From Nitrosopumilus maritimus SCM1 (GTDB lineage: Archaea > Thermoproteota > Nitrososphaeria > Nitrososphaerales > Nitrosopumilaceae): a stretch of DNA of 32,000 nucleotides. The stretch is taken from NCBI RefSeq assembly GCF_000018465.1, contig NC_010085.1, positions 840,001 through 872,000 on the forward strand, in the 5' to 3' direction. The notes under the pieces were generated by a model, which ran no database searches, had not been told where the DNA came from, and saw only the letters and a list, made by a program, of their open reading frames with translations. Of the stretch, positions 1 to 32,000 are shown in pieces. The translations under genes were made by a program, and so were the position numbers. The first letter of the stretch is position 1; the number at the start of each line of letters is the position of its first letter.

Positions 1-535
1 TTCCAGCTGGATATAGTTTCAGATTATCATATTGTTTTACTTTGCCATTAGTGACTTTGCCCAAAATCACGGTTCCAACTCCCTTCACGTCAAAGCAATG
101 ATCAATCACCATTTCAGAAGAACCATCAGATGAAATAGGTTCAAGTTTGTCCATTTCTTCTTTGATTTTATCCTGATCAACTTTGGTATATTTTTCAACA
201 ACAGTACCCTTGATCATTGCATCTAGTTTTGATTCATCTACATCAAAGGTATGAGATAATATTCCGTTTTCTTTTTTGAGAGAATCAAGTGCAATGATTT
301 GCTCTCCTGTGAATTTATCTAATTTATCGACATAAAGTATCACGTATTCTGCAAGATTGATTGCCTGAAACAAAGGCTGTATTTTATCAGGAAATCCACT
401 GGGTGCAACCCATGTTTTGATAATGTCAGATTCCTTTCTATCATAAAGAGTCAGATCAGTTTCAGTTCCTTTTTTACCAAATTCAGATGCAATGTCTTGT
501 TTACCTAAAACAACAAAGTTAACGGATTTTACCAC
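1..535 (-). CDS. EF-Tu/EF-1alpha-like translational-GTPase-family protein, N-terminal part only (runs off the left edge); G-domain motifs degenerate
   Basis: Own translation of the minus strand from GTG at 535, with an in-frame TAG just upstream at 545-547: VVKSVNFVVLGKQDIASEFGKKGTETDLTLYD...MVIDHCFDVKGVGTVILGKVTNGKVK. The DHxFxVKGxGTVxxGKV stretch is the typical start of EF-Tu domain II. Absent from the ORF track because it is edge-truncated. Confidence 0.5.
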   Translation of the reverse strand, partial: MVKSVNFVVLGKQDIASEFGKKGTETDLTLYDRKESDIIKTWVAPSGFPDKIQPLFQAINLAEYVILYVDKLDKFTGEQIIALDSLKKENGILSHTFDVDESKLDAMIKGTVVEKYTKVDQDKIKEEMDKLEPISSDGSSEMVIDHCFDVKGVGTVILGKVTNGKVKQYDNLKLYPAG

Positions 536-579
536 AAGAAAATTCTAGAATTAGGCACTAAAAACTATACGAAATGGTT

Positions 580-1332
580 CTACGGAAATGTGTTTAGTAC
601 AGCAGCATAACTTGCAAATCTATGGTTTTTTGGTTTGACTAGTTTCTGATGATATTTTTTGATAGGTTTTCCAATTGCACCATTTAGACCTAAGGGTCCC
701 AAAACATACTTTTTGTCATCAGCCCAACTTAGAACCTCATCAGAAGGAGCATAATGATTTAGGATTTTTTTATTGACAACAGTTTGGAGTAGCTTACCAT
801 ACTTTTTTGAAGACGGAACATCTTCAGTTATAGAGGCTCCAAAGAAATAGACACTTTCTAGGATTCCAGAATTTTGTTTCTTTTTAGCAAGATATTCAAT
901 TGTACTGAGAATCACTTGAGAACCTAGAGAGTGTCCCATTAATCGTATCTTTGTTTTTGGACTAGATTCTTTAAAATCCTCAATGAATTTTCCGAGATTC
1001 CGTCCGTTCTTTTTTGCAATACTTTGTCCTACAGCTAAAGCATGTTTTGCATGTTTGATTAAATGAGCACCAGTGGTGTTTGAATCATAACTAAATCCAA
1101 TTACTGGATGAGAATATCCTAATTTTCTCAATCGATTACGTGCCAAAACTGCTTTTGCAATAGCACCAGCATTGTCATTTCTTAGACCATGAATCATAAT
1201 GGTTAACTCTTTAGAATCAATTAATTTTTGAAAATCTTTTTTTGGATAAAGGTAATAGTTGTTCCGCTTTAGGGTTTTACCAGTTTTTAGATCATAGTAC
1301 CCTCGAGTGGAAATTCTTGGGACAGGTTTCAT
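580..1332 (-). CDS. alpha/beta-fold serine hydrolase of unknown function (DUF900-like)
   Basis: 250-aa ORF with the GxSxG nucleophile elbow (MGHSLGSQV) and an HG-type segment (IMIHGLRND). Family name is from memory. Only a 1-nt gap to metG upstream. Confidence 0.55.
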   Translation of the reverse strand: MKPVPRISTRGYYDLKTGKTLKRNNYYLYPKKDFQKLIDSKELTIMIHGLRNDNAGAIAKAVLARNRLRKLGYSHPVIGFSYDSNTTGAHLIKHAKHALAVGQSIAKKNGRNLGKFIEDFKESSPKTKIRLMGHSLGSQVILSTIEYLAKKKQNSGILESVYFFGASITEDVPSSKKYGKLLQTVVNKKILNHYAPSDEVLSWADDKKYVLGPLGLNGAIGKPIKKYHQKLVKPKNHRFASYAAVLNTFP

Positions 1333-1333
1333 T

Positions 1334-2989
1334 TTATTCTGAAGGTCCTAATTGTTTTTTGTATTTTTCAATGTCTGCATCTTCAACTCTTGCAAATAAT
1401 GGAGATGCATCACCAAGTGTATGGCCTGAAGATACGCCTAAAACAGACATGTCATTCCAGTTTTGGTCATTTATTTTGCCATCTAGTGCAAGTTGAGTCC
1501 ATATGTTTTGTGCAGATTTTGGAATAAATGGGAATGTTGCAATTGCCAAACTTCTAACAGCATTTACTGAGAGATACACGCAACTTGCAGTACCTGGTCC
1601 TTTCTTCCAAGGTTCTTTGTGCTGAAAATACTGATTAAAGTAAGATGAAAACTCCATAATCTTCTTTAATGCCCTATCAAGATGATTTTGCTCCATTAGA
1701 GAGCCAACTTCAGATGCAAGAGATTTGATTTTTTGTTCTGCTTCAGAATCTTTTTCATCAAAATCTTCAGGGTCTGGAATATTTCCATCAAATGCTTTTT
1801 TTGTGAATCCTAATGCACGATTAATAAAATTTCCAAGATTTCCAATTAATTCTGAATTAATTCTAGTTGTAAAATCATCCCAGTCAAAATTCAAGTCATC
1901 TTGGGAATAAGGATTGATAGATACCAGATAAAATCTCAAATAGTCTGCAGGATAGTATTCTAGGAATTCTTTGAGGCCAATATACCAATTTCTGCTTTTT
2001 GAGATTTTTTTTGCTTGAAGTGTTAGATGCCCTCTTGTTGGAATGTAATCAGGTAGTTTGTATTCACTTTCAATTCCCAATCTCATTGCAGGTAAAAACA
2101 GATAGTGATGATATACAATGTCTTTTCCAATAAAGTGGTAAATGTCAGCAGAGTTCCAAAATTCTTTTCCATCAATACCTTTGTCATTTAAGAATTTTAG
2201 AGCAGTTGAAATGTATGCCAAGTGATTATCAAACCAACCATAGAATACCTTATCTTTGGCATCATCAAGAGGTACAGGAACTCCCCAAGTAATGTCCCTA
2301 GTAATGTCCCAATCAATTAAACCCGATTTTATCCAATTTTGTACGTATTTTTTTACATCTTTTTGAAGATGATCATTTTCATCTAGCCATTTAGAAAGTG
2401 GTTCTCCAAAATTTTTGAGTTTGAAGAAATAGTGTGTTGTTTTTTCTTTTGTTGGAGGTTGGCCACATAGAGAACATTTTGGATTTGTGATCTCTTCAGG
2501 AACTCTACCACAACTCTCACAAAGATCAGAATATTGATCTTCGGCTTTACAGTAAGGACAAGTGCCTTTGACATATCTGTCAGGTAGGAATTTTTTGTCA
2601 TTGTTGCAATAGAATTGAATTATCTCTTGCTCGTATATGTGACCAGCATCATTGAGTTTTTTGAAAACATCTTGAACAAATTGGATATTTTCATCAGAGC
2701 TAGTCTTGTAGAAATAATCAAAATCAATATCAAATGCACTAAAATCCTCATAATCACGTTTATTCCAATGAGCAACATATTCTGCAGGAGTTTTTCCTTC
2801 TTTTTCAGATTGAATCAAGATAGGAGTTCCAAAATCATCTGATGCGCATACATAGTATGCCTCTACGCCGTTTTGTTTTAGAAATCTAGTTGTTACATCT
2901 GCAGGCAGATAGGTAGATGCAACATGACCTAGGTGAATCTCACCATTTGCATAAGGTAATGCACTAGTAATGATAGCTTTTTTGTTCAT
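1334..2989 (-). CDS. metG: methionyl-tRNA synthetase
   Basis: 551 aa. HIGH motif (HLGHVAS), KMSKS-type motif (KISKS), and MetRS zinc knuckles (CPYC...CESCG, CSLCG). Confidence 0.95.
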   Translation of the reverse strand: MNKKAIITSALPYANGEIHLGHVASTYLPADVTTRFLKQNGVEAYYVCASDDFGTPILIQSEKEGKTPAEYVAHWNKRDYEDFSAFDIDFDYFYKTSSDENIQFVQDVFKKLNDAGHIYEQEIIQFYCNNDKKFLPDRYVKGTCPYCKAEDQYSDLCESCGRVPEEITNPKCSLCGQPPTKEKTTHYFFKLKNFGEPLSKWLDENDHLQKDVKKYVQNWIKSGLIDWDITRDITWGVPVPLDDAKDKVFYGWFDNHLAYISTALKFLNDKGIDGKEFWNSADIYHFIGKDIVYHHYLFLPAMRLGIESEYKLPDYIPTRGHLTLQAKKISKSRNWYIGLKEFLEYYPADYLRFYLVSINPYSQDDLNFDWDDFTTRINSELIGNLGNFINRALGFTKKAFDGNIPDPEDFDEKDSEAEQKIKSLASEVGSLMEQNHLDRALKKIMEFSSYFNQYFQHKEPWKKGPGTASCVYLSVNAVRSLAIATFPFIPKSAQNIWTQLALDGKINDQNWNDMSVLGVSSGHTLGDASPLFARVEDADIEKYKKQLGPSE

Positions 2990-3026
2990 TAGATAATCTC
3001 AAAGGCAGTATTAGGGTTAAGAAGTT

Positions 3027-4268
3027 TTACCAGCTGTTTGCGTATTTTACTTGCTCTGGAGTAAGTTTGTCAATCTTTACATCCATTGCCTTTAGTGCAT
3101 CAACTGCAACTTGAGTATCAATCTCTTCAGGTACATTGATGATTTTGTTTTCCATCTTTTTGTGGTTCTTGAGAATATACATGACAGATAGTATTTGATT
3201 TGAAAATGATTGAGCCATTACTTCTGGGGGGTGACCTTCTGCTGCAACCAAGTTTGCAAGACGTCCTTGACCAATTAGATAGACCTTCTTTCCATTTTTG
3301 AGTACACATTCATCAAGTGCAGGTCTTACTTCTTTGACTGATTTTGATTTCTTTAGCAAAAATTCACTGTCAATTTCAACATCAAAGTGACCAACATTTC
3401 CCATGATTGCACCGTCTTTCATCTTTAGAATGTGTTCTTTTCTAATTACACTAGTCATTCCAGTACAAGTGATAAAGATGTCACCTAGCTTTGTTGCTTG
3501 TGCCATTGGCATTACTTCAAAGCCATCCATGTGAGCTTCAAGAGCTTTTACAGGATCAATTTCAGTTACAATTACTTTGGAACCCATTCCATGGCATCTT
3601 GCTGCAACACCACGTCCAACCCAACCATAACCTACAACTACAACACGTTTTGATGCCATAAGCAAATTCATTGCACGAAGATATCCATCTATTGTGCTTT
3701 GACCAGTACCGTATCTGTTATCAAACATGTGTTTTGTATATGCTTCATTTACCAAGATTACAGGATATCGTAATTTTCCCTGATTCTCAACTGCTCTAAT
3801 TCTAGTTACACCGGCTGTTGTCTCTTCAGTGGCACCCAAAATTTTCATGTTCTTGAATCGCTTATCAAAGTGAGCTTTGACATTCATGTCTGCACCATCA
3901 TCAGTGAGAATTGTTGGTTTGTGTTTTAGGACTTGATCAATACACCAATCATATTCTTTTACAGATTGGCCATGCCATGCATAAACATGAATTCCTTGTG
4001 ATGCCAAAAATGCTGCAATGTTATCTTGGGTAGTTAATGGATTTCCACCACAACATGCGACAGTTGCTCCAAGTTCTTTTGCACCCATTAGCAAGACAGA
4101 TGTCTCTTTTGTAATATGGAGACAGAATCCAAGGGTAACTCCTTTGAGAGGTTTTGATTTTTTTAATCGATTAATGGTATTATCTAAAATTTGCATATGA
4201 GATCTTGCCCATTCATAGGACAGTTTTCCTTCTTTGATCAGTTTTGCACTAGACTTTACTTTGCTCAC
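3027..4268 (-). CDS. ahcY: S-adenosyl-L-homocysteine hydrolase
   Basis: 413 aa, GTG start. NAD Rossmann segment VVVVGYGWVGRG and typical AHCY blocks (TTQDNIAAFLA, DDGADM, GRLANL). Confidence 0.95.
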   Translation of the reverse strand: MSKVKSSAKLIKEGKLSYEWARSHMQILDNTINRLKKSKPLKGVTLGFCLHITKETSVLLMGAKELGATVACCGGNPLTTQDNIAAFLASQGIHVYAWHGQSVKEYDWCIDQVLKHKPTILTDDGADMNVKAHFDKRFKNMKILGATEETTAGVTRIRAVENQGKLRYPVILVNEAYTKHMFDNRYGTGQSTIDGYLRAMNLLMASKRVVVVGYGWVGRGVAARCHGMGSKVIVTEIDPVKALEAHMDGFEVMPMAQATKLGDIFITCTGMTSVIRKEHILKMKDGAIMGNVGHFDVEIDSEFLLKKSKSVKEVRPALDECVLKNGKKVYLIGQGRLANLVAAEGHPPEVMAQSFSNQILSVMYILKNHKKMENKIINVPEEIDTQVAVDALKAMDVKIDKLTPEQVKYANSW

Positions 4269-4341
4269 AAAAAAACCCCCGTTCCCAGATATAAAATCCT
4301 ATCATGCGAATGTAAATAAATGACAAAATTAACAAAAACCC

Positions 4342-4644
4342 ATGGCTTGGAAGAAGATTGCAGAGAAAGGAGACATTGATGCAGGCAAAGGCAAGGCCTT
4401 TGAAATCGATGGGAAACAGATTGCAATTTTTAATCAAGATGGATATCATGCAATAGATGATCTCTGTGTTCATCAAGACGGTTCAATTGCACCAGGTAAA
4501 CTTGATGGAGATATTGTAGAGTGCCCATTACACTTTTGGCATTATAACATCAAAACAGGAGAATTAACAGATTATCTCAAAGATGTAAAATTAGAAACTT
4601 ATCCTGTAGAAGCAAGAGATGACGGCATCTACGTAGATGTTTAG
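4342..4644 (+). CDS. small Rieske [2Fe-2S] domain protein (NirD-like/Rieske ferredoxin)
   Basis: 100 aa. CVH-x16-CPLH matches the CxH...CxxH Rieske ligand pattern. TAAATAAAT box about 25 nt upstream of the ATG. Confidence 0.8.
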   Translation: MAWKKIAEKGDIDAGKGKAFEIDGKQIAIFNQDGYHAIDDLCVHQDGSIAPGKLDGDIVECPLHFWHYNIKTGELTDYLKDVKLETYPVEARDDGIYVDV

Positions 4645-4690
4645 AAATTTTTAGGCACAATTTTTATTCTCAGTTTTTGCAAATCATTCA

Positions 4691-5488
4691 TTGAATCAAG
4701 AGATTATCGATGAGATAAAAAATCAAGATTATTCTTCCATTACAAGTACAATTGAAAATTTTCTAGAAGAACAGATGGAAAAAAACCATGCCGAAGGTCT
4801 CATACTAGGATTAAGTGGAGGTATTGATTCTGCAGTACTAGCATACATTTGCAAAAGAAAATTTGCAAATAAAACAACAGCACTAATCATGCCAGATACT
4901 GCCATTACACCAAAAACTGAAACAGACGATGCACTAAAGATGATATCATTAACAGGAATACAATACAAGTTACTTGACATCAATCCAATAGTTAACGAAT
5001 ACTCCATGTATTTGGAACCAAATGAAAGAGCAAAAGGGAATCTTCGTGCAAGAGTTAGAACAAATATTTTGTACTATTATGCAAATGCCAAAAACTATCT
5101 AGTGTTAGGATCAAGTGACAAAAGTGAGTATCTTATTGGATATTTTACAAAATTTGGTGACGGTGCATCAGACATTACACCAATTGTTTCATTATACAAA
5201 CTCCAAGTAAGAGAGATTGCAAAGTATTTGGGCGTTCCAGAGAATGTGATTTTAAAGAAGAGCAGCCCTCATTTGTGGAAAGATCATGAAGCTGAAAATG
5301 AACTTGGAATTTCATATGAAGAAGTAGATTCCATTTTGTATTGTTTGTTTGAGAAAAAACTCTCAACTGAGGACACTCAAAAAACAACAGGAATAGAAAT
5401 GTCCACAATAGAAAAAATTCAAGAACTAAACAAAAACAGTGAACATAAAAGATTGCCAGCACAAAAACCAGATAGAGATTCGAGATGA
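4691..5488 (+). CDS. nadE: NH3-dependent NAD+ synthetase
   Basis: 265 aa, TTG start. PP-loop SGGIDS preceded by LILGL. Stop overlaps the cysS start by 4 nt. Confidence 0.9.
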   Translation: MNQEIIDEIKNQDYSSITSTIENFLEEQMEKNHAEGLILGLSGGIDSAVLAYICKRKFANKTTALIMPDTAITPKTETDDALKMISLTGIQYKLLDINPIVNEYSMYLEPNERAKGNLRARVRTNILYYYANAKNYLVLGSSDKSEYLIGYFTKFGDGASDITPIVSLYKLQVREIAKYLGVPENVILKKSSPHLWKDHEAENELGISYEEVDSILYCLFEKKLSTEDTQKTTGIEMSTIEKIQELNKNSEHKRLPAQKPDRDSR

Positions 5489-6873
5489 AACTACAAGACA
5501 CATTATCAAATGCTGAGCAAGAATTAGACACATCAAAAAAAGTCAAAATTTACCTTTGCGGAGTAACAGTATATGATGAATCCCATATTGGTCATGCAAG
5601 AACAATCATAGTCTTTGATGTACTACGAAGATACCTAGAAGACAAGGGAATAGAGATAGAATTTATTCAAAATTTTACTGATGTAGATGACAAGATAATC
5701 AATAGAGCACAAGCAGAAAACACCAGTGCTGAAGCAATTAGTACAAAATACATTGAAAATTATTTCAAAGATTTTGATGGGCTAAATGTCAAACATGCTA
5801 CAAACTATCCAAAGGCAACAGAGCACATAGAAGATATCATCAAATTCATTGAAAAATTAATTGAGAAAGAGATTGCATATGTCTCAAAGAATGGTGTGTA
5901 CTTTGCAGTCTCAAAATTTCCAGAATATGGAAAGTTATCAAAAAAGAAGATTGATGAATTAGAATCAGGAGCAAGAATCGAAGTTGATGAGGCAAAAAAT
6001 AATCCGCTAGACTTTGCAGTATGGAAATTTTCAGATGTTGAACCTTTATGGGACAGCCCATGGGGAAAGGGAAGACCGGGATGGCACATTGAATGTTCTG
6101 CAATGAGTACAAAGTATCTTGGAGAGAATTTTGACATTCATGGGGGAGGAAGAGATTTGATATTTCCCCATCATGAAAACGAGATTGCCCAATCTGAATC
6201 ATTTACAGGTAATCAATTTGCAAAAATCTGGATGCATGTAGGAATGGTTACGATTGATGGAGAGAAAATGTCAAAGTCAATTGGAAACATAAAATCAATC
6301 AAACATGTTTTAGAGAATTGGGGGCCAAACATCATCAGATTGTTTTGCTTGTCTGGACACTATTCAAAACCAATTGATTATTCTGAAGAACTACTAAAGG
6401 AAAACCTAACTAAATGGAGACAAGCTGAAACTTGCTACTATGAGTTGATTCACGCAAATAGTGAAAATAGTGAGAAGGTAGGCTCTATAGTTGAAAAACT
6501 AGGCTCGGAATTTGATAAAGCATTAGAAGATGATGTAAACACTCACCTGGCATTATCTGCATTTTTCCAACTAGTCAAAGAAGCAAACAGATTGGCTGCT
6601 GAAGAAAAGTTGGGAAAAGAAGATGCCAAAATTATCAAAACAGAATTTCTAAGAATGTTAAAAATTTTAGGACTAAATATTCCAGAGATGACTGAAGGAA
6701 TGAAACAAGAAATCGACACAATGATTGAGAATAGAGAAAAATTCAGACAAGAAAAACAATTCCAAGAAGCAGATCAGATTCGAGATAAGCTCAATGAGAT
6801 GAATATCGAGTTGATTGATCATAAAGGAAAAACAATCTGGATGAAAAAAGAAAACATCAAAGCTGAAAAATAA
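5485..6873 (+). CDS. cysS: cysteinyl-tRNA synthetase
   Basis: 462 aa. HIGH (SHIGHARTI), exact KMSKS, and the WHIECS zinc-site block. Confidence 0.95.
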   Translation: MKLQDTLSNAEQELDTSKKVKIYLCGVTVYDESHIGHARTIIVFDVLRRYLEDKGIEIEFIQNFTDVDDKIINRAQAENTSAEAISTKYIENYFKDFDGLNVKHATNYPKATEHIEDIIKFIEKLIEKEIAYVSKNGVYFAVSKFPEYGKLSKKKIDELESGARIEVDEAKNNPLDFAVWKFSDVEPLWDSPWGKGRPGWHIECSAMSTKYLGENFDIHGGGRDLIFPHHENEIAQSESFTGNQFAKIWMHVGMVTIDGEKMSKSIGNIKSIKHVLENWGPNIIRLFCLSGHYSKPIDYSEELLKENLTKWRQAETCYYELIHANSENSEKVGSIVEKLGSEFDKALEDDVNTHLALSAFFQLVKEANRLAAEEKLGKEDAKIIKTEFLRMLKILGLNIPEMTEGMKQEIDTMIENREKFRQEKQFQEADQIRDKLNEMNIELIDHKGKTIWMKKENIKAEK

Positions 6874-6885
6874 AAAAGAAAAGAA

Positions 6886-7200
6886 TTAAGGGTTAACCAT
6901 TGTTAATTTTGCCTCAATTCTGTCATAGTATCCATTTTGGTCCATAGCAGGAACATAAAATGTTGCAGAAACTACATCTCCAACACCTGCACCACAATCT
7001 GCTACAACAACAGAGTGACCTAAAACAGACTCACCAACACAGCCATAATCAGTAACAGCAATGACCGATACATCTTCAGTAACTAGTGTTGGAACTATAT
7101 TCCAAGGAGTTAATGTGAAAACTAGTATTACTGAAGTTGCTGCAGCCAAAATTACCATGAACTTTAGCCGAGGTGTTTTTGTTTGTGTGGTTTGTTGCAT
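6886..7200 (-). CDS. small secreted or membrane-anchored protein, unknown function
   Basis: 104 aa with an N-terminal hydrophobic helix (LKFMVILAAATSVILVFTL). TATA-like TTATATTTT about 30 nt upstream, and a TTGGCACTAG box further upstream. Confidence 0.5.
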   Translation of the reverse strand: MQQTTQTKTPRLKFMVILAAATSVILVFTLTPWNIVPTLVTEDVSVIAVTDYGCVGESVLGHSVVVADCGAGVGDVVSATFYVPAMDQNGYYDRIEAKLTMVNP

Positions 7201-7256
7201 TTCTCCTCAATAGAAATTACATTTTACAAAATATAACCAAGAGGAAACTTTTTGCT

Positions 7257-7266
7257 CTAGTGCCAA
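7257..7266 (-). promoter_or_regulatory. near-consensus TTGGCACTAG box upstream of gene 6886..7200
   Basis: 9/10 match. About 20 nt upstream of TTATATTTT, which lies about 30 nt before the ATG at 7200. Confidence 0.35.
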
Positions 7267-7270
7267 TTAT

Positions 7271-7600
7271 TCAAATTTTACAATCACAACCTTTCTTTTT
7301 TAAAATTTGAATTTGTCTTGATGGAGAGTCAACAAAAGTATCCTGTTTAGAATTACCAGTTGCTTTTCTCTTATCCAGTGGGCTCTGGTGAGAATACCCC
7401 CTACGAGTCATCTCAGAAACCAATTCTTCATGCCTAGAATAGAGAGCTTTTAGTTTTCCTTTCCAACGTACAGTCTCAGGATGCAAGGAATATCCCTTCT
7501 TACCCTCAGTGATTACTGCCCACATGGCATGAAGTTCCCTATGTTCACCTAGCAAATGGTTTCTGCATAATTTCTTTGGAGGGATATCCCAGATTCTCAT
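7271..7600 (-). CDS. pyrimidine-dimer DNA glycosylase family protein (T4 endonuclease V-like, Pyr_excise)
   Basis: 109 aa. The N-terminus MRIWDIPPKKLCRNHLLGEHRELHAMW, the KGYSLHPE block and the RRGY block resemble the short bacterial/archaeal Pyr_excise family and T4 DenV (HLMAEYRELPRV). Recalled from memory, not searched. Confidence 0.6.
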   Translation of the reverse strand: MRIWDIPPKKLCRNHLLGEHRELHAMWAVITEGKKGYSLHPETVRWKGKLKALYSRHEELVSEMTRRGYSHQSPLDKRKATGNSKQDTFVDSPSRQIQILKKKGCDCKI

Positions 7601-7705
7601 TTTCTTTTTTCTCCAAACAATTCTAAATCAGTTAAAGATAAAACCAAAAATCTTTGCATAAAGAAAAAAAGATTTTTCAATATTTAAAAAAAATAAAATT
7701 TTGAA

Positions 7706-7716
7706 CTAGTGCTAAA
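7706..7716 (-). promoter_or_regulatory. single TTTAGCACTAG box in the A-tract-rich spacer upstream of the endoV-like gene
   Basis: The plus strand reads CTAGTGCTAAA. Read on the minus strand, AAAATTTTATTTTTTTTAAATAT follows. The ATG of 7271..7600 is about 105 nt further on, so the target assignment is uncertain. Confidence 0.4.
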
Positions 7717-7834
7717 AAAAATAAAAAAAGCTTTAGCTAATTTTAAAAAAAATACGCACAAAAAAATTAGTTTAGTCTAATTAGGATCATCTAATTTTCA
7801 CGGGGTTTAATAGAATTGAAAACTAAATCAATCT

Positions 7835-8116
7835 ATGAATGCATGGAATAAATTTTGGAAATGGTATGAAAATAAAATACTTGGAAGTATAATTGTAATT
7901 GCAGTTATTCAATTTATTCAAGTTCCTCACATGGTATGGAATGCAGACCTAATGTTAGAAGCAGGGCTTGTTTCAAGAGTCCATCCAGTAATTGATTGGT
8001 TCTTGTATGGAGTAGACTTGATCGAGATTGTTTCAATTGTTAATGTTGGAATGATCATGTACAGCCTTCTCAAGAAAAGACAATCACAAAAAAGACTTGC
8101 TGCAAAAGCAGCATAA
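7835..8116 (+). CDS. small integral membrane protein, unknown function
   Basis: 93 aa with 2-3 hydrophobic helices and a basic tail. TTTAATAGAA box about 25 nt upstream of the ATG. Confidence 0.5.
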   Translation: MNAWNKFWKWYENKILGSIIVIAVIQFIQVPHMVWNADLMLEAGLVSRVHPVIDWFLYGVDLIEIVSIVNVGMIMYSLLKKRQSQKRLAAKAA

Positions 8117-8947
8117 CTATTCTTTTCCTTGCCAGATAACTCTTTGAGGAAATGGGATTTCTATTCCAGCCTCATCTAAAGCATTTTTTGCAATTTTGAG
8201 TAATTTTGGTTGAACTTCTCCCCAGTCTTCACGAGGATGCCAAACCAAGATTTCAATATTTACACTGCTGTCACCTAATTCACTAATACGAAATTCAGGA
8301 GCAGGTTCAACTAATACAAAAGGCATTGATTTTGCGATAGCCTTCTGAAGAACCAGAATTGCACCATCAATGTCTTCTTTGTATGCAATCCCCACTATTC
8401 CTTGGGAACGTCTTACAGGAGAAGAGGTAAGAGAGCGAAGGTTAGAGGTAAAGAATTTTTCATTAGGGATACGAATGATGGTCCCATCAAACTGTCTAAC
8501 ACGAACAGAGAATGTGCTGATATCTATCAAAGTACCAGAAATATTTTCAGCAGGAATTTCAACAGAATCTCCTTGTCTAACAGGTTTTTCAATCATCAAG
8601 AAAATTCCAGATATTAAATTAGAAACTACAGATTGTGTTGCAAATCCTATTACAACTCCAAATATACCTCCAGCTACAAGCATTCCAGAGAAATCAACAC
8701 CAGTAGTAGATACAAAAATTAGAAACGCAATAACGATTATTCCAAAATAAATTAATTTTCCAATATTGTTTGCACTGTCTTTAGAAAGCTTTGGAGCATA
8801 GTATTTTTTAAAAAAGAGTCTAACAGTTCTTGCAATAATCACACCGACAGCCATGATTATTCCACCAATCAAAAGACTAAGCAAGCTAAGAGTTTCAGTT
8901 ATCTCAATTTGGTTAAGTGAATCAAAAAACTCCATCAAATTAATCAA
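8117..8947 (-). CDS. small-conductance mechanosensitive channel (MscS family)
   Basis: 276 aa with three N-terminal TM helices. MscS pore/beta-domain block follows: ISGIFLMIEKPVRQGDSVEI...GTLIDISTFSVRVRQFDGTIIRIPNEKF. Confidence 0.85.
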   Translation of the reverse strand: MINLMEFFDSLNQIEITETLSLLSLLIGGIIMAVGVIIARTVRLFFKKYYAPKLSKDSANNIGKLIYFGIIVIAFLIFVSTTGVDFSGMLVAGGIFGVVIGFATQSVVSNLISGIFLMIEKPVRQGDSVEIPAENISGTLIDISTFSVRVRQFDGTIIRIPNEKFFTSNLRSLTSSPVRRSQGIVGIAYKEDIDGAILVLQKAIAKSMPFVLVEPAPEFRISELGDSSVNIEILVWHPREDWGEVQPKLLKIAKNALDEAGIEIPFPQRVIWQGKE

Positions 8948-9716
8948 CTCCCATCTCTGAATGTTTTACAGTTGAAGATATTTCATATGTTGTTGATTCT
9001 TGCCAATCAGTTTGAATTTTTTCTGCAGAAACATCAATCAGTTCTAAAGCCAATTTCTTTTTCAATACAGCAGTGGCATTATCAAATTTTGCTTTATTAT
9101 CTTTATAATATAATGAAAACGCAGTTGCACGAAAAACAACACGTCTTACAGAACGACCATCAGAAAGTTCATTTTTAATTGTAATTTGGATGGATGCGTT
9201 TTCATATGGATCAGAATCAATATCAGAAGATACTATAGGAGATTTTGAATACTTGCACAATACACCAGAATCAGGTGCACCATACAAGGCAAATCGAGAA
9301 TCATCCAGATTACAATCAAACCAATCAAGAGAATCCTTGGTAGAATCGTGAATTACAAATATACCGATTTCAATTTGACATAAAGCGTTTATGACTACAG
9401 AAGAACCACTTGGTAGAAAAACAGGGGTAGTAAAATCAAGATAAACATAATCAGTTCTCCTAGCAGGATAGTTTAATGGTCTAATGGGACAAATTTCAAC
9501 CTGAATTGTTCCAGATGGTGAAGGGATGTTTTTTTCAACAATTTTTTCAGTCAGATCATTTTTTTGATACAAAAATGCGTTTTCTGAAAGTTTTTTAAAT
9601 TTTATTTCGGTACCGGGAAAATTAAATTCAACATCATCAGTGATAGTATAGATTCCATAATTCAAAAAATTTTGTTCTTGATCAGAACTCATATCAAAAC
9701 ATGGAATTTCACACAT
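8940..9716 (-). CDS. conserved hypothetical protein, translationally coupled to the MscS gene
   Basis: 258-aa ORF with coding-like composition and no competing ORF. Its stop overlaps the MscS start by 8 nt. I do not recognise a domain with confidence. Confidence 0.55.
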   Translation of the reverse strand: MCEIPCFDMSSDQEQNFLNYGIYTITDDVEFNFPGTEIKFKKLSENAFLYQKNDLTEKIVEKNIPSPSGTIQVEICPIRPLNYPARRTDYVYLDFTTPVFLPSGSSVVINALCQIEIGIFVIHDSTKDSLDWFDCNLDDSRFALYGAPDSGVLCKYSKSPIVSSDIDSDPYENASIQITIKNELSDGRSVRRVVFRATAFSLYYKDNKAKFDNATAVLKKKLALELIDVSAEKIQTDWQESTTYEISSTVKHSEMGVD

Positions 9717-9753
9717 TTATACTTGACAAGAAGAAAAAATAAGAAAGTGGGCA

Positions 9754-10653
9754 TTACTCCAAGTTTAGAGGAATACTTGCACTACCAAAGTCTTCTGCGA
9801 TTCTAAAGACATAATCTTTTGAAGAATCATATTCAAATTCGGTTCCACCATATCCAATATTTGGACCAAAGAGTATGTTAAACTCTCTTGCATCACCTGG
9901 ATTTAGCACAATTTGTCCACTGGTAAAGTCCATGCCAGAGTACTTGTAGGCCTTTGAGCCATCCCATACATCATATGCACATATTTGAGGACTAGTACAA
10001 TTTAGAGCGGCAATTTCAGAACTGGTGTTCTCAGCAAGCATTCTAACAGACAATAGAGGTTGTCCTGTAGCAGTAATCTCAAACTCATTTCCTTCAGAAC
10101 CGACTCCAGTCCAATAATATGTGATTGGTCCCAAGTCGAATTTTTGAGCTCCAGATTTGTATTCATGTACTTTGATTGCTTGTTTGAGTGGTTTTTCACA
10201 ATCTAGTCTTTTGTAGGCTTTGGTAATTTCAGAACATTGTTCAAGTTCAGCTTCTAATGATGCTAATTTTGAATCAGTGTTTTTTGGTTCATCAGACATT
10301 ATTGGTTGTTCTGATGTTAATGAAACAGAAAGTAATCCAAATTGAATCAAATGCTGTACACCGTTAACAAATTCACCATCAGAGATTGTTCCATCTGCCC
10401 ACCATCCTGCATTGTTCTTAACCCAAGCTGGGACACTATCGGCAGTTTCAGAAGATACAGTAGTGGTAGGAACTGTAATTATTCCATCAGAAATCAAAAA
10501 AGCAATTCCTGTGAGAAATTCAGATTCAGATATGACTCCTTCTGCCCACCATCCTGCATTGTTCTTAACCCAGCCTGGTACTTCAGCATATGCAGAAGAT
10601 ACAGTTGTTGCAACCAGTAAAATTGCAGCGATTGCAGTTATTGCGGTTTTCAT
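9754..10653 (-). CDS. secreted protein with two WW repeat modules (VPxWVKNNAGWWAxGxISxxEF...) and a Cys-containing C-terminal domain
   Basis: 299 aa. Signal peptide MKTAITAIAAILLVATTVSSAYA. Internal 49-aa (147-nt) duplication. Tandem TTTAGCACTAG boxes plus a TATA box lie directly upstream. Confidence 0.75.
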   Translation of the reverse strand: MKTAITAIAAILLVATTVSSAYAEVPGWVKNNAGWWAEGVISESEFLTGIAFLISDGIITVPTTTVSSETADSVPAWVKNNAGWWADGTISDGEFVNGVQHLIQFGLLSVSLTSEQPIMSDEPKNTDSKLASLEAELEQCSEITKAYKRLDCEKPLKQAIKVHEYKSGAQKFDLGPITYYWTGVGSEGNEFEITATGQPLLSVRMLAENTSSEIAALNCTSPQICAYDVWDGSKAYKYSGMDFTSGQIVLNPGDAREFNILFGPNIGYGGTEFEYDSSKDYVFRIAEDFGSASIPLNLE

Positions 10654-10674
10654 TAATGCATTTTTGTGCTCATT

Positions 10675-10713
10675 GTATATAAGCTAGTGCTAAAGAATTT
10701 GACTAGTGCTAAA
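10675..10713 (-). promoter_or_regulatory. tandem 11-bp boxes (19-bp period) abutting the TATA box of gene 9754..10653
   Basis: Minus-strand reading: TTTAGCACTAG (10713-10703), 8 nt, TTTAGCACTAG (10694-10684), C, TTATATAC (10682-10675). ATG at 10653. Confidence 0.7.
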
Positions 10714-10737
10714 TTTTTGAATTAACAGCCACTGAAA

Positions 10738-10748
10738 CTAGTGGTAAT
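10738..10748 (-). promoter_or_regulatory. third, degenerate box ATTACCACTAG between the divergent 9754..10653 and DUF1722 promoters
   Basis: The plus strand reads CTAGTGGTAAT. It lies 24 nt upstream of the tandem pair and about 20 nt from the DUF1722 TATA box (10769-10776). Confidence 0.5.
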
Positions 10749-10816
10749 TACATTTCTAATTGTTCTTCTTTATATGCAAACAGAATCGATCTTCAAAAGT
10801 GAATAAAAAACAAGAA

Positions 10817-11326
10817 ATGACAGGCACATCAAGATTATCAGAACACGATATCAAAGAATACGTGCTAGAAAGATTCAAAGAGGTAAAAAAAGAGAAAATA
10901 AAAAATCTTGTTTCATTTCAATCTATGAACAAATACATGATTATGGCACATAATCAAGATGAATTACAAATTTTAGGAAATATTGTTGCCGGTTACAAAA
11001 AAATTTCATTGTTAGATATAATGACAGAATATGAAAAACATCTAAAGATGGCATTAGAAAAACCGCCAACCATTAAATCACATTCTAACGTAATAATGCA
11101 TATTTTTGGGTATTTTTCAAAAAATTTCAGTCAATTAGAAAAAGAACAATTTTTCAAATTACTAAATGAGTTCAAAGGAGAAGAAATCACAATTGGAAAA
11201 ATTCTATCAGAAATAAATCCAATCATTTATCGATTCAACAACACATATCTTGCAAATCAGACATATTTTCTACTATATTCAGATCCTCAACCAGGAAATT
11301 TGTTTCACATGTTGTCTCAAAAATAA
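10817..11326 (+). CDS. DUF1722 (YbgA-like) domain protein
   Basis: Blocks NVIMHIFGYFSKNFSQLEKEQFFKLLNEFKGEEITIGKILSEINPIIYRFNNTYLANQTYF match my memory of the YbgA/DUF1722 pattern. I place the start at ATG 10817 because the TTTATATG box at 10769-10776 lies inside the track ORF (10760). Confidence 0.65.
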   Translation: MTGTSRLSEHDIKEYVLERFKEVKKEKIKNLVSFQSMNKYMIMAHNQDELQILGNIVAGYKKISLLDIMTEYEKHLKMALEKPPTIKSHSNVIMHIFGYFSKNFSQLEKEQFFKLLNEFKGEEITIGKILSEINPIIYRFNNTYLANQTYFLLYSDPQPGNLFHMLSQK

Positions 11327-11327
11327 A

Positions 11328-12485
11328 TCAGAAAAAGTCTGACAAAGTTTTTTGTCTCATTAGTTTGGAGATATTTCCATGTGCAAGCCATTCAGACTTG
11401 CTAATGCTTAGTTTCTCGGATGCCAAATTCAATGCATGATCAAAATTATTTGCAATTACTGGGGTTTGTTTCATTGCTTCTCTAATTCCTTCACGAACCT
11501 GCCAGACGCCTACAGGTATTGCATATTCAGGTCGGATTTCTCTTAAAATTACGGCTCCAGATTGAATCTTTTTTGCACTGAGATACTCTAAAACACCTAA
11601 TTTGGCAGCAAAATACGCACCAGCTATGGCAGGAGGATGGTCAATACCCCGGGCATCCTCAAAATCAGAGCCAAACCCTAGAATTCCATTAGAATACCAT
11701 GCCTCAACCATTTCGTATATCCATCTATGAGGGAACAAAACCACAGAGAAATGATTTCCCAAATGAGAATATGAGAAGACCTTACAAGAGTCAATTAGGG
11801 CATAATCTAATACTTCGTCAGCAAGAGATTGTGATATAATGTCATCAGTTGCAGTAATACTCCATTTTGTTGGAACGAGTTTTCTTTTTTGGCCAAGCAT
11901 TCCAATGCTAAAGCATTTTTGAATTTTTGAAATATCAATTCCAGAATTGTATAAGTTCATGACAGCATCCTGTGCCTTCAAATCTTTATCATAGTATGTC
12001 TTTTCAATAGACTTTACAGAAGAGGTTCCAGAGAATTTTGCAGATTTGATTTCCCCAACAGGACCAAATGGAGCACTTTCTCCATCAAGGGAAATGTTTG
12101 AAGATACAGATTTTTGAAATATTAAATCAGAATCAGTTGGTTTTGAAGACATTGTTACTTCTTGGAGATTTTCAATGTATCGTCCATCAGTTTTATCGAT
12201 AGATAGTTTTTGTGTGCCACGAACTAAATTCAATCTAAAGTTTACAATTTCTTCTAAAGACTTTCCCTTCCATTTTTCAGGACTGTCAAGTAAACTTGTA
12301 TCTCCATGAATTGGTGGAACCATTGGACCAACAAAGACCTTAGGATAATTGTACGACCCAACAAATACAGATGGAGGACTAGTACCACTTATTGAATCAG
12401 ATGAAAACAAATTTCCATATTTTGATAATGTCTCATGCCATTTTGTTAAAATTGAACGGCGAATATCCTGAGAGTCAGAAGACAT
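11328..12485 (-). CDS. nreA: archaeal Nre-family DNA repair protein with C-terminal PIP box
   Basis: 385 aa. Nre_N-like block GTSPPSVFVGSYNYPKVFVGPMVPP. The C-terminus ends QKTLSDFF, a canonical QxxLxxFF PCNA-interacting motif. Confidence 0.7.
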   Translation of the reverse strand: MSSDSQDIRRSILTKWHETLSKYGNLFSSDSISGTSPPSVFVGSYNYPKVFVGPMVPPIHGDTSLLDSPEKWKGKSLEEIVNFRLNLVRGTQKLSIDKTDGRYIENLQEVTMSSKPTDSDLIFQKSVSSNISLDGESAPFGPVGEIKSAKFSGTSSVKSIEKTYYDKDLKAQDAVMNLYNSGIDISKIQKCFSIGMLGQKRKLVPTKWSITATDDIISQSLADEVLDYALIDSCKVFSYSHLGNHFSVVLFPHRWIYEMVEAWYSNGILGFGSDFEDARGIDHPPAIAGAYFAAKLGVLEYLSAKKIQSGAVILREIRPEYAIPVGVWQVREGIREAMKQTPVIANNFDHALNLASEKLSISKSEWLAHGNISKLMRQKTLSDFF

Positions 12486-12579
12486 TGAAATTAATGCTAG
12501 ATTTGTGCCTAATAACTTGACTAATTATCGAAGTTGACGAGAGGTAAACACTTGTTATTACCAAATATACAGAATCATC

Positions 12580-13506
12580 ATGACAGTAAATAGAATAGTC
12601 TCATTCTTACCTAGTGCAACAGAATTACTATACGAGTTTGGAGTTCAAAACAAAGTATACGGAGTCACACATGAATGCAAGTACCCTAGTGAGGCAATTT
12701 CTAAACCACAGGTAATTAGTTCAGTAATAGACTCTGAGAAATTATCAAGTAATGAAATCAATACACAAACATGTCAACTACTCAATGAAGGAAAAGATAT
12801 TTTCATTTTAAATGAAAAAAATCTAAAAGATGCCAATCCAGATCTTATAATTTCTCAAGAAACATGTGAGGTATGTGCAGCATATACTAATCAAGTAAAC
12901 AAAGCACTCCAAATTCTTGAGAGAAAACCAATAATTCATTCAATGGATCCTCACAACATATCAGAAATCATAGAGTCAGTTATCAAATTAGGAAAAATTT
13001 TAGAAGAAGAAAGTAAAGCAAAAGAGATTTCAGAGTCATTAGAAAAAAGAATTCAAAAAATAAAAAATAAAGTTCATACCAACATACCAAAAATTCTAGC
13101 AATCGAATGGATAGAGCCATTTTTTACAGCTGGTCATTGGGTTCCAGAAATGATAGAAATTGCTGGTGGAAAAAACACGATAAGCAAAACAGGAGAACAT
13201 TCAAGACGTATGGACTTTGAAGAAATATCAAATTCTGATGCAGACATTATAATTCTCATGCCATGTGGATTTGACACAAAACGTACAGTTTCAGAATACA
13301 AAGACATTCTAGAAAGAGATGAGAAATGGAACATGCTCAAGGCAGTGCAAAATCAGGCAGTTTTTGCAGTGGATGCCAATTCTTTTTTCAGCAAGCCCAG
13401 CATCAGAACAGTTGAGGGAATAGAGATACTTGCAAAAATAATCCATCCAGAAACATTTGATGATGTTAATGTTTCAGAAAATTCTTTTGCAAATGTTTAC
13501 CAATAA
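12580..13506 (+). CDS. BtuF-like (Peripla_BP_2) cobalamin/iron-chelate binding protein lacking a signal peptide
   Basis: 308 aa. It starts directly with the mature-domain pattern RIVSFLPSATELLYEFG...VYGVTHEC, followed by DLIISQ and FFTAGHWVPEMIEIAGG blocks typical of class III binding proteins. No hydrophobic leader and no adjacent permease or ATPase. Confidence 0.7.
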   Translation: MTVNRIVSFLPSATELLYEFGVQNKVYGVTHECKYPSEAISKPQVISSVIDSEKLSSNEINTQTCQLLNEGKDIFILNEKNLKDANPDLIISQETCEVCAAYTNQVNKALQILERKPIIHSMDPHNISEIIESVIKLGKILEEESKAKEISESLEKRIQKIKNKVHTNIPKILAIEWIEPFFTAGHWVPEMIEIAGGKNTISKTGEHSRRMDFEEISNSDADIIILMPCGFDTKRTVSEYKDILERDEKWNMLKAVQNQAVFAVDANSFFSKPSIRTVEGIEILAKIIHPETFDDVNVSENSFANVYQ

Positions 13507-13512
13507 ATTTCA

Positions 13513-14892
13513 TCATAGGGGTTTACCCTTGTACTGATAATCAATTACTTTGTGGAACAAGTTATGAGATGCAATAACAGTTAATGCAACTATGAATATT
13601 CCAATAAAATTCCTTATTGTCATTAATTCATTTGGAGTAGTTGCTATCAATGAATTTTCAAAAATAACATAGTAATTGTCAAACAACCAGAACACCAAAG
13701 TAATCCAGGATAATACACCTGCTATCAAATAACCTAAACGGGTTTTGTTGTGAATTAGTATTATTGCAAATCCAATAGCAATATACCAAAAGGCAGAACC
13801 AATTAACCACATAGGTTCATAGACATCAGTTCTATCATCTAGCCAATAATAACTTGAACCAATAATAGCTAATGCAAATAGAGAAACTTGAATTAATTTT
13901 TGATTGATTTTAAACCCTGTTTTCTCCTCTTTTTGTTCCATTTGCGGAGGATCAGATTTCATTTCTTTTGTTGCGATATCAATTGCTTCACGAACGGATT
14001 TTAGATGCATAGGAATGATTTTTGTTATAGAATCGTCGGCGACAACAGTATCATGAACCAAGCTATCAATCAGAGGCCTTGCAAGTGATGCCTTTACAGG
14101 AGTGATAAGATCAACCCAATACGAAGATAGTCTAGTGGTTAGAAATGGGATTTGAATGACAAACAGATTTTTGTTCAGATATGCTGAATACACACGCATT
14201 AATTCCTCATAAGTCATTTTATCAGGACCTCCAATCTCAAAAATTTTACCCATTGTTTCAGGTTTTGATAGAGATTCAGCAAGATAACTAATCACATCAT
14301 CAACTGCAATTGGTTGGGCCAATGACTTGACCCACGAAGGACATACCATCACACTCAATCTTTCAACAAGATAACGAAGCATAGCATAAGAACCACTTTT
14401 TGCACCAATAATTATAGAAGCTCTAAATTCTGTAACAGGAATATTTCCAGATGCAAGAATTTCCCCTACTTCTTTCCTACTACGCATATGAGGTGAGAGA
14501 CCAAGACTATCATTAACTAAACCACCAAGGTAAATAATTCGTTTTACACCAGATTCTGTGGCAGCTTTGAGAAAGTTTTGAGCTTGATTATTTTCTCGTG
14601 TAGCAAATTCTTGCCAATCACCTTTATCACCTTCCATAGAGTGAAGTAAATAATATGCAGTATCAATACCAAACATTGCATTTTTTAATTCATCAAAGTT
14701 GAATGCATCTGCTTTAACATATTTTACTTTATCATTACCAGATAATTGTTTTCTACTCAGACCCTTTACAGTGTAACCTGAAGAAACAAGAGATGAAATT
14801 AATCTTGAGCCAATAAATCCCGTTGCACCAGTAACCAAGATTGAAAATGGTTTGTAATCAGAAGATTTAGATGATGAAATCACTTGTTTCAT
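13513..14892 (-). CDS. NAD(P)-binding NmrA/atypical-SDR-like domain fused to a C-terminal four-helix membrane domain
   Basis: 459 aa. Rossmann motif ILVTGATGFIGSRL. The C-terminal ~130 aa contain four hydrophobic helices. Tandem box pair plus TATA directly upstream. Confidence 0.75.
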   Translation of the reverse strand: MKQVISSSKSSDYKPFSILVTGATGFIGSRLISSLVSSGYTVKGLSRKQLSGNDKVKYVKADAFNFDELKNAMFGIDTAYYLLHSMEGDKGDWQEFATRENNQAQNFLKAATESGVKRIIYLGGLVNDSLGLSPHMRSRKEVGEILASGNIPVTEFRASIIIGAKSGSYAMLRYLVERLSVMVCPSWVKSLAQPIAVDDVISYLAESLSKPETMGKIFEIGGPDKMTYEELMRVYSAYLNKNLFVIQIPFLTTRLSSYWVDLITPVKASLARPLIDSLVHDTVVADDSITKIIPMHLKSVREAIDIATKEMKSDPPQMEQKEEKTGFKINQKLIQVSLFALAIIGSSYYWLDDRTDVYEPMWLIGSAFWYIAIGFAIILIHNKTRLGYLIAGVLSWITLVFWLFDNYYVIFENSLIATTPNELMTIRNFIGIFIVALTVIASHNLFHKVIDYQYKGKPL

Positions 14893-14944
14893 TTTTTATG
14901 GCACCTACGAAATATTTTACACATGGTGGGTTTTTCTTTTCAAA

Positions 14945-14983
14945 TTATTTAAACTAGTGATAATCAATTTAACTAGTGGTAAA
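14945..14983 (-). promoter_or_regulatory. tandem 11-bp boxes (19-bp period) abutting the TATA box of gene 13513..14892
   Basis: Minus-strand reading: TTTACCACTAG (14983-14973), 8 nt, ATTATCACTAG (14964-14954), then immediately TTTAAATAA (14953-14945). Confidence 0.65.
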
Positions 14984-15044
14984 ATAGCAGTTTTTGTGAC
15001 TAATTTAGGAATAAACATTTGTAAAATGGATAAGAAAGCAGTAA

Positions 15045-15082
15045 TTTAGCACTAGAAAAAGAGGTTAGCATTAGTTATATAA
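15045..15082 (+). promoter_or_regulatory. tandem 11-bp boxes (19-bp period) abutting the TATA box of the B12-binding protein gene
   Basis: TTTAGCACTAG (15045-15055), 8 nt, GTTAGCATTAG (15064-15074), then immediately TTATATAA (15075-15082). ATG at 15102, a spacing consistent with a leaderless mRNA. Confidence 0.7.
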
Positions 15083-15101
15083 CATACCACTAAAGAAAAT
15101 C

Positions 15102-15944
15102 ATGGTCTACATACGAGCAAAAAAGGTAAAATCAGACCAATATCTGTATCTAGTCAAAAGTGTATGGGACTCAAAAAAGAGCACATCAAAACAAGAAATT
15201 GTCAAATATCTTGGAAAGGCATCGGAAGTTGTAAAAGATGACATTCCAATAGATTATAGAAATGATCCCAAAGTATTATCAGTTTTAGCATCTTACAATC
15301 CAAAAGATATCAAGAAAAGAGAAGACGCAACAAAGAAATCAAAACAACAACTATACAAGAAACTAACTGAAGGGAGTATTCAAGATTGTGTAAAAATTTA
15401 TGAAGAATATATTAAAATTTTTAATGCATCCGATTTCTTTGATAGAATTCTAAAACCCACAATGTATAGAATTGGTGATGAATGGTCCATAGGTAAAATC
15501 AGCATAGCCACAGAACATGTTGCAAGCAATGTTGCTCAAACACTTGTAAAAATAATAATGGACCAAGTATCATCTGGTGGAAATAAAAAGAAAATTCTCA
15601 TATGTGTTCCATTAGGAGAAGAACATCATTTAGGATGCGATGTATTAGAAACATATCTATCAATTAAAGGATTCAAAATTTTTAATATGGGAACATCAAT
15701 GCCAACAGAATCAATTCTTAGTTTCATTGACAACAATAAACCAGATGTTGTGTTGGTATCAATCACATTAGAAGACAACCTAGCAGCAGGGCAGAGATTA
15801 GTCAAAAAAATAAGTGACCATACAAACATTCCCATACTAGTTGGTGGCTATGCACTTCAAGCAAAGAAAATTCCCAAATTTACAGGCCAGATAATTCCAG
15901 ATTGCGGTCTTGAGGAAGTTCCTAAAATTTTAAGAAAGATTTAA
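15102..15944 (+). CDS. CarH/LitR-like coenzyme-B12-binding photoreceptor-type protein with a non-MerR basic N-terminal domain (candidate transcription regulator)
   Basis: 280 aa. W128-x9-E138-H139 (GDEWSIGKISIATEHVAS), then E173-x-H175-x-x-G178, x41, S220-I-T222, x25, G248-G249. The N-terminal 45 aa are basic (MVYIRAKKVKSDQYLYLVKSVW...KYLGK). TATA TTATATAA starts 27 nt before the ATG. Confidence 0.8.
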   Translation: MVYIRAKKVKSDQYLYLVKSVWDSKKSTSKQEIVKYLGKASEVVKDDIPIDYRNDPKVLSVLASYNPKDIKKREDATKKSKQQLYKKLTEGSIQDCVKIYEEYIKIFNASDFFDRILKPTMYRIGDEWSIGKISIATEHVASNVAQTLVKIIMDQVSSGGNKKKILICVPLGEEHHLGCDVLETYLSIKGFKIFNMGTSMPTESILSFIDNNKPDVVLVSITLEDNLAAGQRLVKKISDHTNIPILVGGYALQAKKIPKFTGQIIPDCGLEEVPKILRKI

Positions 15945-16003
15945 GTTTATTTTAAAACTGCATAGTGGTAAATTAAATCAACTTTTATTAAAATTAGTCA
16001 TAA

Positions 16004-16014
16004 ATTAGCACTAG
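16004..16014 (+). promoter_or_regulatory. single ATTAGCACTAG box upstream of an AT-rich box, in the spacer before the TFB cassette
   Basis: Exact TTAGCACTAG 10-mer, followed by TTATTAAAATAAA about 15 nt downstream. Confidence 0.5.
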
Positions 16015-16203
16015 AATCCAATTTTTTTGTTATTAAAATAAAACAAAAACAAAAGAAAAGTAGAGTATAAAATGGAATCAACATATGCAGTAATTGCAGA
16101 TACAAAAAAAGAATTACTCAAAATGATATCTAAAAAAGAATGTGAACAAACGTTTGCTCTAATTGTAACCACATCGTGATATTATTTACAATAAAAGAAT
16201 AAA

Positions 16204-16214
16204 ATTAGCACTAG
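16204..16214 (+). promoter_or_regulatory. single ATTAGCACTAG box upstream of the zinc-ribbon mini-ORF/TFB operon
   Basis: Exact 10-mer, exactly 200 bp after the copy at 16004. Followed by AAAAAATATTTT and CTTAAATAAT boxes, with the ATG at 16262. Confidence 0.55.
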
Positions 16215-16261
16215 AAAAAATATTTTCTTTCTCTTAAATAATTTCAAAACAAAATTAATTC

Positions 16262-16414
16262 ATGAAACAAGAATTGATTCAGGAAAATAAAAATGAATTA
16301 AAAATCAAAAATAAGAATGTAAAAATTTGTATCAATTGTGGAAATTCAAAAGTTGATTCACATGAATATGGAATTTCATGTGAAGATTGTGGTATTCTTT
16401 TGTGGAGAGAATAA
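16262..16414 (+). CDS. stand-alone zinc-ribbon mini-protein (50 aa), TFB-ribbon-like
   Basis: Own translation: MKQELIQENKNELKIKNKNVKICINCGNSKVDSHEYGISCEDCGILLWRE, with CxxC-x13-CxxC. The stop lies 1 nt before the TFB ATG at 16416. CTTAAATAAT box about 25 nt upstream. Below the ORF-track length cutoff. Confidence 0.45.
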   Translation: MKQELIQENKNELKIKNKNVKICINCGNSKVDSHEYGISCEDCGILLWRE

Positions 16415-16415
16415 A

Positions 16416-17327
16416 ATGATTACAGAACTTGTACATCAAAAGAGTTGTAAAAAAAACAAGATTGTAACTGATCTGAATACAGGAGAGATTGCATGCACGA
16501 ATTGCGGTGCAGTACTCTCTGAAAGAGTAGTTGACAGTGGTCCAGAAAGTCTAGGGATGACTGGAGAAGAATATCAAACCAACAGTAGAGTTGGAAGAAA
16601 AATTTCATTAAAAATGATAGACATGGGATTATCAACCATTATTGAGGCTAAAGACAAAGATGCAACAGGAAAAGGGCTATCAAATGAGAACAAGAGAATG
16701 TTTTATCGCCTAAGAATGTGGGATAGAAATAGTCGTTCTGCAAGTACCGCCAAATCATTTCAAAAGGCATTCACCATGCTTGATGGAATCAGTGCTAAAC
16801 TAGGACTTCCAGAGCCAGTAATAGAACAAACTGCATATCTATTTAGAAAAATTGCTGCAAAAAAGATTCTTGCAGGAAGATCTACAGCAGGGATTCTTTG
16901 TGCAGCAATTTACATCACATGCAGAATGACAAATACACCAAGAACTTTACAAGATGTGGCAAATGCTGGAAATGTAAATAAAAAAAACATTCAAAGAACA
17001 TACAGATTTCTTGCAAGAGAATTAGACATTACACCAGAAATTTATCATCCAACAGAATTTGTAACACGAATTGCAAAGGCAGTAGACATCTCTGAGAAAA
17101 CAGAAAGATTGGCATTTAGAATTTTAGATCTTTCTGCAAGAAACGGAGTATTAGAAAGTAAAAATCCAATGGCAATGGCTGCTGCTGCAACATATCTCGC
17201 ATCAGTAAAAAACGATGAAAGAATTTCTCAGTTAAAAATTTCCAAAGTCTCTGGCATTAGTGCAGTTACAATCAGAGATAGAACAAAAGAAATTTTGAAA
17301 AAGATAGGAGGTGAAATTAATGGGTAG
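16416..17327 (+). CDS. tfb: transcription initiation factor B paralog with a degenerate N-terminal zinc ribbon
   Basis: Two cyclin-like repeats (RSTAGILCAAIYITCR, NPMAMAAAATYLA). The ribbon reads SCKKNK...CTNCG, so the first knuckle is CxxN rather than CxxC. GPESL replaces the usual GPEWR. I prefer ATG 16416 to the track start 16338, which overlaps the mini-ORF in another frame. Confidence 0.9.
   Translation: MITELVHQKSCKKNKIVTDLNTGEIACTNCGAVLSERVVDSGPESLGMTGEEYQTNSRVGRKISLKMIDMGLSTIIEAKDKDATGKGLSNENKRMFYRLRMWDRNSRSASTAKSFQKAFTMLDGISAKLGLPEPVIEQTAYLFRKIAAKKILAGRSTAGILCAAIYITCRMTNTPRTLQDVANAGNVNKKNIQRTYRFLARELDITPEIYHPTEFVTRIAKAVDISEKTERLAFRILDLSARNGVLESKNPMAMAAAATYLASVKNDERISQLKISKVSGISAVTIRDRTKEILKKIGGEING
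17307..17313 (+). promoter_or_regulatory. Shine-Dalgarno-like GGAGGTG, 6 nt upstream of ATG 17320
   Basis: GGAGGTG lies inside the 3' end of the TFB gene. This suggests coupled translation of the downstream Cys-rich ORF. Confidence 0.5.
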
Positions 17328-17502
17328 GACATGTAGGGGAATTTGTGAAATGCATCAAGCAATACCAGTTCCAAATAAAATTAGATATGAGATTGGACAA
17401 AAAAGATGTACATTTTGTGGCATATTCATGTCAACATGTGATGCAAGATGTATGTGTTGTAAAGCAGTACTTAGAACAAAACCAAGGAGTAAGAAAAAGT
17501 AG
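17320..17502 (+). CDS. small cysteine-rich (putative zinc-binding) basic protein
   Basis: 60 aa: MGRTCRGICEMH...KRCTFCGIFMSTCDARCMCCKAVLRTKPRSKKK, with 8 Cys and a basic tail. Overlaps the TFB stop by 8 nt and is preceded by an SD-like sequence. Confidence 0.55.
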   Translation: MGRTCRGICEMHQAIPVPNKIRYEIGQKRCTFCGIFMSTCDARCMCCKAVLRTKPRSKKK

Positions 17503-18714
17503 TTACTTTTTTGCAGCACTAACTAGAGATACAACATCTCTATCTCGTAGTTGGTAATCCACAGGCAATCTAAGATTATATCTCAAATCCTTACCATACA
17601 AAAGACCCTTTGTTAGGTCAGTGTGAATCTCTTTTGCAAGATCATTAATGGTAGCACCATCCTTTAGTAAAATCAAGTCAGGAAGAATTCTTCCTTTCTT
17701 ATCAGCAAGTTTTGTTTCATCAGCAACAGGGTATATTGAATTCATTTTGAGTAATTTGAATACTGCAACGTTAATGGCAAATTGAACTCCAGTACGCATG
17801 TATTCACCCATGATTCCTTTTTTGATAAAATCCAAAGCGTTGATTTGCTTTTCATTTAGTTCATCAGATTTGAGGATGTCAAATTGTTCAGAGCCAGGCG
17901 AATATTTTATCAGTCCTTTTTGTTCTGCACGTCTTAGACTAAATTCACTATCACCACTAGCAGGTATCACAATAGAATCATTGTAGCGTTCCCTTAGCCT
18001 AGCAAAATTCTTGTCTGCACCATCTACATCAATTTTATTTGCGACAATCAGTGTGGGTTTTGAAATTTTTCTTAAATGACTTGCAAACTTTTTGCTGTCA
18101 ACCATATCAAAATCATCAAAGTTTTTCTCTTCAAGACCAGTTGCAACAAGAGATTCCTTGACATGAAATTTGTTTACACCAATTCCACGATAAAGATCAG
18201 TTACAGTATCAACAAATTCAGAGCCAGAATTAATTAACTTGGATACTTTTTCTCTATTTCCTTCAAGAATTTTATGATACCACATTATCAATTCTTCTTC
18301 AATATCTGCAAAGTCAGATATTGGATCACCTGTTCCAACCTCAGTAATTTTTCCAGTAGAGTCTATACCACCTGATGCATCAACCACATGTAACAATGCA
18401 TCAGATTGTGCTGCAATTGAAAGAAATTGATTTCCCAATCCTTTTCCTTTCCAGGCATCTTTGATCAATCCAGGAAGATCAATTAGTTCAATTGGAATGT
18501 ATCTCCAACCATCAACACATTTGGAATTATTAGGATTATCTTGAATTTTGAATTCAGGATGTACACAAAGTGTGATTGCATTTGCAATTCCAGACACAGG
18601 TGATTTTGTAGTGAATGGATAAGATGAGATTTCTTCTGAAGACAAAGTTGCAGAGTTGAAGAAAGTAGTTTTGCCAGTGTTGGTTTTACCAATTAATCCA
18701 AGTTTGATTGGCAT
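17503..18714 (-). CDS. OBG-family GTPase (YchF/DRG-type) with TGS-like C-terminus
   Basis: 403 aa. G1 GKTNTGKT, G3 DLPGL, G4 NKID. C-terminal block LRDRDVVSLV. Confidence 0.85.
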   Translation of the reverse strand: MPIKLGLIGKTNTGKTTFFNSATLSSEEISSYPFTTKSPVSGIANAITLCVHPEFKIQDNPNNSKCVDGWRYIPIELIDLPGLIKDAWKGKGLGNQFLSIAAQSDALLHVVDASGGIDSTGKITEVGTGDPISDFADIEEELIMWYHKILEGNREKVSKLINSGSEFVDTVTDLYRGIGVNKFHVKESLVATGLEEKNFDDFDMVDSKKFASHLRKISKPTLIVANKIDVDGADKNFARLRERYNDSIVIPASGDSEFSLRRAEQKGLIKYSPGSEQFDILKSDELNEKQINALDFIKKGIMGEYMRTGVQFAINVAVFKLLKMNSIYPVADETKLADKKGRILPDLILLKDGATINDLAKEIHTDLTKGLLYGKDLRYNLRLPVDYQLRDRDVVSLVSAAKK

Positions 18715-18748
18715 GAATGGATTTTCATTTGAGAATATTTATCTCTGC

Positions 18749-19114
18749 CTAGGAATCAGCATTGGTTTTGTTTTTGATTTTTTCAAGTGACTCTATTAGT
18801 TCTTTGATTGCCCACTCTATATCAGCCACATCTTCATCAGATAGTGAACCCTTCCATTTTTCTAAAACACTGGTTGCAATCTCTGAGGAATTGTACAATA
18901 AATTCCAGTATGGGTGGTGCTCAGCAGTAGTATAGGATAATTCAGTAACATCGTTTAGGCCGTTTTGTGCCCTTGCCAAAGAAGTGATTTTTTCGCCAAA
19001 TATTTTTACAATGTCATTATCAAGATCTTTTTCAATTTTTAGTGGAATGTTTTTTGTTTCATATTTTTTTGCCAAATCAAGTAAATCATGATAGAAGCCC
19101 TCAAAATTTTCCAT
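18749..19114 (-). CDS. hypothetical helical acidic protein
   Basis: 121-aa ORF with a 1-nt gap to the upstream CoA-binding gene. No recognisable motif. Confidence 0.5.
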   Translation of the reverse strand: MENFEGFYHDLLDLAKKYETKNIPLKIEKDLDNDIVKIFGEKITSLARAQNGLNDVTELSYTTAEHHPYWNLLYNSSEIATSVLEKWKGSLSDEDVADIEWAIKELIESLEKIKNKTNADS

Positions 19115-19115
19115 A

Positions 19116-19526
19116 TCAACATAGCCTCTGATGTTCAGCTAGCATACATCGGTTGAATACAACGGTGATTCCTGCGTTTCTAGCTAGTTCTTCAGCTTCA
19201 GCATTGTGTATTCCTTCTTGAAGCCATATTACTTTGGGTTTTTTCTTTATTGCTTCTTGAACAAATGGCAAGACTTCATCAGAAGGTCTAAAGACATCTA
19301 CAATGTCAACATCCTCATCAATATCAGATACAGAGTCATAGCATTTTTTTCCTAAAATTTCATCAGCAGAAGGATTTACAGGGGTTATATCAAATCCATT
19401 TTCAGAGAGATATCTAGGCACGTAATGAGCAGCCTTTGAAGGGTTTTTTGACATTCCAATAACGGCTACTTTTTTCATAGACAAAATGTCTTGAATCTGT
19501 TTGTCAGTATGATCGTCTTGTTCCAC
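19116..19526 (-). CDS. CoA-binding domain protein (YccU/YneT-like)
   Basis: 136 aa, GTG start. KKVAVIGMSKNPSKAAHYVPRYL...ITPVNP fits the CoA_binding_2 pattern. Confidence 0.8.
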   Translation of the reverse strand: MEQDDHTDKQIQDILSMKKVAVIGMSKNPSKAAHYVPRYLSENGFDITPVNPSADEILGKKCYDSVSDIDEDVDIVDVFRPSDEVLPFVQEAIKKKPKVIWLQEGIHNAEAEELARNAGITVVFNRCMLAEHQRLC

Positions 19527-19606
19527 AACAAATCTACAATCATCATGAATATAATTTTTGAAAAATTACACAAAGAATTTTTTAGTGGGAGACAAAAACA
19601 AAACAC

Positions 19607-20128
19607 ATGGAAGAAGAGGCAAAGGACATTATTGTTTTAGGAGCAATCAGAAGAGGAGAGAGAAAATTTGATAAAATTCAAAGATCAACTCAAATCAAAC
19701 CTGAAGAGCTCAATGAAATTTTAGAAAAATTAGAAGAAAGAGGATTCATCAAGGTAGAAGAAAAGAAAGGGTGGCTAGGCAAAAAAATTGAATTGAGTGT
19801 TACAGAAAAAGGCTCAAACGAATTAGACCAAAGATTACACGAAGTTAAAGAAAAATGGAGTCAAATGCAAGCATTGTATCAAAGTGGAGATAAGAAAAAG
19901 CTTCAGGGATTCATGGATGACAACAGATCATTTTTTCCAATGATGATGTTTTTTGGTGTCATGGATATCATGATGTTTAGCATGATGTTTAGCATGATTG
20001 GAGCTAGTATGGGAGATTATGTCCCAGCTGAGAGTATGCCAGATGGTGCCGATGGAGGAATGGATGATGGCGGCATGGACGGCGGAGGCATGGATGATGG
20101 CGGTTTTGACATCGACATTGGTTTCTAG
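19607..20128 (+). CDS. winged-helix DNA-binding domain protein with a Met-rich transmembrane segment and an acidic GGMDD-repeat tail
   Basis: 173 aa. The N-terminal ~75 aa look like an archaeal wHTH (KFDKIQRSTQIKPEELNEILEKLEERGFIKV). This is followed by FFPMMMFFGVMDIMMFSMMFSMIGASMG and then DGGMDDGGMDGGGMDDGGFDIDIGF. Confidence 0.65.
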   Translation: MEEEAKDIIVLGAIRRGERKFDKIQRSTQIKPEELNEILEKLEERGFIKVEEKKGWLGKKIELSVTEKGSNELDQRLHEVKEKWSQMQALYQSGDKKKLQGFMDDNRSFFPMMMFFGVMDIMMFSMMFSMIGASMGDYVPAESMPDGADGGMDDGGMDGGGMDDGGFDIDIGF

Positions 20129-20164
20129 TGTAAATTTTATACTTGAAACAAAAACAAACTACAA

Positions 20165-21172
20165 TTGATTTACAATTCGTTTGATAATCCAGGACTAGTC
20201 AAAGTTCTTACATTTTTGCAAACTCACAATACAGAATATCTTTCTGGACAAGATTTGAGTGATGTGTTAAGAATTAGCAGAGTTGCAGTATGGAAACATA
20301 TCAAAAAAATTCAAGAGTTAGGATATACAGTAGAGTCAAAACAAAAACTAGGATACAAATTAACAAAAAATTCGGATGCTTTACTTCCTTGGGAAATTAC
20401 TTCAGGTTTGAAAACAAAAACACTTGGTCAGCATGCATTTTACTTTGATTCAACTGATTCAACGCAAAATCAGGCATTAAAGATGGCAATAGAACCAGAA
20501 AACAATGGTGCGATAATAGTAGCAGAAAAACAAACTGGTGGGAGAGGGAGATCTGGTAGAAAATGGGTTTCGCCAAAAGGAGGGATATGGTTTTCTATCA
20601 TATTACATCCAAGATTTGACATATCAATAACAACATTATTTCCAATTGCATCGGCATTAGCATTATCAATTGCACTTGAAAAGACATTCAAGATTTCTCC
20701 AGAACTAAAATGGCCAAATGACATTACAATCAAAGGTAAAAAATTAGCAGGGATGCTAGTTGATGTATCATTAGAATCAAACAAAATTGAGAATCTAGTG
20801 TTGGGTGTAGGGATTAATTTTGATGTAGATGTGAAACAGATTGAGAAAAATCTCAAAGGAACACCAAATTTTTACGGAGTTGCATCACTTAATGAGAAAA
20901 AAATAAAAATCAGACCAGTAGAATTGGTCCAATCGTTTTTGGTAGAATTAGAAAAAATTTACAAATTGCTAGATACAAAACAAACAAAAAAAATCATTTC
21001 AGAATGGACAAAAAGGTCATCAACGATTGGAAAAAATGTAAAACTAAACACAGTTGATGGGGAAATTAAGGGAAAAGCAATTAGGATTGATGACGATGGA
21101 GCACTGGTTGTATCTGACAACAAGGATACAAACAGAGTGATAGCAGGAGATATTATTCACGTATCAAAATAG
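20165..21172 (+). CDS. birA: bifunctional biotin-[acetyl-CoA-carboxylase] ligase / HTH repressor-type BirA
   Basis: 335 aa, TTG start. N-terminal HTH (LSGQDLSDVLRISRVAVWKHIKKIQELGY) and the biotin-ligase signature GGRGRSGRKWVSPKGG. Confidence 0.9.
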   Translation: MIYNSFDNPGLVKVLTFLQTHNTEYLSGQDLSDVLRISRVAVWKHIKKIQELGYTVESKQKLGYKLTKNSDALLPWEITSGLKTKTLGQHAFYFDSTDSTQNQALKMAIEPENNGAIIVAEKQTGGRGRSGRKWVSPKGGIWFSIILHPRFDISITTLFPIASALALSIALEKTFKISPELKWPNDITIKGKKLAGMLVDVSLESNKIENLVLGVGINFDVDVKQIEKNLKGTPNFYGVASLNEKKIKIRPVELVQSFLVELEKIYKLLDTKQTKKIISEWTKRSSTIGKNVKLNTVDGEIKGKAIRIDDDGALVVSDNKDTNRVIAGDIIHVSK

Positions 21173-21535
21173 TTATTTTTTTGTAGTTTTTGTTTTTCGT
21201 TTTGTAGAAATTCGTTTTGCAGGAGTTCGTTTTGGTTTTGAAAGTAGAGAGGATTGTTCCTTTACAATTTCTTTAAGATCATTTTGTATTTCAAACACCG
21301 TAGAAAGCAATTCTTCTAATGCATCAGAATATTTTTGATATATTGCAAGAAGTTCAGTTTGTTTAAGATTTGTTTTTTGAAGATATTCATTAGATCTTAT
21401 GAGATTTGCAGTCTCAACTAGTTCAGGAATATCAGATACAGGATCGCTTAGTTGTGCTAAATCTGCTTCTGCCTGTTGTATTTTTTTGCGTAGATCATAA
21501 ATGATGTTGCCAACTCCAACTTTTTCCAATATCAA
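21173..21535 (-). CDS. hypothetical coiled-coil protein with a lysine/arginine-rich tail
   Basis: 120 aa, TTG start, helical heptad-like body, tail KPKRTPAKRISTKRKTKTTKK. No gap to the birA stop, which lies on the opposite strand. Confidence 0.5.
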   Translation of the reverse strand: MILEKVGVGNIIYDLRKKIQQAEADLAQLSDPVSDIPELVETANLIRSNEYLQKTNLKQTELLAIYQKYSDALEELLSTVFEIQNDLKEIVKEQSSLLSKPKRTPAKRISTKRKTKTTKK

Positions 21536-21645
21536 AAGACATATCCCGAATAAATTAAAGATTTTCCAAGGTTAGAAAAACAATAGAATTAACATGCGTA
21601 CAAATTAGTAGAAAATAGAAATAAACCACGAATCTGTCATTAAAC

Positions 21646-23085
21646 ATGCTAAGTAATTTTAAAAAAATTTCTTGTCTTTTAGCAATTATCATACTTTGTA
21701 CACAAAGTTTTACAGGAATTTCGTTTGCTCAAATTAATCAAGAACCTGAAGTGATGTTTAATCAAGCAACAGAATTGTTTCACAATGGCGAGTACAAGGA
21801 AGCAATATCAATTTATGATGACATACTAGAGATTGCGCCAAACAACATTTCCACATTAAAAATGAAAGGAATAGCTCAGAGTAATCAAGGGGATCATAAA
21901 AAATCGCTAGAACAATTCTTTACAGTTTTACAACACCGACCAAATGATGTCATATCATTAGCTGGAATGGGTGTAGGGTTAGGATATTTAGGTGAATATC
22001 AAGAGGCAACATCATATTTTGAAAAGGCACTCAAAGAAAAGCCAAATAGCATAGTCATACAAAATTACATGGAATTTATCAATAATGTAATTACGAAATA
22101 TCCATACACACCTACAGAAAAGCCTGATGGGTTAGACGGAAAAACAACCGCATCCATTCCAGATTGGGTAAAACCGATAGCAAAATGGTGGTCAACAAAT
22201 AGTATTGATGATGCAGAGTTTGTTTCAGCATTAATGTTTATGATTAATAATAAAATTATTGAAATTCCTCCAGTCGAGACACAAGAAGTTTCTGAAGAAA
22301 AAATCCCAGAGTGGATAAAGAACAATGCAGGGTGGTGGGCAGATGGAGAAATTGACGATGATGCATTTGTTCAAGGAATACAATACATGATAGAAAAAGG
22401 ATTAATCATAATCAAAGTTGAAGAAGCAACACAAAAAACACAAGAGGAGTTAGATCATGAATTTTATCTGTTTGAAAGATATCTAAGAGACATTTCAAAC
22501 AACATATCAAAAGAAAAGCGTTACATAGAATTTCCAAACCCTAGTCAAGATGTAATCAAAAAATTTCTCAGAGATTATGTAAAATGGAATTTTGAAGAAG
22601 AAGTAAAGAAAGCATCTAGTAAATTCCCAGATCCCACATACGAAATTATTGATGACACATACATTGTATATTACAAAGTGTACATTAATGAGCAACCCTC
22701 TGGATTGCCACTAGATCACGTCAGCACATTAACTGACTCATTTGCATTTTGGGAACAACAAGAATTGTCAGTTAATAATCAAAAATTAAAAATAAAATTC
22801 GAGGTAACAAACTTGAAGCATGAAGCAAATGTTTGGGTAACATGGGTAGTTCGAAACCTTGGTGAAGGGGTTTTAGGACATGCACATCTTGGTAAAGGAA
22901 TTGTCGAAGTAGCATTAGGTGATTTCAATTGTGATGGAAGTTTTCAATTGTATGATGTAGATAGTGTAAGAACAATCATGACACATGAGTTAGGTCATTC
23001 TATAGGTTTGAAACATGTCGAGGATAGAACAAGTATAATGTATCCATCATTCAATCCTTCATACGCATATTGTTTGCTAAGTTAA
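21646..23085 (+). CDS. secreted multidomain protein: TPR repeats + two WW modules + C-terminal metzincin (matrixin-like) zinc protease
   Basis: 479 aa with an N-terminal signal/anchor. TPR-like repeats (YKEAISIYDDILEIAPNN...). WW modules (IPDWVKPIAKWWS..., IPEWIKNNAGWWADGEIDDDAF...). HELGHSIGLKH matches HExxHxxGxxH, with the Met-turn SIMYP following. Confidence 0.85.
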   Translation: MLSNFKKISCLLAIIILCTQSFTGISFAQINQEPEVMFNQATELFHNGEYKEAISIYDDILEIAPNNISTLKMKGIAQSNQGDHKKSLEQFFTVLQHRPNDVISLAGMGVGLGYLGEYQEATSYFEKALKEKPNSIVIQNYMEFINNVITKYPYTPTEKPDGLDGKTTASIPDWVKPIAKWWSTNSIDDAEFVSALMFMINNKIIEIPPVETQEVSEEKIPEWIKNNAGWWADGEIDDDAFVQGIQYMIEKGLIIIKVEEATQKTQEELDHEFYLFERYLRDISNNISKEKRYIEFPNPSQDVIKKFLRDYVKWNFEEEVKKASSKFPDPTYEIIDDTYIVYYKVYINEQPSGLPLDHVSTLTDSFAFWEQQELSVNNQKLKIKFEVTNLKHEANVWVTWVVRNLGEGVLGHAHLGKGIVEVALGDFNCDGSFQLYDVDSVRTIMTHELGHSIGLKHVEDRTSIMYPSFNPSYAYCLLS

Positions 23086-23157
23086 TTTTCAAAATTTTTC
23101 AAAAAAAATCTCAGTTAGCTTAACCTACACACAAATAACCGGTAGAAATTAGGTAAA

Positions 23158-24105
23158 ATGGATAATAAGGCAATTGCTGAAATCCAAGTAATTATGCTTA
23201 GAAATCAAATGGTCACAGGATCAAAATGTCCAGCCTGTGGCGATAAGAAAATGATTACAGATGAGAACACCGGAGAATTATTTTGTGGAAAATGTGGATT
23301 TGTAGTATCAGATAAAATTGCAGACACAGGTGCTGAATGGCGTTCTTTCTCAAATGATGAAGGAAACAAAGCCAGAACAGGTGCAGGAACATCACTTACA
23401 ATGCATGATATGGGATTATCAACAGTAATTGGTGCAGCCAACAAAGATTCAACAGGAAAACCACTATCTGCAAGTGTCAAAAGTTCAATTGAAAGACTAC
23501 GAACTTGGGACAGTAGAAGTCAAGCACATTCTTCAGCAGACAGAAATCTGAGACAAGCACTCAATGAAATGGACAAACTAAAAGACAAACTTGCATTAAC
23601 TGATGCAGTAATTGAAAAAGCAGCTTACATTTACAGAAAAGCAATGGAGAAGAAACTAGTCAGAGGTCGTTCAATTCAAGGATTAGTTGCAGCATGTCTT
23701 TATGCATCTTGTAGAAATACAGAAACTCCAAGAACACTAGATGATGTTGCAAAAGGAATCAACATTAGAAGAAAAGATGTTGCCAGATGTTATAGATTAA
23801 TTTTCAGAGAACTAGAACTAAAAATGCCAGTAGTTGATCCTGTAAAAGGAGTTTCAAGAATTGCAAGCATTGCAGAGCTTAGTGAGAAAAGTAAACGTAA
23901 AGCAATTGCAATTCTTAATGAAGCAAAGAAGATGGGAGTAGTGGCAGGAAAAGATCCAATGGGAATAGCTGCTGCAGCACTTTATCTTGCATGTATCAGT
24001 ACAGGAGAGGTAAAATCTCAAAAGGACATATCCATAGCATCTGGAGTAACTGAGGTTACTATCAGAAACAGATGTGCAGGATTAAGAAAGATGATTAACG
24101 ATTAA
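23158..24105 (+). CDS. tfb: transcription initiation factor B (canonical)
   Basis: 315 aa. Intact ribbon CPACG-x15-CGKCG, AEWRSF B-reader region, and two cyclin repeats. The real start may be one of the downstream in-frame ATGs. Confidence 0.95.
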   Translation: MDNKAIAEIQVIMLRNQMVTGSKCPACGDKKMITDENTGELFCGKCGFVVSDKIADTGAEWRSFSNDEGNKARTGAGTSLTMHDMGLSTVIGAANKDSTGKPLSASVKSSIERLRTWDSRSQAHSSADRNLRQALNEMDKLKDKLALTDAVIEKAAYIYRKAMEKKLVRGRSIQGLVAACLYASCRNTETPRTLDDVAKGINIRRKDVARCYRLIFRELELKMPVVDPVKGVSRIASIAELSEKSKRKAIAILNEAKKMGVVAGKDPMGIAAAALYLACISTGEVKSQKDISIASGVTEVTIRNRCAGLRKMIND

Positions 24106-24107
24106 AA

Positions 24108-24515
24108 TCATTTCTGAGAACGTTCAAACTCTAATTTATCCCAAGGAAACACTACATATGCATTGTTGTTTGTTTTTTTACCATACAGTAATTGTTTAGG
24201 ATATTTTTGCCCACGTCTTGCAAATAATGTTACAAAGACTAGTTTTGATGGAATGTCAACTAGTTGGATAATTTCATTAAACGTATCTCCAGTGTCGTAA
24301 ATATCATCAACAAACAAAGAATTTGAATCAATTTTTCTTTTATCTACAAAGATTTTCTTTATTCCAAGATTGTCTGCAATCAAACGCGCAGGGACCAATC
24401 CACCTCTACTAACAGTAGTGATACTAGAAAAGGTTCTAGGTAATTTTGCGATTTTGTTTGAGAGTCTTTTAACAATAGATTCTATTTCAGACCAATCTAC
24501 ATCCTGAGACAACAT
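24108..24515 (-). CDS. small type-I phosphoribosyltransferase (purine PRTase-like)
   Basis: 135 aa with the PRPP-binding motif LFVDDIYDTGDTF. Confidence 0.8.
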   Translation of the reverse strand: MLSQDVDWSEIESIVKRLSNKIAKLPRTFSSITTVSRGGLVPARLIADNLGIKKIFVDKRKIDSNSLFVDDIYDTGDTFNEIIQLVDIPSKLVFVTLFARRGQKYPKQLLYGKKTNNNAYVVFPWDKLEFERSQK

Positions 24516-24551
24516 AGTAAAACCAGAATGAGTCGAATTAAGTTGTTATGT

Positions 24552-24944
24552 TTAGAAGGTCTTCATTGGAGAATTTTTCAATGGTTCAATAAGTTTGAGA
24601 ATCTTAAATGGGATTTTTCCAAAGTTGATGTCTTTTTCACAAGAGACTAGTAAAACATCATCATTGGATAATGGAAAACTCATGACGATTACCTTATCAC
24701 GATAAGACATTGAGAAATGAACTACACCAAATTCTTTATCAAATTCATGTCTCATTCGAACACGTAATGCCAATTCCATAAACATCATTTCATCTTGTTT
24801 TTGTGCCTCAAGGGACAACAATCCCTCCTTCATGCCACCTGCCATCAAATGACCTCTACTGTTGATGAGCCTAGCAGAACGCATCTTTGGGTCCAATTTA
24901 GTTATCTTTTTGCAGAGTTTCTCAAGTTCTTCGATGTTTCCCAT
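24552..24944 (-). CDS. Roadblock/LC7-like small protein (paralog A)
   Basis: 130 aa. Clear paralog of 29170..29577 (G.L..GG.KEGL ... RDK....SFP....LL.S.E). The fold assignment is an inference from size and pattern. Confidence 0.6.
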   Translation of the reverse strand: MGNIEELEKLCKKITKLDPKMRSARLINSRGHLMAGGMKEGLLSLEAQKQDEMMFMELALRVRMRHEFDKEFGVVHFSMSYRDKVIVMSFPLSNDDVLLVSCEKDINFGKIPFKILKLIEPLKNSPMKTF

Positions 24945-24991
24945 TTGTTTAATTTTACAAGCGAACTATTTATTGCGATCTGTTTCAATAG

Positions 24992-25576
24992 GTGTCTATG
25001 CAATCAGAATCAGGTAAAGACATTACAGATTACTACAAGCATCTTTCACTATTCTGGACAGATATTGTACATTTAATGTCAAGTAAACCACAGGCATTAG
25101 CATCAATTGGTCCAATGAGAGCATTTGCAGCTAATTCAAAGAAGATATCAACTGAACTCATTGAAATCAACGAAGATTTGATGGAGTTTAACAAACACCT
25201 AACTGAATACTATAAACAACTTACAGACACTTGGATAGATTCACAGAAAAAAGTCAATCTAAAAGCACCTGAAATTCCTCAAGATATTGAACAAATAGAG
25301 GCAGTCAAAAGAATTTGGATTGACATATTTGATAATGATTTTACAGAATTATTTGACTCTGAAAAATTTGGAGAAAATTATGGAAAATTAGTTTCAAAAG
25401 AATTAGAATTAACAAAGCATTGGAACAATATTGCAAATGTAGTATTGCAATCAGTTAATCTTCCAAGCAAAGAAGAAATTGATGAAGTGTACAAAGAGAT
25501 GCATTCATTGAAAAAAAGAGTTGCAAAATTAGAATTAGAGTTAAAGAAAAAGGAGATGAAAAACAATGCAAAGTGA
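24992..25576 (+). CDS. phaE: class III PHA synthase subunit PhaE (short archaeal type)
   Basis: 194 aa. The C-terminal block VNLPSKEEIDEVYKEMHSLKKRVAKLELELKK resembles the PhaE box (lPtr.E.d......L.r....Le). Overlaps phaC by 11 nt. The start may be ATG 24998. Confidence 0.65.
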   Translation: MSMQSESGKDITDYYKHLSLFWTDIVHLMSSKPQALASIGPMRAFAANSKKISTELIEINEDLMEFNKHLTEYYKQLTDTWIDSQKKVNLKAPEIPQDIEQIEAVKRIWIDIFDNDFTELFDSEKFGENYGKLVSKELELTKHWNNIANVVLQSVNLPSKEEIDEVYKEMHSLKKRVAKLELELKKKEMKNNAK

Positions 25577-26630
25577 ATCAAAAGTAGATCCAAAAATTAT
25601 TGAAGAGATTTTAAAATTTAGTAAAAACGTAATTGAAGCTCCAAAGTTGGTGGCGGCACCAGATGAAATTAGTTTAGAGGTCACTCCACACGATATAGTC
25701 CAACAAATGGACAAAACACGTCTATTGCATTACAAACCAATTACAGAAAAACAACACAAGACTCCTTTATTGATTTCATACGCATTGATTAACAGATTTC
25801 ATATTTTAGATATACAACCTGAAAAGAGTTGGGTTCGAAATTTACTTCAACAAGGATTTGATGTGTATATGCTTGATTGGGGAACACCAACAAGTATGGA
25901 CAAGTATCTTGATTTTGATGATTATGTAAACGGGTATTTGGATGCATATGTAGAATACATCAAAAATGAATCATCCACTGAAAAGATCTCATTGCAAGGA
26001 TATTGTACAGGAGCAACAATTGCCACAACATATGCGTCATTACATCCAGAAAGTGTCAAAAATTACATTGCAACTGCACCTGTAATTGATGGCTGGAGAG
26101 ATACCACCGTAATTAGCAACCTTGCAAAACACATGGACGTAGACAAAATGGTCGAAATTATTGGAAACATGCCTCCAGAATTCATGTATTATGCTTTTTC
26201 AGTTCTCAAGCCATTTGAGCAAGGCATTGAAAAGTATGTCAATTTCTTCAAAAATATTGAAAATAAGAAATTTGTTGACAGTTTCCTCAGAGTAGAAAAA
26301 TGGTTAGGAGATACACCACCTATTCCAGGAGAATTGTTCAAACAATGGATTAAAGACATCTATCAAGACAACTTGCTTATTCAAAACAAGATGCACGTAG
26401 AGGGTCAACTAGTAGATTTGAAAAAAATAGACATGCCAATCTTCACACAAGTGGCAGTTGGAGACCATTTGGTTTCACCTGAGTGTAGTATGCCACTCCA
26501 CTATGCAGTAGGTAGTGAAGATAAAACATTGAGAATGTACCCTACAGGACATGTGGGTATGATTGCCAGTTCACTATCTCAGAAGAAGGTTTTGCCTGAG
26601 CTGGGAAGTTGGTTGGCTGAAAGATCATAA
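25566..26630 (+). CDS. phaC: class III poly(3-hydroxyalkanoate) synthase catalytic subunit PhaC
   Basis: 354 aa. Lipase-box-like GYCTGA with the catalytic Cys, an alpha/beta fold, and a size typical of class III PhaC. AGGAG lies 12 nt upstream. Confidence 0.9.
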   Translation: MQSESKVDPKIIEEILKFSKNVIEAPKLVAAPDEISLEVTPHDIVQQMDKTRLLHYKPITEKQHKTPLLISYALINRFHILDIQPEKSWVRNLLQQGFDVYMLDWGTPTSMDKYLDFDDYVNGYLDAYVEYIKNESSTEKISLQGYCTGATIATTYASLHPESVKNYIATAPVIDGWRDTTVISNLAKHMDVDKMVEIIGNMPPEFMYYAFSVLKPFEQGIEKYVNFFKNIENKKFVDSFLRVEKWLGDTPPIPGELFKQWIKDIYQDNLLIQNKMHVEGQLVDLKKIDMPIFTQVAVGDHLVSPECSMPLHYAVGSEDKTLRMYPTGHVGMIASSLSQKKVLPELGSWLAERS

Positions 26631-26667
26631 AAGGAAAAAAGAAAAAATTAAAAAATTTGATTCGCCA

Positions 26668-27096
26668 CTAGTTGTTCTTTGTGGTGAATGCAGAAATCCA
26701 AGATTGTAGAATGTTTCTGTTTAACTCAGCAAATGATTTTGCGTTGTCGTTAAAGGTCTTGATGTTTTGTTGTGTTGCATCAATTGTTGCAAGTGTTACT
26801 TGGTTTTGAATTGATGTAGCCTTTACGACTTCTTCAGTTGTATCTTGCATTACTTTGATGGTAGCTTCAGGAATGTTTGCTGCCATACCTGCTTTCTTTG
26901 CAAATTCTTTTTGTAGTGTCAAGGTTGAATCTGCAATGTTTTCGTATGCTTGTATGAATTCCTGTTGTACGTTTGTAATTGCTTGATGATACTGTGGTAC
27001 TGATGTTCTAATACCGTTGAAGAATTTATCTACATTTTGTTGATATACGGAAAATAGATCTTTTGGATTTGATTGTGTCTGTTCGTTCTTACTCAA
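26668..27096 (-). CDS. phasin-like PHA-granule protein (candidate PhaP)
   Basis: 142 aa, helical, Q/N/T-rich, no Cys. Its start overlaps the stop of the AbrB-domain gene by 4 nt, matching the phaR-phaP arrangement known in haloarchaea. Confidence 0.5.
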   Translation of the reverse strand: MSKNEQTQSNPKDLFSVYQQNVDKFFNGIRTSVPQYHQAITNVQQEFIQAYENIADSTLTLQKEFAKKAGMAANIPEATIKVMQDTTEEVVKATSIQNQVTLATIDATQQNIKTFNDNAKSFAELNRNILQSWISAFTTKNN

Positions 27097-27518
27097 TTTT
27101 TCACCTCCCTAGCTTTTGATTTTTTTGCTATTGGAAGAACGATGACTTGAACCAAGTCACCTTCGCCTAATCCAAGGGCATTACGTTCTGCCTCTGGAAT
27201 GGAAATTCTACCATTACTACTGATGGTAGTTTTGTATGCACCCCAATTCATAAAGGAAGGAAGCATTTGTCCAATGCTAAACATGGTATCCATGCTTTTG
27301 TTTTGCATAGAAGTCATGTTTTCCATCATGTTTGATTGGGCTTGTCTAGTGTTATCTGAAACTTCTTTGAGTGTGTCAAGTGGGTTGAATGTTTTACTAG
27401 TTTGATTGGTCATCAAAGCACCAAAATTTTTCATAAATTCTGCTTGTGCGCGTCCACTTTTTTGAATCCAGTCTTTGAACATAGCAGTTGGATCATATTG
27501 GTTTGTATTACCACTCAT
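27093..27518 (-). CDS. phaR: AbrB/SpoVT-domain protein, candidate PHA regulator PhaR
   Basis: 141 aa. The C-terminal GRISIPEAERNALGLGEGDLVQVIVLP is an AbrB/MazE-type swapped-hairpin motif. The N-terminal half is phasin-like. Confidence 0.6.
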   Translation of the reverse strand: MSGNTNQYDPTAMFKDWIQKSGRAQAEFMKNFGALMTNQTSKTFNPLDTLKEVSDNTRQAQSNMMENMTSMQNKSMDTMFSIGQMLPSFMNWGAYKTTISSNGRISIPEAERNALGLGEGDLVQVIVLPIAKKSKAREVKN

Positions 27519-27554
27519 TGGTAATTACAGGAATTAACTGGTATATAAGGGTGT

Positions 27555-28400
27555 TTATTTTACATTAAGAAAATCCAAAACTTTTTCTGAAAATAAACGA
27601 GGTGCTTGCACATAAGGGGTATGACCACATCCATCCATCCTAATGAATCTACAATCGCTTAGAGATTGAATAAAGTCATCAGCATGATTAATTGGAATTA
27701 CAGGATCAACACTTCCCCAAATTAACATAGTTTGGGTAGAAATTGCCTGGAGTTTTTTAGTAATAATTTCAGCATTTTTCAAACCAAGTATTGTAGACAT
27801 GAATGCAAGTTTTGCGTTTGGCATTTGCATTCTTTCAATAAAACTAGAGACAATTTTTGGATCGACGCTTTCACCAGAACCCTCCATCAGTTCAAACGCA
27901 TTTTTTGCATTTTGTTCATTAGGATATAGTGCAGCCATAATGTATGCATCGAGTGCAGGAGTAGACTGTTTCATTACTCCGGAGGGAGATACCAAAATTA
28001 GTTTATCTACATCATTTTGATTTGCAGCAGTGTATTCAGCAGAGATTTGTCCACCTAAAGAAGAACCAATCAGATAAGGTAACTCAATATTCGCTGTTTG
28101 CATAAATTTGCCAAGAAAATCTGAAAAAAAGTCGATAGTATAATCTGCAAGGGGTTTGTCACTATATCCAAAGCCTATTAGATCAGGGATTACAACACGA
28201 AAATGCTCTGCAAAAATAGGCATTACTTGTTCCCATCTTTCAGCAGAGGCCCCTAGCCCATGAATTAGAACTAATGTTTTATCAGAATTTCCAGACTCTA
28301 AATAACGAATCTTATTGCCATCAATTTGGAGAAATTTCTCATTCACTAATTTTGCTTCAATTACCATCAATAGATAAGTTTTAGTTAATTCTGCGATCAT
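27555..28400 (-). CDS. alpha/beta hydrolase (meta-cleavage-product hydrolase/esterase-like)
   Basis: 281 aa. HGLGAS oxyanion region, nucleophile elbow GSSLGG, and C-terminal CGHTPY carrying the catalytic His. Confidence 0.85.
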   Translation of the reverse strand: MIAELTKTYLLMVIEAKLVNEKFLQIDGNKIRYLESGNSDKTLVLIHGLGASAERWEQVMPIFAEHFRVVIPDLIGFGYSDKPLADYTIDFFSDFLGKFMQTANIELPYLIGSSLGGQISAEYTAANQNDVDKLILVSPSGVMKQSTPALDAYIMAALYPNEQNAKNAFELMEGSGESVDPKIVSSFIERMQMPNAKLAFMSTILGLKNAEIITKKLQAISTQTMLIWGSVDPVIPINHADDFIQSLSDCRFIRMDGCGHTPYVQAPRLFSEKVLDFLNVK

Positions 28401-28471
28401 CGAAAATCACAATTTTTTAGAAAAATCTGTTATGAACTCCAAGTATGTTTTTTATGACCACAATTATGTAA

Positions 28472-28651
28472 ATGTGTGATAAAGAAAAAATCTCAAAAAT
28501 ACTAGTTCCCCTAGATGGCTCTAATAACCCTCAAAGAGGCTTGGAAATGGCCATTACGCCATCTAGACAATATGTGGCAACCATAACAGGCGTATTTTCA
28601 ATTCACCCCTCCTACTCAGAATTCCTAGGAATAGGTTCAGTTGTAAAGTAA
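28472..28651 (+). pseudogene. truncated universal stress protein (UspA-family) N-terminal remnant
   Basis: Own translation gives 59 aa: MCDKEKISKILVPLDGSNNPQRGLEMAITPSRQYVATITGVFSIHPSYSEF... The ILVPLDGS...GLE.AI block matches the Usp N-terminus. The ORF ends about 80-90 aa short, 1 nt before the msrA stop on the opposite strand. Confidence 0.35.
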
Positions 28652-28652
28652 T

Positions 28653-29105
28653 TCAAAACCCATTCTTTTTGAAATATTTTTGATGATACTCTTCTGCTTT
28701 GTAAAATGTAGGAGCAGGAGTTATTTCAGTAACAATTGGATCATTGAATTTCCCAGAAGAATCTAACTGAGTCTTTGATTTTTCTGCAACCTCTTTTTGC
28801 TTTTCATCATGGTAAAAAATTGCAGAACGATATTGGATTCCAACATCAGGGCCTTGACGATTTAGTGTTGTGGGATTATGATTATTCCAAAAAACATCCA
28901 AGAGTTCTTCATATGAAATTTCATTAGGATCATATTCTACTTCAACTGCTTCAGCATGTCCAGTTCTATCAGTGCATACTTCTTCATAAGTGGGGTTTGG
29001 TAAATTTCCACCAATGTAACCTACTTGAGTAGATTTTACTCCCTTTGTTTTGCTAAGCAAATCTTCAACATGCCAAAAACATCCTGCGCCAAATGTTGCC
29101 TTCAT
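28653..29105 (-). CDS. msrA: peptide methionine-S-sulfoxide reductase
   Basis: 150 aa. Active-site GCFWHVE (GCFW motif) and conserved blocks [12 protein letters not shown] and [14 protein letters not shown]. Confidence 0.95.
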
Positions 29106-29169
29106 TTCAAAAACTCTAAAACATAAACAGAATTAAAACTATTTGCTAGAAAATATTATAGAATTTTTT

Positions 29170-29577
29170 CTAAGTTCCTGTCATTTTTTTGGAAACATCA
29201 GTAAAAATTTCAACTACTTTTTTAGCCAAATTTTCAATGTTTGCAGTAGGTTCCGCAGAAATCAGCAAGAGAATTTGAGTTATAGGAAATGGGAAACTAA
29301 CAAGAACTGCCTTGTCTCTTCTTGCAGCCAAATAGTTGATAGGACCTAGACTTTCATCATATTCTTTCCTGATAGATGCTTTTGAGACAAAATCCAAGAA
29401 TGATTGCAGCCTAGTTTCATCGCCTTCATAAGGAGTAAGTCCTTCTTTGAAGCCACCTGAAATCAATTGGCCATCTTTGTCAACAATTCCAGCAAATCTA
29501 ATCTCAGATTCTTCTAGTAATTTTTTGCATTTTTCAGCATATAGATTCAAACCATCAGGACTAGTCATATGATTCAA
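29170..29577 (-). CDS. Roadblock/LC7-like small protein (paralog B)
   Basis: 135 aa, paralogous to 24552..24944 (GQLISGGFKEGL, RRDKAVLVSFPF, LLLISAE). Confidence 0.6.
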   Translation of the reverse strand: MNHMTSPDGLNLYAEKCKKLLEESEIRFAGIVDKDGQLISGGFKEGLTPYEGDETRLQSFLDFVSKASIRKEYDESLGPINYLAARRDKAVLVSFPFPITQILLLISAEPTANIENLAKKVVEIFTDVSKKMTGT

Positions 29578-29662
29578 TTTAAGATATCAAAAATAAAAAC
29601 CTAGTCAATAATAGTCACAGATGAATATATTTGACTTAAGACAGAGGTTGAAGATCTCATTT

Positions 29663-30511
29663 CTAGATTTTTAGAGTACATTTTAGAAGTGCATAATCAA
29701 TAATCCCTTTTTCAGAGGCGGTTTTCATTTTAATTATCGATTTGTATAGAATGTTTTCAACATAGTTTGGATATTTTTCTAAAATAGATTTTTTGAGTTC
29801 TTCTCTATTTTTGAGATAATAATCTGCAAGAGGATCATATACAGAATTTCCAATGAGTTTTTCATGGTTTATTTCAAAACCGCCCGAGTTGAGGGTATTT
29901 TTTACATCATCTAAAGAATAGTGTTCAGATGACCAGGTAAATTTCAGCATACCCAAATCCTTGAGAGAGGAATTTCCAAGGGTTATAGGTATAGCAATTA
30001 CAAGTAATCCAGAATCAGTCAATACCCGTTTTGATTCAGAAACAAATTCAGATAGAGGTTTGAAATGCTGTGCAGATTCTAATGCCAAGACACGGTCTAC
30101 AGAGTTGTTTGTAAAGGGGAGTTTTGTAGAAGAAGAGTTTAGAAATTCAATTTTTTGTTTTTTTCCAAAAGATAATTGTGAATAGTTGATGTTTACATCA
30201 TATAGCAGAATATGGGGGAATTCTTGTTGCCATAGATGAGAGGGAGCAGATAACCCACTTCCAACATCAACTACATGTTTTGCAGAAGATAATTCAGCAA
30301 GTTCTGCAAAAACCATGCACAGATTTTCCTGAGCAGATATTGGTTCAGAGTGTTCTTGAGACCAATACCCAAAATTAAGCATAGATCCACCTGTTGCAAG
30401 TTGCATTACGGGAGATAATGTGTTGTAAAGATTGACAGTGTCTTTTTCATTTCTACGAAAAGTCCACAAGAATAGTTCTAGAGGGTTAATCGATACCAAA
30501 AATAAATTCAA
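29663..30511 (-). CDS. class I SAM-dependent methyltransferase
   Basis: 282 aa, TTG start. Motif I VVDVGSGLSAP, the upstream GGSMLNFGYW block seen in small-molecule methyltransferases, and post-I/II motifs (DRVLALESAQHF). Confidence 0.8.
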   Translation of the reverse strand: MNLFLVSINPLELFLWTFRRNEKDTVNLYNTLSPVMQLATGGSMLNFGYWSQEHSEPISAQENLCMVFAELAELSSAKHVVDVGSGLSAPSHLWQQEFPHILLYDVNINYSQLSFGKKQKIEFLNSSSTKLPFTNNSVDRVLALESAQHFKPLSEFVSESKRVLTDSGLLVIAIPITLGNSSLKDLGMLKFTWSSEHYSLDDVKNTLNSGGFEINHEKLIGNSVYDPLADYYLKNREELKKSILEKYPNYVENILYKSIIKMKTASEKGIIDYALLKCTLKI

Positions 30512-30539
30512 AATTAATTGAACAGAGTCATATTAATTT

Positions 30540-30671
30540 CTAGGGTAATCCTTCAGAGTCTTCAGCACAATGTTTGTGGACCCATTTTTCATCTTTGTTT
30601 TTAGAGATCTCTTTTCCTGGCTGAATTTTATCACCACAAGAGACACAAGATGTTGCAAATTTTGCTTTCAT
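30540..30671 (-). CDS. small C2HC-type zinc-binding protein (43 aa)
   Basis: Own translation: MKAKFATSCVSCGDKIQPGKEISKNKDEKWVHKHCAEDSEGLP, with CxxC...HxxC. AT-rich TATA-like region 10-30 nt upstream. Below the ORF-track cutoff. Confidence 0.35.
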   Translation of the reverse strand: MKAKFATSCVSCGDKIQPGKEISKNKDEKWVHKHCAEDSEGLP

Positions 30672-30927
30672 ATGTTTTGATAATTTTAGATAGATAAATC
30701 AGATGTGTTGCAATTGGTGTCAACTAATGATCAACGCATTTTGAAAATTTGAGTATTAGTTTACACATCAAATACGGTTCAGAGAGCATAGTTAACAAAA
30801 TTCATCATCTTTTAGGTCAAAAATGGATTCATTCAGATGTAAATTGAGATAAACAGAAGAGATTGGAAATCAAAAGAAATCATCCTAGTCTGCATAGGTT
30901 TTGGAGATTTCTAATGTTTTATTGTTT

Positions 30928-32000
30928 TTAGTTATTACTATCAGAGTCTCCACTATCAGAGTCTCCACTATCAGAGTCTCCACTATCAGAGATCACGGGT
31001 TCGTTAATTATTTCAGAATTTTGTGAATCATTACTTGTGTCAAATTCATCATTGTTATTTTCAGATGCATTTTGTGTGGGCAAATTATCTGGCACAGGAG
31101 TTGACAAGATTTGGAATACTGTATCATGTTGAGTTTGTGCAGATTGAACTCTTTGGTTAGCAATATCTAATTTTTCTTTTTTATTTTCTTCAAAAGTCAC
31201 AAATTTGAGCAAAGTATTTTGCCTTTTTTCAAGTGCCTTGATTGCCCTTTGTTCTTCTTTACTTCCTAAAGGAGCTTTATCGAGTCTTTCTTTTGCAAGA
31301 TCAACTGCTGTTTTTGCAGCTAATGTTTTTTCAATAGCTATTTGATATTGCACTTCTCGTTTTTGCTCATTTTTTATTGCATTGTTTAGTTGATTCAATG
31401 CTTTTTTCTGTGCTTTAGTTAAGGGGGTTGAGGGCTCAGTAGGAGTTGAGGGCTCAGTAGGAGTTGAGGGCTCAGTAGGAGTTGAGGGCTCAGTAGGAGT
31501 TGAGGGCTCAGTAGGAGTTGAGGGCTCAGTAGGAGTTGAGGGCTCAGTAGGAGTTGAGGGCTCAGTAGGAGTTGAGGGCTCAGTAGGAGTTGAGGGCTCA
31601 GTAGGAGTTGAGGGCTCAGTAGGAGTTGAGGGCTCAGTAGGAGTAGGAGTATTTACAACATAACTTTGTTTAGAGTTTTGACTGTTTTTGTTTTGTTGTT
31701 TTTTAATTAAGGATTCTATTGCATCCCTAGTTTCCAAAAGATCTGTTCGTTTTGATGGTTGTAGTTTTGCTTGATGTTCTAGTGCTTTAATTAACATATT
31801 CCATCTTTCGTTTTGTATCAATTCGTTTATTGTCAAAGCAAAGACTTTGTCAGTTACTTTCGATGCAAAACCTGTTCCTTTGTATTCTTGTTGATTAATT
31901 TTAGCAAATATTTTTCGATATTCTTTAATTTCTTTTAGATTTAGAATTTCAGATTTAATAAAATCTGATTTTTTCTGTTTGTCAACAGATTTTGTTAATT
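30928..32000 (-). CDS. repeat-rich protein (12 x PTEPST, coiled-coil segment, SGDSD tail); 5' end lies beyond the right edge
   Basis: The track gives 30928..31836 with a TTG start. My translation shows the frame stays open with no stop up to position 32000 (...LTKSVDKQKKSDFIKSEILNLKEIKEYRKIFAKINQQEYKGTGFASKVTDKVFA-LTINEL...), so the gene is probably N-terminally truncated by the window. Confidence 0.75.
   Translation of the reverse strand, partial: LTKSVDKQKKSDFIKSEILNLKEIKEYRKIFAKINQQEYKGTGFASKVTDKVFALTINELIQNERWNMLIKALEHQAKLQPSKRTDLLETRDAIESLIKKQQNKNSQNSKQSYVVNTPTPTEPSTPTEPSTPTEPSTPTEPSTPTEPSTPTEPSTPTEPSTPTEPSTPTEPSTPTEPSTPTEPSTPTEPSTPLTKAQKKALNQLNNAIKNEQKREVQYQIAIEKTLAAKTAVDLAKERLDKAPLGSKEEQRAIKALEKRQNTLLKFVTFEENKKEKLDIANQRVQSAQTQHDTVFQILSTPVPDNLPTQNASENNNDEFDTSNDSQNSEIINEPVISDSGDSDSGDSDSGDSDSNN
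30938..30991. repeat. tandem 15-bp repeat CTATCAGAGTCTCCA, 3 copies plus a partial one (encodes the SGDSD tail)
   Basis: Read directly at the 3' end of the repeat-protein gene. Confidence 0.9.
31427..31642. repeat. perfect tandem repeat, 12 copies of the 18-bp unit GTTGAGGGCTCAGTAGGA (encodes PTEPST on the minus strand)
   Basis: Counted directly: copies start at 31427 + 18k for k = 0..11 with no mismatch. A partial GTAGGAGT follows. Confidence 0.95.

Follow-up and report, generated by a model that had tools for sequence, protein, structure and literature searches.

A 10-bp intergenic box with the consensus TTAGCACTAG and the core GCACTAG is a sharp phylogenetic footprint across 83 Nitrosopumilaceae loci, and it is most likely the predicted docking site of the neighbouring B12 light-sensor protein encoded at 15102–15944 (+). 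By analogy with CarH, we consider it probable, though by no means certain, that the box is an operator half-site of this protein, which would act as an autoregulated, light-released repressor occluding BRE and TATA. No published description of the box was found.

Boxes and promoters in the window

On both strands of the window, by which we mean the whole 32,000-nucleotide stretch that was analysed, TTAGCACTAG occurs six times exactly, at 7706(−), 10684(−), 10703(−), 15046(+), 16005(+) and 16205(+). The initial annotation had claimed the same six intergenic copies; the expectation is now 0.04, and none of 100 shuffles reached six. Among the near-copies it listed, those at 7257, 10738, 14954, 14973 and 15065 have one mismatch, and the one at 15962 is more degenerate, with two. 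The copies it had placed at 15064, 16004 and 16204 are real, but a preceding T had been counted and they start at 15065, 16005 and 16205. Every copy in the window is intergenic with respect to the open reading frames.

Three promoters carry two boxes each and share one layout with a period of 19 bp (10703/10684, 14973/14954 and 15046/15065), and all three read exactly as had been claimed. In the promoter of the B12 regulator, the distal box TTAGCACTAG (15046–15055, +; exact match) is followed by the proximal box TTAGCATTAG (15065–15074, +), which lies at the BRE position and directly abuts the TATA box TTATATAA (15075–15082, +); the ATG at 15102 is 27 nt from the start of TATA, a leaderless-type geometry. 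The candidate regulator gene (15102–15944, +; 280 aa) matches Pfam B12-binding_2 and B12-binding, with CarH as the best NCBIfam match. The divergent promoter has its distal box TTACCACTAG at 14973–14982 (−) and its proximal box TTATCACTAG at 14954–14963 (−), which runs directly into the TATA element TTTAAATA (14946–14953), and it serves a putative target gene with an NmrA/SDR-type NAD-binding domain and a C-terminal membrane region (13513–14892, −). In the third, the distal box (10703–10712, −; exact match) and the proximal box (10684–10693, −) are followed by a single c and then by TTATATAC (10675–10682), with the ATG at 10653, 29 nt from the TATA start. The putative target here (9754–10653, −) encodes a secreted 299-aa protein that has two internal 'WVKNNAGWWA' repeats and matches no known family. 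A third box upstream of this gene, TTACCACTAG (10738–10747, −), lies 35 bp before the distal box and, seen from the divergent DUF1722 gene, is inverted and 21 nt away from that gene's TATA; such a third box also occurs in the related loci L001 (5554) and L003 (7072), at variable distance.

Four further boxes are single. Each ends 19–20 nt before a TATA-like element and thereby shares the register of the distal boxes in the double-box promoters, a point missed by the initial annotation. The box at 7706–7715 (−) ends 19 nt before TAAATATT (7679–7686) and drives a 20-aa leaderless uORF (7659–7597), the stop of which overlaps the ATG of a putative target, the pyrimidine dimer DNA glycosylase gene (T4 endoV / Pyr_excise; 7271–7600, −; Pfam Pyr_excise 5.7e-28). 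Box TTGGCACTAG (7257–7266, −) ends 20 nt before TTATATTT (7229–7236), upstream of a gene for a 104-aa membrane/secreted protein (6886–7200). The box at 16005–16014 (+) ends 19 nt before TAAAATAA (16034–16041), upstream of a 35-aa ORF (16072–16179) whose orthologous small ORF is boxed in nine loci. That at 16205–16214 (+) ends 19 nt before TTAAATAA (16234–16241) and drives a 50-aa zinc-ribbon ORF (16262–16414), which abuts the gene for a TFB paralog (16416–17327, +; 303 aa; Zn ribbon and two TFIIB cyclin repeats). The 200-bp distance between these last two boxes, earlier singled out as notable, looks incidental because it is not conserved, being 429 bp in L001. The degenerate box TTACCACTAT (15962–15971, −) is directed towards the regulator gene, into its 3′ end. 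In relatives an amine-oxidase operon occupies this place, and the box is probably a remnant of that operon's promoter; in L001, TTAGCACTAT at 12227(−) precedes this operon (10845–13044), which is absent from the window.

Conservation within and beyond the Nitrosopumilaceae

A PWM scan of 83 related loci (1.32 Mb) found 929 sites versus 114 under a Markov null, and 85% of the sites are intergenic, in loci where intergenic DNA makes up ~20% of the total. Neighbours on the same strand are 19 bp (n = 136) or 18 bp (n = 47) apart. Of 185 pairs, 176 have the proximal box 0–1 nt before TATA, in the BRE position that the initial annotation assigned to it, and 174 have a distal box that ends 18–20 nt before TATA, which is also where 232 single boxes end. 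TATA-to-ATG distances are about 27 nt, and 274 of the 393 boxed promoters fall within 25–29 nt. Distances to TATA and to start codons are thus rigid, and the boxes are kept in the orthologous promoters of relatives, a check that had been set at the outset: the B12-gene promoter reads box-N9-box-TTAwATA in 81 of 83 orthologous loci. Its box positions carry 1.3–1.6 bits each versus 0.2–0.5 bits in the spacer, with 1.5–1.8 bits per position in TTAwATA, and nearly all relatives have CATTAG or CACCAG as its proximal box. Where a promoter has a single box, there is almost no conservation at the BRE position. Unboxed promoters hold no information at the box positions.

The boxes are concentrated around the regulator. 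Their density falls from 3.4 sites/kb beside the B12 gene to 0.14/kb at ±10 kb (null 0.087), and the share of genes boxed is 49% within 2.5 kb, 6% at 7.5–10 kb and 0 of 58 beyond. None of the related loci examined has a box at the CysRS, GTPase, BirA, CoA-binding protein, MscS, DUF432, NreA, BtuF-like, DUF1722 or photolyase promoters, and the observation that housekeeping promoters lack the box is thereby extended well past the window. The boxed families recur: of 71 members of the secreted 299-aa family, 66 have an oriented box and 59 a double one, and the 104-aa membrane/secreted family is boxed in 23 of 23. Oriented boxes lie upstream of 37 of the 89 TFB ORFs in the loci and, where a locus has two TFB genes, only that of the island is boxed; the Zn-ribbon ORF is boxed in 21 loci and TFB directly in 32. 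Among the metagenome matches listed, box-N18-20-TATA precedes the same few gene families as in the island. The predicted regulon is a small island of about 8–10 promoters, although distant members may exist, the scan having covered related loci only. It includes the pyrimidine-dimer glycosylase, small membrane proteins, the TFB paralog with its mini zinc-ribbon ORF and, in relatives, an FAD amine-oxidase/SRPBCC operon. A cytoplasmic BtuF-like gene lies inside the island, which adjoins photolyase.

The arrangement extends to other lineages. In soil Nitrososphaerales it is kept before the homologue in two of three sampled loci, with no clear box in the third (L088), and in five soil metagenome contigs a double box heads the operon that contains the homologue; the Pyr_excise family in soil ammonia-oxidizing archaea (AOA) comes last in an operon with a double box. 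In six independent Thermoplasmatota loci (GC 58–73%), the promoter of the homologue or of its MMPL operon has two copies of CTAGTGCC(C)AA in direct repeat, with a period of 19–21 bp, and these have the core GGCACTAG in common with the box, an 8-mer expected about 0.8 times per Thermoplasmatota locus. A third copy lies just past TATA in four of the six; in L212 it stands before the start codon, where TATA is uncertain, and L216 has none. These boxes flank TATA and are oriented opposite to those of Nitrosopumilaceae, so the box follows the protein family rather than promoter polarity or a TFB paralog. The rest of the island, TFB paralog and Zn-ribbon ORFs included, is missing from the soil and Thermoplasmatota contexts; the linkage of the SDR/NmrA-membrane gene to the regulator gene is kept in both, and the sole other gene common to them is that of an NmrA-type SDR, a protein without a DNA-binding domain.

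The candidate regulator

The 15102 protein contains the signatures W128-x9-E138-H139 and E173xH175xxG178-x41-S220xT222-x25-G248G249, together with GxxW, EH, GxxH and GxxxP. Two motifs said to define CarH homologues are both present (PMC8156234), as are all four elements of a signature proposed to tell light-responsive cobalamin domains from enzymatic ones (PMC11796333). The W, EH and axial H are invariant among 32 diverse homologues; G197 of GxxxP is not conserved and is Ser in soil homologues. Using the AF2 model (pLDDT 87), a fold search returned B12 photoreceptors as all of its top matches (TtCarH, E 3e-12, TM 0.83–0.86). His132 of TtCarH, the light-state upper ligand, is not conserved in the 15102 protein, which has Ser129 instead.

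Residues 1–40 form a basic, family-restricted three-stranded β-sheet domain (10 K/R per 40 residues) with invariant R5, K7, K10, Y14, Y16, W22, Q31, K35 and Y36. Neither Pfam nor the PDB nor a fold search gave a match for it; it is placed where CarH has its DNA-binding domain and is elsewhere fused to an HNH nuclease. The DNA-binding domain of CarH is of the MerR type, and a MerR helix-turn-helix was rejected for the 15102 N-terminus. CarH operators consist of contiguous 11-bp repeats, in contrast to the 18–21 bp period here, and the oligomer geometry is therefore not simply transferable from CarH. We judge it fairly likely that this archaeal family combines a CarH-type AdoCbl light-sensing module with a previously undescribed candidate DNA-binding domain.

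How the box may be read

The CarH analogy of the initial annotation needs amending as to the DNA-binding domain, which is no MerR helix-turn-helix, and as to the tandem 11-mers, yet a CarH-like repressor is favoured by the CarH signatures and fold, by the double box of the protein's own promoter, the best conserved of all (81 of the 83 loci), and by co-occurrence across phyla; from this analogy we infer box binding, repression and light as the signal. In the dark, the AdoCbl-bound protein would oligomerize and set its DNA-binding domains on direct-repeat boxes 18–20 bp apart, one on the box about 50–59 bp upstream of the start site and the next on the BRE position against TATA, so that TFB/TBP assembly would be blocked. 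Light would photolyse the cofactor, the oligomer would dissociate and the promoters would fire. Two good boxes (regulator, secreted 299-aa and SDR-membrane genes) would mean a tight hold and a distal box alone a weaker one, and the TFB paralog could relay the signal to a second tier of genes. BRE overlap and a TATA flanked on both sides are typical sites of archaeal repressors, and the box overlaps BRE in AOA and flanks TATA in Thermoplasmatota. The following observations count against this reading: over half of the promoters with a box are distal-only, at about −50 to −59, with the BRE position almost unconserved; the 18–21 bp period departs from that of CarH operators; Ser129 stands in place of His132 of TtCarH; photolyase, the most obvious light-related island gene in relatives, is never boxed; and L088 lacks a clear box.

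The 15102 protein could instead bind the boxes as an activator, recruiting TFB/TBP from −50 to −59, as a dual regulator that represses double-box and activates single-box promoters, or as a reporter of cobalamin supply instead of light; we regard this as unlikely but worth serious thought. In archaea, the usual activator site is immediately upstream of BRE, and a site at −50 to −59 is likelier to be that of an activator than of a repressor. Single distal boxes are more numerous than pairs (about 232 versus 185), their fixed 19-nt distance to TATA suits contact with the pre-initiation complex, and AOA are cobalamin producers with a BtuF-like gene in the island. Set against this are the full complement of light-responsive elements, a UV-lesion glycosylase among the targets, the position of the island next to photolyase, the bracketing of TATA in Thermoplasmatota, which is a repressor arrangement, and the BRE-occluding box that the regulator's own promoter always has. 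Less probable still is another transcription factor as the reader, with the B12 protein a mere regulon member and its N-domain otherwise employed. The island does encode small zinc-ribbon proteins and the N-domain resembles no recognizable DNA-binding fold; however, the box accompanies the 15102 family into soil Nitrososphaerales and GC-rich Thermoplasmatota without the rest of the island, the one further shared gene offers no DNA-binding domain, and the strongly basic N-domain, with its invariant Arg, Lys, Tyr and Trp, is matched by an equally invariant box.

Least probable of all, and now disfavoured, is the extended BRE that the initial annotation had also considered; here the TFB paralog (16416–17327) would read the box as a promoter-specificity element and define an alternative-TFB regulon. 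The proximal box sits exactly at the BRE position and most Nitrosopumilaceae have the paralog in the island, but what all boxed promoters share is the box 19 nt upstream of TATA, beyond BRE, whereas the BRE-position box is optional. Boxes also occur in loci without a TFB gene nearby, are inverted relative to TATA in Thermoplasmatota, with one downstream of it, and form 18–21 bp direct repeats, which is not a BRE property. Moreover, the promoter of the TFB paralog is itself boxed, which marks the paralog as a likely target of the box and makes it unlikely to be its reader. If the light-released repressor is the true reading, the box and its B12 protein would constitute a testable light switch in light-sensitive ammonia-oxidizing archaea.

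Boxes in the window and in related loci

Six exact copies of the 10-mer TTAGCACTAG (the box, core GCACTAG) are found in the window, at 7706, 10684, 10703, 15046, 16005 and 16205 as the initial annotation had it, where 0.04 would be expected and none of 100 shuffled sequences reached six; all sit between ORFs, as had also been claimed. Of its near-copies, those at 7257, 10738, 14954, 14973 and 15065 have one mismatch each, and only that at 15962 falls short, with two. Read in gene orientation, three promoters do have the proposed layout of box-N9-box-(0–1 nt)-TATA with a 19-bp period, and the start of the TATA lies 29 nt from the ATG at 10653 and 27 nt from that at 15102. What had been missed is that the four single boxes (7257, 7706, 16005 and 16205) end 19–20 nt before a TATA-like element. 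This is the register of the distal box; the distal position is thus common to every boxed promoter and the box in the BRE position is optional.

The comparison was extended to 80 Nitrosopumilaceae loci, one genome per species, and a few others. The conservation in orthologous promoters that the initial annotation called for is found at the gene for the 15102 protein, the candidate B12-binding regulator, whose promoter reads box-N9-box-TTAwATA, with the ATG about 25 nt further on, in 81 of 83 loci; its boxes hold 1.3–1.7 bits per position and its spacer 0.2–0.5. A PWM scan at a threshold of 11 returned 929 sites in the 83 loci versus 114 under a Markov null, and 85% of the sites are intergenic, although intergenic sequence makes up only about 20% of the DNA. 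Same-strand neighbours are spaced by 19 bp (136 cases) or 18 bp (47). The gap between proximal box and TATA is 0–1 nt in 176 of 185 pairs, and the distance from box end to TATA is 18–20 nt for 174 of the 185 distal boxes and for 232 single ones. In 274 of 393 promoters the TATA lies 25–29 nt from the ATG, which is the expectation for leaderless archaeal transcripts. Opposite-strand pairs give a sharp peak, with the minus-strand box 43 bp to the left of the plus-strand box (33 cases in the 83 loci), which indicates a conserved back-to-back divergent promoter pair within the island of boxed genes.

The boxes are concentrated around the regulator gene. Their density falls from 3.4 per kb directly upstream of it to 0.14 per kb at ±10 kb (null 0.087), and an oriented box precedes 49% of genes within 2.5 kb, 6% of those at 7.5–10 kb and none of 58 farther out. 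Counted by family over the Nitrosopumilaceae loci, boxes precede the B12 gene in 77 of 84 cases, the secreted 299-aa protein in 66 of 71, the 104-aa membrane protein in all 23, a 61-aa protein in 17 of 18, the amine oxidase in 45 of 57 and a 120-aa protein in 37 of 42. For TFB the count is 37 of 89, there being two genes per locus of which only the island copy is boxed, and for the SDR-membrane protein it is at least 27 of 63, a lower bound because start-codon calls were crude. Eleven neighbouring families are never boxed in the loci examined, photolyase, DUF1722, NreA, BtuF-like, MscS, DUF432 and a CoA-binding protein among them. Housekeeping promoters behave as first described, with GTPase, CysRS and BirA never boxed in related loci, and in unboxed promoters the box positions carry zero information. 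In a metagenome scan for box-N18–20-TTAWATA, the promoter-like matches listed (at least 120 contigs) fall in the same gene families, and a soil operon of ammonia-oxidizing archaea (AOA) that is headed by a double box encodes a 192-aa membrane protein, an SDR, a full-length member of the regulator family, a 156-aa membrane protein and Pyr_excise. The fall-off in density, which is near background 10 kb from the regulator gene in the island loci, the restriction to families and the silent unboxed promoters thus speak for a specific element of a small regulon, and not for the generic promoter feature that the initial annotation had named as its refutation.

Several further sites were considered. 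The 200-bp spacing of 16005 and 16205 was rejected as a duplication or a meaningful distance: the resemblance of the two promoters (72% over 53 nt) goes no further than the general architecture, and in L001, a related locus, they are 429 bp apart. The near-match TTTGCACTAG at 4243 is probably due to chance, since its PWM score is below threshold and no TATA lies at the right offset. A structured RNA or tRNA as the explanation was likewise set aside, with zero Rfam or tRNA matches in the whole window. In the promoter of the regulator gene, ATACCACTAA at 15084–15093 (+), past the TATA and ahead of the ATG, lies exactly 19 bp past the proximal box and would make three boxes in phase; it is kept only in the closest relatives (L006, L007 and L009), and in L030, L082 and L083 a clear box follows the TATA instead. 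A third box in this place is therefore not general in AOA, since no site with a PWM score of 8 or more was found at the 19-bp downstream offset among the 185 double-box promoters. The secreted-protein gene has a different third box, 26–35 bp farther upstream than its distal box (10738–10747 (-) in the window, 5554 in L001, 7072 in L003). This box is inverted, the TATA of the divergent and otherwise unboxed DUF1722 gene is about 21 nt away, and the window copy belongs to a small inverted repeat, CCACT-N6-AGTGG. The degenerate box TTACCACTAT at 15962–15971 (-) points into the 3' end of the regulator gene and is possibly a relic promoter or a source of antisense RNA.

Genes of the island

In the AT-rich window (34% G+C), which stems from a Nitrosopumilus-like AOA, boxes adjoin the genes for a pyrimidine-dimer DNA glycosylase (7271–7600), the 104-aa membrane protein, the secreted 299-aa repeat protein (9754–10653 (-)), an NmrA/SDR protein with a membrane tail (13513–14892 (-)), the B12-binding protein (15102–15944) and two small ORFs with a TFB paralog whose true start is at 16416. 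The neighbouring genes for DUF1722, NreA, MscS, DUF432 and a BtuF-like protein are without boxes. The island of relatives further contains a CPD photolyase and an amine-oxidase/SRPBCC operon; the boxed amine-oxidase/SRPBCC/120-aa operon directly follows the regulator gene there (10845–13044 in L001) and is missing from the window.

Among all short ORFs of the window, two deserve mention. The first, of 20 aa (MQRFLVLSLTDLELFGEKRK, 7597–7659 (-)), starts 27 nt past a boxed TATA, the leaderless position, and its TGA overlaps the ATG of the glycosylase gene (ATGA), which together suggest translational coupling via a leaderless uORF. The second, of 50 aa (16262–16414 (+)) and conserved in 21 loci, encodes a CxxC...CxxC zinc ribbon resembling the TFB N-terminus and ends 1 nt before the ATG of the TFB paralog (16416–17327 (+)). 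The secreted 299-aa protein is the most consistently double-boxed target; it carries the repeat VPxWVKNNAGWWAxGxISxxEF twice, has no Pfam or NCBIfam family, and is encoded in two copies in some loci (72 promoters in 63 loci). The BtuF-like/periplasmic-binding protein (12580–13506 (+)), never boxed although inside the island, starts MTVNRIVSFLPSATELLYEFG with no signal peptide obvious by eye, and may be a cytoplasmic cobalamin-binding protein. The NmrA/SDR-type gene is the only other gene common to the marine AOA, soil AOA and Thermoplasmatota contexts of the regulator, being linked to it in the window and in L086 (8412–9434), L087 (7726–9000), L097 (6971–8398), L209 (2112–3104) and L211 (6896–7906); that the two products work together, for instance in dealing with cobalamin once it is photolysed, is conceivable but purely speculative.

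The 15102 protein, its family and the boxes of Thermoplasmatota

The light-sensing module of the 15102 protein is readily placed. Pfam assigns B12-binding_2 and B12-binding to residues 82–251, and the best NCBIfam model is CarH, covering residues 78–257 only. CarH homologues have been defined by two motifs, Wx9EH and ExHx2Gx41SxV/Tx22-27GG (PMC8156234). The protein has W128-x9-E138-H139, invariant in 32 diverse homologues, and the classic B12-binding motif as E173-x-H175-x2-G178-x41-S220-x-T222-x25-G248-G249. The SignatureFinder signature GxxW, EH, GxxH and GxxxP, proposed to separate light-responsive from enzymatic cobalamin domains (PMC11796333), is present as G125xxW128, E138H139, G172xxH175 and G197xxxP201; G197 becomes Ser in soil homologues and the remaining elements are invariant. 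An AlphaFold (AF2) model from the 32 homologues (pLDDT 87) has B12 photoreceptors throughout its top 50 Foldseek matches (TtCarH, photocobilins, CtMerR) and superposes on the four-helix bundle and Rossmann fold of TtCarH with E 3e-12, TMt 0.83–0.86 and rmsd 2.6–2.9 Å. The ranking of PDB sequences agrees with that of folds, with photocobilins 8J2W/8J2X, Chloracidobacterium CtMerR 8JBS and the AerR group closest (E about 1e-19). By the published two-motif definition, the 15102 protein is thus, as judged from sequence, a CarH homologue with a CarH-like module.

The N-domain (residues 1–40) is a different matter. No Pfam or NCBIfam match to MerR or another HTH was found on residues 1–80, and the MerR winged helix is absent there. 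Instead, residues 1–40 are predicted to form three long antiparallel β-strands (2–9, 12–23 and 28–39; pLDDT 92 for the N-domain alone), with 10 Lys/Arg and invariant R5, K7, K10, Y14, Y16, W22, Q31, K35 and Y36. For this domain, Pfam has no model, the PDB contains no relative by sequence and Foldseek gave no significant match; an exhaustive search of 1.84 billion representatives returned only 122 relatives, nearly all of 280–310 aa and the same architecture. The few other fusions include one to an HNH nuclease (P0211, 176 aa), and in two Thermoplasmatota loci (L209 9744–10211, L213 9110–9577) a gene for a 155-aa HNH protein is found at a distance of about 3 kb from that of the regulator. Identity within Nitrosopumilaceae is 66–96%, the closest locus being that of a 96%-identical protein in a Nitrosopumilus MAG, and the family reaches soil Nitrososphaerales and Thermoplasmatota (N-domain identity 28–37% in the latter). 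An apparent paralogue lacking the DNA-binding domain in soil-AOA operons proved an artefact of ATG-only ORF calling: the gene starts at TTG and encodes the full N-domain. Such calls clip the members in L097, L101, L113, L124 and L192, and automated annotations may do likewise; several database homologues are labelled 'methionine synthase', 'histidine kinase', 'response regulator' or 'MtbC1'.

In the GC-rich (58–73%) Thermoplasmatota, an MMPL transporter gene usually precedes that of the homologue, and an NmrA/SDR gene is often close by. At six independent loci the promoter of the homologue's gene or operon has CTAGTGCC(C)AA, which is TTGGGCACTAG in reverse complement, twice in direct repeat with a period of 19–21 bp; for the 8-mer core, chance would give about 0.8 per 12-kb locus on both strands. 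An extra, oppositely oriented copy immediately follows the TATA in four of the six loci, among them L210, CGAGTGCCCAA-N9-CGAGTGCCGAA-ctc-TTTAATATG-cc-TCGGCACCAG, and L211, CATAGTGCCCAA-N8-CATAGTGCCAGC-gtcg-TTATATAC-a-CTAGGCACCAG; in L212 the third copy precedes the start codon and the TATA is uncertain, and L216 has no third copy. The core GCACTAG, the repeat period and the invariant residues of the N-domain are conserved together, whereas gene context, base composition and TATA polarity are not. This joint conservation ties the box to the protein family.

The box as a probable operator, rival readings and meaning

On these sequence comparisons, we consider it quite probable that the box is the operator of the 15102 protein family. 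We lean, with rather less assurance, towards the full CarH-like model, in which the protein would be a light-released repressor occluding BRE and TATA. In the dark, an AdoCbl-dependent oligomer would set its DNA-binding domains on direct repeats 18–20 bp apart, so that one occupies the distal box and its neighbour covers the BRE, adjoining the TATA; light would disassemble the oligomer and relieve the block. Double-box promoters would then be tightly repressed and single-box promoters less so, and the fixed 19-nt offset of single boxes would be explained if a second domain still has to come down on the BRE. The copies that bracket the TATA on both sides in Thermoplasmatota look like repression by occlusion. 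Binding by the 15102 protein, the sign of regulation, and light rather than cobalamin supply as the signal are what we infer. The CarH-like operator proposed in the initial annotation thus finds support in outline, in its CarH-type module and direct repeats over core promoter elements, with two corrections, namely that the N-domain is not MerR and that the period is 18–21 bp and not that of contiguous 11-mers.

The other reading offered there, an extended BRE read by a TFB paralog, would account for the proximal box and is disfavoured. A box occupies the BRE position in only 185 of about 417 boxed promoters, and in single-box promoters that position is nearly unconserved; the box common to all ends 18–20 nt before the TATA. 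With respect to the TATA, polarity is fixed within AOA and inverted in the six Thermoplasmatota loci, in four of which the extra copy moreover lies downstream of the TATA, and such shifts in polarity and context argue strongly against a polarity-bearing element such as the BRE. The cross-phylum pattern is also a strong argument against any reader specific to the AOA island, be it the TFB paralog or the Zn-ribbon ORFs. The repressor model, on the other hand, has points against it: archaeal activators usually bind where the single distal boxes lie, His132 of TtCarH is not conserved, photolyase is unboxed, and the period is unlike that of the CarH 11-mers.

Among archaeal regulators, repressors of the MDR1, LrpA, Phr and TrmB type bind over BRE/TATA or just downstream and sterically exclude TBP/TFB or RNAP; the proposed system resembles them in sites that overlap or flank the TATA and in steric exclusion. 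Their DNA-binding domains are of the HTH or winged-helix type, their sites are mostly palindromes, and to our knowledge none of them is light-controlled. Sulfolobus Tfb3 is a UV-inducible TFB paralog, and the island likewise has a TFB paralog and a zinc-ribbon-only mini ORF, a 'mini-TFB' reminiscent of Tfb3, in a radiation-related regulon, which suggests a two-tier cascade; nothing points to the window paralog being truncated or acting like Tfb3, as its Zn ribbon is complete and the two cyclin repeats are present. The bacterial AdoCbl-dependent photoreceptor repressors of the CarH/LitR family (TtCarH, B. megaterium CarH, M. xanthus CarH) share with the 15102 protein the four-helix bundle with Wx9EH, the Rossmann fold with ExHxxG...SxT...GG and the order of DNA-binding domain, flexible linker and cobalamin domain, and with the box system an operator of direct repeats, not palindromes, over core promoter elements and a likely link to photoprotection. 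They differ in their MerR winged helix, where the 15102 protein has a three-stranded β-sheet without known relative, in that the archaeal host would have BRE/TATA rather than −35/−10 occluded, and in that the island regulon has no recognisable carotenoid pathway. CarH/LitR proteins form an AdoCbl-dependent tetramer in the dark, which comes apart in light and leaves the DNA. In the CarH operator, three or four 11-bp direct repeats, nAnnTnnACAn, follow one another without gaps and overlap the promoter (PMC8156234), whereas the boxes here are 10–11 bp long, have a period of 18–21 bp and differ in sequence. Photocobilins, CtMerR and AerR, the nearest PDB sequence relatives of the cobalamin module, have other outputs (bilin-binding, GGDEF, MerR HTH or none), unlike the β-sheet domain here, and none is archaeal. 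The light-responsive cobalamin domain is described as a portable module joined to varied outputs, in a survey silent on archaea (PMC11796333); CarH homologues are placed 'across diverse bacterial taxa' with HTH, GGDEF, bilin-binding, GAF and MEDS partners, archaea and the N-domain being unmentioned (PMC8156234, PMC11796333).

In the literature searched (full text), neither the motif nor an archaeal CarH/LitR or B12 photoreceptor-regulator turned up, nor light-regulated expression of the island genes, nor any AOA light sensor or light-responsive regulon. We rate the sensor module as known and the DNA-binding domain, the domain of life and the operator architecture as new. Taken jointly, AOA and some Thermoplasmatota may own a dedicated light-sensing transcription factor, a CarH-type AdoCbl module on a new β-sheet DNA-binding fold and the first B12-based photoreceptor-regulator described in Archaea, that would switch a conserved photoprotection/UV-repair island and perhaps, via the regulated TFB paralog, a wider second-tier programme; we put the chances of this whole reading at about even. 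It would extend B12 photobiology to the archaeal transcription machinery, by occlusion of BRE/TATA and not of sigma-70 elements. The small new DNA-binding domain, with its candidate target sequence, could serve structural work and could be an optogenetic part orthogonal to MerR-type CarH. AOA are among the most abundant microbes of ocean and soil, major cobalamin producers and light-inhibited. The interest is therefore high, as one well-delimited protein family, one 10-bp operator placed precisely within its promoters and a short target list, mostly of genes of unknown function, form a testable circuit through which the light response of a globally important group becomes directly accessible to experiment. 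If true, the reading would tie the cobalamin production of AOA to light sensing and offer a molecular entry to the sensitivity to light that has long been known from marine nitrifiers.

Follow-up and report, generated by a model that had tools for sequence, protein, structure and literature searches.

In the CarH model of gene control by light, an AdoCbl-loaded oligomer sits in the dark on tandem direct repeats that overlap the promoter, and light disassembles it (PMC8156234). Homologues of CarH are defined by a Wx9EH element together with D/ExHxxG/P-x41-SxT/V-x22-27-GG (PMC9304148; also PMC8156234), and the four elements GxxW, EH, GxxH and GxxxP form an experimentally validated signature of light-responsive cobalamin domains (PMC11796333). 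The outputs reported in the SignatureFinder survey are HTH, DGC, BBD, GAF and MEDS, and archaea are not mentioned there (PMC11796333). Light inhibits the marine ammonia-oxidising archaea, which account for a large share of nitrification in the ocean and rank among the major producers of cobalamin; to our knowledge, no way in which they perceive light is known. In the literature searched, CarH was not found together with Nitrosopumilus, and the combination of CarH and Thaumarchaeota returned only a general B12 review.

The cobalamin-binding protein and its relatives

The gene described here lies at 15102..15944 (+) of the window, the 32-kb stretch of DNA that was analyzed as a whole, and according to the ORF listing encodes a protein of 280 aa. 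This protein, termed the B12 protein below, is identical to Nitrosopumilus maritimus SCM1 ABX12874.1 / WP_012215361.1 / UniProt A9A3E2. Its locus tag, guessed from the accession numbering, we take to be Nmar_0978; the gene was not found in the literature searched. Three parts can be distinguished. An N-terminal module, delimited by an AlphaFold2 (AF2) model and by conservation, comprises residues 1-50 (15102..15251, +) and is proposed to be a DNA-binding head. It is followed by a four-helix-bundle cap at residues 82-154 (15345..15563, +), recognized by Pfam B12-binding_2 and by a gapless stretch against GEAW...EEH of Thermus CarH (TtCarH), which harbors G125xxW128 (15474-15485, +) and E138H139 (15513-15518, +). 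The third part, a Rossmann B12-binding domain at residues 162-253 (15585..15860, +), carries G172xxH175, G197xxxP201, S220xT222 and G248G249, with H175 (15624-15626, +) as the predicted lower axial ligand.

Both cobalamin families were matched above their gathering cut-offs in Pfam, B12-binding_2 at residues 82-152 (1e-10) and B12-binding at residues 165-251 (2e-11), and neither MerR nor any other DNA-binding family was among the Pfam matches of the protein. A regular-expression search of the translation recovered W128-x9-E138-H139, and the pattern [DE]xHxx[GP]-x41-Sx[TVL]-x22-28-GG gave a single full match at residues 173-249, spelled E173xH175xxG178-x41-S220xT222-x25-G248G249. All four elements of the light-responsive signature are present. 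GxxWx9EH and the full B12 motif were present in 120/120 close homologues, and among 55 diverse full-length relatives sharing the N terminus, at identities down to 23%, 50 also had GxxWx9EH. The signature columns were at least 90% conserved in an alignment of 44 relatives. Given this family-wide conservation, the two motifs are not due to chance. Databases disagree on the name of the family, which appears as "response regulator receiver," "histidine kinase," "methionine synthase protein" and "methanogenic corrinoid protein MtbC1"; a few JGI records name it "MerR family light-induced regulator."

The top NCBIfam match was TransRegCarH (6e-16, 58.5 bits), which covered residues 78-257 only and did not reach the equivalog cut-off of 400 bits. 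MetH matched through its B12 module only (1e-10, 39.7 bits versus a cut-off of 1011), and the corrinoid proteins MtaC/MtbC/MtmC/MtgC gave 2e-10 or weaker (26-40 bits versus cut-offs of 215-450). All of these scores fall under their cut-offs because the cobalamin half alone is matched. A single-sequence phmmer search of the PDB was ambiguous, with Thermus MetH first (3e-12) and CarH at about 5e-9. When the PDB was searched with a family profile built from 44 members, with identity down to 23%, the best matches were the photoreceptors CtMerR (8JBS, 2e-26) and the photocobilins (8J2X/W, 9e-26; 8J2Y, 1e-21). TtCarH (5e-20) was level with MetH (9e-20), which trailed the best photoreceptor matches by six orders of magnitude, and AerR (7TE2) followed at 1e-15.

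The AF2 model of the full 280-aa protein had a mean pLDDT of 90.6, and all of the top 50 Foldseek matches of this model in the PDB were B12 photoreceptor structures. The Foldseek alignment with TtCarH, confined to the cobalamin domain, gave a target-normalized TM score of 0.85-0.87 with an rmsd of 2.6-2.8 Å. Pairwise BLASTP against the same domain gave 21% identity (E 9e-17) with a single one-residue gap; the W, EH, H and GxxxP elements were aligned, and W128/E138/H139 stood opposite W131/E141/H142. The residue after the Trp is Ser in the B12 protein, and it is His in just 9 of 50 relatives. In TtCarH, the His beside the Trp turns into the upper ligand in the light state. Overall, by sequence, family profile and predicted fold the cobalamin domain ranks with experimentally light-responsive B12 domains, with MetH and the corrinoid proteins lower, and its photochemistry is inferred.

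An earlier note, made from the DNA without database searches, had proposed a candidate archaeal B12 photoregulator with a CarH-type cobalamin module. The residue numbers it gave for W128-x9-E138-H139 and the B12 motif held in full by regular expression. Its assignment of the module to the CarH type, and not to the MtaC/MtbC or MetH type, held by NCBIfam, by profile against the PDB, by Foldseek and by BLASTP against TtCarH, and the correspondence of W/E/H to Thermus CarH W131/E141/H142 held by alignment. The two Pfam families it had named, PF02310 and PF02607, were those matched above cut-off. It had also stated that placement with MtaC/MtbC-like proteins by such searches would refute the proposal, and this did not arise. 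The claim of a photoregulator is thus supported computationally, with the binding of cobalamin and of DNA, and photolysis, standing as inferences.

The N-terminal beta module

In place of a MerR head, the protein begins with three long antiparallel strands at residues 2-9, 12-23 and 28-39 in the AF2 model of residues 1-50. The pLDDT of this module was 94 when modeled alone and about 90 within the full model. The absence of a MerR N terminus, claimed in the earlier note, held by Pfam, by the AF2 model and by the restriction of the NCBIfam match to residues 78-257. Its description of the N terminus as a 45-aa basic segment held only in part: these residues are indeed basic (11 K+R versus 4 D+E), but they belong to a folded and widely conserved beta module, in which R5, K7, Y14, Y16, Q31, Y36 and G38 were invariant over 46 diverse copies.

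A HMMER search with residues 1-80 against 1.84 billion representatives returned 122 clusters, and the full-length matches were mostly proteins of 280-316 aa with the same cobalamin half. The module was also observed in other contexts: fused to an HNH endonuclease (P0211; Pfam HNH, 6e-11), joined to a Zn ribbon (P0214), as a stand-alone tandem pair (P0224) and, in a family of 172-181 aa, linked to an unknown domain of about 130 aa. HNH fusions of the P0211 type sit in contigs that are rich in small unannotated ORFs and virus-like in look. With hmmscan, the PF20586 label that had been precomputed for P0224 could not be confirmed.

The module was not recognized by Pfam or NCBIfam, and its profile returned only noise against PDB sequences. 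Foldseek with the 50-aa model gave nothing significant, the best PDB match being PC4 (E about 1; 0.9) and the best BFVD match a viral resolvase (E 0.09). A possible likeness to the N termini of integrases (Arm/AP2 type) or of IS1634 was dropped, with just Arm-DNA-bind_4 appearing at E 0.12 in one distant protein. In the searches run here, the three-stranded head showed no significant likeness, in sequence or in structure, to a known DNA-binding domain. The fusions to HNH and Zn-ribbon domains and the tandem pair are typical of nucleic-acid-binding modules, which argues against a head used purely for protein interaction. That the module binds DNA is inferred from its charge, its fusion partners, its position where CarH carries the MerR head and the operator evidence described below, and no binding data support it.

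A tandem repeat at the promoter and its conservation

The promoter of the B12 gene (15046..15082, +) consists of a distal copy of the repeat, TTAGCACTAG (15046-55), a proximal copy, TTAGCATTAG (15065-74), and a TATA box, TTATATAA (15075-82). Counted from their first letters, the two sites lie about 57 and 38 nt ahead of the ATG, or 56 and 37 nt by coordinate, with no gap between the proximal copy and the TATA box. The exact 10-mer TTAGCACTAG occurs 6 times in the 32-kb window, versus 0.07 expected from base composition, and all 6 copies are intergenic. When up to two mismatches were allowed, 54 copies were counted versus 21±4 in shuffled sequences, and none of 100 shuffles reached 54. The 12 copies with at most one mismatch span 4.2-16.3 kb of the window, and only the one at 4243 lies inside a listed ORF. 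The tandem repeat next to the TATA box is therefore a strongly nonrandom motif; binding data for the B12 protein are lacking.

The same layout, a site, 9 nt, a second site and the TATA box, was found in three promoters. Besides that of the B12 gene, these are the divergent promoter at 14945..14982 (-), with TTACCACTAG (14973-82), TTATCACTAG (14954-63) and then TTTAAATAA, and that of a 298-aa signal-peptide protein. The divergent promoter serves an NAD(P)-binding SDR/NmrA-like protein with a C-terminal membrane domain (13513-14892, -; unit 13513..14924). A candidate in-frame upstream start for this gene proved to be out of frame and instead opens an 11-codon uORF (14889-14924, -), which overlaps the main ATG with its stop codon. 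The signal-peptide protein (9754-10653, -) is preceded at 10684..10747 (-) by three motif copies and then TTATATA; those at 10703 and 10684 make up the two-site promoter, and the third lies at 10738.

Single distal copies were found 17-20 nt upstream of a TATA-like box ahead of four further units. The first is a pyrimidine-dimer DNA glycosylase gene (7271-7600, -; Pyr_excise 1e-26), with the near-palindromic site TTTGAACTAGTGCTAA (7700..7715, -) upstream. The second is a 104-aa ORF (6886-7200, -), ahead of which TTGGCACTAG (7257..7266, -) stands 20 nt upstream of TTATATTT. The third is a 35-codon ORF (16073-16180), upstream of which an exact copy (16005..16014, +) heads a 53-nt repeat. In the fourth, an exact copy (16205-14, +) lies 57 nt upstream of a 50-aa Zn-ribbon ORF (16262-16414), which is directly followed by a paralogue of TFB (about 16416-17327, +). 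The possibility that the proximal repeat is merely a BRE for the neighboring TFB was rejected, since the single-site promoters keep the distal copy only, 17-20 nt upstream of TATA. An Rfam scan of the window was negative for RNA families, cobalamin riboswitches included. A BtuF-like Peripla_BP_2 gene lies two genes upstream of the B12 gene, and no motif copy was found ahead of it in the window scan.

Relatives were scanned with one genome per GTDB species, which gave 65 loci, all from Nitrosopumilaceae. In all 65, at least one motif copy was present within 260 nt upstream of the B12 gene, nearly always at -57 and/or -38 from the ATG. A spacing of 18 or 19 bp separated 96 pairs of neighboring same-strand copies, far above the count for any other spacing. 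The constant distance between site and ATG points to leaderless or short-leader transcripts and to a fixed position relative to TATA. The 57/38-nt geometry was also observed ahead of six other gene families. It marks the B12 protein in 55 loci, the secreted protein in 32, a 448-aa flavoprotein of the amine-oxidase/CrtI superfamily in 32, a 119-aa protein in 26, the TFB paralogue in 24 and a small Zn-ribbon protein in 14, and it precedes the SDR-membrane protein too; ahead of Pyr_excise and of a PNPOx-like protein it was seen occasionally. In 24 other loci the motif stands 57 nt ahead of the ATG of TFB itself. As for the gene neighborhood, the SDR-membrane protein is the divergent neighbor in 45/63 loci, the TFB paralogue lies downstream of the B12 gene in 44/63, and the BtuF-like gene is two genes upstream in 23/63. 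Most relatives carry a CrtI-like gene and two small genes between the B12 and TFB genes; these three genes are absent from the window.

More distant orthologues were also inspected. One with 41% identity (L080) showed the same two-plus-two divergent arrangement of motifs, and in one with 34% identity (L081), some 60 nt separate TTGGCACTAG from the ATG downstream. Contigs of roughly 70% GC carry orthologues at about 25% identity, and one of these is named Candidatus Thermoplasmatota in NCBI. Upstream of the gene, L070 carries CCTAGTGCCCA and CCTGGTGCCCA, 21 bp apart, L072 carries CCTAGTGCCCA and L077 carries CCAAGTGCCCA. In high-GC loci of 10.4 kb and 7 kb, CTAGTGC, the reverse complement of the GCACTAG core, is confined to the sequence ahead of the gene; in two others of the 5 high-GC loci, no motif was found. 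No TFB gene was seen among the neighbors of the Thermoplasmatota orthologues, and near one of them, with one gene between, lies a gene for MM_CoA_mutase (methylmalonyl-CoA mutase). By sequence, the family is not confined to ammonia oxidizers. The best argument available for the B12 protein reading the motif is that the motif core accompanies the gene from one phylum to another and through different base compositions; this is correlative, and binding data are lacking.

The earlier note had placed a tandem repeat by the TATA box of the gene's own promoter, which held, with the motif being conserved across species. Two of its proposals are refined. For autoregulation, the motif marks a small regulon as well and not the own gene only, which is an inference. 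For the setting of the claim in ammonia oxidizers, orthologues occur in Thermoplasmatota too.

Proposed mechanism, alternatives and comparison with known systems

On balance, and by a modest margin, we favor the view that the protein is an archaeal functional analogue of CarH, a B12 light-sensing transcription factor with a new head that controls a light/UV regulon; AdoCbl binding, photolysis, oligomer switching, DNA binding and the sign of regulation are all inferred. In this view, AdoCbl would be bound base-off/His-on via H175 under the W128/E138/H139 cap and would serve as the light-labile chromophore. In the dark, the AdoCbl-loaded protein would oligomerize, and its beta heads would occupy the TTAGCACTAG direct repeats 18-19 bp apart; with the proximal copy lying where the BRE is, occupancy would control the recruitment of TBP and TFB. 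Light would cleave the Co-C bond, whereupon the oligomer would fall apart and release the DNA, and the state of the promoter would change, most likely by derepression. The predicted targets are the gene itself, the divergent SDR-membrane protein, the secreted protein, the pyrimidine-dimer glycosylase and the TFB paralogue, with the CrtI-superfamily flavin oxidase as a further predicted target in most relatives. A second regulatory tier may act through the TFB paralogue.

The link between protein and motif is inferred and rests on co-occurrence and autoregulatory position only. The position of the proximal copy at the BRE fits repression. Archaeal sites upstream of the BRE are more typical of activators, and the distal-only promoters, with their site upstream of the BRE, leave the sign of regulation unresolved. 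The set formed by Pyr_excise, the CrtI-superfamily oxidase, the SDR protein, the PNPOx-like protein and the alternative TFB may resemble a light/UV stress response. Points against reading the protein as a CarH analogue are the Ser in place of the upper-ligand His, the 58 versus 400 bits and the lack of a known fold for the head.

A bolder reading, which could as well prove wrong as right, is that of an archaea-specific family of B12 photoreceptor transcription factors in Nitrosopumilaceae, related ammonia oxidizers and Thermoplasmatota, in which the beta module would read (T)TAGCACTAG direct repeats at BRE/TATA and switch on a photoprotection regulon. As part of the same evenly balanced reading, this regulon would take in the repair of UV dimers, a CrtI-like oxidase, the SDR protein and an alternative TFB. 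The protein would then be the first gene switch sensing light in ammonia-oxidizing archaea and would head a two-tier cascade, with light acting via the TFB paralogue.

Among the alternatives, that of an AerR-like co-regulator dependent on light or B12, without DNA binding of its own, is unlikely. The beta module would then dock on a partner, for instance the syntenic TFB paralogue, and TTAGCACTAG would be a site for that partner or for some unrelated regulator. In its favor, the N-terminal module has no detectable likeness to a known DNA-binding fold, the TFB paralogue is downstream in 44/63 loci, and AerR is itself a cobalamin-domain protein that acts via a partner and was matched by the family profile at 1e-15. 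Nevertheless, the HNH and Zn-ribbon fusions and the stand-alone tandem pair are typical of nucleic-acid-binding modules, and the core of the motif accompanies the gene into a second phylum, in which the neighbors inspected included no TFB gene. Moreover, the motif of the single-site promoters, 17-20 nt upstream of TATA, is not a BRE read by TFB.

It is likewise unlikely that the protein is a sensor of cobalamin status, whose DNA binding would be set by B12 supply so as to tune B12 metabolism or handling, with light sensitivity incidental. Ammonia-oxidizing archaea depend on AdoCbl enzymes. In support of this alternative, one Thermoplasmatota orthologue lies near MM_CoA_mutase, with one gene between, and the BtuF-like Peripla_BP_2 gene is two genes upstream in the window and in 23/63 loci. 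However, the BtuF-like gene has no motif copy, and the motif-bearing genes are a photoprotection-like set and not one of B12 metabolism. In addition, the Wx9EH cap is reported to separate light-responsive from other cobalamin domains (PMC9304148, PMC11796333).

The least likely alternative, a methyl-transfer corrinoid protein like MtaC/MtbC or a MetH-derived B12 domain with a coincidental Wx9EH, has in its favor the annotations "methanogenic corrinoid protein MtbC1" and "Methionine synthase protein" and the Thermus MetH match at the top of the phmmer search of the PDB (3e-12), but it is very unlikely, as the NCBIfam scores for these proteins are far under their cut-offs and weaker than that for CarH, photoreceptors rank first by family profile and by fold, MetH has F/V/L at the W/E/H positions, its multidomain layout (about 1200 aa; Hcy, folate and AdoMet domains) is not met by a protein of 280 aa, no methyltransferase partner gene was found among the neighbors, and the strict family-wide GxxWx9EH speaks against coincidence.

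Returning to the CarH-analogue reading, the N. maritimus SCM1 locus provides a specific hypothesis in a cultivable organism: it names the sensor and a few predicted target genes, and it specifies an operator of 10 bp and the fixed geometry of the promoter. If true, it would widen the repertoire of small DNA-binding folds by one, carry B12 photobiology over to the transcription machinery of archaea and give optogenetics a compact switch for green light whose DNA head is orthogonal. The cobalamin module belongs to a known kind. In the literature searched, no description was found of the beta head, of its setting at an archaeal promoter, of the operator or of the regulon predicted here.

Compared with known systems, MetH and MtaC/MtbC/MtmC share the cap-plus-Rossmann fold and the His-on motif; they differ in lacking Wx9EH, in their methyltransferase partners and in their use of methylcobalamin, and are weaker by profile and fold. 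AerR (7TE2) is likewise a cobalamin-binding regulator without a classical DNA-binding domain, but it is an antirepressor of CrtJ, lacks the N-terminal module and is the weaker match at 1e-15. CtMerR (8JBS) and the photocobilins SasPcob/AbDPcob (8J2W/X/Y), the best matches by profile and fold, have GxxW, EH, GxxH and GxxxP in common with the B12 protein, a signature that experiments have linked to the response to green light. All of them are bacterial and without the beta module, and their output is a MerR HTH, a biliverdin-binding domain or a diguanylate cyclase. In CarH/LitR of Thermus thermophilus (TtCarH; PDB 5C8D/5C8E), Myxococcus and Bacillus, the MerR winged helix stands where the three-stranded beta module stands here, the promoter is of the sigma-70 type and not an archaeal TATA/BRE promoter, and the repeats are contiguous 11-bp units and not a 10-mer at 18-19 bp spacing. 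TtCarH also has His after the Trp where Ser is found here, identity is 21%, and the match is below the equivalog cut-off. Nevertheless, the two-part layout is common to both, with an N-terminal DNA head, proposed in the present case, and a C-terminal AdoCbl domain, built as a four-helix bundle with Wx9EH over a Rossmann domain with ExHxxG-x41-SxT-x25-GG. Tandem direct repeats, of which CarH operators are built, are seen at the promoter here, abutting TATA and conserved in 65 loci; that they serve as the operator of the B12 protein is inferred. Putative photoprotection genes adjoin, as in CarH.

Short reading frames and promoter repeats around the B12 gene

An upstream open reading frame (uORF) of 11 codons (MCKIFRRCHKK; 14889-14924, minus strand) precedes the SDR-membrane gene, the divergent neighbour of the gene for the candidate CarH-like B12 protein. 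Its start lies 39 and 58 nt 3' of the starts of two copies of the 10-mer promoter motif, which is the usual geometry, and its TGA stop and the SDR-membrane start codon, ATG, share bases (ATGA). This arrangement suggests that the uORF is leaderless and translationally coupled to the SDR-membrane gene.

A second short reading frame, of 50 aa (16262-16414, plus strand), encodes a TFIIB-like Zn ribbon (CINCG...CEDCG). It lies downstream of a motif-bearing promoter and is followed by the TFB paralogue; this paralogue has a Zn ribbon of its own. By tblastn, this ORF was matched in only four close loci, and a related family of small Zn-ribbon proteins is encoded 3' of the motif in 14 loci. In the same region, a 53-nt direct repeat was identified (16002-16054 and 16202-16254), whose copies are 72% identical and both open with AAATTAGCACTAGAA; it could represent a duplicated promoter cassette. 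A 35-codon ORF (16073-16180) lies downstream of the first copy. In contrast to the direct-repeat sites elsewhere, those at 7700-7715 (TTTGAACTAGTGCTAA) and 7251-7266 (TTTGCTCTAGTGCCAA) are near-palindromes about a central CTAG.

Gene neighbourhood in the window and in relatives

A Peripla_BP_2 (BtuF/IsdE-like) binding protein is encoded at 12580-13506 (plus strand), adjoining an Nre gene and two genes away from the B12 gene; its gene and the B12 gene are found together in 23 of 63 loci. No obvious signal peptide was seen at its N terminus (MTVNRIVSFLPSATELL), and no motif was found upstream of the gene. A role for this protein in cobalamin handling is conceivable.

In most relatives, the B12 and TFB genes are separated by three genes absent from the window, encoding, in this order, a 448-aa amine-oxidase/CrtI-superfamily protein and two proteins of 148 and 122 aa (for example, locus L021, 5844-8060, minus strand). 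The motif lies upstream of the first and last of these.

Orthologues and other proteins with the N-terminal module

On a Thermoplasmatota-like contig (L070), a single opposite-strand gene separates the orthologue from a methylmalonyl-CoA mutase large-subunit gene (3423-5090, plus strand), and in L072 the genes preceding the orthologue encode a PAS histidine kinase and a response regulator. MAG_349_bin-01 carries one copy on each of two contigs, L012 and L045 (80% and 77% identical to the query, respectively); the two are either paralogues or the product of a mixed bin.

The N-terminal beta module also occurs fused to an HNH endonuclease (P0211; 4001-4531 in both L067 and L069, 2942-3472 in L068). 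These contigs, which harbor many small unannotated ORFs and one protein of about 1000 aa, probably derive from a virus or mobile element. Finally, a few full-length proteins of the family (P0144, P0166, P0239 and P0273) keep the N-terminal module and the B12-binding Rossmann domain and have lost the W and/or EH of the Wx9EH cap; by analogy, these members are reminiscent of CarA, the B12-independent offshoot of CarH.

Follow-up and report, generated by a model that had tools for sequence, protein, structure and literature searches.

A B12-binding regulator, a specialised TFB and a small cysteine-rich protein in a locus of Nitrosopumilus maritimus SCM1 that resembles a light/UV response circuit

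Ammonia-oxidising archaea rank among the most numerous microbes of the sea and are light-sensitive; to our knowledge, however, a regulatory circuit that senses light or UV has yet to be described in them. In bacterial light and singlet-oxygen circuits an ECF sigma factor is paired with a zinc anti-sigma factor (ChrR, RsrA), and haloarchaea possess zinc-finger micro-proteins of approximately 60 amino acids, such as Brz of Halobacterium and HVO_2753 of Haloferax, some of which are needed for light-related gene expression. An example of a circuit in which a B12 photoreceptor switches on an ECF sigma factor is provided by LitR and LitS of Streptomyces (PMC11519972), and among archaea Sulfolobus has TFB3, a TFB paralogue induced by UV, which activates the response to DNA damage (PMC6101591, PMC6101594). 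The N. maritimus SCM1 locus presented here has the appearance of a light/UV response circuit not described before in archaea.

The window analysed is a stretch of 32,000 nucleotides (contig NC_010085.1, positions 840,001 to 872,000 of the forward strand), and all positions below are counted from its first letter. A sequence-only reading of the window had described three consecutive ORFs as one cassette behind a box-bearing promoter, and the ORFs, both boxes and the coupling signals were all found where they had been placed:

15102..15944, + strand: Nmar_0978, candidate B12-binding regulator (Pfam B12-binding and B12-binding_2; CarH-like cofactor module, non-MerR N-terminus)
16005..16014, + strand: distal TTAGCACTAG box, exact match, preceding a 35-codon ORF
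16072..16179, + strand: candidate small ORF of 35 aa, flanked by the distal and proximal boxes
16205..16214, + strand: proximal TTAGCACTAG box of the operon promoter, exact match, 57 nt from the first ATG
16234..16241, + strand: TATA-like TTAAATAA, with the ATG 20 nt downstream
16262..16414, + strand: ORF of the 50-aa C4 zinc-ribbon mini-protein, which has no row in the RefSeq-based gene table
16404..16409, + strand: GGAGAG, a Shine-Dalgarno-like element read from the sequence, within the final mini-ORF codons, which would serve the TFB
16416..17327, + strand: Nmar_0979, TFB paralogue (Pfam) with a putative His/Cys3 ribbon and a changed BRE-recognition helix
17307..17313, + strand: GGAGGTG, Shine-Dalgarno element serving the Cys-rich gene, within the C-terminal codons of the TFB (…GGEING)
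17320..17502, + strand: NMAR_RS05245, 60-aa zinc protein (8 Cys; tail KPRSKKK) whose start overlaps the TFB stop

The three ORFs do form one cassette behind the box-bearing promoter and beside the B12-binding regulator. As had been described, the mini-ORF encodes an intact CxxC-x13-CxxC ribbon (MKQ…KICINCGNSKVDSHEYGISCEDCGILLWRE) and stops 1 nt before the TFB, its TAA (16412-14) being followed by a single A and then by the TFB ATG at 16416. The 60-aa downstream protein likewise has its eight Cys, basic tail and overlap with the TFB stop, and its ATG overlaps the last TFB codons. The GGAGGTG said to precede this gene is present as well, albeit one base off the position that had been implied. 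Relatives of the 35-aa ORF were found by tblastn in the two nearest genomes only (G108, 55% identity; G085, 45%), both of which also have a second box upstream.

Nmar_0979 is a full-length protein of 303 aa. Its two TFIIB cyclin repeats are matched by PF00382 (TFIIB; E=2.4e-36, two stretches), and the N-terminal ribbon scores 35.8 bits with PF08271 (Zn_Ribbon_TF) against a cut-off of 29, whereas the NCBIfam TFIIB subfamily model gives 274 bits, below its 384-bit cut-off. The ribbon does not have the four-Cys ligand set (CxxC…CxxC), and it had been regarded as crippled through the loss of one Cys of the first knuckle. The loss itself is real, but alignment with the seven other TFBs of the genome demonstrated that it is the first Cys of the canonical CPxC that has been replaced (by Q), the second one being kept; a conserved His immediately precedes the replaced residue (HQKSC). 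Nor is the ribbon freshly crippled, since the H-x3-C…C-x2-C pattern is the same in every one of the 41 orthologues found, and the contrary case that had been envisaged, in which orthologous TFBs retain four Cys, does not occur among them. Together with the C-x-H…C-x2-C pattern of the sister clade, this fixation points to a His/Cys3 zinc site, in which zinc would be bound through the His. The replacement of GPEWR by GPESL had been noted correctly; however, this B-reader motif is missing from four of the eight TFB paralogues of this genome (Nmar_0979, Nmar_0013, Nmar_0517 and Nmar_1341) and is therefore not a defining feature here. One of these paralogues, Nmar_0517, has even been called the dominant planktonic TFB (PMC12448741). 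The recognition helix of Nmar_0979 reads GISAVTIRDRTK as compared with GVTEVTIRNRYK. The protein evolves under purifying selection (dN/dS 0.03-0.19); its orthologues share the start M-x-T-E-L-x-H, and most of them keep the GGEING tail.

The TFB is followed by a gene of the NMAR_RS05245 type, overlapping its stop, in all of the 41 orthologous loci, and this gene too is conserved (dN/dS 0.03-0.25). Seven Cys are conserved across the family, with eight in this copy, which matches the signature C-x3-C … RY-x2-GQKRC-x2-C … C-x-CC … LRTKPR; Y23, C30, C33, C44, C46, C47 and L51-R52-T53 are invariant in the alignment. The family comprises 1617 representative clusters and has 13 genomic matches in N. 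maritimus (12 by local ORF search), about 11 of the paralogues adjoining no TFB. Both NMAR_RS05245 and NMAR_RS00095 carry the label Thaumi_prot_LH_FAM000186 (PMC12448741 Dataset S4). Searches with NMAR_RS05245 returned nothing in Pfam or NCBIfam, its database names are all “hypothetical”, and its AlphaFold2 model (pLDDT 83.9) has no significant fold match in Foldseek (best E about 1). Ferredoxin-like Fe-S binding was considered and rejected, as the PDB sequence matches were at chance level (best E=0.007) and driven by an extra Cys that is not conserved in the family. Long members of the family bear Lys-rich, histone-H1-like basic tails. A family of 159-aa proteins (at least 30 clusters) combines the Cys-rich domain with a TFIIB cyclin repeat in one fused chain, the repeat scoring 36.6 bits with Pfam against a cut-off of 23.6. 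This fusion was not found among 500 sampled genomes (150 from the order and 350 from the family, with 10 of about 20 candidates per genome scored in the latter), and the genes that flank it suggest a Nitrosopumilaceae-like host. Five genomes, four of them with the arrangement intact, carry the operon as the TFB, the Cys-rich gene and a DenV-type UV-dimer glycosylase with an ATGA overlap.

The 1.645 Mb genome contains 9 copies of the TTAGCACTAG box, compared with a single occurrence of the reversed control. Six copies are intergenic, and all of them are confined to 9 kb of the window; the three exact boxes outside the window were discarded as regulon members, since they appear intra-coding by sequence context. 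In most of the related loci examined, the first ATG of the operon is preceded at 57 nt (57-59) by an exact or one-mismatch box, irrespective of whether the first ORF is the mini-ribbon or the TFB. Relatives likewise keep a TATA-like motif, cTTAAATAAttt, with its offset unchanged. As the TATA-to-ATG spacing of 20 nt fits, the operon mRNA is, on sequence grounds, probably leaderless or near-leaderless. The operon promoter has one box approximately 19 nt upstream of TATA, whereas in front of Nmar_0978 and Nmar_0973 a double box abuts TATA (the double boxes lie at 15046/15065 and 10684/10703), so that the mode of control at the operon may differ. The box regulon consists of a T4-endoV-type UV-dimer glycosylase, YbgA, Nmar_0973, an NmrA-like protein, the B12-binding regulator and the TFB operon, the domains Pyr_excise and DUF1722 being found among the box genes. 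In most relatives an operon with an amine-oxidase-family gene lies divergently, behind an inverted box. The cluster also encodes a BtuF-like cobalamin-binding protein, Nmar_0976.

The box-bearing genes are co-regulated in published RNA-seq data comparing biofilm with planktonic growth (PMC12448741 Dataset S4), a comparison that reports no light variable. The log2 fold changes, biofilm versus planktonic, are -3.1 for Nmar_0969, -3.7 for Nmar_0973, -4.1 for Nmar_0974, -3.6 for Nmar_0977, -5.5 for Nmar_0978, -2.4 for Nmar_0979 and -2.7 for NMAR_RS05245; the box-less neighbours Nmar_0971, 0972, 0975, 0976 and 0980 are flat, and Nmar_0970 is up by 2.5.

The cofactor module of Nmar_0978 contains both PF02310 and PF02607, and the NCBIfam CarH model aligns over residues 78-257 with 58.5 bits, far below its equivalog cut-off of 400. 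Residues 1-75 gave neither a MerR-family match nor a significant Pfam match. Among same-genus relatives, a TFB orthologue is present in 12 of 12 genomes with the regulator and in none of the 8 without it, although these counts overstate the support because the relatives are not independent; where the two co-occur, they always lie within about 3 kb of each other. Given the position of the cassette beside the regulator, this phyletic co-occurrence and the co-regulation of the box genes, a circuit of the LitR/CarH type, with an alternative TFB acting as the initiation factor, is a reasonable hypothesis.

The 50-aa mini-ORF is a real but dispensable gene. Upstream of the TFB, G108, G085 and G114 have intact C4 orthologues and G112 has a CxxW variant; nine gene-called metagenomic homologues were also found. 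A frameshift artefact of a longer TFB was rejected as its origin, since it lies in a different frame and is conserved separately, and the TFB starts are shared. The sequence-only reading had proposed that the free ribbon supplies a B-ribbon in trans to the defective TFB or competes for the RNA polymerase dock. The C4 ORF does stand directly before the TFB and is coupled to it, Nmar_0979 does lack one canonical Cys, the mini-ribbon has a weak match to Pfam Zn_Ribbon_TF (16.3 bits, E=0.007, under the 29-bit cut-off) and hhalign pairs both knuckles; nevertheless, this explanation seems highly improbable. The consistent link or fusion to the TFB that had been looked for in relatives is lacking, as no more than 5 of 41 genomes have an intact or CxxW mini-ribbon ahead of the TFB. 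In 35 of the 41 orthologous operons it is absent (30), Cys-decayed (3) or reduced to a remnant (2), and yet 41 of 41 TFBs keep the His/Cys3 ribbon pattern under purifying selection. Conversely, two genomes (G097 and G064) retain the mini-ribbon and the Cys-rich gene with the TFB body deleted, their mini-ribbon proteins ending in GGEM(D/N)G, which is the TFB tail, and at 18 of the 20 other loci of the mini-ribbon family it is a Cys-rich family gene, not a TFB, that comes next. The resemblance to B-ribbons is only generic: the Cys pairs are 13 residues apart instead of the 15 of TFB ribbons, hhalign against the TFB ribbons of the same genome gives a probability of 27.6% with the knuckles alone aligned and two gaps, and the AlphaFold2 model is a generic ribbon of moderate pLDDT (74.8), the four other models being poor. 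Foldseek returned no significant match for it, the best being RPA12, TFS4 and L37ae-type ribbons, with TFIIB ranked 38th. Alternatively, the upstream ORF might be mainly a translated leader whose first ATG is initiated directly and from which ribosomes re-start at the TFB, the peptide being secondary. Such a role is suggested by the 57 nt between box and first ATG in each of the examined operons with a recognised box, by the end of the ORF, which always falls between -8 and +6 of the TFB start, and by the GGAGAG inside its final codons. Moreover, three genomes keep a 51-codon ORF despite the loss of one to three Cys, with TTG as the TFB start, two further ones have remnants of 34-36 codons ending at the TFB start, and in the alignment the C-terminal G/W-R-E codons are kept even where Cys have decayed. 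As a general account the leader is quite unlikely, though: 30 operons manage without it, the mini-ribbon family also occurs at loci without a TFB, and between intact copies dN/dS is 0.10-0.23 with all four Cys invariant (0.37-0.71 in Cys-decayed copies), which indicates that in the intact copies the peptide itself is selected, in line with the earlier expectation that the mini-ORFs be conserved in relatives under purifying selection.

The Cys-rich protein, with or without the mini-ribbon, could also be a zinc- or redox-sensitive antagonist of the TFB, an archaeal counterpart of anti-sigma factors. Its strict 1:1 coupling to the TFB in 41 genomes, the seven family-conserved Cys, the precedent of the bacterial ECF sigma/zinc anti-sigma pairs and a paralogous pair of mini-ribbon and Cys-rich genes beside a Fur-family gene are in agreement with such a role. 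We nonetheless consider it very unlikely. A domain joined in cis to a TFIIB cyclin repeat is easier to reconcile with a functional component of an initiation factor than with an inhibitor, most of the Cys-rich paralogues are not adjacent to a TFB, nucleic-acid binding is suggested by the basic, H1-like tails, and the H-x3-C-x2-C anti-sigma motif is absent. The nature of the signal deserves similar consideration, since the regulon might answer to a cue other than light (cobalamin supply, oxidative stress or growth mode), with the B12 domain sensing cofactor status. The sole expression contrast being that of biofilm and planktonic growth, the BtuF-like protein in the cluster and the CarH model score far under the cut-off would all be compatible with this. 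A non-light cue nevertheless appears rather unlikely in view of the UV-dimer glycosylase and YbgA among the regulon genes, the joining of the glycosylase into the TFB operon in other species, and the divergent amine-oxidase-family operon behind an inverted box in most relatives.

The reading we favour, and hold on balance to be probable, is that of a three-cistron coupled operon encoding a specialised TFB and a zinc partner, placed within a box regulon under a B12-binding regulator. It builds on the observed gene anatomy, conservation, box position, co-occurrence, co-expression and domain fusion. The operon, with its three translationally coupled cistrons, would be transcribed into a probably leaderless mRNA from a promoter ordered as TTAGCACTAG box, spacer of about 19 nt, TATA box, 20 nt and ATG. 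Its main products would be the specialised TFB Nmar_0979, with its putative His/Cys3 ribbon and altered BRE-reading helix, and the Cys-rich protein as an obligate companion, whose family appears tied to TFB by operon coupling and natural domain fusion; contact between the two proteins is inferred. Most likely, the B12-binding protein would sit on the boxes and release them, or change its grip, upon a signal, which is probably light acting through cobalamin. UV-damage genes and the alternative initiation factor would then be induced jointly, and a further tier of genes could be driven by the TFB and its partner. The intact mini-ribbon would be an optional first cistron, a zinc-ribbon partner of the Cys-rich family rather than a detached B-ribbon, and in its Cys-decayed form it may act as an upstream ORF that hands ribosomes over to the TFB start. 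A bolder reading, tentative and somewhat unlikely at present, is that the seven-Cys family constitutes an undescribed archaeal initiation module working with, or in place of, the TFB ribbon, together with a light/UV cascade of B12 regulator and TTAGCACTAG operator and with the mini-ribbon as an optional third subunit. The module would then be mostly free-standing, TFB-coupled here and fused to a cyclin repeat elsewhere, and the cascade would run from the sensor to the alternative TFB with its zinc cofactor and on to the repair genes.

In a literature search, the locus tags Nmar_0969, 0973, 0974 and 0977-0979 were not mentioned in the main text of papers, and the SignatureFinder paper on B12 photoreceptors does not mention archaea. 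The locus would represent a concrete circuit with a candidate cobalamin photoreceptor, a 10-bp operator, a UV-repair regulon and an alternative TFB as second-tier regulator, and with it a first functional handle on why ammonia-oxidising archaea keep eight TFBs. For a very large unnamed family of small zinc proteins it also provides a first context, in that members are coupled or fused to TFB. The first cistron, lost in some operons, decayed in others and retained in a few, appears to offer a clear natural case of a small gene being reduced to no more than a translational leader.

When compared with the LitR/CarH systems, the locus is alike in that the gene of a cobalamin-binding regulator adjoins that of an alternative initiation factor, in that an operator is repeated at its own promoter and at the promoters of co-regulated targets, and in that the targets protect against light damage. 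It differs in that the initiation factor is a TFB instead of an ECF sigma factor, the regulator has a non-MerR N-terminus and a CarH score of 58.5 against 400 bits, and the targets are UV-repair genes, not carotenoid genes. With Sulfolobus TFB3 it shares a non-housekeeping TFB paralogue tied to a UV/DNA-damage programme. TFB3 is reportedly truncated and without the DNA-binding cyclin core, whereas Nmar_0979 is full length with both cyclin repeats, belongs to a different lineage, is not orthologous, and is accompanied by small zinc proteins as obligatory partners and by a recognisable operator. Like canonical archaeal TFB and eukaryotic TFIIB, Nmar_0979 has a zinc ribbon, a B-reader/linker region, two cyclin repeats and a C-terminal HTH; unlike them, it has its first Cys ligand replaced next to a conserved His, lacks GPEWR and reads RDRTK in the recognition helix where the canonical sequence is RNRYK. 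Finally, the mini-proteins resemble Brz and HVO_2753 as zinc-binding proteins of about 60 aa; however, no sequence or fold relationship to these is detectable, and both mini-proteins are without a Pfam, NCBIfam or PDB match.

The operon of the TFB Nmar_0979 lies on the single contig of the N. maritimus genome (G000; 1,645,259 bp, GC 34.2%; window at C1:840001-872000), and its ORFs, starts, stops and motifs were borne out as the sequence-only reading had described them. A published gene table (PMC12448741 Dataset S4) places NMAR_RS05245 ("hypothetical protein") and then Nmar_0980 (YchF) here, and lists nothing between NMAR_RS05235 and NMAR_RS05240, the position of the 50-aa ORF.

Features of the operon (window positions; GGAGAG and GGAGGTG were read from the sequence)
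16262-16414 (+): 50-aa ORF ("mini-ribbon", CxxC-x13-CxxC); stop TAA at 16412-14, one base before the TFB ATG
16404-09 (+): GGAGAG ahead of the TFB start
16416-17327 (+): TFB Nmar_0979
17307-13 (+): GGAGGTG ahead of the Cys-rich gene
17320-17502 (+): NMAR_RS05245, 60-aa Cys-rich protein; ATG at 17320, within the final TFB codons (AAT GGG TAG)

According to Pfam, Nmar_0979 is a full TFB, with two cyclin repeats and a ribbon domain above threshold. Its alignment with the genome's seven other TFBs confirmed that one Cys of the first zinc knuckle is gone, but the surviving Cys is the second and the first is replaced (HQKSC vs KCPAC). Within the genus, 100 genomes were searched and gave 41 orthologues (64-95% identity) and a sister clade (54-59%). 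The ribbon pattern H-x3-C-(K/N/R)…C-x2-C-G was found in 41/41 orthologues, so the ribbon, previously described as crippled, is a conserved variant and not a lesion; dN/dS of the whole TFB is 0.03-0.19. All four sister-clade members carry C-x-H…C-x2-C. Since a His is retained beside the lost Cys in two clades, at two different positions, the pattern argues for a His/Cys3 site in Nmar_0979, in which the His would bind zinc. A second paralogue with a non-C4 first knuckle, Nmar_1341 (G000 1229190-1230119, + strand, outside the window; matched by position to the TFB list of PMC12448741), reads YCFKNNH…CCSDCG, with one Cys and a nearby His; His-substituted ribbons thus recur among TFBs of ammonia-oxidising archaea. 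The replacement of GPEWR by GPESL is likewise present but not distinctive, as Nmar_0013, Nmar_1341 and Nmar_0517, the dominant planktonic TFB (PMC12448741), also lack GPEWR. The BRE-reading helix is GISAVTIRDRTK in Nmar_0979 versus GVTEVTIRNRYK in canonical paralogues, which suggests a different promoter preference.

The Cys-rich gene directly follows the TFB in all 41 orthologous operons, overlapping its stop by up to ~8 nt, and the product begins MGR from a start codon within the overlap. With dN/dS of 0.03-0.25, it is conserved beside the TFB. Searches of Pfam, NCBIfam and PDB returned no relatives of the protein. Its family has 13 genomic matches in N. maritimus (12 by local ORF search) and 1617 representative clusters at E ≤ 0.001; within the order it occurs in four families and in none of the others sampled. 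The aligned signature is C-x3-C … RY-x2-GQKRC-x2-C … C-x-CC … LRTKPR. Longer members bear Lys/Ala/Thr-rich, histone H1-like tails, which suggests nucleic-acid binding. The AlphaFold2 model is confident (pLDDT 83.9, pTM 0.62), and Foldseek against PDB gave nothing specific (best E ~1, RanBP2-type fingers and L40e).

The same domain also occurs fused to a TFIIB repeat. Protein P0261 (159 aa), encoded by a complete, mid-contig ORF (513-992 of metagenomic locus L089), consists of a complete Cys-rich domain and then one cyclin repeat (PF00382, E=4.8e-9; score 36.6 bits, cut-off 23.6). The fusion family (P0261, P0265-P0293) comprises at least 30 clusters of 51-91% identity, nearly all 158-164 aa long, with 7/7 Cys invariant. 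It was seen solely on short metagenomic contigs; a search of 500 sampled reference genomes, in which part of the candidates were scored, did not turn it up. The product of a gene flanking the fusion shares 72% identity with a protein of N. maritimus. The natural fusion, together with the strict operon coupling, places the Cys-rich domain functionally close to transcription initiation.

The mini-ribbon, judged from its conservation, is a real gene. An intact C4 form precedes the TFB in relatives G108 (92%), G085 and G114, and a CxxW variant in G112; nine homologues were gene-called in metagenomes. Intact pairs gave dN/dS of 0.10-0.23, a rough estimate (50 codons, dS often saturated) that fits purifying selection. 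On the tree of TFBs, with the sister clade as root, the basal clade includes three genomes whose ORF, of exactly 51 codons, has decayed Cys (VCDSD…CKNCG, ESSSDS…SSRNCG, GYNPRI…CKNCT) and two with 34-36-codon remnants; in the main clade, intact copies are scattered among 30 operons without any. Decayed copies have dN/dS of 0.37-0.71. The mini-ribbon is therefore optional, and steady co-occurrence with the TFB holds for the Cys-rich gene but not for the mini-ribbon. In the examined operon forms with a box, ORF1 runs up to the TFB start, its end falling at -8 to +6. The TFB start codon of the decayed clade is TTG, which fits a leaderless mRNA whose first cistron would hand ribosomes to the second.

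The usual neighbour of the mini-ribbon is the Cys-rich family, a member of which it immediately precedes or overlaps at 18/20 further loci in the genus, several adjoining a Fur-family gene. In G097 and G064 the Cys-rich gene follows the mini-ribbon directly, and the mini-proteins end in GGEMDG or GGEMNG, the C-terminal tail of the TFB; hence a deletion removed the TFB body and left the pair in place. In G064 a sister-clade TFB (G064:C2:112902-113759, L065) lies ~6 kb away, preceded by a box of its own (TTAGCACTAT) at -57, and is possibly a functional replacement. The suggestion that the ORF encodes a TFB-like free B-ribbon was not supported: it scored 16.3 bits against the Pfam TFB ribbon model (cut-off 29), hhalign with TFB ribbons gave a gapped alignment of 27.6% probability, and Foldseek returned no significant match for its model, TFIIB ranking 38th. 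By these comparisons its likeness to B-ribbons is generic.

Many Nitrosopumilus genomes (L038-L040, L070-L086), N. maritimus not among them, carry a paralogous, translationally coupled pair beside a divergent Fur-family regulator (mini-ribbon MQIQ…RICVNCGN…; Cys-rich partner …CRSVCGYYDA…CPCCHKSF, without the basic tail), which hints at metal-linked control of this sister module.

The genome holds nine copies of the 10-nt box TTAGCACTAG versus one of its reversed control, and all six intergenic copies lie inside the window. As reported in PMC12448741 Dataset S4 (log2FC, padj, TPM biofilm, TPM control), exactly the box-bearing genes drop jointly in biofilm.

Boxes and expression of the genes concerned
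Nmar_0969, pyrimidine-dimer glycosylase: box before gene; log2FC -3.13
Nmar_0973: two boxes between it and Nmar_0974; log2FC -3.71; TPM biofilm 428, control 7510
Nmar_0974 (YbgA/DUF1722): log2FC -4.11
Nmar_0977: log2FC -3.63
Nmar_0978, B12 regulator, 15102-15944 (+): box before gene, near-copy 19 nt on; log2FC -5.46; TPM biofilm 3.4, control 185
Nmar_0979: boxes at 16005 (distal) and 16205 (proximal); log2FC -2.36; TPM biofilm 19, control 139
NMAR_RS05245: log2FC -2.67; padj not given

Nmar_0971, 0972, 0975, 0976 and 0980, which are interspersed with these genes and lack a box, are flat and Nmar_0970 is up; the main text of that paper reports no light regime for the biofilm/planktonic experiment. 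Box-controlled Nmar_0973 (9754-10653, -) has no Pfam match, and its planktonic level, with a 13-fold drop in biofilm, is among the highest in the listed stretch.

At most related loci examined, a box (exact or with one mismatch) and, after it, cTTAAATAAttt precede the operon, whose first ORF begins 57 nt past the box; an inverted box usually lies ~43 nt upstream. Every examined operon form in which a box was found has its first ATG at this distance (57 nt, range 57-59). Behind the distal box, a 35-codon ORF (16072-16179, +), conserved solely in the two nearest relatives, G108 (46-aa ORF, 55% identity) and G085 (45%), may be a further small regulon gene or a remnant. In most relatives (L002, L005-L007, L010, L032-L037 and others) a divergent operon of three genes, with an inverted box (CTAGTGCTAA) in front, lies upstream of the TFB operon, encoding a 119-aa protein (MPHIV…), a ~150-aa protein and a flavin amine-oxidase-family enzyme (phytoene-desaturase superfamily); of the three, the 119-aa protein was searched for in N. 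maritimus, and no homologue was detected. In G106, G066, G065 and G084 the operon continues from TFB and Cys-rich gene into a DenV-type glycosylase, the same as box-bearing Nmar_0969, with overlapping stop and start (ATGA); it is broken in G015.

Among 24 same-genus relatives, the B12 regulator lies within ~3 kb in 12/12 genomes with the TFB orthologue, the TFB occurs in 0/8 without the regulator, and three carry a homologue of the regulator but no such TFB, although these counts are not independent, the genomes being related. The cobalamin-binding regulator Nmar_0978 would bind the TTAGCACTAG boxes and control a small, presumably light-dependent photodamage regulon. One output would be an alternative TFB with an obligatory zinc partner, perhaps in contact with it; together they could steer RNA polymerase towards additional promoters. 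The mini-ribbon would assist the Cys-rich protein as an accessory partner and also serve as translational leader. The circuit parallels bacterial LitR and LitS (PMC11519972) in function, not in membership: Nmar_0978 lacks the MerR domain of LitR/CarH and scores far below the cut-off of the CarH model. Sulfolobus TFB3, which is UV-induced (PMC6101591, PMC6101594), offers a parallel of the same kind, functional and not one of membership, Nmar_0979 being full length.
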